This document shows, piece by piece, positions 1-64,000 of a stretch of 64,000 nt of DNA; the first letter of the stretch is position 1; each line of letters begins with the position of its first letter. Both the position numbers and the translations under genes were made by a program. Origin of the DNA: Marinicella sp. (GTDB lineage Bacteria; Pseudomonadota; Gammaproteobacteria; Xanthomonadales; Marinicellaceae); NCBI GenBank assembly GCA_965230295.1, contig OZ246001.1, positions 2,208,001 through 2,272,000 on the forward strand. The letters run 5' to 3'. The notes under the pieces are model-generated. The model searched no databases, was not told the origin of the DNA, and saw nothing but the letters and a program-made list of their open reading frames with translations.

Positions 1-2441
1 AGTTATCTCCGTATGATGTGACTTTAGGTAACTTCACTGGTGCCAACATCAATGCCATTACTAAATCTGGAACGAATGAGTTTACAGGCAGAGTTTCTGG
101 TTTTTATGGTAATGAAGATTTGCAACGAGATGACGCTGATTTCACCAAAGAAATTTACTCAGTTAGCGTTGGTGGACCGATAGTGAAAGATAAGTTGTTT
201 TACTTTCTGTCCTACGAAAAAGAAGAAACCACTACATTGGCGCCCATAACGGACATTGATACTTCTCAGGTTCAGCAAATTGCTGACATTGCATTGAATA
301 CATGGGGTTTTGACGCTGGAACTTTTAATCCTCCCTCTGATCTGGTGACTGAAGAAGAATCAGTCATTTTAAAAATAGATTGGAACATCAATGATTACCA
401 CCGAGCTTCATTTAAGTACCAAAACAATGAAGACAGCCAGCCGGTTTTTCCAGATTTTAACCGCACAAGAGCTGCCTTGAGCTCCCACTGGTATTCTAAT
501 AATTTTGAAAACACGTCCTATAATTTGAATTTATACAGTGACTGGACACCTAACTTCTCTACTGAGATTCGTGTATCTAATACAGAGTTCGATAAAGTTC
601 CTGGATTGAACGCGCGTTTGCCAGAAGTTGAAATCAGGGGTATCAATGTACTTGATGATGATGGCAGTGTTGATGGAACGTTTGGCCGGGTTTATTTAGG
701 TACTGAAGAGTTCCGTCATGCCAACACTCTGAATGCAGTAACAGATAATGTCTATATTGAAGGTGAGTACTTCATGGGTAACCACACTTTGACTTTTGGT
801 GTGGATTGGCGTGAACAAGACTTAGATAACGTGTTCGTATTTTCTTCATTGGGTAAATACGTTTTTGATAACATTGAAGATTTCCAAAACGGCATCCATG
901 ATTTTTACCAATACAGAATTGGTTCAGATCCAGCCAACCCGTTTCCAGGTGCAGATTGGGCTTGGAACAACACAGCATTGTTTATTCAGGATAACTGGAC
1001 TGTTAATGATCGTTTGACTTTACAGTTTGGTTTGAGGTTTGATAAGCCAGATACAGATGACCGTCCTCGGTTCAACCAAGAATTCAATGATGCATTCGGT
1101 TTTGCTAACAACGGTGTTGTGAGTGAGGGTACGTTGCAGCCAAGATTTGGTTTCAATTATGACATGTCTGACGAACGCTATATGCAGTTGCGTGGTGGTG
1201 TCGGTGTGTTTACAGGCGGTACACCCAATGTGTGGTTGTCTAACTCATTTACTAACACGGGTGGAGATGTCAATGTGTTCAGAGATTTTGGTACCCCAGG
1301 TATCTTCACACCTGATCCAGACAACCAACCAGTGTTTGAAGGTAACGCAACACAAGATGTTGACGTCCTGGATCCGGATTTCCAAATCCCTACCGTGTTG
1401 AAATCTAACATTGCTGTTGATGCAGAGTTACCCTGGTTTGGTTTGATCGGCTCGGTAGAGTTGGAATACATCAAAGCTCAAGATGCTGTGTTTTTCCAGC
1501 ATTTAAATCTGGGAGATCCCACAGGTACAGCACCTGATGGACGTCTTTCTTATTTATGTGACCCCAATGATTTTTCTAATCAACGAGGTGATGCAAGATG
1601 TAACAACAACGGTGACTTTAATGATGTGTTGTTCTTAACCAACACCAGCAAAGGCGAAACCAAACGTGCCACTGTAAGTTTGGAATTGCCTCAAACTGAA
1701 CATTGGTATGCCAAAGCGTCTTATACTTATACCGATGCCACAGAAGTGAGTGCTGGAACCTCTTCTCGTGCCATTTCAAACTGGAACAACACACCGGCAT
1801 TCAACCCCAATGAAGCACTGGTGGCGACATCAGCTTATGAGGTTGAAAATGCCTTCACATTCTTTGTGAACTACCAAAACATGTTCTTTGGTGATAACTA
1901 CACCAACATCGGTTTGGTGTGGATTTCTCAAGATGGCGAGCCATTCTCATACACTTTTGATGACACAGACTTTAACGGTGACGGTGTTGATGACAATGAC
2001 TTAGTCTATGTGCCTAACCCTGGTGAGTATGCCTTAACTTTAAATGGAGCGCCAGAAGGGGTTACATTGGACCAGTGGACAGCTCAATTTGAAGCATTCT
2101 TGAATTCTTCAGGTTTGGGTCAATACCGCGGCCGAGTAGCTGCTCGTAATGCGTTCAAGGCACCGAGGGTTAACACCTGGGATTTGAATGTGTCGCAAGA
2201 ATTGCCAGCTTGGGGCCCGGTAAGAGCCACCTTATTCTTCAATGTGAAGAACTTGGGTAACCTGCTTAACAGTGACTGGGGCAAGTCATTCGTTGGTGGA
2301 TTTGATGGTGAAGATGTGTACGAACTAGATAGCTTTGAAGATGGCGTATACACTCTAAACTGGAACGGTCCCACAGAATTGAACGAAAGACGACTGGCGT
2401 CACAATGGCGTGCTCAAGTTGGTTTCCGTTTAGATTGGTAA
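1..2441 (+). CDS. TonB-dependent receptor, Oar-like (5' end outside window)
   Basis: Frame is open from the window edge (LSPYDVTLGNFTGANINAITKSGTN, typical Oar plug/barrel junction); FIQDNW..LTLQFGLRFD, QPRFGFNYD, C-terminal aromatic beta strand QVGFRLDW. Confidence 0.92.
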   Translation, partial: LSPYDVTLGNFTGANINAITKSGTNEFTGRVSGFYGNEDLQRDDADFTKEIYSVSVGGPIVKDKLFYFLSYEKEETTTLAPITDIDTSQVQQIADIALNTWGFDAGTFNPPSDLVTEEESVILKIDWNINDYHRASFKYQNNEDSQPVFPDFNRTRAALSSHWYSNNFENTSYNLNLYSDWTPNFSTEIRVSNTEFDKVPGLNARLPEVEIRGINVLDDDGSVDGTFGRVYLGTEEFRHANTLNAVTDNVYIEGEYFMGNHTLTFGVDWREQDLDNVFVFSSLGKYVFDNIEDFQNGIHDFYQYRIGSDPANPFPGADWAWNNTALFIQDNWTVNDRLTLQFGLRFDKPDTDDRPRFNQEFNDAFGFANNGVVSEGTLQPRFGFNYDMSDERYMQLRGGVGVFTGGTPNVWLSNSFTNTGGDVNVFRDFGTPGIFTPDPDNQPVFEGNATQDVDVLDPDFQIPTVLKSNIAVDAELPWFGLIGSVELEYIKAQDAVFFQHLNLGDPTGTAPDGRLSYLCDPNDFSNQRGDARCNNNGDFNDVLFLTNTSKGETKRATVSLELPQTEHWYAKASYTYTDATEVSAGTSSRAISNWNNTPAFNPNEALVATSAYEVENAFTFFVNYQNMFFGDNYTNIGLVWISQDGEPFSYTFDDTDFNGDGVDDNDLVYVPNPGEYALTLNGAPEGVTLDQWTAQFEAFLNSSGLGQYRGRVAARNAFKAPRVNTWDLNVSQELPAWGPVRATLFFNVKNLGNLLNSDWGKSFVGGFDGEDVYELDSFEDGVYTLNWNGPTELNERRLASQWRAQVGFRLDW

Positions 2442-2466
2442 TCAGTTAAGACATTGTCTTATTAAG

Positions 2467-2497
2467 AAAAGGGTGGCTTATAAGTCACCCTTTTTTT
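2467..2497 (+). terminator. Intrinsic terminator
   Basis: AAAAGGGTGGCTTA/TAAGTCACCC hairpin followed by T7. Confidence 0.85.
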
Positions 2498-2549
2498 ATG
2501 CCAGCCTTTAAAATAATGCATGAATATTTAACCAAAACCGGAAAGTCCC

Positions 2550-3791
2550 ATGAGCTTATTTGATTTGATTTCAATCCTGTTGTCTCTGGCAGCCTTGTTT
2601 GCCTATTTCAACCACCGATTCATCGGGCTGCCCAATGGCATTGGCATCATGATGATTGGCCTGTTGATGTCGTTGTTCTTGGTGTTGTTGCATAAGTTAG
2701 GTTGGGTGCAAAGTCGAATTGTCGAAGAAACATTTGCACAAATTGATTTTGATGACACCGTGATGAATGGCATGTTGAGCTTTTTGTTGTTTGCTGGTGC
2801 TTTGCATGTCAACATCAACCGCTTGGCAGCAATGAAAGACACCATCGCGACCTTGGCCACCTTGGGTGTGATCATGTCTTCGATCATTGTCAGTGTGGCG
2901 AGTTTTTATATATTTCTATTGTTCGATATCAACATCCCTTATATCTATTGTCTGGTGTTTGGAGTCTTGATCTCTCCGACTGATCCTATAGCCGTAATGG
3001 GAATTTTAAAAAAGGTGGGTGCGCCAAAATCCATAGAAGTCAAAATAACCGGTGAATCATTGTTCAATGACGGTATAGCCGTGGTTTTATTCATTGCCGT
3101 TTTGGGCGTGGCCACGGGTCAATCTGAAGCCACAGTTTCAGGCATAGGTCTGTTGTTTCTACAAGAGGCAGTTGGTGGGGCTGTTTTTGGTTTCTTGCTG
3201 GGATTTGTTGGGTATTGGATGCTTAAGTCGATTGACTCGTATCAAGTTGAGGTTTTGATCACCATGGCCATGGTAACTGGCGGATATGCACTGGCCCAGA
3301 AATTGCATTTGTCTGGCCCAATAGCCATTGTTATTGCAGGCTTAATGATCGGTAATCAAGGTCGGTTGTTGGCCATGAGTGACACCACTCGTGAACGTTT
3401 GGATAATTTTTGGGAATTGGTTGATGAGGTGCTCAATGCTGTATTGTTCTTGTTGATAGGTATTGAAATACTGTTGATCCAATTCTTACCTAATTACATA
3501 TACAGTGCGTTGTTAATCATTCCATTGGTACTCATGGCGAGGTTCGTCAGTGTGGGCTTGCCAGTCACGCTGTTGCGTTTTAAGAACACCTATTCTCCCC
3601 ATGCCATAAAAATCCTCACATGGGGCGGATTGCGGGGTGGTATATCGGTGGCCTTGGTGTTGTCCTTACCACCAGGTCCCTATCGAGAACCTTTGATCGC
3701 TGCCACATATGCGGTGGTGTTGTTCAGTATTTTGGTACAAGGTTTGACTGTAGGAAAAGTGGCAGCAATGGCAAAAACAGAGAATGATTAG
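2550..3791 (+). CDS. nhaP: CPA1-family Na+/H+ antiporter (NhaP-like)
   Basis: ~12 TM helices; SPTDPIAV, GESLFNDG and WGGLRGGIS motifs. Confidence 0.9.
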   Translation: MSLFDLISILLSLAALFAYFNHRFIGLPNGIGIMMIGLLMSLFLVLLHKLGWVQSRIVEETFAQIDFDDTVMNGMLSFLLFAGALHVNINRLAAMKDTIATLATLGVIMSSIIVSVASFYIFLLFDINIPYIYCLVFGVLISPTDPIAVMGILKKVGAPKSIEVKITGESLFNDGIAVVLFIAVLGVATGQSEATVSGIGLLFLQEAVGGAVFGFLLGFVGYWMLKSIDSYQVEVLITMAMVTGGYALAQKLHLSGPIAIVIAGLMIGNQGRLLAMSDTTRERLDNFWELVDEVLNAVLFLLIGIEILLIQFLPNYIYSALLIIPLVLMARFVSVGLPVTLLRFKNTYSPHAIKILTWGGLRGGISVALVLSLPPGPYREPLIAATYAVVLFSILVQGLTVGKVAAMAKTEND

Positions 3792-3841
3792 AAGATATAT
3801 TTTTTATAAATAAACTAATTTTCCTGGCTGAGTAATAACAG

Positions 3842-3869
3842 TTGCAAAAACAAAAATACATAGTACAAT
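3842..3869 (+). promoter_or_regulatory. sigma70 promoter for tRNA-fMet/nusA operon
   Basis: TTGCAA (3842-3847), 16 nt spacer, TACAAT (3864-3869), 15 nt upstream of the tRNA. Confidence 0.7.
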
Positions 3870-3884
3870 ATGCCATCTTGATGA

Positions 3885-3961
<77 letters not shown>

Positions 3962-3995
3962 ATTGATTGATCGACAGTATAACGATCAAACAGTC

Positions 3996-4018
3996 AGGCT
4001 CCAAGTGGAGCCTTTTTT
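3996..4018 (+). terminator. Terminator/attenuator after tRNA
   Basis: AGGCTCC-AAGT-GGAGCCT hairpin followed by T run. Confidence 0.8.
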
Positions 4019-4112
4019 GTTGCTGAAATTCATTGATTGGTGAGGCGACAATCCTGTCTGCATTTCACCTTCCTGAATTCATCACAACACAACAAACACA
4101 GTAGTAAAGTTG

Positions 4113-4577
4113 ATGAAAGAAAAACTGTTATCAGAACTGATTTCACCCGTGATTGAAGACATGGGCTTTGTTTTTTGGGGCCTGGAATACATGCCACAAA
4201 AAAACAATGCCATCTTGCGGGTTTACATTGACCATGAAAACGGGGTTAATGTGAACGACTGTGCCAACTGTAGTCACGAAATATCTGGTCTTCTGGAAGT
4301 GGAAGATCCCATCAACGGTGCTTATGTTCTTGAGGTGTCTTCTCCAGGGCTGGATCGGGTGTTGTTCACTGTTGATCAATTTAAAAATTATGTGGGTGAG
4401 TTTGTTCAAGTTAAATTGGCTCAACCCGTTTCAGGTGCCAGAAACATCAAAGGCACCATTAAATCAGTTAGTGACGATGAAATCATCGTTGCCAACGAAG
4501 TCACAGAGTATGGCTTTGAACTAACCAATGTAATGAAAGCTCGGTTGAAACCAACGATAGCTGGAGTGAAAAAATGA
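4113..4577 (+). CDS. rimP: Ribosome maturation factor RimP
   Basis: LRVYID, YVLEVSSPGLDR motifs; position upstream of nusA. Confidence 0.96.
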   Translation: MKEKLLSELISPVIEDMGFVFWGLEYMPQKNNAILRVYIDHENGVNVNDCANCSHEISGLLEVEDPINGAYVLEVSSPGLDRVLFTVDQFKNYVGEFVQVKLAQPVSGARNIKGTIKSVSDDEIIVANEVTEYGFELTNVMKARLKPTIAGVKK

Positions 4578-6055
4578 GTAGAGAAATCCTGTATGTTGCA
4601 GAGGCTTTGTCCAACGAGAAAGGCGTCAGTCGCGACGTGATTTTTGAGGCCATTGAATTGGCCCTGGCATCAGCCACCCGCAAGAAACACATGAAAGACA
4701 TGGATGTGCGGGTAGATATTGATCGCACCACTGGTGAATATGACAGCTACCGTCGATGGACTGTGGTTGAAGATGAAGAGTTCGAGTCAGAAGATCGAGA
4801 GCTCACTTTGGAACAAGCCCACAAAGAAGACCCGGAGTTGGTCATTGGTGATGTCATCGAAGAACAAATGGAATCGGTAGAATTTGGCCGGATTGCAGCT
4901 CAAACTGCCAAGCAAGTGATTTTACAAAAAGTCCGTGAAGCCGAACGTGAACAAGTGGTTGAAATGTATGAAGACCGCATTGGTGAAGTGCTCTCAGGTA
5001 TCGTTAAGCGAGTGGAACGTGGCCATGTGTTTATTGATGTGGGCGGTGGTGTTGAAGCCATTGTGCCTCGTGAATATGGCATTCCTCGTGAAAAAGTAAA
5101 ACGCGGTGATCGACTGAAAGGCCTGTTGGTTGAAGTCAACCGGTTGAACAGGGGTCCGATCCTGACCTTGTCGAGAAAATCACCTGAATTCATGATTGAA
5201 TTATTCAAGGTAGAAGTGCCGGAAATATCACAAGGTTTTTTGGAAATCAAAGGAGCTGCACGTGATCCAGGCCATCGCGCTAAAATAGCGGTGTTTTCAC
5301 ATGATCGTAAATTAGATCCCATCGGTGCATGTGTAGGCATGCGAGGCTCTCGAGTGATGTCAGTAGCCAATGAGTTGGGTGGTGAAAGAATTGATATCAT
5401 TTTATGGGATGAAAATACAGCACAATTCATGATCAATGCCATGTCACCGGCTGAAATTGAGTCCATTGTGGTTGATGAAGAAAAGAACACCATTGATGTG
5501 GCCGTGGCTGAAGCACAGTTGTCACAAGCCATTGGGCGTGGTGGGCAGAATGTGAGGTTGGCCAGTGAGTTGACTGGATGGGAAATCAATGTGTTGACCA
5601 CAGCCCAGGCTGAAGAGAAGAATGAAGCTGAAGCCATGGAATTCGTGAAGGAGTATGAGGAGAAACTGGACGTCGATGAAGACATGGCGATCATGTTGGT
5701 TCAGGAAGGTTTTTCTTCGATAGAAGAAATTGCCTATGTTGATGAATCTGAGTTACTTAATATCGATGGATTCGATGAGGACTTGGTTGAAGAGCTCAGG
5801 GGTCGAGCTCGAGACGCGTTGTTAACTCAAATGATTGCCAACGAAGAAAAGTTAGAAGACAAAAAACCTGCTGAAGACATGTTGGGTTTAGAGTTGATGA
5901 ATGATAAATTAGCCTATGTGTTGGCTGATAAAGGTATCAGAACCAGAGATGACTTGGCCGATTTGGCCACAGATGAGTTGCTGGAGTTGGTGGACATGGA
6001 AGAAGCTGCTGCTTCAGACTTGATCATGGAAGCCAGAAAACATTGGTTCGAATAA
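4574..6055 (+). CDS. nusA: Transcription termination/antitermination factor NusA
   Basis: [30 protein letters not shown]; S1/KH domains and acidic repeats. Confidence 0.98.
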
Positions 6056-6071
6056 AAAACAACAGGAGACG

Positions 6072-8792
6072 ATGATGTCTGATGTGACAGTAAAACAATT
6101 GGCTGGGGTGCTGGGAATCTCTACAGAAAAACTGATGGAGCAATTAGACAGTGCGGGCATCCCTGCAAAGTCTGAAGATGATGCCATCAGCAATGAATCA
6201 AAAGTAAAACTTTTGGAATTCCTGCGCGGCTCACATGGCAAAGAAAAGAAAAGCCTGTCTCCACGCAAAAAAGTCGTGCTGAAAAGAAAATCTAAAGAAG
6301 TGCTGCGGGTTGCCAGCGCTGGTAGTGGTCCTGCCAAAACCAAAAGCATCAACATCGAAGTTAAAAAGAAAAAGTTGACTGCGGGTCCAAGCCAAAAAGA
6401 AATGGCTGAGATCGAACAAGAAAGGCAGGCTGCCCAACAGGCTTTGGATGAAAGGAAACAACAACTTGAGGCTGAGGAGAAAGCCAAGCAAGCGGCAGAA
6501 GAAGCCTTACTGTCACAACAGAAAGAAGAACAAAGGGTGGCTGAAGAAGCGGCCGCTAAAGCCAAAGAAGTTGAAGAACAAGAACGGTTGGCATTAGAAA
6601 AAGAACAAGAAGAAATGCGCCGTCAAGATGAAGCGCAAAGTAAATTTGAAGCTGAATTGGAGCAAACTGGCAAAAGTTCGGAGCCAGAACAAGCCGAAGC
6701 TGAAACACCAGCAGAGCCTGCAGAAGAAGTTCTGGATGAAGAAGCTGAGAAGAAAAAACGCCATGATGATTTGGTCAATCAACAGGTGCAAAAGGCCATT
6801 ACTGAACGAGCCAACCGCAAGAAAAGGGAGCAAAGTGGCAATGCCGGTGCTGGTGCCGGAGCAGGGAACAAAGGTAAAGGTAAAGGCGATAAAAGGTCAA
6901 ATACCCGATACGGCCGCAAACAACTGCATGTCCAAGGTGGATCTCATGGACGTGGTGAGCGCAAAGCCATGCGACCAGTCTCAGCCAGTAAAGGCGAACA
7001 TGGTTTCCAATTACCAGCTGCCCCGGTCGTTAAAACAGTGGCGATTCCTGAAAACATCACCGTTTCGGATTTGGCCAAAGAATTGTCAATCAAAGCCAGT
7101 GACATCATCAAAGTATTGATGAAGATGGGCATGATGGTCACTATCAACCAACCATTGGATCAGGACACAGCCATTTTGGTTGTTGAAGAATTGGGCCATG
7201 TTGCAGAAGAAGCCGTGGTTCAATCAAAAGCAGAAAAACTCAAAGAAGAATCTGCCAAATCTGTTGACACTGAAAATGCAGAAATTCGTCCACCAGTGGT
7301 GACAGTGATGGGACACGTGGATCATGGTAAAACGTCCTTATTGGACTACATCAGAAACACCAAAGTCACTGACAAAGAAGCCGGTGGTATTACCCAACAC
7401 ATCGGTGCTTACCATGTGGAAACGGACAAAGGTGTCATTTCATTCATTGATACCCCAGGCCATGCTGCGTTTACGGCCATGCGTGCCCGTGGTGCACAAG
7501 TCACTGACATTGTGATTTTGGTGGTGGCAGCCAATGATGGTGTGATGCCACAAACCAAAGAAGGTATCGAGCATGCCAAAGCAGCCGGAGTGCCTTTGAT
7601 CGTTGCTGTTAACAAAGTGGACTTGGCAGAAGCCAATGTTGAAAAAGTTAAACAAGATTTAGCCAGTTATGAAGTGGTGCCTGAAGATTGGGGCGGCGAT
7701 GTCCAATTCATTGAAGTCTCTGCCATCACAGGTCAGGGTATTGATGATTTATTGGATGCCATCTCACTACAAGCAGAAGTGATGGAGCTCAAAGCCGTTA
7801 AAGATTCGAGCGCTGCAGGCATTGTGGTTGAGTCTTCTCTGGATAAAGGACGTGGCCCGGTAGCCACCGTATTGGTTAAGAGTGGAACCTTGAAAAAAGG
7901 CGACATGATCCTGTGTGGTGAACAATTTGGTCGCATCAGAAGTTTGATCGATGAAAATGGCAAAGAAATCAACACCGCCGGTCCTTCAATACCCGCCGTG
8001 GTATTGGGCTTGTCAGGAGTGCCGATTGCCGGTGATGAATTCCTGGTGGTCAAAAACAAAAAACATGCCAGAGAGGCCGCTCAAGAACACCGTGAACAAG
8101 AACGTGAGACCCGACTGAAACGTCAACAAGCGGCCAAGCTTGAAAATTTGATGTCACAAATGGGCAAAGAAGAAAAACTATCTGTTAATTTGTTGGTCAA
8201 GGCTGATGTACAAGGTTCAGTTGAAGCTTTGCGAGAGTCACTGGAAAGAATTTCTAATGAAGACGTTGATGTCAAAGTCATCTCATCCGGTGTGGGTGGC
8301 ATCACCAATGCCGATGCCCAACTGGCAGCAGCATCAAGTGCGATCATCATTGGCTTCAACGTACGTGCCGACAAAGCAGCGCGTGAATTCATCAAAGAAA
8401 GTGATTTGGATCTTCACTACTTCAGCATCATTTATGAAGCGATCGACCAAGTGAAACAGTCGGTTACTGGTATTTTGGGTACTGAAGTCAAAGAAGAAAT
8501 CATTGGTATCGCTGATGTCAGGGATGTGTTCAGATCTTCTAAATTCGGCACCATTGCCGGTTGTTTGGTATCAGAAGGTGTGGTTCGACGTGACAATCCA
8601 ATACGCGTTTTGCGAGACAATGTGGTTATCTTCGAAGGTGAACTGGAATCACTGCGTCGTCACAAAGACGATGTCAAAGAAGTTAAGTCTGGTACTGAGT
8701 GTGGTATTGGTGTAAAACAATACAATGACGTTCAACCTGGTGATCAAATTGAATGTTATGAACGCATCGAAGTCCAAAGAACTTTGGATTGA
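6072..8792 (+). CDS. infB: Translation initiation factor IF-2
   Basis: [31 protein letters not shown] GTPase motifs. Confidence 0.99.
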
Positions 8793-8816
8793 TTGAGTCA
8801 GTACAGGTTTAGAATT

Positions 8817-9194
8817 ATGGGACACAGAGATTTTAAAAGGAGCGACCGGGTGGCTGCACATTTGCGCCGCACCCTGGCCACAGCCATTCATCAGAATTTA
8901 CCAGATGAAGACACCTCCTTTATCACCATTTCAGATGTTGAAGTGACTCGCGATTTATCGGTGGCGACAGTTTATATCAACACCTTGGATCCATCACAAG
9001 AGAAGTTAGCCGTTCAAACCCTCAGTTTGAATGCCAAACAACTGAGAAGGGTCATGGCTCAACAATTGAACACCCGAAAAGTACCGGAGCTGCGTTTTAA
9101 GTACGATGCCTCTTTGGAGTATGGTCGCAAACTGGAACATTTGATTCAAAAAGCCCGGGCCACTGATCCCAATCTGACCGAAGAAGACTTGTAA
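8817..9194 (+). CDS. rbfA: 30S ribosome-binding factor RbfA
   Basis: RSDRVA, ITISDVEVTRDLSVA, VPELRFKYD; start placed at ATG 8817. Confidence 0.95.
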   Translation: MGHRDFKRSDRVAAHLRRTLATAIHQNLPDEDTSFITISDVEVTRDLSVATVYINTLDPSQEKLAVQTLSLNAKQLRRVMAQQLNTRKVPELRFKYDASLEYGRKLEHLIQKARATDPNLTEEDL

Positions 9195-9205
9195 GTTCAT
9201 GTCAA

Positions 9206-10144
9206 ATGGCTAACCACACATCAGCCAAGCGCAAGTACCCGGATTTACATGGCATCATTTTGCTGAATAAGCCCAAGGGCATCAGTTCAAACCTGGCCTT
9301 ACAAAAACTCAGGCACTTGGTCAAAGCCAAAAAAGCCGGACACACCGGAAACCTGGATCCGATGGCCACTGGTTTGTTGCCTTGTTGCTTTGGCGATGCC
9401 ACCAAAGTAGCCCACCTGTTGATCAATTCAGACAAGACCTACATCGCCCGCTGTGTGCTGGGCAGTCAAACCGATACCGGTGATGCCACTGGTGAAGTGA
9501 TCAAAACCCATGAATTGACACAAGTTTCTGATGAACAGGTTGAACAAGCCTGCGCCCAGCTGACAGGTGAGATTGAGCAAATTCCGCCGATGTACTCAGC
9601 CCTGCATCACAAAGGGCAGCGTTTGTATGACTTGGCCCGACAAGGCAAAACCGTAGAGCGGCCAGCCAGACCCGTCAGCATCCACCAGTTCAAGTTATTG
9701 GCAAACCATGCAGATTATATTGATTTTGAAATCAAGGTTTCGAAAGGCACATACATCAGGACACTGCTGGAAGATTTTGCCAGGCAGCTGGGTACTGTTG
9801 GGCACATGTCGGCACTACACCGCACCCAAACAGGCATTTTTTCAGGTGAAGACATGCTGACACTGGAACAAATTGCAGGCAGTCCTGATTTGGGCGGTAT
9901 TTTGATGCCGATGCAAAAGGCATTGATCGAATACCCCCAGCTGAACTTAACCCAGCAACAAACGCAGGATTTAATCCACGGTAAGCAAGTACAAATTACC
10001 GCCACAGAAGGTACTTATCAGATGCTTGATGAGGGTGGTTTTTTTATGGGCATAGGCTTGGTAAAAGGCAAACAATTACGGGTTAAAAACATTTACATGA
10101 AGTCTTATTTGCAAAGTCGTCAATTAAGCACTGATAATGCCTGA
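9206..10144 (+). CDS. truB: tRNA pseudouridine(55) synthase TruB
   Basis: KAGHTGNLDPMATG, QIPPMYSAL, SKGTYIRTL. Confidence 0.97.
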   Translation: MANHTSAKRKYPDLHGIILLNKPKGISSNLALQKLRHLVKAKKAGHTGNLDPMATGLLPCCFGDATKVAHLLINSDKTYIARCVLGSQTDTGDATGEVIKTHELTQVSDEQVEQACAQLTGEIEQIPPMYSALHHKGQRLYDLARQGKTVERPARPVSIHQFKLLANHADYIDFEIKVSKGTYIRTLLEDFARQLGTVGHMSALHRTQTGIFSGEDMLTLEQIAGSPDLGGILMPMQKALIEYPQLNLTQQQTQDLIHGKQVQITATEGTYQMLDEGGFFMGIGLVKGKQLRVKNIYMKSYLQSRQLSTDNA

Positions 10145-10160
10145 ATAACGTTGATAATCC

Positions 10161-10189
10161 TTGTTTTTGTGGTTTTTAGCATTTAGAAT
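10161..10189 (+). promoter_or_regulatory. sigma70 promoter for rpsO
   Basis: TTGTTT, 17 nt spacer, TAGAAT, then GC-rich discriminator ACGCCCC. Confidence 0.6.
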
Positions 10190-10287
10190 ACGCCCCACAT
10201 CTGAATGGCGCGACACGTCTGACGCCCATCCGGTATTTTTAACGGGCTTTATCCATCAAAAATGGGGCCCCTTCAACGAGAGCAATT

Positions 10288-10554
10288 ATGATTACAGTTG
10301 AACAAAGACAACAAATCATCAGTGATTACAAAACCAGTGACAACGACACCGGTTCACCTGAAGTGCAAGTGGCGTTATTGACAGCCCGCATCACGAATTT
10401 AACTGAGCATTTCAAAACCCATAAAAAAGACAAACATTCAAGACGTGGTTTGATCAAACTGATTAACCAACGTCGTAAATTATTGGCTTACACCAAGCGC
10501 AAAGACACTGCCAGGTATCAAGACCTGATCAAGCGTCTGGGCCTAAGAAGATAA
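10288..10554 (+). CDS. rpsO: 30S ribosomal protein S15
   Basis: [29 protein letters not shown]. Confidence 0.99.
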
Positions 10555-10567
10555 GACGTAAGTCATT

Positions 10568-10593
10568 AAAAACCCGCATTGGCGGGTTTTTTT
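10568..10593 (+). terminator. Intrinsic terminator after rpsO
   Basis: AAAACCCGC-ATTG-GCGGGTTTTTTT. Confidence 0.9.
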
Positions 10594-10671
10594 ATACCTG
10601 CTTGTTCATAGGGAACAGGTAGTCGGTAAGAAGAGAAAATAACAGACCAAAGTTAGGTCAGGAAAATATAA

Positions 10672-12771
10672 GTGAAAAAACAAGTAAAACAATTTCAATA
10701 CGGCAATCATACAGTTACATTAGAAACAGGACAAATTGCCAGACAAGCCACCGGTGCCGTTAAAGTATCGATGGGCGACACCATGTTGTTGGTGACTGTG
10801 GTTGGTAAAAAAGAAGCCAAGCCAGATGCCAGTTTCTTTCCATTAACTGTTAACTACCAAGAAAAATTCTATGCTGCAGGCGCCATTCCAGGCGGCTTTT
10901 TCAAGCGTGAAGGCAGACCCACTGAGAAAGAAACTTTGATTTGTCGATTGATTGATCGTCCAATCAGACCCCTGTTTCCTAAAGGCTTTAAAAATGAAGT
11001 CCAGGTGATTGCGACAGTGATGTCATTCAGTAAAGAAATTGATGCTGACATTCCAGCCTTGTTGGGTGCTTCAGCAGCATTGGCTCTTTCAGGCATTCCG
11101 TTTGATGGCCCAATTGGCGCTGCCAGAATTGGTTATGCTGATGGTGAGTATTTGTTGAATCCTTCATTGGAACAACTGGAAACATCAAAATTAGATCTGG
11201 TTGTGGCAGGTACAGATAAAGCCGTGTTGATGGTTGAATCTGAAGCTGACTTACTCAGCGAAGATGTGATGTTAGGTGCGGTAAACTACGGGCATGAGCA
11301 AATGCAAGTGGCCATTGATGCGATCAAAGAGTTCGCTGCAGAACACGGTAAGCCTCGTTGGGACTGGGAAGTTGAGGCCGTCAACGAAGAGTTGCTCAAT
11401 GCCATCAACAGCAACTTTGGTGCTGACATCGAAGCAGCTTTTGCCAATCAAGTGAAAGAAGACCGTTATGCTGCTTTGGATGAAATGCGATCTAAAGTCA
11501 TGGCTCATTTCTGTCCTGAAGACGAAGCAGAGCCTCAACATGACGCCAAAGAAGTGGCTGGTTTGATCAGCAAGTTAGAAAAAGATCATGTGCGCAACAA
11601 AATCATTTCAGGTTCACCTCGAATTGATGGTCGTGATCCCACGCAGGTTCGTCCGATTTCTGTTGAAGTGGGCATCTTGCCCAGGGTTCATGGTTCAGCA
11701 TTGTTTACCCGTGGTGAGACCCAAGCCATTGTGGCCACCACCTTGGGTACTGGACGCGATGCCCAATTGATTGATGGCATCGAAGGCGAGTCAAAAGACG
11801 ACTTCATGTTCCATTATAATTTCCCGCCATTCTGTGTGGGTGAAGCTGGGTTCATGAGTGGTCCTAAGCGACGCGAAATTGGTCATGGTCGATTGGCCAA
11901 GCGTGGTTTGATGGCCGTGGTACCCAATGAAGAAGAATTCCCATATGTGAAGCGCATCGTCTCTGAAATCACTGAATCAAACGGCTCAAGTTCAATGGCA
12001 TCTGTTTGTGGTTCATCATTGTCTATGATGGATGCAGGTATACCATTGAAAGAGCCAGTGGCTGGTATTGCCATGGGCTTGATCAAAGAAGGTGATGATT
12101 TTGCGGTTTTGTCTGACATCTTGGGTGATGAAGATCACTTGGGTGATATGGACTTTAAAGTGGCGGGTACCGAAGGTGCCATCACTGCTTTACAGATGGA
12201 CATCAAAATTCAAGGCATCACCCGTGAAATCATGGAGATTGCTTTGCGTCAAGCGACAGCAGGTCGTCAATTCATCCTGGGAGAAATGAACAAAGTCATT
12301 TCAACGCCACGTGAAGAAATGTCTGCATACGCACCGCGGTTGGAAACCATCAAAGTTAATCCGGACAAGATTCGTGACATCATCGGTAAAGGCGGAGCCA
12401 CCATTCGTGCTTTGACCGAAGAGACCAACACCACCATCGACATCAACGATGACGGCACAGTGACCATTGCTTCGATCAATCAAGAAGATGGTGATTTGGC
12501 CAAAAAACGCATTGAAGATTTGACTGCAGAAGTTGAAGTTGGTGCGACTTACGAAGGTAAAGTGGTTAAGATCATGGACTTTGGTGCCTTTGTTAACTTG
12601 TTGCCAGGCCAAGACGGCATGGTACACATCTCTGAGATTTGTCATGAGCGTGTTGCTAAGGTCACTGACAAAATCAAAGAAGGTGAAACGGTTAAGGTTA
12701 AAGTACTTGAAGTGGATAAACAAGGCCGTGTGCGTTTGTCAATGAAGGCATTGGAACCAAAGCCTGAGTAA
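10672..12771 (+). CDS. pnp: Polyribonucleotide nucleotidyltransferase (PNPase)
   Basis: [31 protein letters not shown]; KH and S1 domains. Confidence 0.99.
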
Positions 12772-12792
12772 AGCTTAATCAAGTCAGGAATG

Positions 12793-12822
12793 AAAAAGCC
12801 CGCATCAAGCGGGCTTTTTTTT
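12793..12822 (+). terminator. Bidirectional intrinsic terminator after pnp
   Basis: AAAAAGCCCGC-ATCAA-GCGGGCTTTTTTTT. Confidence 0.92.
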
Positions 12823-12897
12823 CGCCAAAATTGCTTAATGGCATCATTCCATGAAAATCAATAAGTTAAAGCACCCAATGTACTGATGAACGGTAAA

Positions 12898-13695
12898 TTA
12901 TCGCTGCTTATTGTATGAAAAAGCTTTCTCGACAATAAACCAGGTGTTATTTTCTTTTAACATGGTAAAAACCGTTACGCTTTGTGAGGTTGGTTTGTCT
13001 ATACGGATGAGTGCAGCACAATCGTATATCAATTGAATGTCTGCAACTTCTCTGGCATCGGCGTAGCCTATGTGCTTATTGGGTGCAAGGCGTTTTTTAA
13101 ATGGCGCATTGCCTTCTGCAACTATCAACTGTTTTTCATGGTTTTTCATTTGCCAGGTGGTATGGTGTACTTGGTCAAGTGGATCAGGGTTATCAACAGC
13201 CATACTTAGGTAATAGGTTTCCAATCTTTTTAAGATTTGCTGATAAGGCAGGTTTGGATTGAAACGTTTTTGCGGTTTGGTACATGTATCATCAAGATAA
13301 ACTTCTGTGGCTACCTTCCATGTATTACCGGTTTTAAAAAGTGTCAACAAATTGGCATTGGTGTTTTCCCAATCATCGAATCTTACAATCGCAAAGTCTT
13401 CAAATAAAATTTGTAGCGAGGTCAGTTTCAACAGATTGGATAAGGTTGGAATCCCTTGCACATCTTTTAAGGAAGTATTCTTGATTCCAGATTCATCAAC
13501 AGATCGCGCAGACCATACCTCGTATACATGATTTTGTAATTGATTTTGTGAGACGGGGTTTTGTCGTATTTCTATATACTTGGTGGCTGCGCGCTGGACT
13601 TGACTGTAATCATTTTGTTTTGAGTCATCCATGCTTAAGACGTTTGATGATGTGAGGAGTAGTAAACAACTGAAAAAGTAAAACTTGACGTTCAT
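12898..13695 (-). CDS. Secreted protein with two tandem NTF2/SnoaL-like (lumazine-binding_2-like) domains
   Basis: Signal peptide; internal duplication ending LLTLFKTGNTWKVATE / VFTMLKENNTWFIVEK; AIVRFD/ALIRID strands. Confidence 0.6.
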   Translation of the reverse strand: MNVKFYFFSCLLLLTSSNVLSMDDSKQNDYSQVQRAATKYIEIRQNPVSQNQLQNHVYEVWSARSVDESGIKNTSLKDVQGIPTLSNLLKLTSLQILFEDFAIVRFDDWENTNANLLTLFKTGNTWKVATEVYLDDTCTKPQKRFNPNLPYQQILKRLETYYLSMAVDNPDPLDQVHHTTWQMKNHEKQLIVAEGNAPFKKRLAPNKHIGYADAREVADIQLIYDCAALIRIDKPTSQSVTVFTMLKENNTWFIVEKAFSYNKQR

Positions 13696-13917
13696 AAAGT
13701 GAGTATATCAATGGAGTACACACCATTATAAAAACCCAACATGAAAATAATTATCATAATAGCGCAATACAATGATAAAAATAATTGTCATCAGGTTTGA
13801 TTGTGTGAAATATTCTCCTATACTGGTATTATTACAGTAAATATTCTGAGATTTTGGTGTTGTTGTGTAGCCTGAATTCAAGCTGCTCAGCAGCTTTCCA
13901 ATGATAAATTTAAATGA

Positions 13918-14376
13918 ATGAGTATGGATAAAATAGATAGAAACATTTTGAGGATTTTGCAATCTGATTGTAAAAAAAGTCTTGAAGATATATCGCAAGA
14001 ATGTGGAAGGTCTGTTCCTTCAATACAAAAAAGAGTTCAAAAGCTCAGAGAGGCCAAAATAATTGCTAAGGAAGTCGCCATTATTTCTCAAGATTCTGTT
14101 GGGTTAGGAATGACTTTCATTATTATGGTAGAGCTGGAACGTGAAAACTTGCAAGATCTTGAAGTATTTAAAAGGAAAATACAAAAAGAAGAGAATGTGC
14201 AACAAAGCTATTATGTAACTGGCGAAGCTGATTTTGTGTTAATTTGCACGGCAAAAAACATGGAAGATTTTGAAGAGTTAACCAATCGCCTTTTCTTTAA
14301 TGATAAAAATGTCCGTAAATTCAGAACGTCTGTGGTTATGAAAAGAGTCAAACATGGTCTCACATTGCCGATATGA
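13918..14376 (+). CDS. Lrp/AsnC family transcriptional regulator
   Basis: MDKIDRNILRILQ HTH, YYVTGEADFVL, VRKFRTSVVM. Confidence 0.93.
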   Translation: MSMDKIDRNILRILQSDCKKSLEDISQECGRSVPSIQKRVQKLREAKIIAKEVAIISQDSVGLGMTFIIMVELERENLQDLEVFKRKIQKEENVQQSYYVTGEADFVLICTAKNMEDFEELTNRLFFNDKNVRKFRTSVVMKRVKHGLTLPI

Positions 14377-14429
14377 AGAATAATATGAACGGACAGAAGC
14401 CTGTCATGCTCTGATGAGCTTTTAATTCA

Positions 14430-14464
14430 GCTTAAAACACTTTCATTACTGAAGTGTTTTAAGC
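14430..14464. terminator. Long inverted repeat between convergent genes
   Basis: GCTTAAAACACTT...AAGTGTTTTAAGC, 13 bp perfect arms. Confidence 0.65.
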
Positions 14465-14505
14465 CATTGGTGATTTTGGATTTGTGTTTTTGATTAATTT
14501 AAGCT

Positions 14506-14982
14506 TTACAGTTTTCGCCCCAGCCGTTTTTCAATCTGTTTCTTTTCCCATTCACTGTCGAATAAGGAAAACCAGTCAAAAGTGTAAACAGCATGTAATG
14601 ACAAGCCCAGGCCCCAACCCAGTAGCACCCAAAGAAACCATAAGTATCCCGGGCTGGAAATGAGGTTTAACAAAATGAGGAATATGTTGATCACAACAAA
14701 AGTCATGGCATGCATGTAAAAACTCTTCAGCTCTTGGACATATTCCATGGCTTCGGTTTCTTCTTGGGTGATCAATTGGTTGTCATTTTCATGTTTCATG
14801 GCTATCTCCGGGTTTAAGTCTTTGACATCAACTTCAAAAACAGCAGCAATAGATTTATAAGACTCAAGATTTGCGGATTTGCCTCGTTCAATGCGTTGAA
14901 TGGTGCGTATACTGAGGCCGCTGAATTCAGCCAGTTGTTCTTGCGACCAGCTGCGTTGTAATCTGAGTTTTTTCACAATCAT
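14506..14982 (-). CDS. XRE-type HTH + 2TM domain membrane-anchored regulator
   Basis: LRLQRSWSQEQLAEFSGLSIRTIQRIE HTH; C-terminal 2TM signature (FYMH..WFLWVLLGWGLGLSLHA..WEKKQIEK); start placed at ATG 14982. Confidence 0.88.
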   Translation of the reverse strand: MIVKKLRLQRSWSQEQLAEFSGLSIRTIQRIERGKSANLESYKSIAAVFEVDVKDLNPEIAMKHENDNQLITQEETEAMEYVQELKSFYMHAMTFVVINIFLILLNLISSPGYLWFLWVLLGWGLGLSLHAVYTFDWFSLFDSEWEKKQIEKRLGRKL

Positions 14983-15039
14983 CGGTGTTTCCGTAAGTTT
15001 ACTTTGATAGCTATTATCCTGATTATGCACCAAAATATA

Positions 15040-15090
15040 ATGACTGTCATATGACTTTCATATGACATGACACTATATGACAGCTGTTAC
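15040..15090. repeat. Tandem ATGAC/GTCAT boxes, probable operator array
   Basis: ATGACTGTCAT (15040), ATGACTTTCAT (15051), ATGACATGACA (15062), ATGACAG (15077); 11-nt spacing of the first three. Confidence 0.6.
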
Positions 15091-15171
15091 ATGGGGTCAG
15101 ATTTATGCTGTCATAGGCCAGTGTCTGTTGATTTGAAGTTTGGAATAACTGTCTCTAAATGTCAAAAAGTT

Positions 15172-16521
15172 TCAGATGGAGTCTGGCGACCACCCCAACT
15201 TTTTGGCCAGTTTTTGGGCCTTGTTTCGATGCTTCTTGGCCATCTTTTCATTGTTTTGCCGGGCATAAATTAATGCAGATACTTGATACCATTTGACAGA
15301 TTTTTTTCGTTGGTCAGATTGTTTTTCAAGGTAATGTCTGGCAAGGATCAACTGAGACGAATCTTGATCATCTTGTGTGGCTAAATACTCGGCATAGTCA
15401 ATTTGTGAGTCGGCATCACCTTGATCGGCAGCCTGCTTTAACCAGGTTATGGTCGGTTGATCGGTGTTGTTCAGGTGGTTATTCCTGGCCAATAATTGGT
15501 AGGCTTTTCTGGCTGATTTGGCATGTCCTTGCTGTGCTGCATAAACGATCCAATCAACCCCTTTTTGTTTTTCGATTTTGCACCCAATCCCGCGCATGAT
15601 GTTTTTTCCTAACTGGAATTGGGCTTCAATGTGTCCATTTTGTGCCGCTTTCAACCACCAATGATTGACTTCTTCTCTGGGCATCTTATTGTCTTTGTTG
15701 ATGATGTTGGAACTGGCGGCCAAGCCATATAAGTATTGTGATTCGGCATGTCCCTGCTTAGCCAGTGATTCCAACTGATTCAAACGTTCATCGTAAAATT
15801 TTCTGAGTTTGCCGGGAATGGCGAGGTTTTCCAATGTGAACTCGATGGTTTGGCGAGCATAGGCCACAAATGGTGCTGTACCTGGATCATATTGAACATC
15901 AAACTCAAATTTTTCAACCGCATCAATGGCCGCTTGTTCAAAAGTGTTCTCTGGGTAGGCGTCCATGACATAAGCATGCCTGGCTGTGCCATCTGGGTGG
16001 ACTTCAAAGCCGACGGTCACCCAACCCTGGATGCTTTTGTTAAGGGCCTCTTTAGGATAACGAGGGCCTTTTCTCTTCAAAGGTATGATCTTAAAAGGTG
16101 GTTTTTTTGATGATTTTTTATCAGTTGGCTGATAGGTGATGGGTGAAAGGGTGCTGTAAATTTCTGCATCGCCATACCGCTGATCCAAAGTTGCGAATTG
16201 GGCTTCTGCTGCCAGTAAGTTGGATTCGTCTAAAGTTTTTTCAATGGTCTTAACCAACTGCTGGTATTCAGGATTCTCGGGGTTGAGTGCCAACTTGGCC
16301 CATGCATAAGCTGTGATTGCATCAGCCTTCACATACTGGCCTTTGAGGTACATGACAGCTAAATTGAATTGGGCCCGCTTATTGCCAATGCGTGCCAACT
16401 GATCGTATATGGCAAAAGCCTCTGAAAATTTTTGGTTGTGATAAGCTTCGGTGGCTGTATTGAAATCGGCCATGGCTGGAAGTTTTATGGCTATTAACAA
16501 ACAGATAAACAAGACTTTCAT
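15172..16521 (-). CDS. Sel1-repeat / TonB C-terminal domain fusion protein
   Basis: Signal peptide; Sel1 repeats (AQFNLAVMYLKG, AQFQLG, AAQQGH) flank a TonB_C domain (PRYPKEAL..IQGWVTVGFEVHPDG..FEQAAIDAVEK). Confidence 0.85.
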   Translation of the reverse strand: MKVLFICLLIAIKLPAMADFNTATEAYHNQKFSEAFAIYDQLARIGNKRAQFNLAVMYLKGQYVKADAITAYAWAKLALNPENPEYQQLVKTIEKTLDESNLLAAEAQFATLDQRYGDAEIYSTLSPITYQPTDKKSSKKPPFKIIPLKRKGPRYPKEALNKSIQGWVTVGFEVHPDGTARHAYVMDAYPENTFEQAAIDAVEKFEFDVQYDPGTAPFVAYARQTIEFTLENLAIPGKLRKFYDERLNQLESLAKQGHAESQYLYGLAASSNIINKDNKMPREEVNHWWLKAAQNGHIEAQFQLGKNIMRGIGCKIEKQKGVDWIVYAAQQGHAKSARKAYQLLARNNHLNNTDQPTITWLKQAADQGDADSQIDYAEYLATQDDQDSSQLILARHYLEKQSDQRKKSVKWYQVSALIYARQNNEKMAKKHRNKAQKLAKKLGWSPDSI

Positions 16522-16653
16522 GTATAAATTCCTTTTTAAATGGCCTGCCAGTATAGCAAAATCTCACTGGGTTTGAATGCATAAAGACTCAATTTTCACT
16601 GAATGTTGATATAATGCAGATCAGCTTTAATAAACAATAATAACTCATCAAAC

Positions 16654-16962
16654 ATGAATAAAGACCACATCGTATTCACCCCACTACGGATTGCCCTGAT
16701 CACCGCCATCATCATTGCCAATTGTTTGGCCGTCATCAGTAAATCATTTGCTGCTCAGCCTTGGGCTCATCCTTTAGGGATTTTTGCTGTGGTGTTTATC
16801 ATGTTGTTTGTGTTTGTCATTTTGCTGGAAATTGTGTGGTTACATCACCGGGCCAAGCCCCTTACCGAACCTTCATTGGTTGCTAAATACCGCCAAGCGA
16901 AATTCATTTACGGCCTGTTATTTGTCTCAGGATTTATCTTGGCTGCCTGGGTATTGTTGTAA
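16654..16962 (+). CDS. Small 3-TM membrane protein
   Basis: Three hydrophobic segments, own intergenic promoter space. Confidence 0.65.
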   Translation: MNKDHIVFTPLRIALITAIIIANCLAVISKSFAAQPWAHPLGIFAVVFIMLFVFVILLEIVWLHHRAKPLTEPSLVAKYRQAKFIYGLLFVSGFILAAWVLL

Positions 16963-17049
16963 TCAAAAGGTTGCATTTTTAACATTCTTTTTCATGCAGC
17001 ACCCAAGCAATCAGGTAAACTGTCAGGTACTTCAGGAACAGGAATTATC

Positions 17050-17853
17050 ATGAGAGTGCTTCAAATATTTATTTTGGTTGCCTTGTTGGCATCCTGTGCC
17101 ACTACGCCCAGTGGGGACAAAAGGTTGATTTTGGTGAGTCCTCAACAAATGAGCCAAATGGGCGCCACCACTTTTCAGCAAATGAAAACTTCACAAACAA
17201 TTACCCGCAACAACCAGCAGCGTGATTATGTGGAATGTGTGTCTTATGCCATCATCAATGCCTTACCTGATCAATGGCGCCAAATGCCTTGGGAAGTGGT
17301 GGTGTTTGAGGATGAAAGTGCCAATGCATTTGCTTTGCCAGGTGGAAAAATTGGTGTGCACACCGGCTTGTTAACAGTGGCTGAAAACCAAAACCAATTG
17401 GCCGCAGTCATTGGCCATGAAATCGCTCATGTGTTATGGCGCCATGGGGCTCAGCGCGTGTCGGTACAGTTGTTGGCACAAACCGGTTTACAGGTGGCTG
17501 ATATTGTCAGTAAACAAAAGGTCAAAGGCTCCAGAGAGCGACAAATGTTGATGGCAAGCTTGGGTATGGGAGCACAGGTTGGGGTGATGCTGCCTTTCTC
17601 CAGAGGTCATGAAAAGGAAGCGGATCGATTTGGCTTACACTTTATGGCCCAGGCTGGATTTGATCCAACTGAAAGTATCAAGTTGTGGCAAAACATGGAC
17701 CGGGCATCTGGCGGTAAGCGACCACCGGAATTTTTATCTACCCACCCGGAGCCAAAGAACCGCATCGCCAAATTAACCAAGTTTATGGGTAAAGCGTTAA
17801 CTTATGAAGCAGAGGCCAAACAAAAAGGCTTGAACCCCAGCTGTGAAAACTGA
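17050..17853 (+). CDS. M48 family metallopeptidase lipoprotein
   Basis: Lipobox LASC; NAFALPGGK, HEIAH, SRGHEKEAD, FLSTHP. Confidence 0.93.
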   Translation: MRVLQIFILVALLASCATTPSGDKRLILVSPQQMSQMGATTFQQMKTSQTITRNNQQRDYVECVSYAIINALPDQWRQMPWEVVVFEDESANAFALPGGKIGVHTGLLTVAENQNQLAAVIGHEIAHVLWRHGAQRVSVQLLAQTGLQVADIVSKQKVKGSRERQMLMASLGMGAQVGVMLPFSRGHEKEADRFGLHFMAQAGFDPTESIKLWQNMDRASGGKRPPEFLSTHPEPKNRIAKLTKFMGKALTYEAEAKQKGLNPSCEN

Positions 17854-17859
17854 GACCCC

Positions 17860-17879
17860 AGGGCCTGTTAACAGGCCCT
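17860..17879. terminator. Perfect 20 bp palindrome between convergent genes
   Basis: AGGGCCTGTTAACAGGCCCT. Confidence 0.65.
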
Positions 17880-17897
17880 AAGTTACAGGATTGGCCA

Positions 17898-20465
17898 TCA
17901 TTGCGGTTGGGCAAAATTTTGAATTTGTTCCAATTGCAATAAGGTATTGTGGATCATTGATTCGACTTGTTCTGTCTCATTCCAAATCTCATCATGTCGT
18001 GCAAAGTTTTCATCACCTTGTAGCATCATATCAACCACATTGGATTGCTGCTGAAATGACTGACGAAAGAATGTCATATCGACCAATCGATCTTGCCCAT
18101 TCAATGCGGTTCTGATGGCTGGATTATTGGCATACAGTTGTGGATACAGCCCTGTAGTCATGTGTGTCAATAACCTTCGGTGGGTCAAGAACTCAAAGGC
18201 CGCTTTTGACAAGGCAGAATCATTGGTCCTGGATGAATTGTTGGCAATTAACTTGCGGTATATTTGTTGTTGTAGGTCATTGACATGGCCTAAGAAGGCA
18301 TCATTCAGGGTAACCTTCAATTCATTCATTTCATTGAAAAAACTGAAACCGGTTTCATCATTACTCAATTGGTTTTGCCAGCCATTCCAATTACTCCGCA
18401 TGACAGCATTGATGTCAATTTTCTGAGCGGTCAAGAAGGTCAGTCTGTTGGGTAAAAGCCCATAAGTCCCCCGATCCAAAGTGGTGTTGATTTGTTTACC
18501 TACAATGGGCAAAGGACAATTTAAATCTAAGGTTTCTTGGTTGTTTTCTCCAAACAGATAGATGTGTCGCTGTTCACTGAGTAGCGACTTGGTGAATACG
18601 GTTTCGCTTTCGAATTTTCCATTCAATTGTAGGTGTAACTGGCCTTCGAAATTGGCTATTTTGTTGTTGTCTAAATGGGTTGGTGTGGCTTTTCGATTTT
18701 GCCACTGGACTTGGTCATAACATATTTCAAGTTCACCCAAACCAAATTGTTCTGCCAATATTAAATGGTTCGGGAACAGTTTCAGTAATTCGTTACTGGG
18801 TTCCAAGGTGGCAAAAGCACCACAGGACAAGGTTACATCACAGGGCTTAATGACGAAATTCTCAGGGATGTAGTTGGTTTGTTGGTCTATCGATTGGAAC
18901 AAATCGACATCGCTGTTTGGTCTAAGTTCAGTACTGGTATATTGATTGACATGACTGACAATTTCTTGTTTCAGCTTTTCCCATTTGGTTTTCAATAATT
19001 CAAACTGTGTGGCCAGCGGTTGAGCTTGATTCACACAATCTGGAAAAGTGTGTAGCTGTCTACCTATGTTAAGTAATCGTGCCACTTGATCAGTCTGGTG
19101 TTTATCTGCCATCAAACCAGGCCAGCGGTCATGGAACCAACCCACAGTCTCGGCAGCCATCAGCCATTCCACCCAATTACTTTTTACTGTCAGTTGTTGT
19201 TGACAGCTGATTTCATCAGCTGCTTGCATACTCAGATTATTGATGATTTGTACACTGGGTAAATCCAAAGCACGGTTGATGCTGTTGGCGTTGTCTAATT
19301 TGATCAAGTTGCCTGAGAGATTACCACTGCTGGCTGTTGTTGTACCCCATTCCATAAAATCAGCAAAACAACTGTCAAACTGACTCATGGCAATGGGTAC
19401 GGGTGGTTCTGGGCTTTGTTTGACGCTTAAGTTGAGACAGACTTCTAAGTTTTCTTGAATGGTGGTTCTTAACGGGTGGGCAAAATAAGTGGCAGGGTTA
19501 GTAATCCCCGTGATCATGGAAAAGATTTTTCGGTTCAGATTGGTATTGCGGTGGTCTGGGTTCTTGAATTTATTGGGCAATTCGAGCCATAACTCTTGAA
19601 GTAAGGCGAATAACTGATTATCCATCATTTGAATGGTGGGTTCTTGCTCAATCCAAAATCCAGAGGCAACTTCTATCAACCGCGACAGTTGTTGCTGTTC
19701 TGTGGCAGTCAGTAAATCTGGACTCAATTCAATCAACTGATACAGTTCAATCCAATCATAGGCGAATGCCAGTGGTTGCTGTTGTTCACGGTGGTAATTT
19801 TGGCGCAGTAAGGCCACAGCTTTGGGGTCAAAAAACTGCACGGTTTTCGCCAGTTGATTCAGGTTTCGGGTATCAAATGATGATGCATTGTGTAACCGAT
19901 CAAGTACCACCGGAAAGGCCAGGTCTGTGATTCGGTTTGCTTCAGTGTGACTTTCTTCATCCTCTGTTTTGCTCAACCAGGGTAGCCATTCTGACATGTT
20001 GTTCTGCTTTCCTTGAACCAGAATATGGCGCCAGTGGTGATCTAAATTAAGCCAGGTGTTAAAAGCCTGGGCATTGACATAGGGATCATGTAACAAGGGG
20101 GTGTTGGATGAAAGGGGCAAATCTGCCTGACGCCAACGATTCAAAGTCATGCCATTGGTGTATTGAATCAATGTTTGAGCCATCAATGCATGGGTGTTAA
20201 TTTGAGTGAAAGTCGGTGGTTCAGCCACCTCAGTCTCTAAGGCTTGTTGCCATTGTTGTTGAAGTTGTTCAGTTGAAGCAAATGACTGTGAAAGTTGCTG
20301 AGCTATTTGGGTTAAATACACGGCTTTAGCTACACCATACTCGTCACGCAAGAAATCAGCCATGGCTGCAGCATCGGCTAACTTTACAGTTTCTGTTTCA
20401 TTGGTTTGGGCTTGGGCGTTCAGCAAGCAAACCACCAAGCACAGACAGGTCATGAATTTTTTCAT
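17898..20465 (-). CDS. Large secreted hypothetical protein (855 aa)
   Basis: Long ORF, Sec signal with AQA cleavage site, multiple Cys in the C-terminal half; no family recognised. Confidence 0.8.
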   Translation of the reverse strand: MKKFMTCLCLVVCLLNAQAQTNETETVKLADAAAMADFLRDEYGVAKAVYLTQIAQQLSQSFASTEQLQQQWQQALETEVAEPPTFTQINTHALMAQTLIQYTNGMTLNRWRQADLPLSSNTPLLHDPYVNAQAFNTWLNLDHHWRHILVQGKQNNMSEWLPWLSKTEDEESHTEANRITDLAFPVVLDRLHNASSFDTRNLNQLAKTVQFFDPKAVALLRQNYHREQQQPLAFAYDWIELYQLIELSPDLLTATEQQQLSRLIEVASGFWIEQEPTIQMMDNQLFALLQELWLELPNKFKNPDHRNTNLNRKIFSMITGITNPATYFAHPLRTTIQENLEVCLNLSVKQSPEPPVPIAMSQFDSCFADFMEWGTTTASSGNLSGNLIKLDNANSINRALDLPSVQIINNLSMQAADEISCQQQLTVKSNWVEWLMAAETVGWFHDRWPGLMADKHQTDQVARLLNIGRQLHTFPDCVNQAQPLATQFELLKTKWEKLKQEIVSHVNQYTSTELRPNSDVDLFQSIDQQTNYIPENFVIKPCDVTLSCGAFATLEPSNELLKLFPNHLILAEQFGLGELEICYDQVQWQNRKATPTHLDNNKIANFEGQLHLQLNGKFESETVFTKSLLSEQRHIYLFGENNQETLDLNCPLPIVGKQINTTLDRGTYGLLPNRLTFLTAQKIDINAVMRSNWNGWQNQLSNDETGFSFFNEMNELKVTLNDAFLGHVNDLQQQIYRKLIANNSSRTNDSALSKAAFEFLTHRRLLTHMTTGLYPQLYANNPAIRTALNGQDRLVDMTFFRQSFQQQSNVVDMMLQGDENFARHDEIWNETEQVESMIHNTLLQLEQIQNFAQPQ

Positions 20466-20530
20466 TTGCTCATTGTATCAAAGTGCATGCATTTGCCAAG
20501 CCATGTTTCATTGAGAGGTTGTGATTTTAT

Positions 20531-21286
20531 TTAACGCTTATGGGGTTCATAAGGCGCCTTGATGTAAATGTACAATGTCAGCACCAACAAACTGGCTGCC
20601 AGCCACATTAATTTTCGCCAAAGATTGGTCATGTTTGACAAAATTTCAATTTGGTCAACCAAGATGGTTTCACAGGCTCCGTCACCCGTGTCATTACGAG
20701 TGATGCTGGTGCCTCTTTCAAACCCCATGGGGTTTTGGTAGTGAGCCAGCCACCCTTTGAGGTGGATTTGGTCTCCAATTCTGATTTCATCTATGGTGTC
20801 TCTGACCCATTCATCAATGGCCAACAGGTGGTTGTTGGACAATTGATGAGGTTCAAAGGCCTCCCATGCCGCTTGGCTTTTGGTGCCAAACTGACAAGAA
20901 AACTGTCCATTGCTGAAGTCGAATTCACGCAAAATTTCCGGGTCAGCAGATTGACCCCAAACGACACAATAATCAGCCACATTCAAGTGGTCTTTGTTGA
21001 GTGCGTGTATCATCATGCCTCCAGTCGAATCATGCAGGCGGTAAGAGACCACCAAACCATACAGCTCATATTCATATTGAGGCATGATTTTGAATGTCTC
21101 TTCATTGTAAGTGGTTGTAAAAGGAGGCTTGGTGGTCAAAGTTTGGGTGGGATCATTATTCAGGGCTGGTAAGATTTGCATTTGCTCACTGAAATTGTTG
21201 CGCTTAAAGAACGCAATCAGCAGCAAAAAAAAGCTGCAGACCAGCAAGGTATTGTTGAGTTTTAGCATACTTACATTATAAATCAA
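20531..21286 (-). CDS. Conserved hypothetical protein anchored by N- and C-terminal TM helices
   Basis: TM helices at both ends; motifs LSNNHLL, IGDQIHLKGWL, SITRNDTGDGACE; true start may be 21268. Confidence 0.75.
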   Translation of the reverse strand: MIYNVSMLKLNNTLLVCSFFLLLIAFFKRNNFSEQMQILPALNNDPTQTLTTKPPFTTTYNEETFKIMPQYEYELYGLVVSYRLHDSTGGMMIHALNKDHLNVADYCVVWGQSADPEILREFDFSNGQFSCQFGTKSQAAWEAFEPHQLSNNHLLAIDEWVRDTIDEIRIGDQIHLKGWLAHYQNPMGFERGTSITRNDTGDGACETILVDQIEILSNMTNLWRKLMWLAASLLVLTLYIYIKAPYEPHKR

Positions 21287-21419
21287 GCATGACGAACTTT
21301 CTTGCTGGAATACCTGTGATCTTTGCGCATTTGAACAGATAAACCTTGGATATTAAATAACTGCAAATTTGCTTGATAAAAGCGCTAAAATACAGCTTCA
21401 AATAAATTTAAGCAACGGC

Positions 21420-21905
21420 ATGAAAAACCTAAAAATCATAACCACAGGTGGCACCATCGACAAACTGTATTTTGATGATTTAAGTGATTATCAAATTGGT
21501 AAGCCCATCATCGGAGAATTGTTGAACACCTACCATGTAGGCTTTGATTTTGAAGTGGTACCGTTGTTAAAAAAAGATTCCATTTACATCACTGATGAAG
21601 ACCGTGAACTGATCAAACAAGTGATCGAAAAATCAGATGAGTCACATTTCCTGATCACCCATGGTACAGACACCATGGTTGATACAGCTCAGTATTTGGC
21701 TGACATCAAGGGAAAAACCATCGTCATGACAGGAGCCTTGACGCCGGCCAGGTTCAATACCACTGATGCGATATTTAACATTGGCTGTGCAGTGGCTGCC
21801 GTTCAAACTCAACCTGAAGGTATCTGGGTCATCATGAATGGTTTGGTTTGGGACCCAAAACATGTCCGAAAAAATCGCAAAGCCAATCGATTTGAGGAGG
21901 TTTGA
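21420..21905 (+). CDS. Short asparaginase N-terminal-domain protein
   Basis: ITTGGTIDK and LITHGTDTM catalytic motifs; start ATG 21420. Confidence 0.88.
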   Translation: MKNLKIITTGGTIDKLYFDDLSDYQIGKPIIGELLNTYHVGFDFEVVPLLKKDSIYITDEDRELIKQVIEKSDESHFLITHGTDTMVDTAQYLADIKGKTIVMTGALTPARFNTTDAIFNIGCAVAAVQTQPEGIWVIMNGLVWDPKHVRKNRKANRFEEV

Positions 21906-21906
21906 A

Positions 21907-22524
21907 GTGGCCAATATATTGCGTGTCCATCCGGATAACCCACAACCCAGGTCCATCAAATCAGCCATTGATACGCTTAAAAATGGTGGTTTGATTATCT
22001 ATCCCACTGATTCTGGGTATGCCATAGGCTGGGGGATGGATAACATGAAGGCACCTAAGATAGTGGCTCAAATAAAACAGTTGGATGCCCAACATCATTA
22101 CACCATGATGTGTCGCAGCATTTCTCAAATGACAGACTATGTGTTGGTGGATAACGTGGCTTTTCGCTTGATTAAACACCACACGCCAGGAGCTTATACC
22201 TTTATCATGGCGGCCACCCGACGGGTGCCGAAAAAATTACAACAACAAAAGCGCAAAACCATCGGTGTCAGAATAGCTGACCATCCTGTGGTCGATGCTT
22301 TATTGGATGAACTGGGTGAGCCCATGATGACTTCCACTTTGGAGTTCCCAGACATTGATATGTATGAGTTGGATGTGGATGACATAGAGCTTAAGGTGGG
22401 CAATCGGGTGAACACCATCATTGATGCCGGATATTGTGCGCAAGAACCTTCGACGGTGGTGGATTTATCGACCGGTGATGTCAACATCATCAGACAAGGC
22501 AAAGGAGAAGTTGATTTTGTCTGA
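21907..22524 (+). CDS. yciO: Sua5/YrdC/YciO family protein
   Basis: HPDNPQ, YPTDSGYA, PGAYTFI, IDAG..PSTVVDL; GTG start 21907. Confidence 0.9.
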   Translation: MANILRVHPDNPQPRSIKSAIDTLKNGGLIIYPTDSGYAIGWGMDNMKAPKIVAQIKQLDAQHHYTMMCRSISQMTDYVLVDNVAFRLIKHHTPGAYTFIMAATRRVPKKLQQQKRKTIGVRIADHPVVDALLDELGEPMMTSTLEFPDIDMYELDVDDIELKVGNRVNTIIDAGYCAQEPSTVVDLSTGDVNIIRQGKGEVDFV

Positions 22525-23347
22525 TCTGAAAGAAGAAAACAAACCTCATCAAGTGGTGCAACAAGCTGAAATGCCTTTTGCGGTGGTTGAAGGCAAACCG
22601 TTCACCACCATGCCAACAGACCTGTACATTCCACCTGATGCTTTGGAAGTGATTCTTGAGGCATTTGAAGGCCCATTGGATTTGTTGTTGTATTTAATCA
22701 GACGACAAAATCTAGACATCCTTGACATTCCTATTCATGCCATTACCAAGCAATATGTCGAGTACATTGAGTTGATGCACCAAATGAATTTTGAACTGGC
22801 AGCTGAATATTTGGTGATGGCCGCCATGTTGGCAGAAATCAAATCCAGGATGTTGTTACCCAAGACCCATGAAGATGAAGAGACAGAGGAAGATCCCCGC
22901 GCTGAATTGATTCGCAGGTTGCAAGAATATGAACGCTTCAAACAAGCGGCTGAGGACATCGATGGATTACCTCGAATCGGCCGTGATGTCTGGGTGGCCC
23001 ATGCCTACCTTGAAAAACAACCAGAACAACAAGAAATTGTTACAGTCACGATGCAAGATCTGGTGATGGCATTCAAAGAAGTGATGATGCGTGCCGATTT
23101 AAAAATTTCTCATGCCATCGAACGAGAGGTGTTGAGTGTGAGGGATCGGATGACCCTGGTGTTGGACAGTTTGTTACAACAAAAAACGGTTAACTTCAGG
23201 TCATTGTTCAAAGCCAAAGAAGGCAAACAAGGTGCATTGGTGACTTTTTTAGCTATTTTGGAGTTGTTAAAAGCGCACTCAATCGAGTTGGTGCAACAAG
23301 CTCCGTTTGCAGATATTTATTTACAATCCAGTGGTACAGAGGCCTGA
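22517..23347 (+). CDS. scpA: Segregation/condensation protein A
   Basis: DLYIPPDAL, FEGPLDLLLYLI, AAEYLVMAA, VTFLAILEL; AGGAG RBS before TTG 22517. Confidence 0.94.
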   Translation: MSDLKEENKPHQVVQQAEMPFAVVEGKPFTTMPTDLYIPPDALEVILEAFEGPLDLLLYLIRRQNLDILDIPIHAITKQYVEYIELMHQMNFELAAEYLVMAAMLAEIKSRMLLPKTHEDEETEEDPRAELIRRLQEYERFKQAAEDIDGLPRIGRDVWVAHAYLEKQPEQQEIVTVTMQDLVMAFKEVMMRADLKISHAIEREVLSVRDRMTLVLDSLLQQKTVNFRSLFKAKEGKQGALVTFLAILELLKAHSIELVQQAPFADIYLQSSGTEA

Positions 23348-23349
23348 TT

Positions 23350-23997
23350 ATGGAAATCACTCAAGTTAAAAACATCATCGAAGCCGCCTTGATGGCATTT
23401 GATGAACCGATGAGCATGAAAAACCTGGTGAATTTATTTCCAGAAGAGGAGTTGACCAGCAATGACATCAACCAGGCCTTGAATGAATTGGAACAGGATT
23501 ACCAGGATCGTGGGATCGAATTGAAAAGATTATCAAAAGGTTACCGCTTACAAACCAGAGAGTCGATACAACCCTGGTTACAAAACATGTGGGAACAAAA
23601 GCCCAGAAAATTATCCAGGGCATTGTTAGAAACGCTGGCATTGATTGCTTATCGACAACCCATCACAAGGGGTGAAATTGAGGACATACGTGGGGTTGCT
23701 GTTTCCAGCAAGATCATACATTACATGATGGATAAGGAGTGGATACGCATTTTGGGTTACCGAGATGTGCCTGGAAAACCAGCCATGTTGGGTACCACGA
23801 AATCATTTCTGGATTATTTTAACTTGAATTCATTGCAAGATTTACCCAGTTTATCGGAAATCAAAGACATTGACACTCTGGAACAAGAGCTGCAATTCAC
23901 CGAGTTGCAACAACCGGCCGAGGAACCCAATAATGATGTAGATCAATCTGATGCAGATCCAACACCTGAAACCGATGAGCAGGGGGCACAATTATGA
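23350..23997 (+). CDS. scpB: SMC-Scp complex subunit ScpB
   Basis: IEAAL, LETLALIAYRQPITRGEIEDIRGV, GTTKSFLDYF. Confidence 0.96.
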   Translation: MEITQVKNIIEAALMAFDEPMSMKNLVNLFPEEELTSNDINQALNELEQDYQDRGIELKRLSKGYRLQTRESIQPWLQNMWEQKPRKLSRALLETLALIAYRQPITRGEIEDIRGVAVSSKIIHYMMDKEWIRILGYRDVPGKPAMLGTTKSFLDYFNLNSLQDLPSLSEIKDIDTLEQELQFTELQQPAEEPNNDVDQSDADPTPETDEQGAQL

Positions 23998-24809
23998 AGT
24001 CTGAAGAATATGATTTCGAACCCACAGAAAGGATTCAAAAAACACTGGCTCGATGTGGTTTGGGTTCACGAAGACAAATTGAGGCCGCCATAAAACTCGG
24101 TCAAATCAACATCAATCGTGAACCGGTTGAACTGGGGCAGAAACTACAAGTCGGTGATAAAATCTCATGGAAAAATCGGGCTTGGGTGGTTGAAGCTGAG
24201 CATGTGATGCCACGGGTCTTGATGTACAACAAACCGTTGGGTCAGGTCACCACCCGCAAGGATGAAAAAGACCGGCCAACTGTGTTTGATGGCTTGCCGA
24301 AACTGAAAGGTCAGAAATGGTTGAACATTGGCCGGCTAGACATCAACACCACGGGGTTGTTGTTATTCACCACCGATGGAGGTCTGGCGAATCACATGAT
24401 GCATCCCAGTGCCAACATTGATCGTGAATATGCCTGTCGTGTGTTTGGTGATATTACAGAGGAAGCGATTCACAACCTGTTGTCTGGTGTTGAGCTCGAA
24501 GATGGTGTGGCTAAATTTTCTGATATACAAGCTGCCGGCGGTGAAGAAAAAGGGGCCAACAGTTGGTTCCATGTGGCCATCATGGAGGGCAAGAACCGGG
24601 AGGTCAGGCGCTTGTGGGAATCTCAAAACATCCAGGTCAATCGACTCAAGAGGGTGCGATATGGGGGTGTATTCTTACCGAAGAATCTACGCAAAGGTCA
24701 ACATCGCGAGTTGAATCAGAAAGAGTTGGACATTTTGTTTAAGGACACCAAGTACTCACCACCAACACAATCATTGGTGGTCAAGTCGGTCAAAAAAGGA
24801 CGTCGCTGA
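23994..24809 (+). CDS. rluB: 23S rRNA pseudouridine synthase RluB
   Basis: S4 domain ERIQKTLA..SRR, GRLDINTTGLLL, EGKNREVRRL. Confidence 0.92.
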   Translation: MKSEEYDFEPTERIQKTLARCGLGSRRQIEAAIKLGQININREPVELGQKLQVGDKISWKNRAWVVEAEHVMPRVLMYNKPLGQVTTRKDEKDRPTVFDGLPKLKGQKWLNIGRLDINTTGLLLFTTDGGLANHMMHPSANIDREYACRVFGDITEEAIHNLLSGVELEDGVAKFSDIQAAGGEEKGANSWFHVAIMEGKNREVRRLWESQNIQVNRLKRVRYGGVFLPKNLRKGQHRELNQKELDILFKDTKYSPPTQSLVVKSVKKGRR

Positions 24810-25415
24810 TCACCACTTAAAGGGTGGTTTCTTGCGCCAGTATTGAATCAGTAAAAATCCGGTTATGGCGCCACCCAAGTGGGCGATGTGTGCAATGCCG
24901 TCATTGCGTGGATTGATGCTGCTGAACAAAGCAATGCCAGCAAATATCATGACAAAGTATTTGGCCTTCATGGGGATTGGTGGAATGATCAATTGGATGG
25001 TGTGGTTAGGCCACATCATGCCATAGGCCACCAATAAACCATAGACCGCACCAGAAATGCCGATCGCTGGAGCCTGGCTGAGTAATGTGTTGGCCAATCC
25101 AGAGCCTATGATACAGACTATGATGAAGATGCCGTACCTTTTTTCTCCCCAATAATGTTCGATTTGCGAACCAAACATCCAGATGGCAAACCCGTTGAAA
25201 AACAAATGCATCAGGTTGCCATGCAACAAAGCATAGGTGATGAGTTGCCAGGGGTAAAACCAAGGTGTATCAATCGGATACAGTGGAAAATAGCGACCAA
25301 TGAATTGGCCACCGGTTTGCCCCAGTATTTGTTGAAAGATAAACATCACCACGATGGCAATCAAGATGTTCCGGGTGACTGGAGGAATGGCGTTCAGTGG
25401 GTTGTTACTTTGCAT
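24810..25415 (-). CDS. Rhomboid intramembrane serine protease
   Basis: WQLITYALLHG..HLFFN, GISGAVYG (catalytic Ser), AHIAHLGG. Confidence 0.93.
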   Translation of the reverse strand: MQSNNPLNAIPPVTRNILIAIVVMFIFQQILGQTGGQFIGRYFPLYPIDTPWFYPWQLITYALLHGNLMHLFFNGFAIWMFGSQIEHYWGEKRYGIFIIVCIIGSGLANTLLSQAPAIGISGAVYGLLVAYGMMWPNHTIQLIIPPIPMKAKYFVMIFAGIALFSSINPRNDGIAHIAHLGGAITGFLLIQYWRKKPPFKW

Positions 25416-25875
25416 TGGGTTTAAAAAAGTTGATCAATTGAGCAGGTAATCTGAGGCCATCTGCCGCTATTTCAAGTTGATAATGTCCCACGCAGGCTGG
25501 GCTGAAGGTTTGTGGTGCCAAAGGTTGTAGGTATTTGGCTAAATAGGACATGGTGGGGTTGTGGCCAACCAACACCAAAGCATTTTCTCCATGGTTTTGT
25601 TGTATGACGTCGCACCAGTCGCCCACACGAGCATGGTAGAGGTGTTCAAGGGCGGATGTGGATTGGGCCTGAATGACCTGATCAATCATTTGTGCCGTCA
25701 TGCGGGTTCTTAGGGCGTCAGAACAGATGATTTTATGGGGCCCTTGTGAGTGGTCATGAATGAATTTTCCTGCGAGCTTGGCTTGTTGTTCACCCAATTT
25801 TGATAACGGTCTTTGGTGATCATTCACGGCAGTGAAAGGTGAATCGCCATGTCGAACCAGAAATATTTGCATCAT
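25405..25875 (-). CDS. sixA: SixA-like histidine phosphatase
   Basis: LVRHG, DHQRPLS, SDALRT, LVGHNP. Confidence 0.85.
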   Translation of the reverse strand: MMQIFLVRHGDSPFTAVNDHQRPLSKLGEQQAKLAGKFIHDHSQGPHKIICSDALRTRMTAQMIDQVIQAQSTSALEHLYHARVGDWCDVIQQNHGENALVLVGHNPTMSYLAKYLQPLAPQTFSPACVGHYQLEIAADGLRLPAQLINFFKPNAK

Positions 25876-26834
25876 TGTGTTTCTAATTGCTTGGCTTTTT
25901 TTAGAAAGGCTGCTTTTATTTCTGTATCAGTCATTTCATCGGGCAGTTGTTCGATGTGATCAGACAAGGCAATTAACTTATCAATGTTGTTTTGTTTTTT
26001 CCGGTTAAACAGCTCTTTGCTGATGTTGGCATTGAATACTTGTTGATCAAAAAAGTAAATTTTCTGTTGTTGACTAAAAAACTGATGGGCTGAAATGGGC
26101 ACATGTTCATGGGCAACCAATTCATCGAAAATATGAACCGCTGAATCAGCAAATTGGCTGATGGGTAAACTGACATTGGCCGTGTCTAAATCACATCCCA
26201 GTAACACCAGTTGCTCATCGTTTTTATTGGGCAGTTTTAATTGCTGTAATAAATGGTTGGCCAAGTTGCCTTGGAAAAAGTTCTTGCTGCGTTTGCCACC
26301 AGAACCAAATGTGCTGCCTTCTATCATGGTTTTAAGCAACAGTATATGGTGTTCATTCCACAAGACATCATCTCCGGTTATTTCAATGATGCGTTGGGCT
26401 TCTTCAAAACTGGCTTTTTCATTGGCCCCAACCAAAGATTTGAGGTTATCCTCCAGTCTGGGTTCTGCTTGTCTGAGATCATGACAAGCAGCGAAAAAGC
26501 TGAGCACGGCCAGACCGTTTGGTGTAAGTTGTTTGGGGTAGTTTTTGGCACAATGCATCAACCTCAAGATCAAGTCATTGATGTGCAGTTCATTGTGATA
26601 GGTTCTGGGGTTTTTGCTTAAATAGCCATTCCTCACAGTCATGCGAGCATAGGCTATGGTCATGGCTTGAATCAGCGTTTCCTGCCATGGCATGGCATGA
26701 AAGACTTCTTTGGCCCAATGGGTCCACAGGAACAGTTGTTGGTGACCATCAGGTAACTGAGACAACGCGTTTTGCGCTTTCTCAAAGTCGCAGATGTCTG
26801 CTTCCGTCTCGTCTATGCCGATGGCCGAACCCAT
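25872..26834 (-). CDS. HD/PDEase-fold metal-dependent phosphohydrolase
   Basis: YHNELHINDL, AACHDL, NEKAS, GCDLDTAN metal-ligand pattern. Confidence 0.7.
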   Translation of the reverse strand: MGSAIGIDETEADICDFEKAQNALSQLPDGHQQLFLWTHWAKEVFHAMPWQETLIQAMTIAYARMTVRNGYLSKNPRTYHNELHINDLILRLMHCAKNYPKQLTPNGLAVLSFFAACHDLRQAEPRLEDNLKSLVGANEKASFEEAQRIIEITGDDVLWNEHHILLLKTMIEGSTFGSGGKRSKNFFQGNLANHLLQQLKLPNKNDEQLVLLGCDLDTANVSLPISQFADSAVHIFDELVAHEHVPISAHQFFSQQQKIYFFDQQVFNANISKELFNRKKQNNIDKLIALSDHIEQLPDEMTDTEIKAAFLKKAKQLETQ

Positions 26835-26849
26835 GTTTTCTGTGATGTG

Positions 26850-27377
26850 TTACCCTTGATACTGTTGTTTTAGTTTAACATAATGTTGCGCAGAATATTC
26901 CAATGTTTGTTTTTCTGCCGGACTCAAATCCCTCACTTTTCTGGCAGGGTTGCCCACCCAAAGCTCACCTGATTTGACTGTTTTATCAGGTGTTAACACA
27001 CTGCCGGCACCCAACATGCTGTGGTGTCCCATTTGCGTATCATCCAACACCCTTGAGCCCATCCCAACCAGGCAATAATCATCTATCTGACAGGCGTGTA
27101 ATATGACCCCATGACCAACGGTAACACCCTCACCAATAACCAACGGTCCACCATCAGGGTTTTCAGCATTGCGGTGTGTGACATGTAGTATGCTGCCGTC
27201 TTGTATATTGCTGCATGCGCCAATTTGAATGCTGTTAACATCTCCACGTATAACAACCAAAGGCCAAACTGAAGCGTCCTTGGCAATGCTAACTTCTCCA
27301 ATGATGACAGCTGTTGGGTCTACGAATACTGATGGGTCTATTTTGGGTTGGTGTGATTTAAAGGGTCTGAGTGGCAT
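26850..27377 (-). CDS. yrdA: Gamma-class carbonic anhydrase family protein (YrdA-like)
   Basis: IRGDVNSI, NIQDGSILH, VGHGVILHAC hexapeptide repeats. Confidence 0.93.
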   Translation of the reverse strand: MPLRPFKSHQPKIDPSVFVDPTAVIIGEVSIAKDASVWPLVVIRGDVNSIQIGACSNIQDGSILHVTHRNAENPDGGPLVIGEGVTVGHGVILHACQIDDYCLVGMGSRVLDDTQMGHHSMLGAGSVLTPDKTVKSGELWVGNPARKVRDLSPAEKQTLEYSAQHYVKLKQQYQG

Positions 27378-27410
27378 GTTAATTGAGTCAGCTGGGTGAA
27401 GAAATTAATG

Positions 27411-27441
27411 AAAAAAACGCCCCAAAAGATTGAGGCGTTTT
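27411..27441 (-). terminator. Intrinsic terminator of SPFH operon
   Basis: Minus strand AAAACGCCTCAA-TCTT-TTGGGGCGTTTTTTT. Confidence 0.8.
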
Positions 27442-27465
27442 GAGTCCTTTTGAACGATCTGGGTT

Positions 27466-29292
27466 TTAGTAAGTGATGTTGATGTCAGTTGTGAAACCCT
27501 TATCAGTGAAGGTCATTGACATGACTTGGTTTTTCCAATACAGCATGCTTAAAGAAAATTCTTTTTGCATTTTCAGCTCCTCTTTAAGCTCAGCTGGCAT
27601 GTTGGGCATTTCCGCCATGGAGAAAATTTGTTCCAACAGGTCTTTGTAACCATCAGCGCTGGCAGAAAATGTCAGCAAGGCCGCTTGTCCTTCATCATTG
27701 ACCTTTTTACTCAATGCCCCACCGCCTTCGTGGCCCATTGAAAAACCTATGGTGTCAGAAGAAACAGCTGCATATAAATTGGCAATGTCCAAGGGAATGT
27801 CCTTACCGCTGATCATGGGTACTTTGTCTGCCAAAGTGATTAAAGAACCATCCGTTTTGATGTCAACTTCTTGTAATTGTGGCACCATCATTTGGGCCAT
27901 GCCTAACAAAGCTTCTGTTTCATCTACAGCTAAAAAGACTTGAGTTTTTAAACTTTCAATCATGTCTTTAGGGTTGGGGTTGGCAGCTGAGGCGGCATCC
28001 ATGTTCAGTTTCAGCTCATCCAAAGAAAAGTTAAAACCTTTGAAGTTACCGACAAAAGGTGGAATCGGTTGTGATAACTTGGCTTGAAATTCTGCCATTT
28101 TGTCATTCATGTCTGTGAAGTGTTCACAAGCATAAGGGTTTGCAACACGCTCACTGACGTATTTGCTCGCCAAATTCTTCGCATTGAGTAAATCAAAACT
28201 CATGCCAACTGACATCGCGGCATCTGGATTACCATGTGGTATTCTACCGGCCAATGTCGCCATGTCTTGAGACATTGTTGATTCCATTTCCCATACAAAT
28301 GATGCGTTGATGGTGTCGTTGGATAATGTTTTATTACCAGCCACCAAGCGCGGGGCATTGGCAAACATGGCTGAGATTTCTGTTTTGCAGGCTGGTGATA
28401 GCATGTTGTCTTCAATTTGCAGGAAATTCACCATAGCCGAGTTGTGTTTGGCTGGGTTGATGAAATGGTCAGCAATTTTTTCTATGTCTAAAACCAAGAG
28501 GTCATCCATGGTATAGCCATGGGCTTGCTTGACTTGTTGCATCAAAGAAGCATCACTGGCCAATGATGTTGTGGGTAGTGAGGTGCCTACTAATTGACCA
28601 ATCATTTGATCCTTGATCACAGATGGAGCGCCACTGACTACCAAGTAGTCATCATGGGTGGCGATGAATACAGTCATGTTATCGGCAGCCAGCTCTCTGA
28701 CTTGAACACCACTGACATCAGAAGTTGTGAACTGTACTTCAAACTGTGTTTGCAGATCAGCCAACATGGCCTCTATCTGGTGACCATCACTCAGTTTGAT
28801 GCGTATCACCGGAAATAAATCAACCATGTATATGGCCAATTGTGTTTCACCCATTTTCATGCCGATTTTGCCAAAATTCTCATCCAAAAACCATTGGTCG
28901 ACAAAGGTCTTGGCTTTTTGCTTCATCAGGTCACTTTTTGAAGGTTCTGCTGGGTCCGCAGAATCTGTATTCTCACCTTCTTCTAGTTCTGCTGCAATGG
29001 CATCGTAGGCATTGGATTTTTCAGCAAGGGCTTTGTCCATCATGAGGCGGATGTAATTAACAGCACCCTCCATGTTGGCCTCCATCACTTCAAGATAACG
29101 GTCAGGGTACTGTTCAGGGTTCAAGCCTGAAGTAATCAACAACGGTGTATCGGCTGGGATATAGGTCAATATTTTTGGTTGTTCACTGACAGCTGTTACC
29201 GTGCTGGCGGTCTGTTGGTTTTCTGTTTGTTTATCTTCACCACAAGCAACCAACAAGGTTGTGATCGAAGCAATTAGCATGAATTTTTTCAT
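27466..29292 (-). CDS. Hypothetical lipoprotein (608 aa)
   Basis: Lipobox LVAC; LTYIPADTPL start of mature domain; ATGA overlap with nfeD. Confidence 0.82.
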   Translation of the reverse strand: MKKFMLIASITTLLVACGEDKQTENQQTASTVTAVSEQPKILTYIPADTPLLITSGLNPEQYPDRYLEVMEANMEGAVNYIRLMMDKALAEKSNAYDAIAAELEEGENTDSADPAEPSKSDLMKQKAKTFVDQWFLDENFGKIGMKMGETQLAIYMVDLFPVIRIKLSDGHQIEAMLADLQTQFEVQFTTSDVSGVQVRELAADNMTVFIATHDDYLVVSGAPSVIKDQMIGQLVGTSLPTTSLASDASLMQQVKQAHGYTMDDLLVLDIEKIADHFINPAKHNSAMVNFLQIEDNMLSPACKTEISAMFANAPRLVAGNKTLSNDTINASFVWEMESTMSQDMATLAGRIPHGNPDAAMSVGMSFDLLNAKNLASKYVSERVANPYACEHFTDMNDKMAEFQAKLSQPIPPFVGNFKGFNFSLDELKLNMDAASAANPNPKDMIESLKTQVFLAVDETEALLGMAQMMVPQLQEVDIKTDGSLITLADKVPMISGKDIPLDIANLYAAVSSDTIGFSMGHEGGGALSKKVNDEGQAALLTFSASADGYKDLLEQIFSMAEMPNMPAELKEELKMQKEFSLSMLYWKNQVMSMTFTDKGFTTDINITY

Positions 29293-29750
29293 GAGGTTTT
29301 CTCTCCAGAAATTTCTACAATTAATACGGTTCCGTCAATGTCAGTGACTTTGACAGTGGTATCGACAGGTGCATCATTGCCTTTGACTTTCCAAGTCGAA
29401 TCATCCACTTTGATTTTGCCGACACCATTAACAATGGCCTTGCTTAATTGAAAGGACCTGCCAATGTACTGGTGACCACGTTTGTTCAAGGTTGGGCGGG
29501 TACTGGTCTTATCGCGTTTTTTATCATAGATGTACCAAGCAATCACTGACAAAATAGAGGTGGCAGTGAAAACCACCATTTGAGCCCCCCAGTCAATGCC
29601 AAACATCCATTGCAACAACGCAACCAGAAAGGCTGAAAAACTGACCCACAACAAATAATATGAGCCCACCAACATTTCAATCACCAATAACAACACGGCA
29701 GCGGTCAGCCAGTGCCAGGGAGTGAGTGCAATCAGAAAACTCATGATCAT
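29289..29750 (-). CDS. NfeD family protein (YbbJ-like)
   Basis: 3 TM helices + [19 protein letters not shown] fold. Confidence 0.92.
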
Positions 29751-30667
29751 GATGGGTCCTTGTTGGTGATGTCTTTGGCCAGTTCTGTGATACCAGCCAA
29801 TGAACCCAATACTTTAGTGGCTTCCATGGGTAAGATCATGGTTTTTTGATTGGGGGAATTGGCGAACTTACCAAATTCTTCCAGGTATTTTTGTGCCACA
29901 AAGTAGTTGATGGCATTGACATCTCCAGCTGCAATGGCCTTTGATACCATATGCGTGGCTTTGGCTTCAGCCTCGGCTTGTCTTTCACGCGCCTCAGCTT
30001 CTCTGAATGCGGCTTCCTTCAGACCTTCTGCTTCTAGGATGGCTGCTTGTTTCGAGCCTTCTGCTTTCAAGATTTCAGATTGTCGCTTACCTTCAGCTTC
30101 AAGGATTTCTGCCCGTTTTTCACGTTCAGCCTTCATTTGTCTGGCCATCGATGCCACCAAATCATGGGGTGGTTTGATGTCCTTGATTTCAATTCGTGTT
30201 ACTTTCACGCCCCAGGGTGAAGTGGCTTCATCAACCACGGCCAATAACCGGTGGTTGATTTCATCACGTTTGGATAATGATTCATCCAAATCCATGGCGC
30301 CCAGCACGGTTCTGATGTTGGTCATGGTTAAATTAAGGATGGCATATTCTAAACGGTTGACCTCATAGGCTGCTTTGACGCTGTCTAGGATTTGGTAAAA
30401 CACCACGCCATCCACCGTAACCACCGCATTGTCGCGGGTGATGACTTCTTGAGATGGGACATTGGCCACTTGTTCCATCATGTTAATTTTTCGACCAATG
30501 CGTTCAACAAACGGTACTTTCAAACCCAATCCTGGGGCAAAGACTCGTTTAAACTCTCCAAAACGCTCCACTGTATATTCAAAGCCCTGTGGAACCACCA
30601 CAAACACACTTTTCAGAAAAATGATGCCAAAAACACCCAGAATGATATAAAAAATATAATCTTCCAT
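29747..30667 (-). CDS. qmcA: SPFH/stomatin-like protein (QmcA/YbbK-like)
   Basis: [34 protein letters not shown]. Confidence 0.93.
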
Positions 30668-30775
30668 TAAAACTCCTCCAATCGCTTTTTAAGACTAGAT
30701 CTACCTAAATAATAATAGCACCATTATATGATATTTTTCATGTGCCATTAGTGCAAACAGAAATTGATTGATCGA

Positions 30776-32185
30776 TTATGAGACGCTGTTCACTAATTGG
30801 TCCTGTGTCAACGGTTTACACAATATCTGATCAAAGCCAATGGCATTGAGCTTATCGATCAATGATTGACTTGGATTGGCCGTCATGATGATGGCTTTAT
30901 TCACCAGGGGTCTTAATACGTTGAATATTGAATCAACTTGTCCATCACCTAAATTGAAGTCAGTAATCAAGGTATCAAATGTGTGGCTATGTAACAGATT
31001 TTTGAGGCTGGAAATTGAGTCGGCGGTGCTGACTTGATGACCTGCCTGGGTCAGGTAAAATTCAAACAAATTCAAACAATCATGGTCATCATCTACCAGC
31101 AAAATTTTCTGACTTTCTGGTGTCTGGTGGTAGGCGATGGTGAATCTGAAACAACTGCCTGTTGCATCGCTTGTATGCAAATTCAAGCTGGCACCGATTT
31201 GTTCAGCCAGCATTTTTGAAATCACCAAGCCAATGCCATTTCCTTGGGAGGCACTTTTGCCTTCTCGAGACCAGGCGGTGAATAACTGTTTTTGGAAATC
31301 GGGGCTCATGCCACATCCGGTGTCAGCAACATCGATGTGCAGTAAGCCATCTTCTTTCATTGAACTGACAGTGATGTTACCAGTCTCTGTGTATTTAATG
31401 GCGTTACTGATCAAGTTGGTGAATATTTGCCCCCATTTGGTGCGGTTGGATGTTAAGACGGTGTTGTCATCCACGCAGTTATTCAGATCAAGGCCTTTGT
31501 TGTGAGCCTGGATTTTGAAATCATTGAACAATTCTTCGATGTATTCAGCGGGCTTAAAAGAGGTGTTGTGTTGGCTGGACTGTTGCTGATCATAGTCCAA
31601 CGTTTGAGCGATGATTTGTTCCAACTTTGCTACATTTTTGCTTATGATTCGGGTGGCTTGCTTGCTGTCGATGTTGGCCTCACCCAACAATTCATTGTAG
31701 CCTTTGATCGCATTCAAAGGGTTACCCATCTCATGTGACAATGCGGAAATGTAAAAAGATTTGGCCGAGTTGGCCTCTTTGAGCTCTTTATGGGCATTTT
31801 CCAGTGCTGAGAATAGGTATTGTAATCGGAGCTTCTCAATGGCTTGATCATGAGCCAACTGTTGCTTGTATTGGACTTGCTTATGTACCATGTCGATGGG
31901 AAACAAAATGAGGTATTTCTGCTGTTCAGACAGCAAGAAATGCACATCGAAAACCAGATCGTTGTGGTTGTAAAAAGGTATGAAGAAAGGGTCATTCAAT
32001 GATTCAGTGGCGAGCAAGGGTAACACGGTTTTAATTTCTATTGACGCATCAGTGAGGTTCAGGTCTTGACTGGCCTTGGGGTTGATGTGAATGATTTCAT
32101 TCTGCTCGTTGAGGGTGATGATCCCCCATTCAGCCGCTTGGTAATGATCATAAATGTGCTGCAGAATGGTTGCAGGTAAACTCAC
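30776..32185 (-). CDS. Soluble hybrid histidine kinase (PAS-like + HisKA + HATPase + receiver)
   Basis: LSHEMGNPL H-box, NLISNAIKY, DTGCGM, GNGIGL, LLVDDD..ITDFNL receiver; no TM helix. Confidence 0.92.
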   Translation of the reverse strand: MSLPATILQHIYDHYQAAEWGIITLNEQNEIIHINPKASQDLNLTDASIEIKTVLPLLATESLNDPFFIPFYNHNDLVFDVHFLLSEQQKYLILFPIDMVHKQVQYKQQLAHDQAIEKLRLQYLFSALENAHKELKEANSAKSFYISALSHEMGNPLNAIKGYNELLGEANIDSKQATRIISKNVAKLEQIIAQTLDYDQQQSSQHNTSFKPAEYIEELFNDFKIQAHNKGLDLNNCVDDNTVLTSNRTKWGQIFTNLISNAIKYTETGNITVSSMKEDGLLHIDVADTGCGMSPDFQKQLFTAWSREGKSASQGNGIGLVISKMLAEQIGASLNLHTSDATGSCFRFTIAYHQTPESQKILLVDDDHDCLNLFEFYLTQAGHQVSTADSISSLKNLLHSHTFDTLITDFNLGDGQVDSIFNVLRPLVNKAIIMTANPSQSLIDKLNAIGFDQILCKPLTQDQLVNSVS

Positions 32186-32658
32186 GGCAGTTGCTGTGAC
32201 AAGGCCAAAAACCCTGCTTCAACATTTTCTCCTGTTTTGGCGCTGGTCCAAAAACTATGCGTTGTCAGGTTGGCGATTGTATGGTCAAAATCGTCCTGCC
32301 AATTGATGTCGTCTTTAAGGTCAGATTTATTGATAAAACAAACGGCTGGCAGTTCTTTCAATTCTGGAGAGTCCTGGATGATTTGTTCTAAAGTAACCAG
32401 TGACTCTGGTTCTGTGGCATCCACCACATAAATGATGCCATGAGCACCTCTGAGGTAGGGTTTGTAGTGGTTTTCCTGCTCAAAACCAGCGATGTCCCAA
32501 ATGATGAATTTGGTGCGGTCATCAATGATTTTTGTGGCAATGGCCACACCCACCGTGGTTTGGTATTTTTCAGAAAAATGATTTTTAACATAACGATCAA
32601 CCAATGATGTTTTGCCCACCGCGAATCGACCAATCATACAAATCTTTTTTGAAATCAT
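32182..32658 (-). CDS. Rab/Ras-like small GTPase
   Basis: G1 GRFAVGKTS, G2 YQTTVG, G3 WDIAG, G4 NKSD, G5 TSAKTGENVE in 158 aa. Confidence 0.93.
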   Translation of the reverse strand: MISKKICMIGRFAVGKTSLVDRYVKNHFSEKYQTTVGVAIATKIIDDRTKFIIWDIAGFEQENHYKPYLRGAHGIIYVVDATEPESLVTLEQIIQDSPELKELPAVCFINKSDLKDDINWQDDFDHTIANLTTHSFWTSAKTGENVEAGFLALSQQLP

Positions 32659-34457
32659 TCCAATACCTCAAACCACACACCAATCTTGGTGAGATCAATT
32701 TCTTCTGTTGTGGTGTTGCATGTGGTGGCTTCGGTCAGCATGTCATTCGGTTTTAATCCATTTGATTGTAAGTAATTATAAACCATACTTAATCGCAATT
32801 GATTGTTCTCATTGCTTTGACTCACCGAACCTTGACAATCACTTTGGGCGATCAAGTTAATTTTGGCATTGGGATGAAAAACTTGTAACTGTTTGAGCTT
32901 GGTTACCAACAAATCTAATTGTAAACGATGTTCATCACCCATATTGACCACACTGATGAGGCTTAGGGAATTTGAATTGATGTGATTTCTGAGTTCTGAC
33001 GGCTCCACCAACTTGACTGCATCCGTGATGATCGGGCCGAATTTTTCAAGCTGAGCTGAATATGCGTTGTAAGTGACCTCATCACTGACACCTGCCAATG
33101 TGATACCATCACCTGTTTCAGTGACCTGAAGTGCAAGAGGCGGTGGATTGGCATGCAGGAAATCACTCAAAGTTTCGCTGTCGATCAAAGTGGTTTGGTC
33201 AGATAATTGATTAACCCCAGGCATCATTCGAATGAAATTCAACTCTTGTTGTATGTCAACGGATTCATCGATGGCCCCCGTCAAAGTGACTTCATTGTTT
33301 TCAGAATGAACTTTGATGTTGGGCTGACCCAACAGATTCGCAATGCGTTTTGCCACGATTTCATCTTGCAAAGATATATAGGGTGTACTGTTAATTACGA
33401 CATGGTCATCCAGCCCGGTAAACTCTGCCAAAGGGTCTTGTAAGCCGGTGGCTTGGAATGCATCGTTTTCATAAGTCAGGTCTTGCAGCACAAAGCCAGG
33501 TGTGGCAGATAATTGATTCGAAATGGCTAACTTGGCTGACTGGTGTTGGTAGCTTGACCAGGAGAAATAAACGATGATGGCCATGATGGCAATTAACCAA
33601 GGCCAATAATTGATGCCTTTAGGCTTGTCTTCATCTTCAGACTGGGATTTGGTTAACAGCAGTTTTTCCAATTCAGACCGCAGCTCAGAGTTCTGATTCC
33701 ATTTGGATTGATCTTCAAGATCTTGGAAGTAATTTAAATGAATACCTTCCAGGACGCCAGTCATGCTGTCCCTTAACCGGGCGGTTGGTGCACCTTTAAT
33801 GACTGCAGCAATGTTGGCTGTATTGCCGTGGATCAGCCAAACCAAATTGTCACCCAATTCAGCCGCTGATAGGCCTTCGCCGTCCTTGCTAACGGCGTCT
33901 TTGACAAAATCTTGGATCGCTGTCAACATCGCAGACATGGCTTCTTTATCTTGTAACAGTTCTTCTTCATGGCCGACGAATTCAATCAACATCCCTGAAT
34001 GGTTATCAATCAGAAAGACTTGTTGGACTTGATACTCGATGGTGTTATTAAAGACAATTTCTGCAAATGGAACGCCGGTGGTAAAAGCTTTCCAACGCCA
34101 CCTCAATGCTTTGGCAGAAATGCCCATTTCCACCGCTCGGTTTACATCGGCCACGAATCGGCGAATGGCCGAGGAGACAGATTTCCTGATCATTGGTCCA
34201 ATGATGGGTAGCAAAGCATCTATGAAGGTTTGCTTGTTGGCTTTAACCGCTCGAACATAAGACTTGGGGTCTATCTTGGAGAACTTTTTTTGAAAATTGG
34301 GGTTGGCTGCAATGACCAAGTCAGCAGCAGGGTCCAAAACTTCACTGACTTTTTCAGTGAGCTGTTGCTTGTCATGCAGTAATTTGTGTATGGCTTTTAA
34401 TTGAGCAAGTTCCTCACTCAGCAACAAGGCTTTGAGTTTTTGGCGGTCATCGCTCAT
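32655..34457 (-). CDS. Single-pass membrane protein with cytoplasmic longin/roadblock-like domain and periplasmic BON-like + OmpA-like domains
   Basis: TM at aa ~284-301; VFLIDNHSGMLI..AMSAMLTAIQDFV; VTLTGAI / ITLAGV BON-like repeats; AQSDCQGS..NQLRLSMVYNYL OmpA_C-like. Confidence 0.75.
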   Translation of the reverse strand: MSDDRQKLKALLLSEELAQLKAIHKLLHDKQQLTEKVSEVLDPAADLVIAANPNFQKKFSKIDPKSYVRAVKANKQTFIDALLPIIGPMIRKSVSSAIRRFVADVNRAVEMGISAKALRWRWKAFTTGVPFAEIVFNNTIEYQVQQVFLIDNHSGMLIEFVGHEEELLQDKEAMSAMLTAIQDFVKDAVSKDGEGLSAAELGDNLVWLIHGNTANIAAVIKGAPTARLRDSMTGVLEGIHLNYFQDLEDQSKWNQNSELRSELEKLLLTKSQSEDEDKPKGINYWPWLIAIMAIIVYFSWSSYQHQSAKLAISNQLSATPGFVLQDLTYENDAFQATGLQDPLAEFTGLDDHVVINSTPYISLQDEIVAKRIANLLGQPNIKVHSENNEVTLTGAIDESVDIQQELNFIRMMPGVNQLSDQTTLIDSETLSDFLHANPPPLALQVTETGDGITLAGVSDEVTYNAYSAQLEKFGPIITDAVKLVEPSELRNHINSNSLSLISVVNMGDEHRLQLDLLVTKLKQLQVFHPNAKINLIAQSDCQGSVSQSNENNQLRLSMVYNYLQSNGLKPNDMLTEATTCNTTTEEIDLTKIGVWFEVLE

Positions 34458-34464
34458 GCTTTAT

Positions 34465-34860
34465 TTACTCAGCAATTTGATCAGCCATTTTTCTCAACAG
34501 GTCTGACAATTCATTGCGGTGAGTCAGTCGCTGATCCAAGTCATTGGATTTATCTTGTAACTCACCCAGGATGCTGGCTTCGGTTTCGATGATGCGGTTT
34601 TTCAAGCTGTCTTCAATAGATTGCATGCGATCACTTTGATCGGCTTGTAAGTCGGTTAAATTTTGCGCACTTTTGTCTTCAGCTTTTTTCAGGTTGTTAC
34701 TCAGCTGCTTGTTCAAGGCTTCTATTTGTTTCTTGATGGCATTGAACTGTTTGTTAATTTCTGATTCCAATTGGGCAAATTTTTTCTCGATGTTTTTGGT
34801 CTGCTCACCAAACAGAATGTCTCTGATTTGATCCACTGAATCAATGTTTTTTTCTGACAT
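34465..34860 (-). CDS. Coiled-coil protein
   Basis: VDQIRDILFGEQ N-terminal motif, heptad-rich; GGAG RBS. Confidence 0.8.
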   Translation of the reverse strand: MSEKNIDSVDQIRDILFGEQTKNIEKKFAQLESEINKQFNAIKKQIEALNKQLSNNLKKAEDKSAQNLTDLQADQSDRMQSIEDSLKNRIIETEASILGELQDKSNDLDQRLTHRNELSDLLRKMADQIAE

Positions 34861-34878
34861 AAAAAATAGCTCCTGTCG

Positions 34879-35556
34879 TTATACTTTAATCAGTCGATAA
34901 CCTTTGTGGTACACCGAGACCAATTTCCAACCAGTGCTGCCATCCAATGAAAGCTTCTTGCGCAATCGACTGATGTGGGTGTCTACGGTTCGGGTGGTGA
35001 TGGCTGAACTTTTGGTCCAGATGGTCTCTAATAGATAATCTCTGGATATCAAACGGTCCTGGTTGTTAAAAAAGAAATTGGCCAACTGATATTCTTTGGC
35101 GGTTAATTTCACTGAAGTTTGGTTGTAAGAAATGACTGTTTCTTTGGCGTTGAAAGTGAAGGGTTCAACGGAAACCAGATTATCCATACTTTGACTGTGT
35201 CGTCGATGTAAAGCTTGAGATCGGGCGATCAATTCCGCTTGCTTAATTGGCTTAACCAGATAATCATCAGCACCCTGGTCCAAGGCTTTAACCAAATCAT
35301 CTTCGTGATTGCGGGTGGTGGCAAAAATAACTGGTAGGTCTTTGTGCTCACTGGATCGGACCCAATTCAAAACTTCAAGACCGCTGATGACGGGTAAATT
35401 CCAGTCCAGTATCAACAGATCAGGATGCTCGTAGGGAAGCTTTTCGATAAAATCCCTGCCATTGCTGTAGCATTGACAGCTGTGGCCCTTTTCTTCCAAC
35501 CAATGCTGAACCAACTGGGCTTGATCCAAGTCGTCTTCTAAGATAAATACCTTCAT
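34879..35556 (-). CDS. OmpR/PhoB family response regulator
   Basis: ILEDD, LILDWNLP, GADDYLVKP, TRTVDTHISRLRKKL. Confidence 0.95.
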   Translation of the reverse strand: MKVFILEDDLDQAQLVQHWLEEKGHSCQCYSNGRDFIEKLPYEHPDLLILDWNLPVISGLEVLNWVRSSEHKDLPVIFATTRNHEDDLVKALDQGADDYLVKPIKQAELIARSQALHRRHSQSMDNLVSVEPFTFNAKETVISYNQTSVKLTAKEYQLANFFFNNQDRLISRDYLLETIWTKSSAITTRTVDTHISRLRKKLSLDGSTGWKLVSVYHKGYRLIKV

Positions 35557-35688
35557 TCAATTCCTATTCTTTTCAGTAGTTATAGTAACATTCTAACCTA
35601 AATTAACAAATTATTACATGTTCAATAATGCATGTAAAATGTTGATCTATAAATCAAAACCCATTATGTATGAATTTATCAACAAAAC

Positions 35689-37047
35689 TCAGCGGTTCAT
35701 TAAGTTGATGAATGCTTTTTTCAAGCCTGTATATGGTGCTCGGACCAAGCTGTTCAGGTTGATTCTGGATTGATAATAAACTGACTTCATGTGGCTCATA
35801 GACACAAAGCCCTGATAGCCATGATAGCTGCCCATACCGCTGGCACCAATGCCGCCAAAAGGCAGTCCTTGTTGAGCAAACTGAACCAGGGTTTCATTGA
35901 TGGTTAATGAGCCAGAATGGGTCTGCTCAGAGACTTTTCTGATGGTTTGTTTGCGGTTGCTATATAAGTATAAAGTCAAAGGACGGTCCCTTGCATTGAT
36001 GAAGTCAATTTGTGCAGACAGGTCATCACAACTGATGATCGGTAATATGGGGCCAAAGATTTCAGCGGTCATGATGGGGTGATCCAAGGGTGGATCAATC
36101 ACCAATGTAGGTGGCATTTTTCGGTCTTGGTCACTGGTTCCGATGGTTTTAATACTTTCTGGTGGCAGGTTTGATAATAAACTTTGTAATCGATGGTGGT
36201 GGTTAGGATTGACCACACAACTGTATTGTGGGTTGTTTCCCGGGTCCGGGTATGTGGCTTCTATAGCAGTTGTTAAACATGACACCAATTCATTGACTCT
36301 ACCTGGGTCCACCAAGATGTAATCTGGTGCCAGACAAGTTTGTCCCGCATTGAACCATTTGCCTGCAACAAGGCTGTTGCAGGCTTTTTTCAAGGAATAG
36401 TCGGAATCGATAAGAACCGGTGATTTACCGCCCAATTCAAGGGTCAGTGGCGTCAAATTATCACTGGCATTGTGCATGATGATTTTGCCAACTTCAGTGG
36501 ACCCAGTGAACAGGATGTGATCCAAAGGCAGTTTGCTGAAATGATCAGCCACCAGAACATCACCCAAGACCACAAACACTTCGTCAGGACGGAAAACTTG
36601 AGCCAACACCTGTTCTATCATTTGTGCTGTTTTGTTGGTGATCTCAGAAGGTTTGACCATCACTCTGTTTCCTGCAGCGATGGCGGCCACCAAAGGTTCG
36701 ATCACCAGGTTGAAAGGGTAATTCCACGGTGCCATGATGCCGATGACACCTTTGGGTTGGGGTGTAACGGCACACTTTGATGGATAAAATTTCCAATCAG
36801 CATGCCAGGTCTTCGATCGGGTCCATTGTTTGATGTGCTTGAGGGTGTAATTGATTTCATCCAAACAAACCATGACTTCAGCCAATAAAGTCTCTTCGGT
36901 GCAGCGGTGACGGAAGTCTTGGTTAATGGCAGTAACCACAGTGGTCTGGTTTTTCTTGATGGCTTTGGCCAGTTGCTTCAACCGTTCAATTCTGGTTTTG
37001 ACAGGAATGGGCGGCAGTGACTGCATTTTCTTTAATTGATCTTTCAT
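35689..37047 (-). CDS. Aldehyde dehydrogenase (coniferyl-aldehyde/ALDH3-like)
   Basis: PWNYP, FTGST, LELGGKSP, NAGQTCLAPDY, EIFGP, PFGGIGASG. Confidence 0.93.
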   Translation of the reverse strand: MKDQLKKMQSLPPIPVKTRIERLKQLAKAIKKNQTTVVTAINQDFRHRCTEETLLAEVMVCLDEINYTLKHIKQWTRSKTWHADWKFYPSKCAVTPQPKGVIGIMAPWNYPFNLVIEPLVAAIAAGNRVMVKPSEITNKTAQMIEQVLAQVFRPDEVFVVLGDVLVADHFSKLPLDHILFTGSTEVGKIIMHNASDNLTPLTLELGGKSPVLIDSDYSLKKACNSLVAGKWFNAGQTCLAPDYILVDPGRVNELVSCLTTAIEATYPDPGNNPQYSCVVNPNHHHRLQSLLSNLPPESIKTIGTSDQDRKMPPTLVIDPPLDHPIMTAEIFGPILPIISCDDLSAQIDFINARDRPLTLYLYSNRKQTIRKVSEQTHSGSLTINETLVQFAQQGLPFGGIGASGMGSYHGYQGFVSMSHMKSVYYQSRINLNSLVRAPYTGLKKAFINLMNR

Positions 37048-37086
37048 GGTTTGGTACTGGAATTAATGGTTAAGTACATGGATTAC

Positions 37087-39243
37087 TCACGCGATTGGTA
37101 GATGAATCATGATGGCTGCACCTTCTTGGTGGTTTTGTACGAGGATGGTACCGCCATGTTCTTCAACAATTTTCTTGACAATGGCCAACCCCAATCCAGA
37201 TCCACCCTTCTTGGTGGTTTCATAGGGTTCAAAGACATGGCCAATGATGTCAGGGTTGAATCCATGACCATTGTCTTTGATGGTTAAAATCAGTTGATCG
37301 TTGATGGTCTGGGTGCTGATGCCAATACGAATGTCACCTTGATCCACACTTTCTTGGGCATTCTTAATTAAATTGGTTAACAACTGGGTCATTCGACCTC
37401 GATCCAATAACAGACGTGGCTCAGGTTCAGCCAACTGGATGTTAAAGATGATGCCAGGGTGGGACAAGCTATACAGATCGACCATTTCATTAATCAGTGG
37501 GTTCAACCCACCCAATTCTTTTTTCAATTCAGGCGGTTTGGCATAATCTGAGAAGGCATTGACCAGGGTCTTTAGATTTTCCACTTGCGATACGATGGTC
37601 TGAGTGGCACGATCCAAAATCTCGTCTTCCTCTTTGGTCAACTTGCCACTGAAACGCATGTGCATACGTTCTGCTGATAACTGGATGGGGGTCAACGGAT
37701 TCTTGACTTCATGGGCCAATCGTCTGGCCACCTCGCTCCATGCGGCATCCCTTTGTGCCTGGTTGATGATGGTTTGATCATCAAAGACAATCACATGACC
37801 GCCACCTTCCATTTCAGCTTCACTGATTTGACTGCCACGAACCAGCAATATTCTGCGCAATGAATCTTCTGCGATCAAAACTTCTTGTTGCCAATAATTG
37901 GTTTTGTCGGCCACTTTTTGTTTAATGATGTCGACCAATGGTATCAAAGTCGGGTTTTTCATCGCAATGAAATCAATATTTTGATTGATCAGACTGCGGT
38001 CTTGAAGGTGTAAAATTTTATGGGTGGCTTCATTGCTGAGTCTGATTAAAAAATCATTGTCGATACTGATCACACCACTGGTTAAATGCGACATCACACT
38101 TTCTAGGTAAGCGCGTTGGTTTTCTGCTTCACTTTGGGCACGGTGGGCCAGGGCACTGGAGGTGGCGATCTGGGTTGACATGGAGTTGAAGGATTCGACC
38201 AATAAGCCCAGTTCATCTTTAGTAGCCACTGGGATGACTTTGCTGAAATTGCCTTGGGTGATGGCATCGGTGGCTTCAGACAGCATTTTAATGGGTTCAA
38301 CCAATCGTCTGGCGGATGAAAATGCCCGCAACATGGCCAGCAACACACTGATCAAAAGTACGATCGATAAAATGATCATGAATGTGCTTTTCAGTTGCTG
38401 ACGTTGGAAATTTTGTTTGTTGTATTCGTGGTATTGGGTCTCAATATTGACTGCCAAGCTTTCATAATCTTCAGGGATAGGAAATAAACCTTGTAAGATG
38501 CGGCTTTGGCCGAAATTGATCGAGCGATTGCTGTTGATGGGCACAGCAACCCTCACTTGCATGCCCTCATCAGCAGTGGGCTCGACCCGCGCCAATATGC
38601 CATTGTTGTTCAGTTCACTGATGGTGCTTTGCGGCAGGTTGGGTGAGACAAACTTAAGCGGGTCCAAAGCATTGGAATAAACCAGCTGTCCATCTGCACT
38701 GTAAATGCTCAATGACTTGGCCTTGGAGTCATCCATGAGGCGATCCAGATAAATACCTTGGTTCAATGGGTCAATGTCGGCCAAATCTGCAGCCATGTTT
38801 CGACCCGTGCTCAAATGGGTGTTGGTCTGGGTGTCCAAAAAGATATTGCCCAATGATATGGCATCATTCAAAGCCTCGTCAGTGGCCACATCAAACCACG
38901 AATCGACATATTGGTTGACCAACATGGTGGCAAATAAATACAGCACAATCACTGGTGGTAAAGACAAACCGGTGAACATCAACACCATGCGTGTGGTCAG
39001 TTGTATGCCAGGTTCTTTGCTCCTGCGTTTAAGGATCAGCCACACAATCCGTTGGATGATGATCAAAATCAAGATCACCACTGCCAGCACAGAGGCGGCG
39101 AATAACCAAATATAAATGCGATTGAATTGTTCTTCACCTTGAATGGCCGTGCCCAACAAATAAAGGGCAGCCAATAAAGTGATCACCAGAATGAAAATGG
39201 GCAGGTTTTTATTCAACAGCAGTGATTTCAAGCGTTTTTTCAT
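37087..39243 (-). CDS. NtrY-like membrane sensor histidine kinase (HAMP, PAS)
   Basis: DELGLLVESFN HAMP, AWSEVARRLAHEVKNPLTPIQLSAER, FEPYETTK, GSGLGL. Confidence 0.93.
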   Translation of the reverse strand: MKKRLKSLLLNKNLPIFILVITLLAALYLLGTAIQGEEQFNRIYIWLFAASVLAVVILILIIIQRIVWLILKRRSKEPGIQLTTRMVLMFTGLSLPPVIVLYLFATMLVNQYVDSWFDVATDEALNDAISLGNIFLDTQTNTHLSTGRNMAADLADIDPLNQGIYLDRLMDDSKAKSLSIYSADGQLVYSNALDPLKFVSPNLPQSTISELNNNGILARVEPTADEGMQVRVAVPINSNRSINFGQSRILQGLFPIPEDYESLAVNIETQYHEYNKQNFQRQQLKSTFMIILSIVLLISVLLAMLRAFSSARRLVEPIKMLSEATDAITQGNFSKVIPVATKDELGLLVESFNSMSTQIATSSALAHRAQSEAENQRAYLESVMSHLTSGVISIDNDFLIRLSNEATHKILHLQDRSLINQNIDFIAMKNPTLIPLVDIIKQKVADKTNYWQQEVLIAEDSLRRILLVRGSQISEAEMEGGGHVIVFDDQTIINQAQRDAAWSEVARRLAHEVKNPLTPIQLSAERMHMRFSGKLTKEEDEILDRATQTIVSQVENLKTLVNAFSDYAKPPELKKELGGLNPLINEMVDLYSLSHPGIIFNIQLAEPEPRLLLDRGRMTQLLTNLIKNAQESVDQGDIRIGISTQTINDQLILTIKDNGHGFNPDIIGHVFEPYETTKKGGSGLGLAIVKKIVEEHGGTILVQNHQEGAAIMIHLPIA

Positions 39244-39791
39244 GGCACTTCAACTGCGGTCGATGCTGCCATCAAATCAGTGGCTTGCCAGTCTGAATTG
39301 AGGTTCCAGTCGGCATCAAAGACATTGGGTAATTGCATGATGGAGGGCAGGGCTTGCTTGTCCAAAAAGATCCGAGTCATCAAATAATCACCTGCGTGAT
39401 CAGCTGGGAACACGAAACTGGTTTCATGGCCCAGATGTTGTAACAGCTGATCCAGATCAACAAAGCTCTGTTTGGTTTTCAGTATTTTGTTGTGCAATTG
39501 ATATTGGTTGCTGAGCGAAAAATAGCGCACTTCAAAAGTCAGGATTTTACTGCTCACATTGGTGTCAAACCACCAGTCAATTGATTGGTTGATTTTGGCT
39601 TGAACAACAAAGGTAATTACGATGCCGCTTTCAATGGCATCGTGCACTTTTTGTGAAATTTGAACATCAAACTGTGGTTTTACCTGTAGCTCATTGCCCA
39701 CCAAGACTTGTTTGACGCCCTTGAACTCTGTGGCTCCCAGGTTGAAAGTAAACCACAAGAAAACAATCAGAATAAGTCGCTTTACACTCAT
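39240..39791 (-). CDS. DUF4390 domain periplasmic protein
   Basis: DAIESGIVITF, WWFD, LDKQALP..WNLNSDW; conserved position between rsmB and NtrY-like kinase. Confidence 0.82.
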   Translation of the reverse strand: MSVKRLILIVFLWFTFNLGATEFKGVKQVLVGNELQVKPQFDVQISQKVHDAIESGIVITFVVQAKINQSIDWWFDTNVSSKILTFEVRYFSLSNQYQLHNKILKTKQSFVDLDQLLQHLGHETSFVFPADHAGDYLMTRIFLDKQALPSIMQLPNVFDADWNLNSDWQATDLMAASTAVEVP

Positions 39792-41047
39792 GCGGTTCGT
39801 GATAACAAACAGTAATAAAAGCCATCCATGTGGTCAGTTCCTGTAATGATTTGTTGGCCAAAAAGACAGTTTTCAGCAGCTTCAATGTTGGTTTCCACTG
39901 GCGTGAAACCCGGATTGAACTTTAAAAATTTTTTTATTTGTCGCTCGTTTTCTGCACGAAATACTGAGCATGTGGCATACAAAATTTGACCGCCAATTTT
40001 CACCAAGGGCGCCATCGTTTCAAGGATTTGCTGTTGTAGTTGGGTCAATTGCTTAATGTGTTCTGGTTGCCTTAATAGTTTGATATCTGGGTTGCGTCGC
40101 ACCACACCTGCGGCACTACAAGGTACATCCAACAATATTTTGTCATACTTCTGACCTTGAAACCATGTTTTTGCTTGGGTGGCATCACCTAAAATGATTC
40201 GGCTTGCTGATAAGCCAAGTCTCAATAAGTTGTCTTTGATCAATTCGAGTCTGTGGGCTTCCTTTTCTAAAATATCCAGTTCAATGGTTGGTTCAAGCTC
40301 CAGTAAATGGCAACTCTTCCCACCTGGTGCGGCACAGGCGTCCAAAATTTTCTCATTCGGTTGGGGCGCCAGCATCAGAGCCGCATACTGGGCCGCAGCA
40401 TCTTGCACTGAATAGTCGCCTGACTTCAAAGCAGCGCTGGTAGATGCCTGCGTGTTGGTCAACATTTTTGCTGTTTCGATGCTCTTGTGTGGTGTGCCAT
40501 CGGGTGATGATTTGTGGCTCCGGGTGCGAATCCACAAAGGTGGTTTTTGGTTGTTGGCCCGGAGGATGTCTTCACAGTGGTTTGGCCAGTCTATTCTCAG
40601 TAAATCGATCCACCATTTTGGGTGATTATATTCAACCGATTCATCTTTTGCTTGGAAGCTGTCGTCATGTAAAGTCAGTTTCAATACTTTGTTCAATAGC
40701 CCGGCTGCCCAGTTTTTTTTCAGTTTCCTGGCCGCCCTGATTGCTTCGTTGACCACAGCGTGATCTGGGGTATCTAGATGAAATTTTTGTGCCACAGACA
40801 GGGTCAACAATTCAGCAACTAATTTGTCTTTCAGCGGTTTGTCGATGAATTTTTGCCAGCGGGCGGTTAGGTTTTGGTGGTGCCTCAAGCTTTGGTAACA
40901 GAGGTTTTGGATCCACGCTTTGTCTTGGCTTGAAACATCTTTTGGCAGTATTTGGTTGATGGCTTGTTTCAAGTGTTGTTGTTTGATCACCACTTGATAC
41001 AAGACTTGAGTGGCCAGTACGCGAGTCCTTACAGAGGACTGGGTCAT
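39788..41047 (-). CDS. rsmB: 16S rRNA m5C967 methyltransferase RsmB
   Basis: LDACAAPGGKS, DVPCS, YATCS, DGFYY. Confidence 0.95.
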   Translation of the reverse strand: MTQSSVRTRVLATQVLYQVVIKQQHLKQAINQILPKDVSSQDKAWIQNLCYQSLRHHQNLTARWQKFIDKPLKDKLVAELLTLSVAQKFHLDTPDHAVVNEAIRAARKLKKNWAAGLLNKVLKLTLHDDSFQAKDESVEYNHPKWWIDLLRIDWPNHCEDILRANNQKPPLWIRTRSHKSSPDGTPHKSIETAKMLTNTQASTSAALKSGDYSVQDAAAQYAALMLAPQPNEKILDACAAPGGKSCHLLELEPTIELDILEKEAHRLELIKDNLLRLGLSASRIILGDATQAKTWFQGQKYDKILLDVPCSAAGVVRRNPDIKLLRQPEHIKQLTQLQQQILETMAPLVKIGGQILYATCSVFRAENERQIKKFLKFNPGFTPVETNIEAAENCLFGQQIITGTDHMDGFYYCLLSRTA

Positions 41048-41970
41048 TGGGTGTACCAGTCTGATTTAGCGGCCATAAAGGCTTCAACAGGCATGCGTTT
41101 CTTACCGGCTTTTTGCACCTCCAGCAATGCCAATTGTCCACTGCCACATTGGATGATGAGGTTGGCTTTATCGGCTTTGACTGTTTGGCCAACTTCAGTA
41201 CTGGGCCATTCACAGGAGATCACTTCAGCGGCCCAAATTTTTAGGGCATCGTCATTCAACACTGTGTGACTTCCAGGCCAGGGGTTGAAAGCCCTGATTT
41301 GGCGCTCAATCGCATCAGCGCTTTGGTGCCAATCAATCAGGCTTTCAGTTTTTTGTAATTTATGCGCATAAGTGGCCAGTGTGTCATCTTGTGATTTTGC
41401 AGGAGGCAAAGTGCCCGCCAGCAACTCTTGCACGCATGAAACAATGGCTTCACCGCCCATCAAACTCAATCGGTCATGCAGGCTTTGCCCGGTGTCATCG
41501 GGTCTGATGTCTGTTGGGTACATATGGAAAACCGGTCCTGTATCCAGGCCAGCTTCCATCTGCATGATGGCCACGCCTGTTTGTTCATCACCGGCCAAGA
41601 TGGCTCGGTGAATTGGAGCGGCGCCACGCCACCTGGGCAACAAAGAGGCATGGATGTTCCAACAGCCGTTTTTAGGCAAATCCAAGATGTTTTGTGGGAT
41701 GATCATGCCATAGGCCACAACCACCATCAGATCAGCTTGTTGTGCTGAAATCAATTCCACCACCTCTGGATCTTTCAGGCTGGTGGGTTGAAAAACAGGA
41801 ATGCCGTGCTTCTCTGCTTCAATCTTGACAGGGGTTTTCTGTACCAGTTGACCCCTGCCTTTGCGTTTATCCGGTTGTGTGAACACCGCTTTGACATTGA
41901 GTCCGGCAGCCACTAAATCGGCCAATGGTGGTACAGCAAAATCAGGTGTGCCACAAAAAATGATGTCCAT
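41044..41970 (-). CDS. fmt: Methionyl-tRNA formyltransferase
   Basis: FCGTPDFA, TQPDK, NIHASLLPRWRGAAPI. Confidence 0.97.
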   Translation of the reverse strand: MDIIFCGTPDFAVPPLADLVAAGLNVKAVFTQPDKRKGRGQLVQKTPVKIEAEKHGIPVFQPTSLKDPEVVELISAQQADLMVVVAYGMIIPQNILDLPKNGCWNIHASLLPRWRGAAPIHRAILAGDEQTGVAIMQMEAGLDTGPVFHMYPTDIRPDDTGQSLHDRLSLMGGEAIVSCVQELLAGTLPPAKSQDDTLATYAHKLQKTESLIDWHQSADAIERQIRAFNPWPGSHTVLNDDALKIWAAEVISCEWPSTEVGQTVKADKANLIIQCGSGQLALLEVQKAGKKRMPVEAFMAAKSDWYTQ

Positions 41971-41973
41971 GCT

Positions 41974-42591
41974 TCAAAGGTCCTCAAGTGGTAATGAAAT
42001 TTGTGAAGGCTTGATGCTGCCCTTGTCATGGAATATGCGTTTATATTCGACTCTGGAGACTGATACATACCGTTCATTGCCACCAATTTGAATTTGTGCC
42101 CCGGTTTTTATGGCCTGGCCATTCTCATCTATGCGCACCACCATGATGGCTTTTTTACCGGTGTGACAGATGGTCTTCAATTCGCGCAATTCATCGGCCC
42201 AAGCCAATAAGTATTGACTGCCCTCAAACAATTCGCCTTGAAAGTCTGTTCTCAAGCCATAGGCCAGGACAGGAATGTCGAGTTTATCGACAATCTCGGT
42301 GAGTTGATAGACTTGTGTTTTGCTTAAAAACTGGGCTTCGTCAACCAAGATACAATCCACCCTGGGTCGATTTTCAATCAACTCGAAAAGGTCTTCTGTT
42401 TGGTTGAATATGATCGATGGTGATTCGATGCCAATTCTGGATTTCACCACGCCTTGGCCGAAGCGATCATCCAATGACGATGACAAGATCAGCGTTTGCA
42501 TCCCGCGTTCGCGGTAATTGTGACTGGATTGTAATAAATGGGTGGTTTTACCCGCATTCATTGCGGAGTAGTAAAAGTACAATTTTGCCAT
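41974..42591 (-). CDS. tdk: Thymidine kinase
   Basis: [29 protein letters not shown]; start ATG 42591. Confidence 0.96.
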
Positions 42592-42805
42592 GCAAACCGA
42601 TCCATCAAAATGCAGTATTTTATCAGAAGGGGTAAATACTGACATCAATAGTCAGCCAACTATTTTCTGTGGTCATTCTTGAACAATTGAAAAATTAATT
42701 GCAAATTTATGAGGTTTCAGCCTGATTTCACACAAAAGTGACCAAAAAAATGTTATATTAATTAGGTTACCCGGGTCTTTATATTAACTTTAATAATTAA
42801 AACCA

Positions 42806-44293
42806 GTGAGGAAAAGGTACATACTAATTGGGACCATCTGTGTTGTTTTCTTAACGATGGCCTTGATTGCGGCCTTTTCTATTTCCCAACTCATCCAATC
42901 ACAGCCAGATCTGATAGCTGTACAAAATAAATTGTTGCTGCTTAATGCGCTGGTGGTGGTCAGTGTGGCTGGTTTGATTTATATGGCTCATGTGGCCATC
43001 TATCAAACCCGCAGAAATCGTTGGTTAGGCATCATCAGAAAGGCCAATGTTGATCTCCTGACAGGTTTACCCAATCAATACAAATTGATCAAAGACCTCA
43101 AACATTCTGAGCACACCAATTTGGCATTTCTCAAATTTCACAACTACAATGGGATCCTCAGTACCTATGGCCCAGCCATCACCGATGGTGTGGTGAAACA
43201 AGTGGCTGCTGTACTGGCCAGTTTCAGCCACCCCATGCTGAAAAAATCGTCTTGTTATTACATTCAACAAGCGGTTTTTGCCATTTTGGAAGACCAAGAG
43301 GCAGATTATGAACGCATTGCCACCATCACCAAAGCCATTGTCAAAAAAATCATGTCGACCCGTTATCAGGTGGGTGATGATGAATACATCGCTCTGAACA
43401 TCACGGTGGGTGCTGTGCGTCAAAAAGAAGATGCTTTTACATTGGCCAATATGGCATTACAAGAAGCTGAATCCAAAAAACTGCAGTTCTATTTGATTGA
43501 TCAGTCAAAAAGCATGATTCCGGAAACCTACAAGCGGGATTTGGCGCTGACTCAAGCTTTGTTGCTTGGCATTCAACAGCGACGGGTGGTGCCGTACTTT
43601 CAGCCGATCTTTTCTTCGAAGAATCAATCGATTCAAAAATATGAATGTTTGGCACGCATGTTAGACAGTAACCACGAAGTGGAGATGATGCCCAATGCCT
43701 TCATGCATTTAGCCCATCGGGCCAACCTTTATTATCTGATCACCCGCATCATGGTCAGTCAGGCCGTGCGGTTTGCCAAAGCCAATCAAGTCATTGTTAC
43801 CATCAACATCAGCATGACCGACATCAACAACAGGCGCACTTGTGATTATATCTTTAAAAAAGTCAAAAGCTCAGGAGTGGGGCACCTGATTCAATTCGAG
43901 TTGCTGGAGAATGAAGCCATATTAGAATCTGATGCCATAGTTGCTTTCATTCACAAAGCACATGAACTGGGTTGCCAAGTGGGGATGGATGATTTGGGCA
44001 AGGGGTATTCGAATATTGAGCGGTTGATTAACTTGCCCATCGATTTTGTGAAAATTGATCGCAGCATCATGGAAAACGTAACACAGAATCTTGAAATGCA
44101 GAATGTGGCCAGAGGCATTGTGAAACTGGCTCACAAGAAAGGCTTGCAAGTGGTGGCAGAATTTTGTGCTGATGCCACCATCACCAACATGGCCATTGAC
44201 TTGGGGGTGGATTACCTCCAGGGTCATTACTTAGGTGAGCCATCACCTGGTGTGGTCGAGGAAAAAAAACAAGTGGTTAGTGCCTGTTCATAA
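42806..44293 (+). CDS. Membrane-anchored degenerate-GGDEF/EAL protein (probable c-di-GMP phosphodiesterase)
   Basis: 2 TM helices; DLLTGLPN but no GGDEF; FQPI..ECLAR, FELLE, DDLGKGYS, VKID, VVAEF, QGHY. Confidence 0.88.
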   Translation: MRKRYILIGTICVVFLTMALIAAFSISQLIQSQPDLIAVQNKLLLLNALVVVSVAGLIYMAHVAIYQTRRNRWLGIIRKANVDLLTGLPNQYKLIKDLKHSEHTNLAFLKFHNYNGILSTYGPAITDGVVKQVAAVLASFSHPMLKKSSCYYIQQAVFAILEDQEADYERIATITKAIVKKIMSTRYQVGDDEYIALNITVGAVRQKEDAFTLANMALQEAESKKLQFYLIDQSKSMIPETYKRDLALTQALLLGIQQRRVVPYFQPIFSSKNQSIQKYECLARMLDSNHEVEMMPNAFMHLAHRANLYYLITRIMVSQAVRFAKANQVIVTINISMTDINNRRTCDYIFKKVKSSGVGHLIQFELLENEAILESDAIVAFIHKAHELGCQVGMDDLGKGYSNIERLINLPIDFVKIDRSIMENVTQNLEMQNVARGIVKLAHKKGLQVVAEFCADATITNMAIDLGVDYLQGHYLGEPSPGVVEEKKQVVSACS

Positions 44294-44388
44294 GTCCCTT
44301 CATTCATTCAATCACTAAACTTCACCGGGTTCATCAAATGAATCTGATAGAATAACGGCTTGCTCGAAATCTTTAACAACTTTTTTGT

Positions 44389-44712
44389 ATGAATTATCCA
44401 TTTATACAGGTCTTTGTCAGCTGTGAATCAAAGGCTCAAGCGAAAACCATGGTTGATTCCTTGTTGAATGACCAGATAATAGCTTGTGCACAAATCTTGC
44501 CTGCGGTGGAATCTCACTATCGATGGCAGGGTCAAGTTAATCAGGACACTGAAACTTTGTTGTTGTTGAAGAGTCAATCAAAACACTTCAAAGCGATTGA
44601 AGCAACGGTGAAGAAGTTGCATTCATATGATGTGCCAGAAATCATTGCTGTGCCCATAGTGGCTGGCCAACCAGACTATTTGAATTGGATCAATGAACAA
44701 ACTAACAAATAA
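44389..44712 (+). CDS. cutA: Divalent-cation tolerance protein CutA
   Basis: IACAQI, SHYRWQG, HSYDVPEI, YLNW. Confidence 0.94.
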   Translation: MNYPFIQVFVSCESKAQAKTMVDSLLNDQIIACAQILPAVESHYRWQGQVNQDTETLLLLKSQSKHFKAIEATVKKLHSYDVPEIIAVPIVAGQPDYLNWINEQTNK

Positions 44713-46909
44713 AATCACCTGGATATCAGCCGTGTGGATGCTGGTGTTCTTTCAGGCCCAAACATCAGCCATGGACAACCCGCCACCGCCCGATGAAGCG
44801 ATGAAAGTTTCAGTGAAGGTGGTGAATAAAGATGTCGTTAAGGTCACCTTTGATTTGATAGATGACGTGTACTTATACCGCCATGCTTTTGGGTTCAGCG
44901 GAGAAGGTTTAACTGTCAATGAAGACTTGTTGGTCATCCCGGAAGGCAAAGAAAAAGATGATCCGGCATTTGGTTTGGTTGAAACTTACTATGGATCTGT
45001 CAGCATCGATGTGCCAGTATCATCAGTGGGCCCCGATCCCAAGTTGATGGTCAGGTACCAAGGTTGTGTCGAAAATTTTATCTGCTACCCACCACAGAGA
45101 AAATCATTTGATTTGACCGGTCAATTACCGAGCAATCAAGTGAGTCAATCAGCGCCATCAGGTGGTTTACTCAACACCACAAACGCCAGCTTTTTTGGTG
45201 GTGATCAGCAATTATTGCCGGTTGATCAGGCTTTTCAATTTGAAACCATCGCACTGGATGCTGATTTGTTGATGGTGCGTTTCACCATGGCGCCGAATAT
45301 CTATCTGTATAAGGATCAGGTGCAGTTCAGTACTTTTACTGATGGCGTGCAATTGGGTGAGCCGATGTTTCCACAGGCGCAGTTAAAAGATGATCCTGAG
45401 TTTGGTTTGGTCGATGTTTTTTATGATGTGGCAGAAATAGAGCTGCCGTACTCACGATCAAAAGCAGGCATTGAAAAACTCGACATTGAGGCTGCTTTTC
45501 AGGGCTGTGAGGACGGCAAAGTGTGTTACCCGCCAACGGCTCAACTGGTGACGGTTGACCTGCCTGCAGCCAATCAGTTGGTTGATTCGGCAACAACTCC
45601 GGTTGAAGAGGCCGCTGAACTTTCAGAAACAGATGCCATCATAAAGGGTTTTGACGGTTCAATCTGGTTGGTTGTGTTGCAGTTTTTTGGTTTTGGCTTG
45701 TTGTTGTCCTTGACCCCATGTGTGTTTCCAATGATTCCCATCTTGTCAGGATTAATTGTCGGCCAAAAAGACCCATCCACAGCCAAGGCGTTCAGCTTGT
45801 CAGTGATTTATGTGTTGGCCATGGCCTTGACCTATACCTTTGTGGGTGTGTTGGCCGGCTTGGCAGGTACCAATTTACAGGCACTGTTCCAAACCCCATG
45901 GATCATCATCAGTTTTTCTTTGGTCTTTGTGTTGTTGGCTTTGAGCATGTTTGGGTTTTACGACTTACAACTACCGGCAAGTTGGCAAAGTAAGTTATCC
46001 AGCATTTCCAACCAACAAAAAAGTGGTTCATGGCTGGGCGTGGCAGTGATGGGCTTGTTATCCGCTTTGATTGTCGGGCCTTGCGTTGCGCCTCCCTTGG
46101 CAGCGGCAGTGATTTACATTTCATCGGCAGATGGTGGACCTGTGGTTGGTGGTTTGGCTTTGTTTGCCATGTCCATGGGCATGGGCGTGCCTTTGATAGC
46201 CATTGGTACTTCGGCAGGAAAATGGATGCCCAACGCGGGTGGCTGGATGAATGTGATTAAATCGTTCTTTGGGGTGTTGTTGATCGGCATGGCCATTTGG
46301 TTCTTGTCTCGCATCATGCCAGAGAATGTGATTTTATTGCTGTGGGGTTTGTTGTCTATTGCCACGGCGGTTATGTGGCACCAGCATGCCAAAGACAATG
46401 GATTGACTGGTTGGGTGATGTCTATGTTTGATGCCATCAAGGTGATCTTGTTGGTGGTTGGTGTGGCCCAGTTAATTGGTGCCATGGCAGGTCAATCAGA
46501 CCCACTGCGGCCATTGAAAGGTGTCTTCACAGCAAGTTCAGTGACGGAACAAAAAGTGGTGTTCAAAAAAATTAAATCTTTGGACGACTTAAACCGTGAA
46601 ATCGAGAACAGTGATCAGCCAGTGTTTTTGGATTTTTACGCGGACTGGTGTATTGAATGTATTCGCATGGAAAAGACCACTTTTAAGGATCCGGAAATTG
46701 TGGCATTGTCAGAGCAAATGACTGTTTTAAAAGCGGATGTCACAGCCAATGACGAATTGGATGCAGCACTGATGAAGCATTTTGGCATAGTTGGTCCGCC
46801 AGCCAGTTTATTCTTCGCTGCGGATGGTACACCGCTGAAGGCTCAGAACTTCTTTGGTTATAAATCTGCTGCCGACTTAAAACAAACGTTTGAAAAAATA
46901 CTAAAATAA
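44693..46909 (+). CDS. dsbD: Protein-disulfide reductase DsbD with two alpha domains
   Basis: Two QGC-x5-CYPP domains, TPCVFPM and GPCVAP TM cysteines, ADWCIEC thioredoxin domain. Confidence 0.95.
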   Translation: MNKLTNKITWISAVWMLVFFQAQTSAMDNPPPPDEAMKVSVKVVNKDVVKVTFDLIDDVYLYRHAFGFSGEGLTVNEDLLVIPEGKEKDDPAFGLVETYYGSVSIDVPVSSVGPDPKLMVRYQGCVENFICYPPQRKSFDLTGQLPSNQVSQSAPSGGLLNTTNASFFGGDQQLLPVDQAFQFETIALDADLLMVRFTMAPNIYLYKDQVQFSTFTDGVQLGEPMFPQAQLKDDPEFGLVDVFYDVAEIELPYSRSKAGIEKLDIEAAFQGCEDGKVCYPPTAQLVTVDLPAANQLVDSATTPVEEAAELSETDAIIKGFDGSIWLVVLQFFGFGLLLSLTPCVFPMIPILSGLIVGQKDPSTAKAFSLSVIYVLAMALTYTFVGVLAGLAGTNLQALFQTPWIIISFSLVFVLLALSMFGFYDLQLPASWQSKLSSISNQQKSGSWLGVAVMGLLSALIVGPCVAPPLAAAVIYISSADGGPVVGGLALFAMSMGMGVPLIAIGTSAGKWMPNAGGWMNVIKSFFGVLLIGMAIWFLSRIMPENVILLLWGLLSIATAVMWHQHAKDNGLTGWVMSMFDAIKVILLVVGVAQLIGAMAGQSDPLRPLKGVFTASSVTEQKVVFKKIKSLDDLNREIENSDQPVFLDFYADWCIECIRMEKTTFKDPEIVALSEQMTVLKADVTANDELDAALMKHFGIVGPPASLFFAADGTPLKAQNFFGYKSAADLKQTFEKILK

Positions 46910-46981
46910 GCAGTTTTCTGGACATTCGCAGCCAATTGATGCACAATCGCGGAACTTAGAAGCGAAATTTGTTTTGTTCAT

Positions 46982-47410
46982 ATGCGTGAAATTGCCATCA
47001 TCAATGGTCCAAATTTAAATTTATTGGGGGTTAGGGAGCCAGAAGTTTATGGTTCCGAGACCTTACAGGACATCAACCAGTCCTTGTCAAACCTGGCCAA
47101 TGAATTGAATTTGTCATTGCGCTTTTTACAGTCCAACGCAGAGCATGAAATCGTGGGGTATATTCACCAGTGTTTTTCAGATCAAATTTCAGGCATCATC
47201 ATCAACCCGGCGGCATTCACCCACACCAGCGTGGCCATTCGTGATGCCTTGTTGGGAACACAAATTCCTTTTATCGAAGTGCACTTATCTAACGTCCATG
47301 CCAGAGAATCTTTCAGGGCTGAATCATGGTTGTCAGACGTGGCCATTGGAACCATCACAGGATTGGGTTCGATGGGATATGCCATGGCTCTTCGGTATTG
47401 GGCAGACTAA
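46982..47410 (+). CDS. aroQ: Type II 3-dehydroquinate dehydratase
   Basis: [33 protein letters not shown]. Confidence 0.97.
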
Positions 47411-47439
47411 ACACATTAAATCAATCACAGGATACAGCA

Positions 47440-47895
47440 ATGGATATCAGAAAAATTAAAAAACTCATTGAACTGTTGGAACAATCTTCTTTGACTGAAA
47501 TGGAAATCACCGAAGGCGAAGAAACAGTCAAATTGTCACGCACCACTCAGGCTGCACCTGCAGCTGCGCCCGTGCAGGCTCAAACCATCCAAGCTGCAGC
47601 ACCCGTTGCTGCTGCGCCAGCCGCCCCAGCTGCAGAAGCACCAGCTGCTGAAGAACCATCAGGATTGTTGGTACGCAGTCCCATGGTAGGTACCTTTTAT
47701 GCATCTCCTTCGCCAGACTCGGAAGCTTTTGTTAAAGTCGGTCAGAGTGTCAATGTCGGCGATACTTTATGCATGGTCGAAGCGATGAAAATGTTCAATC
47801 AAATTGAATCTGAGCACAAAGGCAAGATCAAAAGAATTTTGGTTGAGAATGGCCAACCGGTTGAATTCGATGAGCCTTTGTTTGAAATTGAGTGA
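47440..47895 (+). CDS. accB: Biotin carboxyl carrier protein
   Basis: [12 protein letters not shown], Ala/Pro linker, [13 protein letters not shown]. Confidence 0.98.
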
Positions 47896-47909
47896 GCTGA
47901 GAGAATATT

Positions 47910-49256
47910 ATGTTCAGTAAAATAGTCATCGCCAACCGGGGTGAAATTGCCCTGCGAATATTAAGGGCCTGTCAAACTTTGGGGGTGAAAACTGTAGCGG
48001 TTCATTCAACCATAGACCGCAACCAAAAACATGTGGGCATGGCCGACGAGTCAGTTTGTATTGGTCCACCCTCATCGGTTGAATCGTACTTAGACATCCC
48101 CAAAATCATTGCTGCAGCTGAAGTGACTGATGCAGAAGCCATTCACCCAGGATATGGGTTTTTGGCTGAGAATGCAGAGTTCGCTGAATGCATAGCCGAA
48201 TCTGGATTTAAATTCATTGGCCCAAGGGCCGAAACCATCCGCTTGATGGGTGATAAGGTGGCAGCCATTGAAGCCATGAAGCAAGCAGGCGTGCCCTGTG
48301 TACCCGGTTCAGATGGCCCATTGAATGATGATCCTGAAAGAAACCTGGGTATTGCCAAAAAAATTGGTTACCCCATCATTGTTAAAGCAGCTGCGGGTGG
48401 TGGCGGGCGTGGTATGCGCGTGGTCCACACCGAAGCCGCTTTAAACAACGCCATCATGACCACCAAAACCGAAGCCAAAGCCGCCTTTGGTGATGATACG
48501 GTTTACATGGAAAAGTATTTGGAAAACCCACGGCACATTGAAATTCAAGTGTTGTCTGATATGCATGGCCATGCCATCCATTTGGCTGAACGTGATTGCT
48601 CCATGCAACGCCGTCACCAAAAAGTGGTGGAAGAGGCGCCTGCTCCAGGCTTGAGCGAAAAAGAACGGGCCGCCATCGGCGAAGTTTGTGTTGAAGCCTG
48701 TAAACGGATCAAATACGAAGGGGCTGGCACATTTGAATTTTTGTATGATGATGGGCGGTTTTATTTCATCGAAATGAACACCCGCATACAGGTAGAGCAT
48801 CCGGTCACAGAATTAATCACCGGTGTTGATTTGATCAAACAGCAGCTGCTGATAGCCAGTGGTGAACCGATGAAGATTCAACAGTCTGACATCAAGATTT
48901 CTGGCCATGCCATTGAGTGTCGCGTCAATGCTGAAGATCCTGACACTTTCATGCCGTCACCTGGCACGATAGATATTTTCCATGCGCCCGGCGGGCCTGG
49001 CGTGCGGGTAGATTCGCATGTCTATGATGGCTACCGTGTGCCACCCAATTATGATTCAATGATAGGTAAAATCATCACCCATGGTGAAGACCGCATCACT
49101 GCCATCAGGCGCATGCGTTTGGCCTTGGCAGAAACGGTGGTTAATGGCATCAAATCCAACATACCATTGCAGCAAAGAATCATGAATGATCAGGGTTTTG
49201 TAGCGGGTGGTAAAAACATCCATTATTTAGAAAAACGCCTCAACGAAAACAAATAA
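47910..49256 (+). CDS. accC: Biotin carboxylase
   Basis: [39 protein letters not shown]. Confidence 0.98.
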
Positions 49257-49266
49257 GCAATATCGC

Positions 49267-50151
49267 ATGGCGTTCTTTGAATTGACCGTTTTTGTGTCGC
49301 AAGCCTTGTCTGAGGAAATTGATGAGGCTTTGCAGGCCTTTGGGGCTGTTGGGGTCACTTATGCTGATGCCAAAGACAGCCCCATATACGAACCCAAACC
49401 GGGTGAAATGCCCCTGTGGAGTTACATCAAAATCACCGGCTTGTTTGATGATGATCAGCAAATGGAACAAGCCTGCCAACAATTGGCTCGCACCCATCCC
49501 CAACTGGAACAGTTAAAAACTCAACTCAAAGATCAAGTATGGGAGCGGGTCTGGATGGATCATTTCAAACCCATTCAATTTGGCCAAAACAGTTGGGTGA
49601 TTCCTGAAGGTTATGACTTGATTGATCCTACAGCCAAGAATTTGATTCTTGACCCAGGGCTGGCATTTGGTACCGGTACCCACGAAACCACTGCATTGTG
49701 CCTCAAATGGTTGGACCAAAATGATGTGACCGGCAAAACCTTGGTTGATTTCGGCTGCGGTTCCGGCATTTTGGCAGTGATGGCTTTGTTGCATGGGGCT
49801 GAAAAAGTCATTTGTGTTGATATCGATGATCAAGCCATCCAGGCTACTCGACAAAACGCAGAGAAAAATGGAGTTGCCAGTGGTATTGAGGTGGTAAACC
49901 CTGAAAATGTGCACAGCATCAAAAATCAAGATGGAATAATGGCTAATATATTAGCTGAACCATTGATGGCGCTTTGCGATGATTTCCACCAAATGCTCAA
50001 AGCTGATGGGTTCATAGTGCTCAGTGGCATCTTGAAATCACAGAAAAACATGATTTGTGAGAAATATGCTTCTCGATTTGTTGACATTGAGTGTGAAATT
50101 GAACAAGATTGGGTTCGTGTGGGAGCCATCAAAGGTCCAGTCAGCAAATAA
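49267..50151 (+). CDS. prmA: Ribosomal protein L11 methyltransferase
   Basis: LDPGLAFGTGTHETT, DFGCGSGIL, ANILA, LSGIL. Confidence 0.96.
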   Translation: MAFFELTVFVSQALSEEIDEALQAFGAVGVTYADAKDSPIYEPKPGEMPLWSYIKITGLFDDDQQMEQACQQLARTHPQLEQLKTQLKDQVWERVWMDHFKPIQFGQNSWVIPEGYDLIDPTAKNLILDPGLAFGTGTHETTALCLKWLDQNDVTGKTLVDFGCGSGILAVMALLHGAEKVICVDIDDQAIQATRQNAEKNGVASGIEVVNPENVHSIKNQDGIMANILAEPLMALCDDFHQMLKADGFIVLSGILKSQKNMICEKYASRFVDIECEIEQDWVRVGAIKGPVSK

Positions 50152-50257
50152 GACTGACAAATAATCTAGTTTTCTCGAAAGAACGGCTTATTAGTGTGTG
50201 CTTGTGATTGTGTGTGATAACTGGTCAATTTAGTGAATTTAGACGCAGAGAAATAAT

Positions 50258-51064
50258 TTGTATACTCAATGCAGAGGTTGTGGAGAAGTTTTTGTGATCG
50301 AGGTCGATCACTTAACGCATGCTCGCGGTCAAGTCAGATGTAATTTGTGTGGCACCGTGTTCGATGGAATGGAGACATTGAGTGCCGAAAGGCCGCATGA
50401 AGATGAAGATTTGTTGTTGCATGATTTTGACAACGCACCCCCCTTATTGACCCAGGCTTACCACTCAATGCAAGTGGCGGATACGGTTGAAGAAGAACTC
50501 ACTGAACCGCACACCCCCGATTTTATCACTGCTGAGGAATCGGTTGCTGATGTTCCCTTTGTGGCGGAAAAACGCATCCAGAAAGAACCCAAAACTTCTA
50601 ATTGGGTTTGGAGTGGTTTATCTTTTGTGATGGTGGTTGTTTTGTTGTGGCAAGCACAAATGGCCATTGCTTCTGGACAAGTCAAATTGCCTGATCATCC
50701 ACTGAGTGAAAAATTATGTGGGCTGATGGACTGTGCCAAGCCCGCTGAGGAAGTTGATTTGAATGCCATTTCATTGGTTTCACGTAACATCAGACCCCAT
50801 CCTGGACGTGATCAAGCATTGATCATCACAGCCAGCATGATCAATGCCAATAAAGACAACCAAAAATTTCCTGCCTTGGAAATCAAGTTGTCAGATCTAG
50901 ATGGACAAATTGTGGCGATGCGTCGCTTCATTGCGGCTGAATATGTGCCTGCAGATGTGTTGCGTGCTGGCTTTGTCGCCAATACATTGATTCCAGTCAA
51001 CTTGGAAATTGTCAGTCCTGGTGACAATGCAGTGGCTTTTGAAATAGGTTTTGTGCAACCATGA
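50258..51064 (+). CDS. Zinc-ribbon + DUF3426 membrane protein
   Basis: CRGC..GQVRCNLC zinc ribbon, TM helix, C..C after TM; canonical position after prmA. Confidence 0.88.
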   Translation: MYTQCRGCGEVFVIEVDHLTHARGQVRCNLCGTVFDGMETLSAERPHEDEDLLLHDFDNAPPLLTQAYHSMQVADTVEEELTEPHTPDFITAEESVADVPFVAEKRIQKEPKTSNWVWSGLSFVMVVVLLWQAQMAIASGQVKLPDHPLSEKLCGLMDCAKPAEEVDLNAISLVSRNIRPHPGRDQALIITASMINANKDNQKFPALEIKLSDLDGQIVAMRRFIAAEYVPADVLRAGFVANTLIPVNLEIVSPGDNAVAFEIGFVQP

Positions 51065-51303
51065 AACCATCTGATCAAAACCAAAAAGCCTTTACCCGAG
51101 AATCAGTCAGGTTGTATCTTGAATCTTTGAATGGCCACAGCACCAATTGTTTGTATGATTTGGTGATTGATGAAACAGAAAAAGGCATGATCATGGAAGT
51201 ATTGAATTGGTGTAAGGGTAACCGATCTAAAGCCGCTGATATTTTAGGCATCACCCGCACCACCCTGCGCAACAAAATGCGCAAGTTGAAAATATCGGAC
51301 TGA
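51061..51303 (+). CDS. fis: DNA-binding protein Fis
   Basis: LYDLVIDETEK, GNRSKAADILGITRTTLRNK; upstream of purH. Confidence 0.85.
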   Translation: MKPSDQNQKAFTRESVRLYLESLNGHSTNCLYDLVIDETEKGMIMEVLNWCKGNRSKAADILGITRTTLRNKMRKLKISD

Positions 51304-51437
51304 GTATTTCACAAGGGATGGATTCCCTGAATTGTCAGTAGCACAAAAAAATACAGCTGGGTGGGGCGGAATAGAATTATTTTTGTTTGTAGGCTGTAAA
51401 ACTTAGATAATCAATTCATTTAAAAAATAATCGCGTT

Positions 51438-51443
51438 TATAAT
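51438..51443 (+). promoter_or_regulatory. -10 element of purH promoter
   Basis: Perfect TATAAT with GC-rich discriminator ACGCGGC, 32 nt before ATG. Confidence 0.55.
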
Positions 51444-51475
51444 ACGCGGCTTCCTGACCATAATATAGACAAATC

Positions 51476-53053
51476 ATGGCACAAAATCGTGTACCCATCA
51501 GAAGGGTTCTGATCAGCGTTTCTGATAAAACCAACATAGAAATGTTGGCTTCTGGTTTGGCGCGTTTAGGCGTTGAAATTTTATCAACAGGTGGCACTGC
51601 AAAAATGTTGGAGCAAGCCGGCATGATTGTCACCGAAATTTCTGAATACACAGAGTTTCCAGAGATGATGGATGGTCGGATCAAGACTTTGCATCCGCGG
51701 GTTCATGGCGCCTTGTTGGGCAGAAACGGGGTTGATGATGATGTGATGTCTCAGCATGGTATTGAGGGCATTGATTTGTTGGTGGTGAACTTGTACCCCT
51801 TTGAATCCACCATCAAGAAAACCGATGTGACCCTGGATGAAGCCATTGAAAACATCGACATCGGTGGACCTGCCATGATTCGAGCCGCTGCGAAAAATCA
51901 TGATCGAGTTACGGTACTGGTGAATCCAAATGATTATGAAGAAATGCTGGATGAATTAACCACTTATGGTGGCATTTCACATGCCAATCGCCACATCTTG
52001 GCCGCCAAAGCTTTTGCGCATACGGCGCGTTATGATGGTTTGATTGCCAACTACCTCAGTGCCATCAACGACACTGGAGAACATGCCGATTTTCCACGGT
52101 ATTTCACCAACCAATTCAAACACCGCTCTGAATTGCGTTATGGTGAGAACCCCCACCAAAATGCCGCCTTTTATACCGAACAAAAACCCGATTCAGGAAC
52201 CATGGGCTATGCCTGGCAAATCCAGGGAAAAGCCTTGTCCTATAACAACATCGCTGATGCAGATGCGGCATTGTCATGCGTCAAAGAATTCAAAGATACA
52301 CCGGCCTGCGTGATTGTCAAACACGCCAACCCTTGTGGTGTTGCGGTCGAAACCGATCACACTTTGGCCTACCTAAAAGCATTTGCTACCGACCCAACCT
52401 CGGCTTTTGGCGGGGTGTTGGCCTTCAATGGAAAATTAACCGCAAAAACCGCTGAAACCATATTGGAAAAGCAGTTTGCCGAAGTCATTGTGGCCCCTGA
52501 GTTTGACAAAGCCGCTTTAGAGGTGTTCGCAACCAAGAAAAATTTAAGGGTCATTTGTTGTGGTGAGATTCCGGAACAAGACAAGCCCTGGTTGATGTAC
52601 AAACGTGTCAGTGGTGGTTTGTTGGTACAAGATGCTGACATCCAAATGATTGATGTCAATGATGCCCAAGTGGTCACCAAGCGCCAGCCAACCCCACAAG
52701 AATTGGTTGATATGGCATTTGCGTGGAAAGTGGGTAAATGGGTTAAATCCAATGCCATCGTGTATGCCAAGAATGCCCAAACCATCGGTGTAGGTGCTGG
52801 TCAAATGAGTCGGGTTGTTTCCGCCCGTATTGCTTCTATCAAAGCCGATGATGCAGGATTAAAAGTACCAGGGTCTGCCATGGCATCCGATGCTTTTTTC
52901 CCTTTCAGGGATGGTATTGATGCTGCAGCACAAGCCGGCATCACAGCAGTGATTCAACCCGGTGGTTCAATTCGAGATGAAGAAGTGATCGAAGCGGCCA
53001 ATGAACATGACATGGCCATGATATTCACTGGTATGCGCCATTTCAACCACTAA
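51476..53053 (+). CDS. purH: Bifunctional AICAR formyltransferase/IMP cyclohydrolase
   Basis: [32 protein letters not shown]. Confidence 0.99.
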
Positions 53054-53071
53054 AAAATACAGGAATCAATA

Positions 53072-54343
53072 ATGAATCGAGTCTTAGTCATAGGATCAGG
53101 TGGGCGAGAGCATGCCCTGGCCTGGCGCTTATCACAATCTGATACAGTTGAAAAAACTTTCGTGGCACCGGGCAACGCCGGAACAGCTACTGAACCGAAC
53201 ATTGAAAACGTGGCTTTGGATGTGAGTGATTTTGCTGCCGTGATTGCCTTTTGTGAACAACAAAAAATCAATTTGGTTGTGGTGGGCCCTGAACAGCCAT
53301 TGGTGGATGGTATGGTGGATGCCTTGTCGGCGGCCGGAATCGCTTGTTTCGGTCCTTCAGCACAAGCAGCGCAGTTGGAAGGCTCAAAAGCATTTGCCAA
53401 AGACTTTTTACAACGCCATCAAATTCCCACAGCCGCCTATGGTGAATTCACTGACGTGGCTGAGGCCAATACCTATTTAGCTCAACAAGCATTTCCCATC
53501 GTGATCAAAGCCGATGGCTTGGCTGCAGGTAAAGGCGTGGTGATCGCTGAAGATTTAGGGCAAGCAGAAGCCACAGTGGCTGATATGCTGGCCGACAATA
53601 AATTTGGTGATGCCGGTAGTCGCATCATTATTGAAGAGTTCCTGGCGGGTGAAGAAGCTTCATACATCGTTATTGCCGATGGTAATAATTTCATTCCGAT
53701 GGCCACCTCTCAAGACCACAAAGCCCGTGATAATGGCGATGTTGGTCCGAACACGGGTGGGATGGGTGCTTACTCACCTGCACCCGTGGTTACCACGGAA
53801 ATTGACCAGCAAGTGGCAGAAAATGTGATTCAGGCCACCTTGGATGGCATGGCCAAAGACGGCATGCCATTTACCGGCTTTCTTTATGCTGGTTTGATGA
53901 TCGATGCCCATGGGCAAGCCAAAGTACTGGAATTCAATGTGCGCTTTGGTGATCCTGAGACCCAACCCATCATGACCCGCCTACAAAGCAATCTGGATCA
54001 GTTGTGCTTGGCAGCCATTGCTGGCGAACTGTCTCAAACTTCAGTTCAGTGGGATCCGCGCTTTGCTTTGGGTGTGGTGATGGCTGAAGAGGGTTATCCA
54101 TTCAGTTATGCCAAAGGCAACACCATCAATGGCCTAGATGAAGTTAATTCTGACATCAAAGTCTTTCATGCAGGTACTGCCATGAGTAATGATGATGTGG
54201 TTACCAGTGGTGGTCGGGTATTGTGTGTTTGTGCCATGGATGAAAACCTGGCAGCTGCACAGCAAAAAGTCTATGAGGCTGTGAACCAAATCACTTGGGG
54301 CAGCGAATATTTCCGCACCGACATCGGTTTCAAAGCGCTTTAA
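53072..54343 (+). CDS. purD: Phosphoribosylamine--glycine ligase
   Basis: GSGGREHALA, KADGLAAGKGV, GPNTGGMGAYSP, EFNVRFGDPE. Confidence 0.99.
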   Translation: MNRVLVIGSGGREHALAWRLSQSDTVEKTFVAPGNAGTATEPNIENVALDVSDFAAVIAFCEQQKINLVVVGPEQPLVDGMVDALSAAGIACFGPSAQAAQLEGSKAFAKDFLQRHQIPTAAYGEFTDVAEANTYLAQQAFPIVIKADGLAAGKGVVIAEDLGQAEATVADMLADNKFGDAGSRIIIEEFLAGEEASYIVIADGNNFIPMATSQDHKARDNGDVGPNTGGMGAYSPAPVVTTEIDQQVAENVIQATLDGMAKDGMPFTGFLYAGLMIDAHGQAKVLEFNVRFGDPETQPIMTRLQSNLDQLCLAAIAGELSQTSVQWDPRFALGVVMAEEGYPFSYAKGNTINGLDEVNSDIKVFHAGTAMSNDDVVTSGGRVLCVCAMDENLAAAQQKVYEAVNQITWGSEYFRTDIGFKAL

Positions 54344-54362
54344 ATTGATATAGGTTTGGGTA

Positions 54363-54389
54363 AAAAGGGCGCATTATTGGCGTCCTTTT
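54363..54389 (+). terminator. Intrinsic terminator after purD
   Basis: AAAAGGGCGC-ATTATTG-GCGTCCTTTT. Confidence 0.75.
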
Positions 54390-54451
54390 AACGTTCCAAG
54401 TAATCATTGGTGTTATACTGCAGGTTTTTAAGCGTACAAGTGTAAACTGAA

Positions 54452-55093
54452 ATGAGCAGTCAAACCGTCAAATTCTACCCACCATTAGAAGAAAAGTTGA
54501 ACATCGGTTCGCATGCATTGGGGGTGATTCTCAGTGTGACTGGGCTGGTGTTTCTGTTGCTGCAAGGATTTGCCGAATCGGGCTTCATTAAGCCTTTGGC
54601 ATACGCAGTTTATGGTGTCAGTATGGTGCTGTTGTATACCGTGTCAGCAACCTATCACGCCAGTAAGACCCCTGCATTCAGAAGTAAAATGCGGATTTTA
54701 GATCATGCAGCGATCTACTTACTGATCGCCGGGACCTATACCCCTTTTATGTTGATCACCTTACCAGGAACTTTGGGTTATTCAATTCTGGCCGCTGCTT
54801 GGGGCATGGCTGTTGTGGGCATTGTACTGAAGATTTTTTACACCGGGCATTTTGTGGTGTTATCAACTTTACTTTATGTCTTCATGGGCTGGGCGATCGT
54901 GTTTGCCATCAAACCATTGGCGGCCAATCTGGATGCCGCAGGCTTGTCATGGTTGATAGCCGGTGGTGTGGCTTACACCGTGGGTGCTGTGTTGTATGCA
55001 ATCAAAAAAATACCATTCAACCACGCCATCTTCCATGTATTTGTGTTGATTGGCAGTGCCTGTCATTTCGTTGCTGTCTATAACTACGTCTGA
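54452..55093 (+). CDS. Hemolysin III / PAQR family membrane protein
   Basis: EEKLN..SH, SATYH, DHAAIYLLIAGTYTP, HAIFHVFV. Confidence 0.93.
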   Translation: MSSQTVKFYPPLEEKLNIGSHALGVILSVTGLVFLLLQGFAESGFIKPLAYAVYGVSMVLLYTVSATYHASKTPAFRSKMRILDHAAIYLLIAGTYTPFMLITLPGTLGYSILAAAWGMAVVGIVLKIFYTGHFVVLSTLLYVFMGWAIVFAIKPLAANLDAAGLSWLIAGGVAYTVGAVLYAIKKIPFNHAIFHVFVLIGSACHFVAVYNYV

Positions 55094-56149
55094 TCAATCC
55101 ATTGCCTGACAATCCATGTTGAGGTGCTCTAGGCGATTGATCATGGTCTGGGTGCCAAAGCATTGCATCTGATCATTGATGATCAAAACCTGTTCAATGC
55201 CCATTTGCTCAGCAATGGCTAACCAGTCATCTGAGCCAGCGACCACCAAAGCAGTGGCTGCTGCATCGGCAGCTATGCCTGATTCTGCCACCACTGTGGC
55301 GGAAACCACCTCACCCACTGGCATGCCCGTTTGGGGGTTGATGATGTGTGCGTAGCGTTGGCCATCAAATTCTTTGTACCTTTGGTAGTTGCCTGAGGTG
55401 AACACCGCTTCATCTTTCTCAAGCAACAACTCGGCCACCATCGACCAATCTGTGGGAGACTGAATGGCCACTCGCCAGGGCGTTTCACCTTTGTTGCCGA
55501 TGCTCCTGAGGTCACCTCCGGCATTAACGATGGCATGGTTGATGCCGTGTTGTTGCAATATTTGAATCGCTCGATCAACGGCGTAACCTTTGGCGATGCC
55601 ACCAAAGTCGAGCCACATATGGGGGTTGTCACTGCGGAGCATCAAACCATCAAATTGCAAATTATTGACAGTCAATTGTTGCCTGATGAGGTGGTTGATG
55701 TCGGCTTCAGCAGGGGGTGGCGTCAGCAAAGGGTAGTCATCGGTATGAAACCCCCACAGGTTGATCAACTCACCGATGGCGGGATTGAACAGGTGATTTG
55801 AAATTTGTGCCTGCTTGATGGTTTGTTTGATGAAATTATATTCTTCCCGGGTCAACGCAATGGTCTGTCCATTGCGCAGTGCGGCATTGATGTCGGACAA
55901 ACGCCCGGGTTTCCATGCATGCCATTGTTTGTGCATGCCGTTGAAAGTTTCACTGATCTGATCAATGGCGGTTTGGGTTTCTTCGGTGTCAGGATGCCAG
56001 ACATTGATCTCAACCAAGGTACCAAAGACAAACAGTTGGTGTTTGGTGACTTGGCTGACTTGACTGGTACAGGCCGATAAAAGTATGACACAGATCAAGC
56101 TTGTTAATCTTTTATTAATATTCGTGTTGATAATCATTATCATTAGCAT
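55094..56149 (-). CDS. apbE: FAD:protein FMN transferase (ApbE) lipoprotein; exact start uncertain
   Basis: Lipobox LSAC, DFGGIAKGYAVD, NAGGD, TSGNYQR, HIINPQTG, ADAAATA. Confidence 0.94.
   Translation of the reverse strand: MLMIMIINTNINKRLTSLICVILLSACTSQVSQVTKHQLFVFGTLVEINVWHPDTEETQTAIDQISETFNGMHKQWHAWKPGRLSDINAALRNGQTIALTREEYNFIKQTIKQAQISNHLFNPAIGELINLWGFHTDDYPLLTPPPAEADINHLIRQQLTVNNLQFDGLMLRSDNPHMWLDFGGIAKGYAVDRAIQILQQHGINHAIVNAGGDLRSIGNKGETPWRVAIQSPTDWSMVAELLLEKDEAVFTSGNYQRYKEFDGQRYAHIINPQTGMPVGEVVSATVVAESGIAADAAATALVVAGSDDWLAIAEQMGIEQVLIINDQMQCFGTQTMINRLEHLNMDCQAMD
56129..56147. promoter_or_regulatory. Fur box
   Basis: Reverse strand GCTAATGATAATGATTATC matches GATAATGATAATCATTATC at 17/19 positions, between divergent apbE and porin. 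Confidence 0.88.
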
Positions 56150-56185
56150 TACAATTCGCTCACTTTTTAAAATTATCTAAGCGTT

Positions 56186-57394
56186 ATGAAAAACAAAGTT
56201 CTGATTTTAGCATTGACCTGTTTCTCAGTGGTTGCTACTGCACAAGAAGAAGCACCCAGCATGGAAGAAATGTGGAAGATCATTCAACAACAACAAAAAA
56301 CCATTGAAGCCTTGCAAGAAAAATTGATTGAGCAAGACAAGACTGTGGTAGAAAACACCCAACAAGTCGAAGCTCAGCAAGAAGCCATTGCTGTGGTGGC
56401 AGATGCCATAGAAGAACAAAGTGAACCTGTTGACCGCGTTAAAATTGGTGGTTATGGCGAGTTGCACTACAACAATTTAGATTCAGGCGATGAAATTGAC
56501 TTTCACCGTTTTGTGATGTTCTTTGGTTATGATTTCAATGAACGCACCCGTTTTTTCTCGGAGTTTGAATTAGAACATGCCCTTGCTGGCGACGGTAAAC
56601 CTGGCGAGGTTGAATTGGAACAAGCTTACATTGAGTATTTGTTCAATGACACCACCAAAGGTACTGCAGGTGTGAGTCTGGTGCCTGTGGGTATCTTGAA
56701 CGAAACCCACGAACCCAATACTTTTTTCGGGGTAGAGCGCAACAACGTTGAGAAAAACATCATTCCATCAACTTGGTGGGAAGCGGGTTTGGGCTTCAAC
56801 AAAGAGTTCAATGATAAGTTGGGCTTGGATCTGATGGTTCACAGCGGCCTAAACACCCCAACTTCAGGCAGCAAAGCATTCTTGATCAGAAGTGGTCGTC
56901 AGAAAGTGGCAGAAGCTGTGGCTTCAGATTTTGCTTACACGGCCCGTTTGCGTTACAACCCCATTCCTGGTTTGAAATTGGCTGCCACCTATCAGCATCA
57001 GTCAGACCTGACACAAGGTGCTTTGGATGTGGGTGCTGACTTGTTTGAAGTCAACGCACAATACTACCGCAATGGCTTTGGTTTGAAAGCTTTATACGCC
57101 ATGTGGGATCTGGACAACAACGTCAACACAGTCAATTCAGCCCGATCAGAACAAATGGGTTATTTCGTTGAACCTTCATACCGTTTCGGTGATAATCGTC
57201 AGTTTGGTGTGTTCGCTCGTTATTCTGTTTGGAACAACAACGCCGGTGACAACAGTGCATTGGATGTTGAGCAAATGGACATTGGTATGAACTACTGGTT
57301 GACAGATCGAACCGTATTTAAATTTGATTACCAAGACCAAAGTGAGGGTGGCTCAGATGACGGCTTCAACTTAGGTGTGGGATACTCGTTCTAA
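56186..57394 (+). CDS. Outer-membrane porin with N-terminal coiled coil
   Basis: Signal peptide, Gln-rich coiled coil, GGYGELHYN, EFELEH, ELEQAY, C-terminal GVGYSF. Confidence 0.85.
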   Translation: MKNKVLILALTCFSVVATAQEEAPSMEEMWKIIQQQQKTIEALQEKLIEQDKTVVENTQQVEAQQEAIAVVADAIEEQSEPVDRVKIGGYGELHYNNLDSGDEIDFHRFVMFFGYDFNERTRFFSEFELEHALAGDGKPGEVELEQAYIEYLFNDTTKGTAGVSLVPVGILNETHEPNTFFGVERNNVEKNIIPSTWWEAGLGFNKEFNDKLGLDLMVHSGLNTPTSGSKAFLIRSGRQKVAEAVASDFAYTARLRYNPIPGLKLAATYQHQSDLTQGALDVGADLFEVNAQYYRNGFGLKALYAMWDLDNNVNTVNSARSEQMGYFVEPSYRFGDNRQFGVFARYSVWNNNAGDNSALDVEQMDIGMNYWLTDRTVFKFDYQDQSEGGSDDGFNLGVGYSF

Positions 57395-57403
57395 ATTAAT
57401 TCT

Positions 57404-57937
57404 TTGAAGCAACTGAAATTCCAAATTGTTGTGATGATCAGCCTGTTGGTGGCAACACCGGCAGGCTGGTCTTACACGGTCGAAGAAAAATTCAAGATCG
57501 AACAATTTCTCAATGCACAGTTTGACCATAACATCCCTAAGCCCAACAGATTGTGGGTCAAAGGCGACATGAAGACCGCCATCAAAGGCATTCTGGACAG
57601 GCCGGCAAAAAAACTCAATTACCGCTATTGGCAAGCACAAGGCAAGACCATTTGGTTACTCAATGAAATTGGCAAGGAGCGTGACATCACCACCGCAGTA
57701 GTAGTGAAAAACCAACAAATAGCTGAAATCAAAGTGATTGTCTATCGAGAATCACGGGGTGGGGAAGTCCAGGTGCCCTGGTTTTATGAGCAATTCATCG
57801 GTGCTCAGCAAGGTCAAAAATGGCAGCGCAGTATCGACAGCATCAGTGGTGCCACCTTGTCAGTCAACGCGATGAAGAAGCAAGCTGAATTGGCCTTGTA
57901 TTTGAGTGAATCCTTAATCAGCTCAAAAGCGCCATGA
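57404..57937 (+). CDS. Periplasmic FMN-binding (flavinylated) protein
   Basis: Signal peptide; YRESRGGEV; IDSISGATLS flavinylation motif. Confidence 0.88.
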   Translation: MKQLKFQIVVMISLLVATPAGWSYTVEEKFKIEQFLNAQFDHNIPKPNRLWVKGDMKTAIKGILDRPAKKLNYRYWQAQGKTIWLLNEIGKERDITTAVVVKNQQIAEIKVIVYRESRGGEVQVPWFYEQFIGAQQGQKWQRSIDSISGATLSVNAMKKQAELALYLSESLISSKAP

Positions 57938-58662
57938 GGTTACGCAAAGCTTTAAGAAAAATACACCGCTGGGTTGGTTTGTTGTCTGCACTTTGGTTGT
58001 TACAATTGGCCGTCACAGGCTTGTTATTGCAACATGCGGATGATTTTAACCTGACCCAAATGCATGTTTCATCACCCAAAGTTTTGCAATGGTTTGGTTA
58101 TGGAACCAGACAGCAGATCATCACTGTGCAAGATCAAAATCTGTATCAAATTGATGAAGTGGTGGGTTTTGATGAACACAAAATTCCAATCACTGGCCAA
58201 CTGGTGGCAGCAGTTCGATCGATCGATATCCAAGGTCAGGACCTTTGGGTGTTGGCAACAGCCAATTCGCTGTATTGGATCAACCCACAAGGTGAAATAA
58301 TCCAACAATTGGATGACTTCGATGGTTTACCGACGCCAGTCAGTGGGTTATTCAGTGCCGAAGGTAAAGTCAATGTGGCCAAAGGAAAGCAATGGTATCA
58401 ACTGTTGAAGACCGGTGATTTCGTGCCACTCACTGGTCAGTTCAGTTCTCCCGAAATTTTTCGCAGCATGAGTTCAGCAGAACAAGACCAATACTTTGAA
58501 GCGGCTTTACAAGGTAAGCTGAGCTACGACAAAGTTTTGCATGGCATCCATGCCGGCATTCAAGGATCGAAATGGTTGAATTCATTGTCAGCCCTGGCAC
58601 TTCTGTACCTGAGCGTTTCTGGTATCTACTTGTTCTTTAAACAGCCAAAACGAAAGCGCTGA
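57934..58662 (+). CDS. PepSY-associated TM helix protein
   Basis: RKIHRWVGL..TGLLLQH N-terminus; LHGIHAG and SGIYLF C-terminus. Confidence 0.85.
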   Translation: MRLRKALRKIHRWVGLLSALWLLQLAVTGLLLQHADDFNLTQMHVSSPKVLQWFGYGTRQQIITVQDQNLYQIDEVVGFDEHKIPITGQLVAAVRSIDIQGQDLWVLATANSLYWINPQGEIIQQLDDFDGLPTPVSGLFSAEGKVNVAKGKQWYQLLKTGDFVPLTGQFSSPEIFRSMSSAEQDQYFEAALQGKLSYDKVLHGIHAGIQGSKWLNSLSALALLYLSVSGIYLFFKQPKRKR

Positions 58663-58749
58663 AAACATTTCTGATATTTTTAACTGTCCATGCATCTGAA
58701 TCGGTGTTTGGTTGACTCTATAGTAGTGTTATCAATCACAGAGGTTTTT

Positions 58750-59112
58750 ATGCATACAGAAGTCGTTGTTTTGTTTTTCATTGTGGGTTCATTGGCAGCC
58801 ATCATTTTGGTCCATTTGATGAACACCCATAAAACCCGAATCAAAACCCATGAGCTGTTAGAGAAGAGCATTGAAAAAGGTTTTGACGTCACTCCTGAAA
58901 TTCTGGACAAACTCAATAACGTTAAATCCTCTCGATTCAAGGACTTTCGCCGTGGTATCATCATGTGTGCCATTGGTGTAGCGGTGTTCTGCTTCAGCCT
59001 GGTGATTCCACAAGATGACGGGGCGGTGTTTTTCAGGGCCATTTCGCTGTTTCCATTTTTTATTGGTGCAGGATTTTTATTGGTGTGGAAAGTCAACAAA
59101 TACGAAAATTGA
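58750..59112 (+). CDS. DUF6249-like 3-TM membrane protein
   Basis: GAGG RBS; KSIEKG..PE, DFRRGII, FPFFIGAGFLL; precedes ECF sigma. Confidence 0.72.
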   Translation: MHTEVVVLFFIVGSLAAIILVHLMNTHKTRIKTHELLEKSIEKGFDVTPEILDKLNNVKSSRFKDFRRGIIMCAIGVAVFCFSLVIPQDDGAVFFRAISLFPFFIGAGFLLVWKVNKYEN

Positions 59113-59675
59113 AGCTGGTGAACCAAGATTCTATCTTGTCACTGGTCAACCGTGTGGTCAGCAAAGACGACCACACGGCTTTTTCGCGGTTGGTCCAAAT
59201 CCACCAAAGTGTGATTCGACATTTCCTCAGAAGGCTCACCGCAGGTAACCACACTTTGGCCGAGGATCTGGCCCAGGAAACATTTCTGTTGGCCTACCAA
59301 AAGATTCATCAGTTTCGCTCCAAAGGCACCTTCAGTGCCTGGTTACACACCATTGCTTATCGGCTGTTTTTAAGAGCGGTTGATAATGTTCAGATGGTGG
59401 CATTTGATCCTGAGTTGCACCACAAAACTGAAACCACTCCACCGACCATGGCACCTTCAGATGCCGACATCTATGCCGAACAGCTGATGTCGGTATTGAA
59501 TCACAAAGAACGGGTGGTGATCACTTTGTCCTGCTCGGCCGGGATGAGTCATGGCGAAATTGAAGCCGTGACCCAATTGCCTCTGGGCAGCATCAAATCC
59601 TTGATCCAAAGGGGCAAACAGAAAATCCTTCAATTTGCCCAGCAAGACCTCAACACACAACAGGCACAAACATGA
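59109..59675 (+). CDS. ECF RNA polymerase sigma factor
   Basis: AFSRLV..H, AEDLAQETFL, FSAWLHTIA, SHGEIE..PLGSIKS; start uncertain (59109/59118). Confidence 0.92.
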   Translation: MKLVNQDSILSLVNRVVSKDDHTAFSRLVQIHQSVIRHFLRRLTAGNHTLAEDLAQETFLLAYQKIHQFRSKGTFSAWLHTIAYRLFLRAVDNVQMVAFDPELHHKTETTPPTMAPSDADIYAEQLMSVLNHKERVVITLSCSAGMSHGEIEAVTQLPLGSIKSLIQRGKQKILQFAQQDLNTQQAQT

Positions 59676-59956
59676 ACGATCCAGTCCTGAAAGATTTACT
59701 GAACTATCACCAGCCTTTGAACGATGCCGAATTCAGTCGCCAATTATTGGCGAAAATCACGGCTGCAGAGCGCCAGCGCCGTTTGATCATGTGGTTTTTT
59801 TCAGTGGTGGGATTGGTCCTCAGTGCCGTGTACCTGGTTTCGGTCTCTGCGGTTTTTAGTTGGACCAGTTTGATGACACCCGTCAATGGTCTGTTGCTGT
59901 TCAGCATCGGCTTGTTTGTGGTTTGGCTGTGGACTGATACTTTGGCCAGTCATTAG
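59672..59956 (+). CDS. Small 2-TM putative anti-sigma factor
   Basis: ATGA overlap with sigma; LNDAEFSRQL motif then two TM helices. Confidence 0.7.
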   Translation: MNDPVLKDLLNYHQPLNDAEFSRQLLAKITAAERQRRLIMWFFSVVGLVLSAVYLVSVSAVFSWTSLMTPVNGLLLFSIGLFVVWLWTDTLASH

Positions 59957-59982
59957 CAGCCAACAACTTAAGTTGACAATCA

Positions 59983-60090
59983 GGCTTCGACTCCGCTCAG
60001 CCAGCGGACATTCTTACGCCCATAAGTATTTATTAAGCTTCGTCTGAATTTAGTCAACGGTTACCGTTCACTGAGCGGAGCCGAAGTGAA
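59983..60090. repeat. REP-like inverted repeat element, copy 1
   Basis: GGCTTCGACTCCGCTCAGCC (59983) ... CCGTTCACTGAGCGGAGCCGAAGTGAA (60064). Confidence 0.85.
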
Positions 60091-60185
60091 CATTACCCGG
60101 ATTTTGTCTCAGTAATTCATCCATCTTAGCCAAGCACATCTGGGTATCTGGTAAACTGATTGTCAATGCAACCAAGGAACCTGTC

Positions 60186-61436
60186 ATGAATCCAGAGCAA
60201 CCAAGCTATTTAATTCAATCCGATGCCGTGCTCTTCGGTATCTTGGCCCTGATTTTGGGTCTGGTGTTTTACACCAAACAAAGCAAGCATCCTATATTCG
60301 TCAAATTTTATACCTATGTACCGGCTTTGTTGATGTGCTACTTGTTGCCGTCATTCCTCACCACTTTTGGACTGGTGGATCCTGATGCATCGAATTTATA
60401 TTACATGGCGTCCAGGTATTTGTTACCTGCCGCATTGGTGTTGTTGACCATCAGTGTTGATTTGAAAGGCATCATTCGGCTGGGCCCCAAAGCAGGGATC
60501 ATGTTTCTGACCGGTACTTTGGGTATCGTGATTGGTGCGCCGGTGGCGTTCCTGGCCACCCGTGCCATGTTCCCTGAGGCCTTTGCCGCATCAGGTGCAG
60601 AAGACATTTGGCGTGGCATGACCACCTTGGCTGGCTCCTGGATTGGTGGTGGGGCCAATCAGGCCGCCATGAAAGAAGTGTGGCAAGTGTCAGATGCGGC
60701 CTTTACGCAGATGGTTGCGATCGATGTGGTGTGGGCCAATATCTGGATGGCGATCCTGTTATTGATGGCAGCCCGATCTGCCAAAATCGATGCCAAAACC
60801 GGGGCTGATGTTTCAGCCATTGAGCGGATTAAATTGAAAATGGAAACCTTCCAAAAAGAAAATGCCAAAGCCGTCACCTTACCTGATTTGGTGTTCATGG
60901 CGGCCATTGCTTTTGGGATCACCGGATTGGCCCATGCCACAGCCAATTGGTTGGGGCCAGCCATCAGGGACAGCTTTCCAGTCCTGGCTGAATTGAACCT
61001 GCATTCCACCTTTTTTTGGTTGGTGATTTTGGCCACTTTGGGTGGCGTGCTGTTGTCGTTCACCCGCGCCAGTAAATATGAAGGTGTTGGCGCTTCTGGC
61101 ATCGGTTCTTTGTTTGTTTACATCTTGGTGGCCACCATTGGCTTGAAAATGGACGTCACCCAAATCAAACCCTTCTTGTTTGTCATCGGCGGTATATGGA
61201 TCAGTATCCATGCTGTGTTGTTATTGGTGGTAGGAAAGTTGATCAAGGCGCCGGTGTTTTTCCTTGCAGTGGGCTCACAAGCCAATGTGGGTGGTGCTGC
61301 ATCTGCCCCAGTGGTGGCATCGGCTTTCCATTCGGCCTTGGCACCTGTGGGTGTGTTATTGGCGGTCTTTGGCTATGTGGTCGGCACCTCGGCGGCGATG
61401 TTGACCGGTATTATTTTGCAGTGGTTGGCGGGGTGA
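60186..61436 (+). CDS. DUF819 family membrane protein
   Basis: GSWIGGGANQAAM and GSQANVGGAASAPVVA motifs, ~11 TM helices. Confidence 0.9.
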   Translation: MNPEQPSYLIQSDAVLFGILALILGLVFYTKQSKHPIFVKFYTYVPALLMCYLLPSFLTTFGLVDPDASNLYYMASRYLLPAALVLLTISVDLKGIIRLGPKAGIMFLTGTLGIVIGAPVAFLATRAMFPEAFAASGAEDIWRGMTTLAGSWIGGGANQAAMKEVWQVSDAAFTQMVAIDVVWANIWMAILLLMAARSAKIDAKTGADVSAIERIKLKMETFQKENAKAVTLPDLVFMAAIAFGITGLAHATANWLGPAIRDSFPVLAELNLHSTFFWLVILATLGGVLLSFTRASKYEGVGASGIGSLFVYILVATIGLKMDVTQIKPFLFVIGGIWISIHAVLLLVVGKLIKAPVFFLAVGSQANVGGAASAPVVASAFHSALAPVGVLLAVFGYVVGTSAAMLTGIILQWLAG

Positions 61437-61519
61437 TCAAAGGCGCGTCAGTCATCCCGAGTGCAGCCGAAGGTTACTGTTCATAGCCAGTACGACGGCA
61501 AGAAGATATGTTTTGCAAA

Positions 61520-61573
61520 GGCTTCGACTCCGCTCAACCAACGAATCCGTTCACTGAGCGGAGTCGAAGTGAA
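61520..61573. repeat. REP-like inverted repeat element, copy 2
   Basis: GGCTTCGACTCCGCTCAACC (61520) ... CCGTTCACTGAGCGGAGTCGAAGTGAA (61547). Confidence 0.85.
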
Positions 61574-61605
61574 GCTGTTAGAAAAAGTATGACAAAAAAC
61601 CAGTT

Positions 61606-62619
61606 TCAATAGTCCCCATACTTGGCTTTATAAATCTTCAACGGTAAGGGAAAGTCCTGTTCGGTGATGAACGCTGCCCGCAGTTCTGGAGACAGGTGGC
61701 CATTGATGGTGTCGAACAGTTTAAACATGTCGGTTTCTTCACTGTGCAGCAGCTTGTATTTATCAGCCTGGTCCTCATCGATGTAAGCATGGGCTTCCAA
61801 ATAATTGATAAAGGCTTCGGCAGCGGAGGTAAAGGGCACCACCAACAAGCCATAGGATTCTTCATAAAAGTGTTCTGAATCGATGTCATTGGCTTTGCGA
61901 TAATGCTCCAGTGCCGCATCTTGCCAATGGTATAAGTCATCTTCCTTTAGTTGGATAAAAGCTTCTCTGAGGTTTTTGTCATTGGTTTTGAAGCTGGCTT
62001 CATCATTGGTACCCATGAATTCTTCGAAACTGATGCCACCTTTTCGGGTTCGCCATGCCATGTCTTTTTTATACGCGGCTTCGAAAAAAGCCCTGAAGTT
62101 TTCTTCATTGATGGCGACAAATTCTTTGTCAGATTGGTTTTTCAGTTCGGTGATTTGTTGAAATATATCATTGACAGTGAGTGATGGGTCCATGATTTTC
62201 TGGCAGTCTTCAGGTGCATCAATGGCTGCGCCCATGGGCGCATTGGACACGGTGTATTCAGTGCCGTCAACTTCATTCAATACAATGTCCACCCACGCAC
62301 CGGCAATGGGGTGTTGGTAGACCACAGCACATATGGGCCCTTGGTGCATGGACACCAGTTGTGTGCCTTCCATCTCTCTGATCAGGTAGGCATCACCCGC
62401 CACAAAACCCAGTGATTTCAGTTCATCAATGTACTGTTGTGGCTGTTTGTTTTGGATCCATTCAGGGTTGATGTCTTTATTCAAATGAATGATCAATGGC
62501 TCAGGATTGGTATTGGCATGCAAGAATTTGCCAAACTTGATGCGGATGAACAGATAAAACAGGATGATGAGGACTAAAATGGCCACCACAATGCCGCCTA
62601 TGATTTGCAAAAATAACAT
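61606..62619 (-). CDS. Hypothetical protein with N-terminal membrane anchor
   Basis: ~337 aa ORF, single N-terminal TM helix, acidic soluble domain; start 62619 or 62631. Confidence 0.75.
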   Translation of the reverse strand: MLFLQIIGGIVVAILVLIILFYLFIRIKFGKFLHANTNPEPLIIHLNKDINPEWIQNKQPQQYIDELKSLGFVAGDAYLIREMEGTQLVSMHQGPICAVVYQHPIAGAWVDIVLNEVDGTEYTVSNAPMGAAIDAPEDCQKIMDPSLTVNDIFQQITELKNQSDKEFVAINEENFRAFFEAAYKKDMAWRTRKGGISFEEFMGTNDEASFKTNDKNLREAFIQLKEDDLYHWQDAALEHYRKANDIDSEHFYEESYGLLVVPFTSAAEAFINYLEAHAYIDEDQADKYKLLHSEETDMFKLFDTINGHLSPELRAAFITEQDFPLPLKIYKAKYGDY

Positions 62620-62736
62620 CTCGAGCTCCAATATGGGTTCACAAATAATTTGATGCGCTTGAGGTCATTATAAAGCAAGTTAAGACAGTCGATCGATGAC
62701 TGTCATCGATATCAACGCCAAAACAATGGCAGAATT

Positions 62737-63402
62737 TCAGTTCAATGGCAAATGTCCAGTTTTAACCCAGATGATGGTTTCCTGATCAACAAAGGGATGG
62801 TGATTACTGAGGTGGGGGCTGCGTATCCAGGTGCCTTTGGGGTAGCTGCCGTATTCGTCTTTGAAGGTGCCTGAGAGCACGAATATTTCTTCACCACCAA
62901 AGTGCGAGTGTGGTTGAAACAATTCTCCGGCTGGCCATTTAACCAAAGCCGTGTTTTCGGTGCCGTGGTTATGTAGTGGCATGACCTCAAGCCCCCCAAT
63001 CCCAGGTTGCCAATGGGTCTTTAGGGTGTTGATGCGAATTGGTTGTTGATCAGTGGATTGAAATTGACAGAGCTTGACCAGCAGCACACAACCGTGCTTG
63101 CTGTAAGGCGCGTGTGATGTGCCATCAGGGTTTCTCAGATAAGTGCCCGTTGGGTAATCGCCATGTTCATCAGAAAAGACGCCATCAAGCACCAAAATTT
63201 CTTCACCTTTGGGGTGGCGATGGGTTTTAAACATGGCGCCAGGTTCGTATTTCACCACACTGGTGGCATGGCCATGTTCAGCACCAGCACGAGCCAGGCG
63301 CTTTCTGAACACCGAGGGTGATGGACTGGCTGACCAGTCCATCTTTTCAGTCTCAATCACCACCCTTTGGGTGAAGTCCATGTTGAGGTTTGTTTCATTC
63401 AT
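62737..63402 (-). CDS. ChrR-like double cupin protein
   Basis: WSASPSPSVFRKRL, HPKGEEILVLDGVFSDE and HFGGEEIFVLSGTFKDE duplicated cupins; start ATG 63402. Confidence 0.92.
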   Translation of the reverse strand: MNETNLNMDFTQRVVIETEKMDWSASPSPSVFRKRLARAGAEHGHATSVVKYEPGAMFKTHRHPKGEEILVLDGVFSDEHGDYPTGTYLRNPDGTSHAPYSKHGCVLLVKLCQFQSTDQQPIRINTLKTHWQPGIGGLEVMPLHNHGTENTALVKWPAGELFQPHSHFGGEEIFVLSGTFKDEYGSYPKGTWIRSPHLSNHHPFVDQETIIWVKTGHLPLN

Positions 63403-63416
63403 CAAATATCTCGCGT

Positions 63417-64000
63417 TCAATTCCTGCCAGCCATGACACCGCCATCGACGTCCCATATGGCGCCGGTGACCCAATCGGCCTGGTCGGACAATAAAAATGT
63501 GATGGTTTGGGCCACGTCATTGGGTGTACCAATTCTACCAATGGGATGGAATGAATCAAAGCCTGACAAGGTCTCATCGACTTGATCAGCATCGATGAAG
63601 GCCTCGTAAATCGGGGTTTTGACCACGGCCGGGGCCACGGCGTTGACACGAATGTGATCGCTGCCCAGCTCCATCGCTAAATGCTGGGTCAAGGCATGCA
63701 GTCCGGCCTTGGCCATCGAATAAGCGGATGATGGGGTGGCCTTGATGGCTTGTTTGGCCCACATCGAACCGATGTTCACAATGCTGCCATGTTGTTGCTG
63801 TTGCATGTTTTTTACCACCGCTTGGGTGATCAGAAAGGTGGCCCTGTTGAGCCCTGCATAGCGGTCGTATTCGGCACCCGTATGATCGATAAAGGCATTG
63901 GGGCTGAAAGTACCAGCGGCATTCACCAGGTAGTTATATTGGTGTTCGGACAGTTGTGCCACAAAGGCATCAACAGCTTGGGCTTCTAACAGGTTAACAG
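63417..64000 (-). CDS. SDR family oxidoreductase (5' end outside window)
   Basis: LVNAAG, IVNIGS, YSMAK catalytic motif, [18 protein letters not shown]. Confidence 0.93.

Follow-up and report, generated by a model that had tools for sequence, protein, structure and literature searches.

On the reverse strand of the window, the 64,000-nucleotide stretch of a Marinicella sp. contig analyzed here, lies a gene cluster encoding a response regulator, a coiled-coil protein, a 600-aa membrane protein, a Ras-like small GTPase and a hybrid histidine kinase, in that order (Table 1). Homologs of the response regulator precede the module mainly in gammaproteobacterial loci, and homologs of the coiled-coil protein were detected by tblastn just upstream of the 600-aa gene's counterparts in many of the 80 loci compared. 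BLASTP of the coiled-coil protein (131 aa) against the 600-aa protein found no shared N-terminal motif (E 7.5). The GTPase start codon overlaps the stop codon of the 600-aa gene as ATGA, so that the two are translationally coupled. Its nucleotide-binding motifs are readily recognized (G1 GRFAVGKT, G3 WDIAGF, G4 NKSD, and G5 SAK), with G3 lacking the catalytic Gln. In 67 neighboring GTPases, DxxG is mostly followed by E, S, T, A, D or K, and a few have Gln there.

Table 1. Genes and protein features of the Marinicella cluster, with positions in the window.
Feature	Position	Strand	Basis
OmpR/PhoB-type response regulator, 225 aa, first cluster gene here	34879..35556	-	Response_reg E 2.5e-26, Trans_reg_C E 5.9e-20
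Coiled-coil cytoplasmic protein, 131 aa, conserved companion	34465..34860	-	weak coiled-coil-type Pfam matches only
600-aa longin / TM / BON / OmpA-like protein, whole gene	32655..34457	-	ORF; full-length AlphaFold2 mean pLDDT 85.0
N-terminal helical region, aa 1-127	34077..34457	-	AlphaFold2 helices 2-127, pLDDT only 50-86
Predicted longin/roadblock-fold domain, aa 128-273, encloses aa 142-268	33639..34076	-	predicted fold
Predicted single transmembrane helix, aa 283-305	33543..33611	-	hydropathy; part of AlphaFold2 helix 285-318
Periplasmic beta-rich and BON-like repeats, aa 320-485	33003..33500	-	weak Pfam BON; AlphaFold2 fold
OmpA-like (peptidoglycan-binding type) domain, aa 486-600	32658..33002	-	weak Pfam here; family matches
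Rup1-type Ras-like small GTPase, 158 aa	32182..32658	-	Pfam Ras E 2.2e-23
Hybrid histidine kinase/receiver, 469 aa	30776..32185	-	Pfam HisKA, HATPase_c, Response_reg
Module-specific N-terminal domain of kinase, ~130 aa, conserved Gln	31796-32185	-	alignment with other outputs

This arrangement matches a published one. All four parts of a Group 1 Rup (Rup1) locus are present in Marinicella, including a GTPase without the G3 Gln, and the neighborhood is the same four-gene module that Wuichet and Sogaard-Andersen presented in 2014, listing a "coiled-coil cytoplasmic protein" in Group 1 Rup neighborhoods (PMC4316618). The kinase occupies the position of the output protein. Output N-terminal domains from different loci align with one another and share one Gln, retained by 80% or more of the 30 sequences aligned. 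The remainder of the protein varies. The 28 outputs scanned comprised 15 of histidine kinase (HK) type, three sigma54 activators, two HD_5 proteins, one cyclase, one SpoIIE protein, three PAS-only proteins and three with another domain or none; each of the six named kinds is represented among the aligned outputs downstream of the GTPase in other loci. The parts of PMC4316618 that treat these outputs mention only HK and GGDEF/EAL, and the present set adds sigma54 activators, HD_5, cyclase, SpoIIE and PAS-only proteins.

The 600-aa protein is predicted to divide into a cytoplasmic and a periplasmic half. Its helical N-terminal region carries a strongly conserved motif at approximately aa 81-91, in which P84, I90 and R91 are invariant in the family alignment, together with W120/R121. 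The preliminary description had placed a single transmembrane helix between the cytoplasmic domain and a BON/OmpA-type module, and this layout is supported by one hydrophobic segment and a C-terminal part that is BON/OmpA-like with weak Pfam scores. The segment (aa 281-299) is the sole one in the protein, and its 19-residue Kyte-Doolittle peak of 1.48 is marginal, lying below the classical threshold of 1.6. Beyond it, the full-length AlphaFold2 model folds aa 320-485 into alpha-beta-beta-alpha-beta units with pLDDT above 90, where G321, D341 and G394 are invariant; Pfam BON matches aa 369-423 at E 1.6e-4, below its cut-off, and is matched in 8 of 68 relatives. The OmpA-like domain of the Marinicella copy scores only 12.7 bits against Pfam OmpA (PF00691; E 0.17, cut-off 27.2), while 62 of the 68 relatives match that model. 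In searches with the family profile, solved OmpA-like and BON+OmpA chains were matched at E-values down to 9.4e-13. Within the family alignment, R555 is invariant, and G537, D540 and G543 come close to invariance; D540 and R555 are what we take to be the OmpA-like binding-pocket residues. The alternative that the OmpA-like domain is degenerate, its binding Arg having been lost, was rejected because R555 is invariant and D540 near-invariant.

Attention centers on the cytoplasmic domain, in which the preliminary description had read a longin/roadblock-like succession of strands and helices. Positions 33654-34034 on the reverse strand translate exactly to aa 142-268 of the 600-aa reading frame. 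Two AlphaFold2 models, one of aa 1-300 (68-row alignment) and one of the full-length protein (61 rows), reproduce that order in the same peptides: strands at 142-151 and 157-162, a helix at 171-190, strands at 198-201, 204-209 and 214-222, and helices at 226-242, 244-248 and 257-264. The predicted topology is beta-beta-alpha-beta-beta-beta-alpha-alpha, a five-stranded antiparallel sheet sandwiched by helices, preceded by a short extra helix at 131-139. Model confidence is high in the sheet and the C-terminal helices (pLDDT 90-96) and lower in aa 161-200, alpha1 included (73-77). A Foldseek search of the model, a check that had been suggested for the domain, gave two matches at E<=0.001, both of them Mon1-Ccz1 GEF chains. 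By structure comparison, the predicted domain is significantly similar to solved longin domains over its whole extent, and its best matches are found among longins and longin GEFs, not in MglB. The 50 structural matches listed included no GAF or PAS sensor. These comparisons suggest that aa ~128-273 form a longin-type domain, a predicted member of the longin/roadblock superfamily by fold.

At the sequence level, the likeness to longin/roadblock proteins that had been seen in the residue pattern escapes Pfam and is only weak by hhalign. Residues 1-300 of the 600-aa protein have no Pfam or NCBIfam match, and none of the 68 family members matches Pfam Longin or Robl_LC7 at E<=1. The PF03259 profile has no match in the Marinicella genome, compared with matches in 44 of 301 other genomes. 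Since no profile model matches, the domain is not filed under the Pfam Longin or Robl_LC7 (PF03259) sequence families. When the alignment of aa 128-275 was compared with 28 bacterial roadblock ORFs by hhalign, only weak matches resulted (Prob 8.3-10.2%, E 0.003-0.004), spanning 96-124 columns that keep the strands and alpha1 in register. A profile search against solved structures yielded no N-terminal-half match among the 60 matches listed, which fall on the OmpA/BON part alone. Look-alikes of aa 128-275 in the ESM Atlas were set aside as evidence, as the best score was 0.82 and all fell below 0.9, the level from which such a match counts as more than a lead; a cluster labeled "Roadblock/LAMTOR2 / Fuz_longin_1 22%" scored 0.75.

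The family is large and is distributed across many phyla, with 1171 matches at E<=0.001 in one search and 3136 clusters at 50% identity in another. Its most conserved part is aa 142-268, the cytoplasmic domain for which Pfam has no model. Residues L149, G155, S175, M177, A180, I181, F184, A217, G222, H240 and L267 are invariant there, and no Gln, Asn or Arg is.

The domain had further been described as the membrane-tethered partner of the adjacent GTPase, which is supported by synteny, by co-occurrence in genomes and by a predicted complex that outscored its controls. A GTPase homolog lies directly downstream on the same strand in 69 of the 80 loci, which come from Pseudomonadota, Acidobacteriota, Nitrospirota, Cyanobacteria, Planctomycetota, Gemmatimonadota, Desulfobacterota and other phyla. 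The median gap between the two genes is 6 nt, and in 18 loci they overlap by 4 nt. Of the 11 loci without a GTPase match, nine end before the downstream gene and two (L031 and L076) carry another gene. Across 301 Pseudomonadota genomes, the domain occurs in 34, the GTPase in 33 and both in 32 (of 35 with either), counts that overstate the support because related genomes are not independent. Two genomes (G046 and G200) have the domain without a GTPase match, and one (G273, 88% complete) shows the reverse. The Marinicella genome holds exactly one copy of each. A 761-aa relative with a Ras/Roc Pfam match (P0080) was considered as a natural fusion of the two proteins and rejected; its C-terminal part looks like the product of a frameshift that continues into the neighboring GTPase gene, and we take it as evidence of adjacency only.

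A complex of two copies of aa 76-275 with one GTPase was predicted from custom alignments in three runs, alongside three controls. The runs gave ipSAE values of 0.61, 0.45 and 0.61, and the best of the three controls gave 0.00. Among solved complexes, 116 of 157 attain the score mark, as do 2 of 215 mismatched pairs; the 2:1 set-up and custom alignments used here differ from that calibration. At least 75% of contacts are shared among the runs, with partner pLDDT of at least 72. On the longin side, the predicted interface comprises alpha1 (169-187) of both copies, the 153-157 hairpin and 251-254; on the GTPase side, it comprises residues 1-5, 25-42, 50-54 and 64-72, so that the contacts cover switch I, the interswitch and switch II. 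Alpha1, the core of the proposed interface, is the part modeled with a pLDDT of just 73-77. Conservation is higher in the interface than elsewhere in the domain (mean top-residue frequency 0.78 versus 0.58, permutation p 0.0005), and the interface includes invariant G155, M177, A180, I181 and F184 as well as near-invariant D170, T179, D183 and D187; Q169 and N254 are only about 50% conserved. The pass may reflect recall of solved complexes of the MglA-MglB or Mon1-Ccz1-Ypt7 type. Considering the models and the genomic coupling, the cytoplasmic domain probably docks the adjacent Ras-like GTPase.

Solved longin-based Rab GEFs are dimeric platforms, and some longin complexes are GAPs. Longin domains are described as characteristic of eukaryotic small-GTPase GEFs in PMC11016934. 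We consider it reasonably likely that the Marinicella domain dimerizes into a longin platform for binding and regulating the Rup GTPase, with that of a receptor-coupled GEF as its most probable role. In such a mechanism, the single transmembrane helix would anchor the longin domain on the cytoplasmic side of the inner membrane, with the BON/OmpA-like part placed in the cell envelope. Two domain copies would build a helix-faced platform, onto which switch I, the interswitch and switch II of the Rup1-type GTPase encoded next would dock. The longin/TM/BON/OmpA protein would serve as the receptor-like input of a four-part module that also comprises the coiled-coil protein, the Rup GTPase and an output protein, here the hybrid histidine kinase. 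An envelope signal would act on the platform, which, most likely as a GEF, would load the GTPase, and the GTP-bound form would then engage the output protein at the latter's conserved N-terminal domain. The outputs are interchangeable, a pattern typical of effectors, and the input role then falls to the membrane protein as the constant component. We tentatively favor GEF over GAP activity because the G3 Gln is missing from the GTPase, none of the invariant residues of the longin domain is a Gln, Asn or Arg, and the outputs carry a conserved Gln, for which a role as trans-acting GAP residue is proposed in PMC4316618. We infer physical binding, the 2:1 stoichiometry, the GEF direction and signal transfer across the membrane alike.

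Other explanations were weighed against this one. The longin platform could instead be the GAP of the Rup GTPase, or a dual GAP/GEF like MglB, by moving the switch loops or partly supplying a catalytic residue. A GTPase without a catalytic Gln needs a GAP somewhere, the predicted interface spans both switches, and the MglB roadblock dimer binds one MglA through switch I/II, with indirect GAP as well as GEF activity, as described in PMC11016934. Against this, the longin domain offers no invariant Gln, Asn or Arg, Q169 and N254 at the interface being only about 50% conserved; the conserved Gln is located in the output N-terminal domain, as PMC4316618 had noted. With the best structural matches also pointing to longins and longin GEFs instead of MglB, we regard a GAP or dual role as unlikely.

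Small-GTPase partners can also serve as anchors: Ragulator holds Rag GTPases, and SRX binds SR-beta. A passive anchor or scaffold, or an effector-type binder, would leave regulation to the coiled-coil protein or to the N-terminal helices with R91 and R121, and we judge this to be quite unlikely, since the predicted contacts fall on the nucleotide-responsive switches and not on a constant face of the GTPase. In its favor, the invariant residues P84, I90, R91 and R121 lie outside both the longin domain and the confident interface, and the module includes a conserved coiled-coil companion. Translational coupling and near 1:1 co-occurrence suit a regulator and an anchor equally. Sensor modules are often alpha/beta sandwiches of comparable size, and a profilin-like, GAF or PAS-type sensor unrelated to the GTPase, adjacent to it through shared regulation only, would agree with the lack of sequence homology to longin/roadblock families. 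Such a sensor is nevertheless highly improbable given the structural matches listed, which are free of GAF and PAS domains, the adjacency in 69 of 80 loci across phyla with often overlapping stop and start codons, and a complex model that passes where controls score 0.00 and whose interface coincides with conserved residues.

A longin GEF paired with a Ras/Rab-type GTPase is considered a hallmark of membrane traffic in eukaryotes and Asgard archaea. It is possible, although we propose this only tentatively, that the Rup1 module corresponds in bacteria to receptor/G-protein/effector systems, with an envelope receptor, a homodimeric longin GEF, a Ras/Rab-like GTPase and interchangeable outputs. 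If so, the outputs switched would be kinases, sigma54 activators, nucleotide cyclases or phosphodiesterases, and phosphatases. The longin-GEF and Ras/Rab-type GTPase pairing would then also be an old and widespread bacterial unit, which could be related by descent to the eukaryotic pairing or be its source via gene transfer. In the trees of PMC4316618 and bioRxiv 10.1101/2024.02.28.582541, no bacterial small GTPases lie closer to eukaryotic Rab/Ras/Rho/Ran than the Rup1 proteins. The proposed assignment also bears on the origin of the longin-GTPase partnership in eukaryotic trafficking. According to PMC4316618, no Rup1 GTPase had been characterized experimentally as of 2014, and our search of the open-access literature, with subscription journals outside its scope, found no later experimental study of a Group 1 Rup system. 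A longin-type constant membrane partner with a conserved docking face offers a concrete, testable regulator for these GTPases, and G155, M177, A180, F184, D183 and D187 are singled out as candidate residues for mutation. Because the family is large, spans many phyla and lacks a Pfam model, a correct fold assignment would annotate thousands of proteins now called "hypothetical" or "OmpA family".

While the gene module is already published, the longin/roadblock fold assignment of the Rup1 membrane partner appears to be new; no paper giving this fold was found in the same open-access search. In PMC4316618, the cytoplasmic domain is "Unc", of "unknown function", with no Pfam model and no regulator role, whereas here it is given a predicted longin/roadblock fold and a predicted docking face. 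Compared with the longin Rab GEFs (Mon1-Ccz1, TRAPP, DENN and Fuzzy-Inturned/CPLANE), it shows just 4-16% identity and no profile-level match. Those GEFs are heterodimers in soluble trafficking complexes, whereas the Marinicella-type domain is a predicted homodimer that one transmembrane helix fuses to a periplasmic BON/OmpA part. It also differs from MglB/Roadblock-LC7 (PF03259) with MglA and from CvnB with CvnD of the actinobacterial conservon, as the GTPase here belongs to the Rup family and not the MglA family, and extra C-terminal helices make the domain longin-like, unlike MglB/Roadblock-LC7. It is predicted to be membrane-tethered, whereas MglB is a Roadblock/LC7 domain for which the available text of PMC11016934 describes no membrane anchor. 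In the periplasmic half, the BON-then-OmpA-like order is the same as in Rv0899/ArfA-type proteins. The best sequence match to a solved structure is Rv0899 (2l26_A, E 9.4e-13), extending across the BON and OmpA-like parts. To our knowledge, Rv0899/ArfA-type proteins lack both a longin domain in the cytoplasm and a partner GTPase.

The cytoplasmic domain of the 600-aa membrane protein very probably adopts a longin-type fold, as judged from structure prediction. Two AlphaFold2 runs, one on residues 1–300 with 68 alignment rows (mean pLDDT 79.5) and one on the full length with 61 rows (mean pLDDT 85.0), gave the same elements: helix 131–139, strands 142–151 and 157–162, helix 171–190 (alpha1), strands 198–201, 204–209 and 214–222, and helices 226–242, 244–248 and 257–264. 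The order of strands and helices that the preliminary description had read from sequence for residues 142–268 is reproduced in both models. The match to longin or roadblock structures by AlphaFold and Foldseek that it named as support was found among longins: the top two matches, the two at E ≤ 0.001, are each a chain from the Mon1-Ccz1-Ypt7 GEF complex (E 2.3e-4, target-normalised TM-score 0.49–0.50). The structural matches otherwise comprise the VAMP7 and Ykt6 longins, AP and COPI sigma/mu subunits and TRAPP subunits, families that recur at the lower Foldseek ranks. The domain is classed as longin-type because its C-terminal helices align with longins; it also carries an extra N-terminal helix like that of roadblock domains.

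Sequence profiles give a different picture. Neither Longin nor Robl_LC7 from Pfam matched any of the 68 family members at E ≤ 1, and the PF03259 model had no match in the window's 4.0-Mb genome, versus 44 of 301 other genomes; the domain therefore falls outside these Pfam families. Comparison of the residue 128–275 alignment with 28 bacterial roadblock ORFs by hhalign gave weak scores (Prob 8–10%, E 0.003–0.004), although the strands and alpha1 lined up in register, and all leads from an Atlas search with the domain were sub-threshold. The likeness to longin and roadblock domains is one of modelled fold; the resemblance proposed earlier holds for the predicted fold, as Foldseek indicates, and in the sequence pattern it escapes Pfam and is weak by hhalign.

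Minus-strand genes and protein segments in the window
Feature	Position	Strand	Remark
OmpR-type response regulator	34879-35556	-	first in gene order
Coiled-coil protein, 131 aa	34465-34860	-	second in gene order
600-aa protein	32655-34457	-	third in gene order
Residues 76-127 of the 600-aa protein	34077-34232	-	helical stretch ahead of the longin domain
Residues 142-268 of the 600-aa protein	33654-34034	-	exact translation
Ras-family GTPase, 158 aa	32182-32658	-	Pfam Ras E 2.2e-23
Hybrid histidine kinase/receiver	30776-32185	-	last of five in gene order
SPFH/band-7-like protein (306 aa) and membrane protein (153 aa)	29289-30667	-	directly 3' of the kinase

The start codon of the GTPase gene shares an ATGA overlap with the stop of the gene for the 600-aa protein, and the genome carries a single copy of each gene. 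In the passages of Wuichet and Sogaard-Andersen (PMC4316618) that describe them, Group 1 Rup GTPases are Ras-like, lack the catalytic Gln of G3, and lie in a conserved neighbourhood with three further genes, one of them for a cytoplasmic coiled-coil protein. The output protein (HK or GGDEF/EAL) has an invariant Gln in its N-terminal region, for which a GAP role in trans was put forward as speculation, and the cytoplasmic domain of the membrane protein is left there without assignment. The window module, whose GTPase has the motifs GRFAVGKT, WDIAGF, NKSD and SAK, is exactly the Group 1 Rup module so described. Neither a fold for the Rup1 membrane-partner domain nor experimental work on any Group 1 Rup system was found in the open-access papers searched. 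The gene system was known already; the fold assignment and docking model of its 'unknown' domain, both predictions, appear new. The two genes beyond the kinase, labelled SPFH and NfeD from their sequences, are kept in place in Marinicella litoralis (L001), at 93% and 80% identity.

Coupling to the GTPase extends well beyond this genus. Species-representative genomes yielded 573 confirmed relatives, and the best 80 of these 573 loci, from Gamma- and Alphaproteobacteria, Acidobacteriota, Nitrospirota, Nostoc, Planctomycetota, Gemmatimonadota, Desulfobacterota, Rhodothermales and Binatia, were analysed. Directly downstream and in the same orientation, 69 of the 80 carry a homolog of the window's GTPase; the median gap is 6 nt, with the 4-nt overlap in 18 loci and more than 100 nt in six. 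Nine of the other 11 loci end before the position is visible, and in L031 and L076 an unrelated, convergently oriented gene occupies it. Among 301 Pseudomonadota genomes, many of them close kin so that counts are not independent, 34 had the domain, 33 the GTPase (E ≤ 1e-10) and 32 the two together; G046 and G200 had the domain without the GTPase, and G273, an 88% complete genome in which the GTPase gene lies close to the end of a contig, showed the reverse. L076 (L076:2879-4927), from a Desulfomonile MAG, keeps the coiled-coil gene and is possibly a rearranged module; upstream, a 421-aa protein has, on reading its sequence, the look of a PP2C/SpoIIE-type phosphatase. At L047 there are two Rup-like GTPase genes, the downstream one in the same orientation and the upstream one on the other strand; its label, uncultured Bifidobacterium MAG, looks doubtful, the OmpA module being of Gram-negative type.

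Direct binding of the domain to the adjacent GTPase is likely. Three predictions with two copies of residues 76–275 and the GTPase, for which separate alignments were supplied, scored 0.61, 0.45 and 0.61, against 0.00 for the best of three controls, custom alignments and the 2:1 set-up being unlike the score calibration. Of the solved complexes 116 of 157 attain this mark, and of the mismatched pairs 2 of 215 do; the pass here may stem from similar solved complexes already known to the predictor, for example MglA-MglB or Mon1-Ccz1-Ypt7. Contact agreement between runs was at least 75% and partner pLDDT at least 72. The confident interface comprises alpha1 of both copies (169–187 and 176–187), the beta1-beta2 hairpin (153–157) and 251–254 of the domain, and 1–5, 25–42 (switch I), 50–54 (interswitch, with invariant W54) and 64–72 (switch II) of the GTPase. 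Domain conservation is higher at the interface than elsewhere (0.78 vs 0.58, permutation p 0.0005); invariant G155, M177, A180, I181 and F184 and near-invariant D170, T179, D183 and D187 lie there. The predicted geometry is that of MglB-MglA in PMC11016934, with one GTPase on the dimer's helical face.

Just downstream of the GTPase, 28 of 50 ORFs were scanned: 15 are HK-type, three sigma54 activators, two HD_5 phosphodiesterase-type, one a nucleotide cyclase, one a SpoIIE phosphatase, three PAS-only and three unrelated or unassigned, a wider range than the HK and GGDEF/EAL outputs in the cited passages of PMC4316618. Their first ~130 residues (kinase residues 1–130 in the window) align across classes as what is, by alignment, one homologous domain; one Gln, kept in 80% or more of 30 sequences, corresponds to the 'invariant Gln' of the published description. 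With membrane protein and GTPase constant and the output exchangeable, the module has the arrangement of a receptor, a switch and an effector.

The domain is probably the membrane-tethered regulator of the GTPase, with GEF as its most likely activity. That interpretation, put forward in the preliminary description, is supported in part: synteny (69/80), co-occurrence (32 genomes) and the predicted complex (0.61 versus 0.00) speak for a membrane-tethered partner of the adjacent GTPase. Exchange activity is favoured because the best structural matches include longin Rab GEFs and because the membrane protein is the natural input. A GAP, or a dual GAP/GEF, would fit the MglB-like geometry, yet is unlikely: the longin domain has no invariant Gln, Asn or Arg, and the candidate trans-Gln sits in the output protein, both of which favour a GEF. 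A passive anchor or effector-type binder is improbable, and an unrelated sensor domain is highly improbable. Together, the fold assignment and the docking model define a variant of the longin/roadblock GTPase platform that is bacterial, membrane-tethered and probably homodimeric.

Residues 1–300 had no match in Pfam or NCBIfam, and the 600-aa protein as a whole only sub-threshold ones (BON, 369–423, E 1.6e-4; OmpA, 522–577, E 0.17). For the N-terminal 300 residues, 1171 of 6928 candidates qualify as relatives at E ≤ 0.001, the nearest named being Marinicella 'hypothetical' or 'BON domain-containing' proteins; among 1.84 billion 50%-identity representatives, residues 76–290 matched 3136 clusters at E ≤ 0.001, of which 423 also pass E ≤ 1e-30. 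In the 61-sequence full-length alignment P84, I90, R91, R121, L149, G155, S175, M177, A180, I181, F184, A217, G222, H240, L267, G321, D341, G394 and R555 are invariant, positions that place residues 142–268 in the best-conserved part. Helix 285–318, after the longin-type domain, holds the sole hydrophobic segment; the periplasmic half is modelled (pLDDT >90) as beta-rich and BON-like units ahead of an OmpA-like domain, its nearest solved sequence relative, among the matches listed, being the BON+OmpA protein Rv0899 (E 9.4e-13).

Residues 76–127 are very strongly conserved around P84-G87-P88-I90-R91 and W120-R121, are modelled with low confidence (pLDDT 50–73) and lie outside the confident GTPase interface; they may form a membrane-associated helix, serve as a contact for the coiled-coil protein or act as a catalytic element. 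One relative, P0080 (761 aa), has C-terminal Ras/Roc Pfam hits; its tail reads like a run-on, by frameshift, into the adjacent GTPase gene and is probably an artefact of assembly or gene calling rather than a genuine fusion. Three longer relatives (P0059, P0073 and P0107; 769–970 aa) carry the N-terminal helical segment in duplicate together with a long insert of coiled coil, and have two or three periplasmic 'PGIVV...G.RDPLA.DP' units before the OmpA-like domain.
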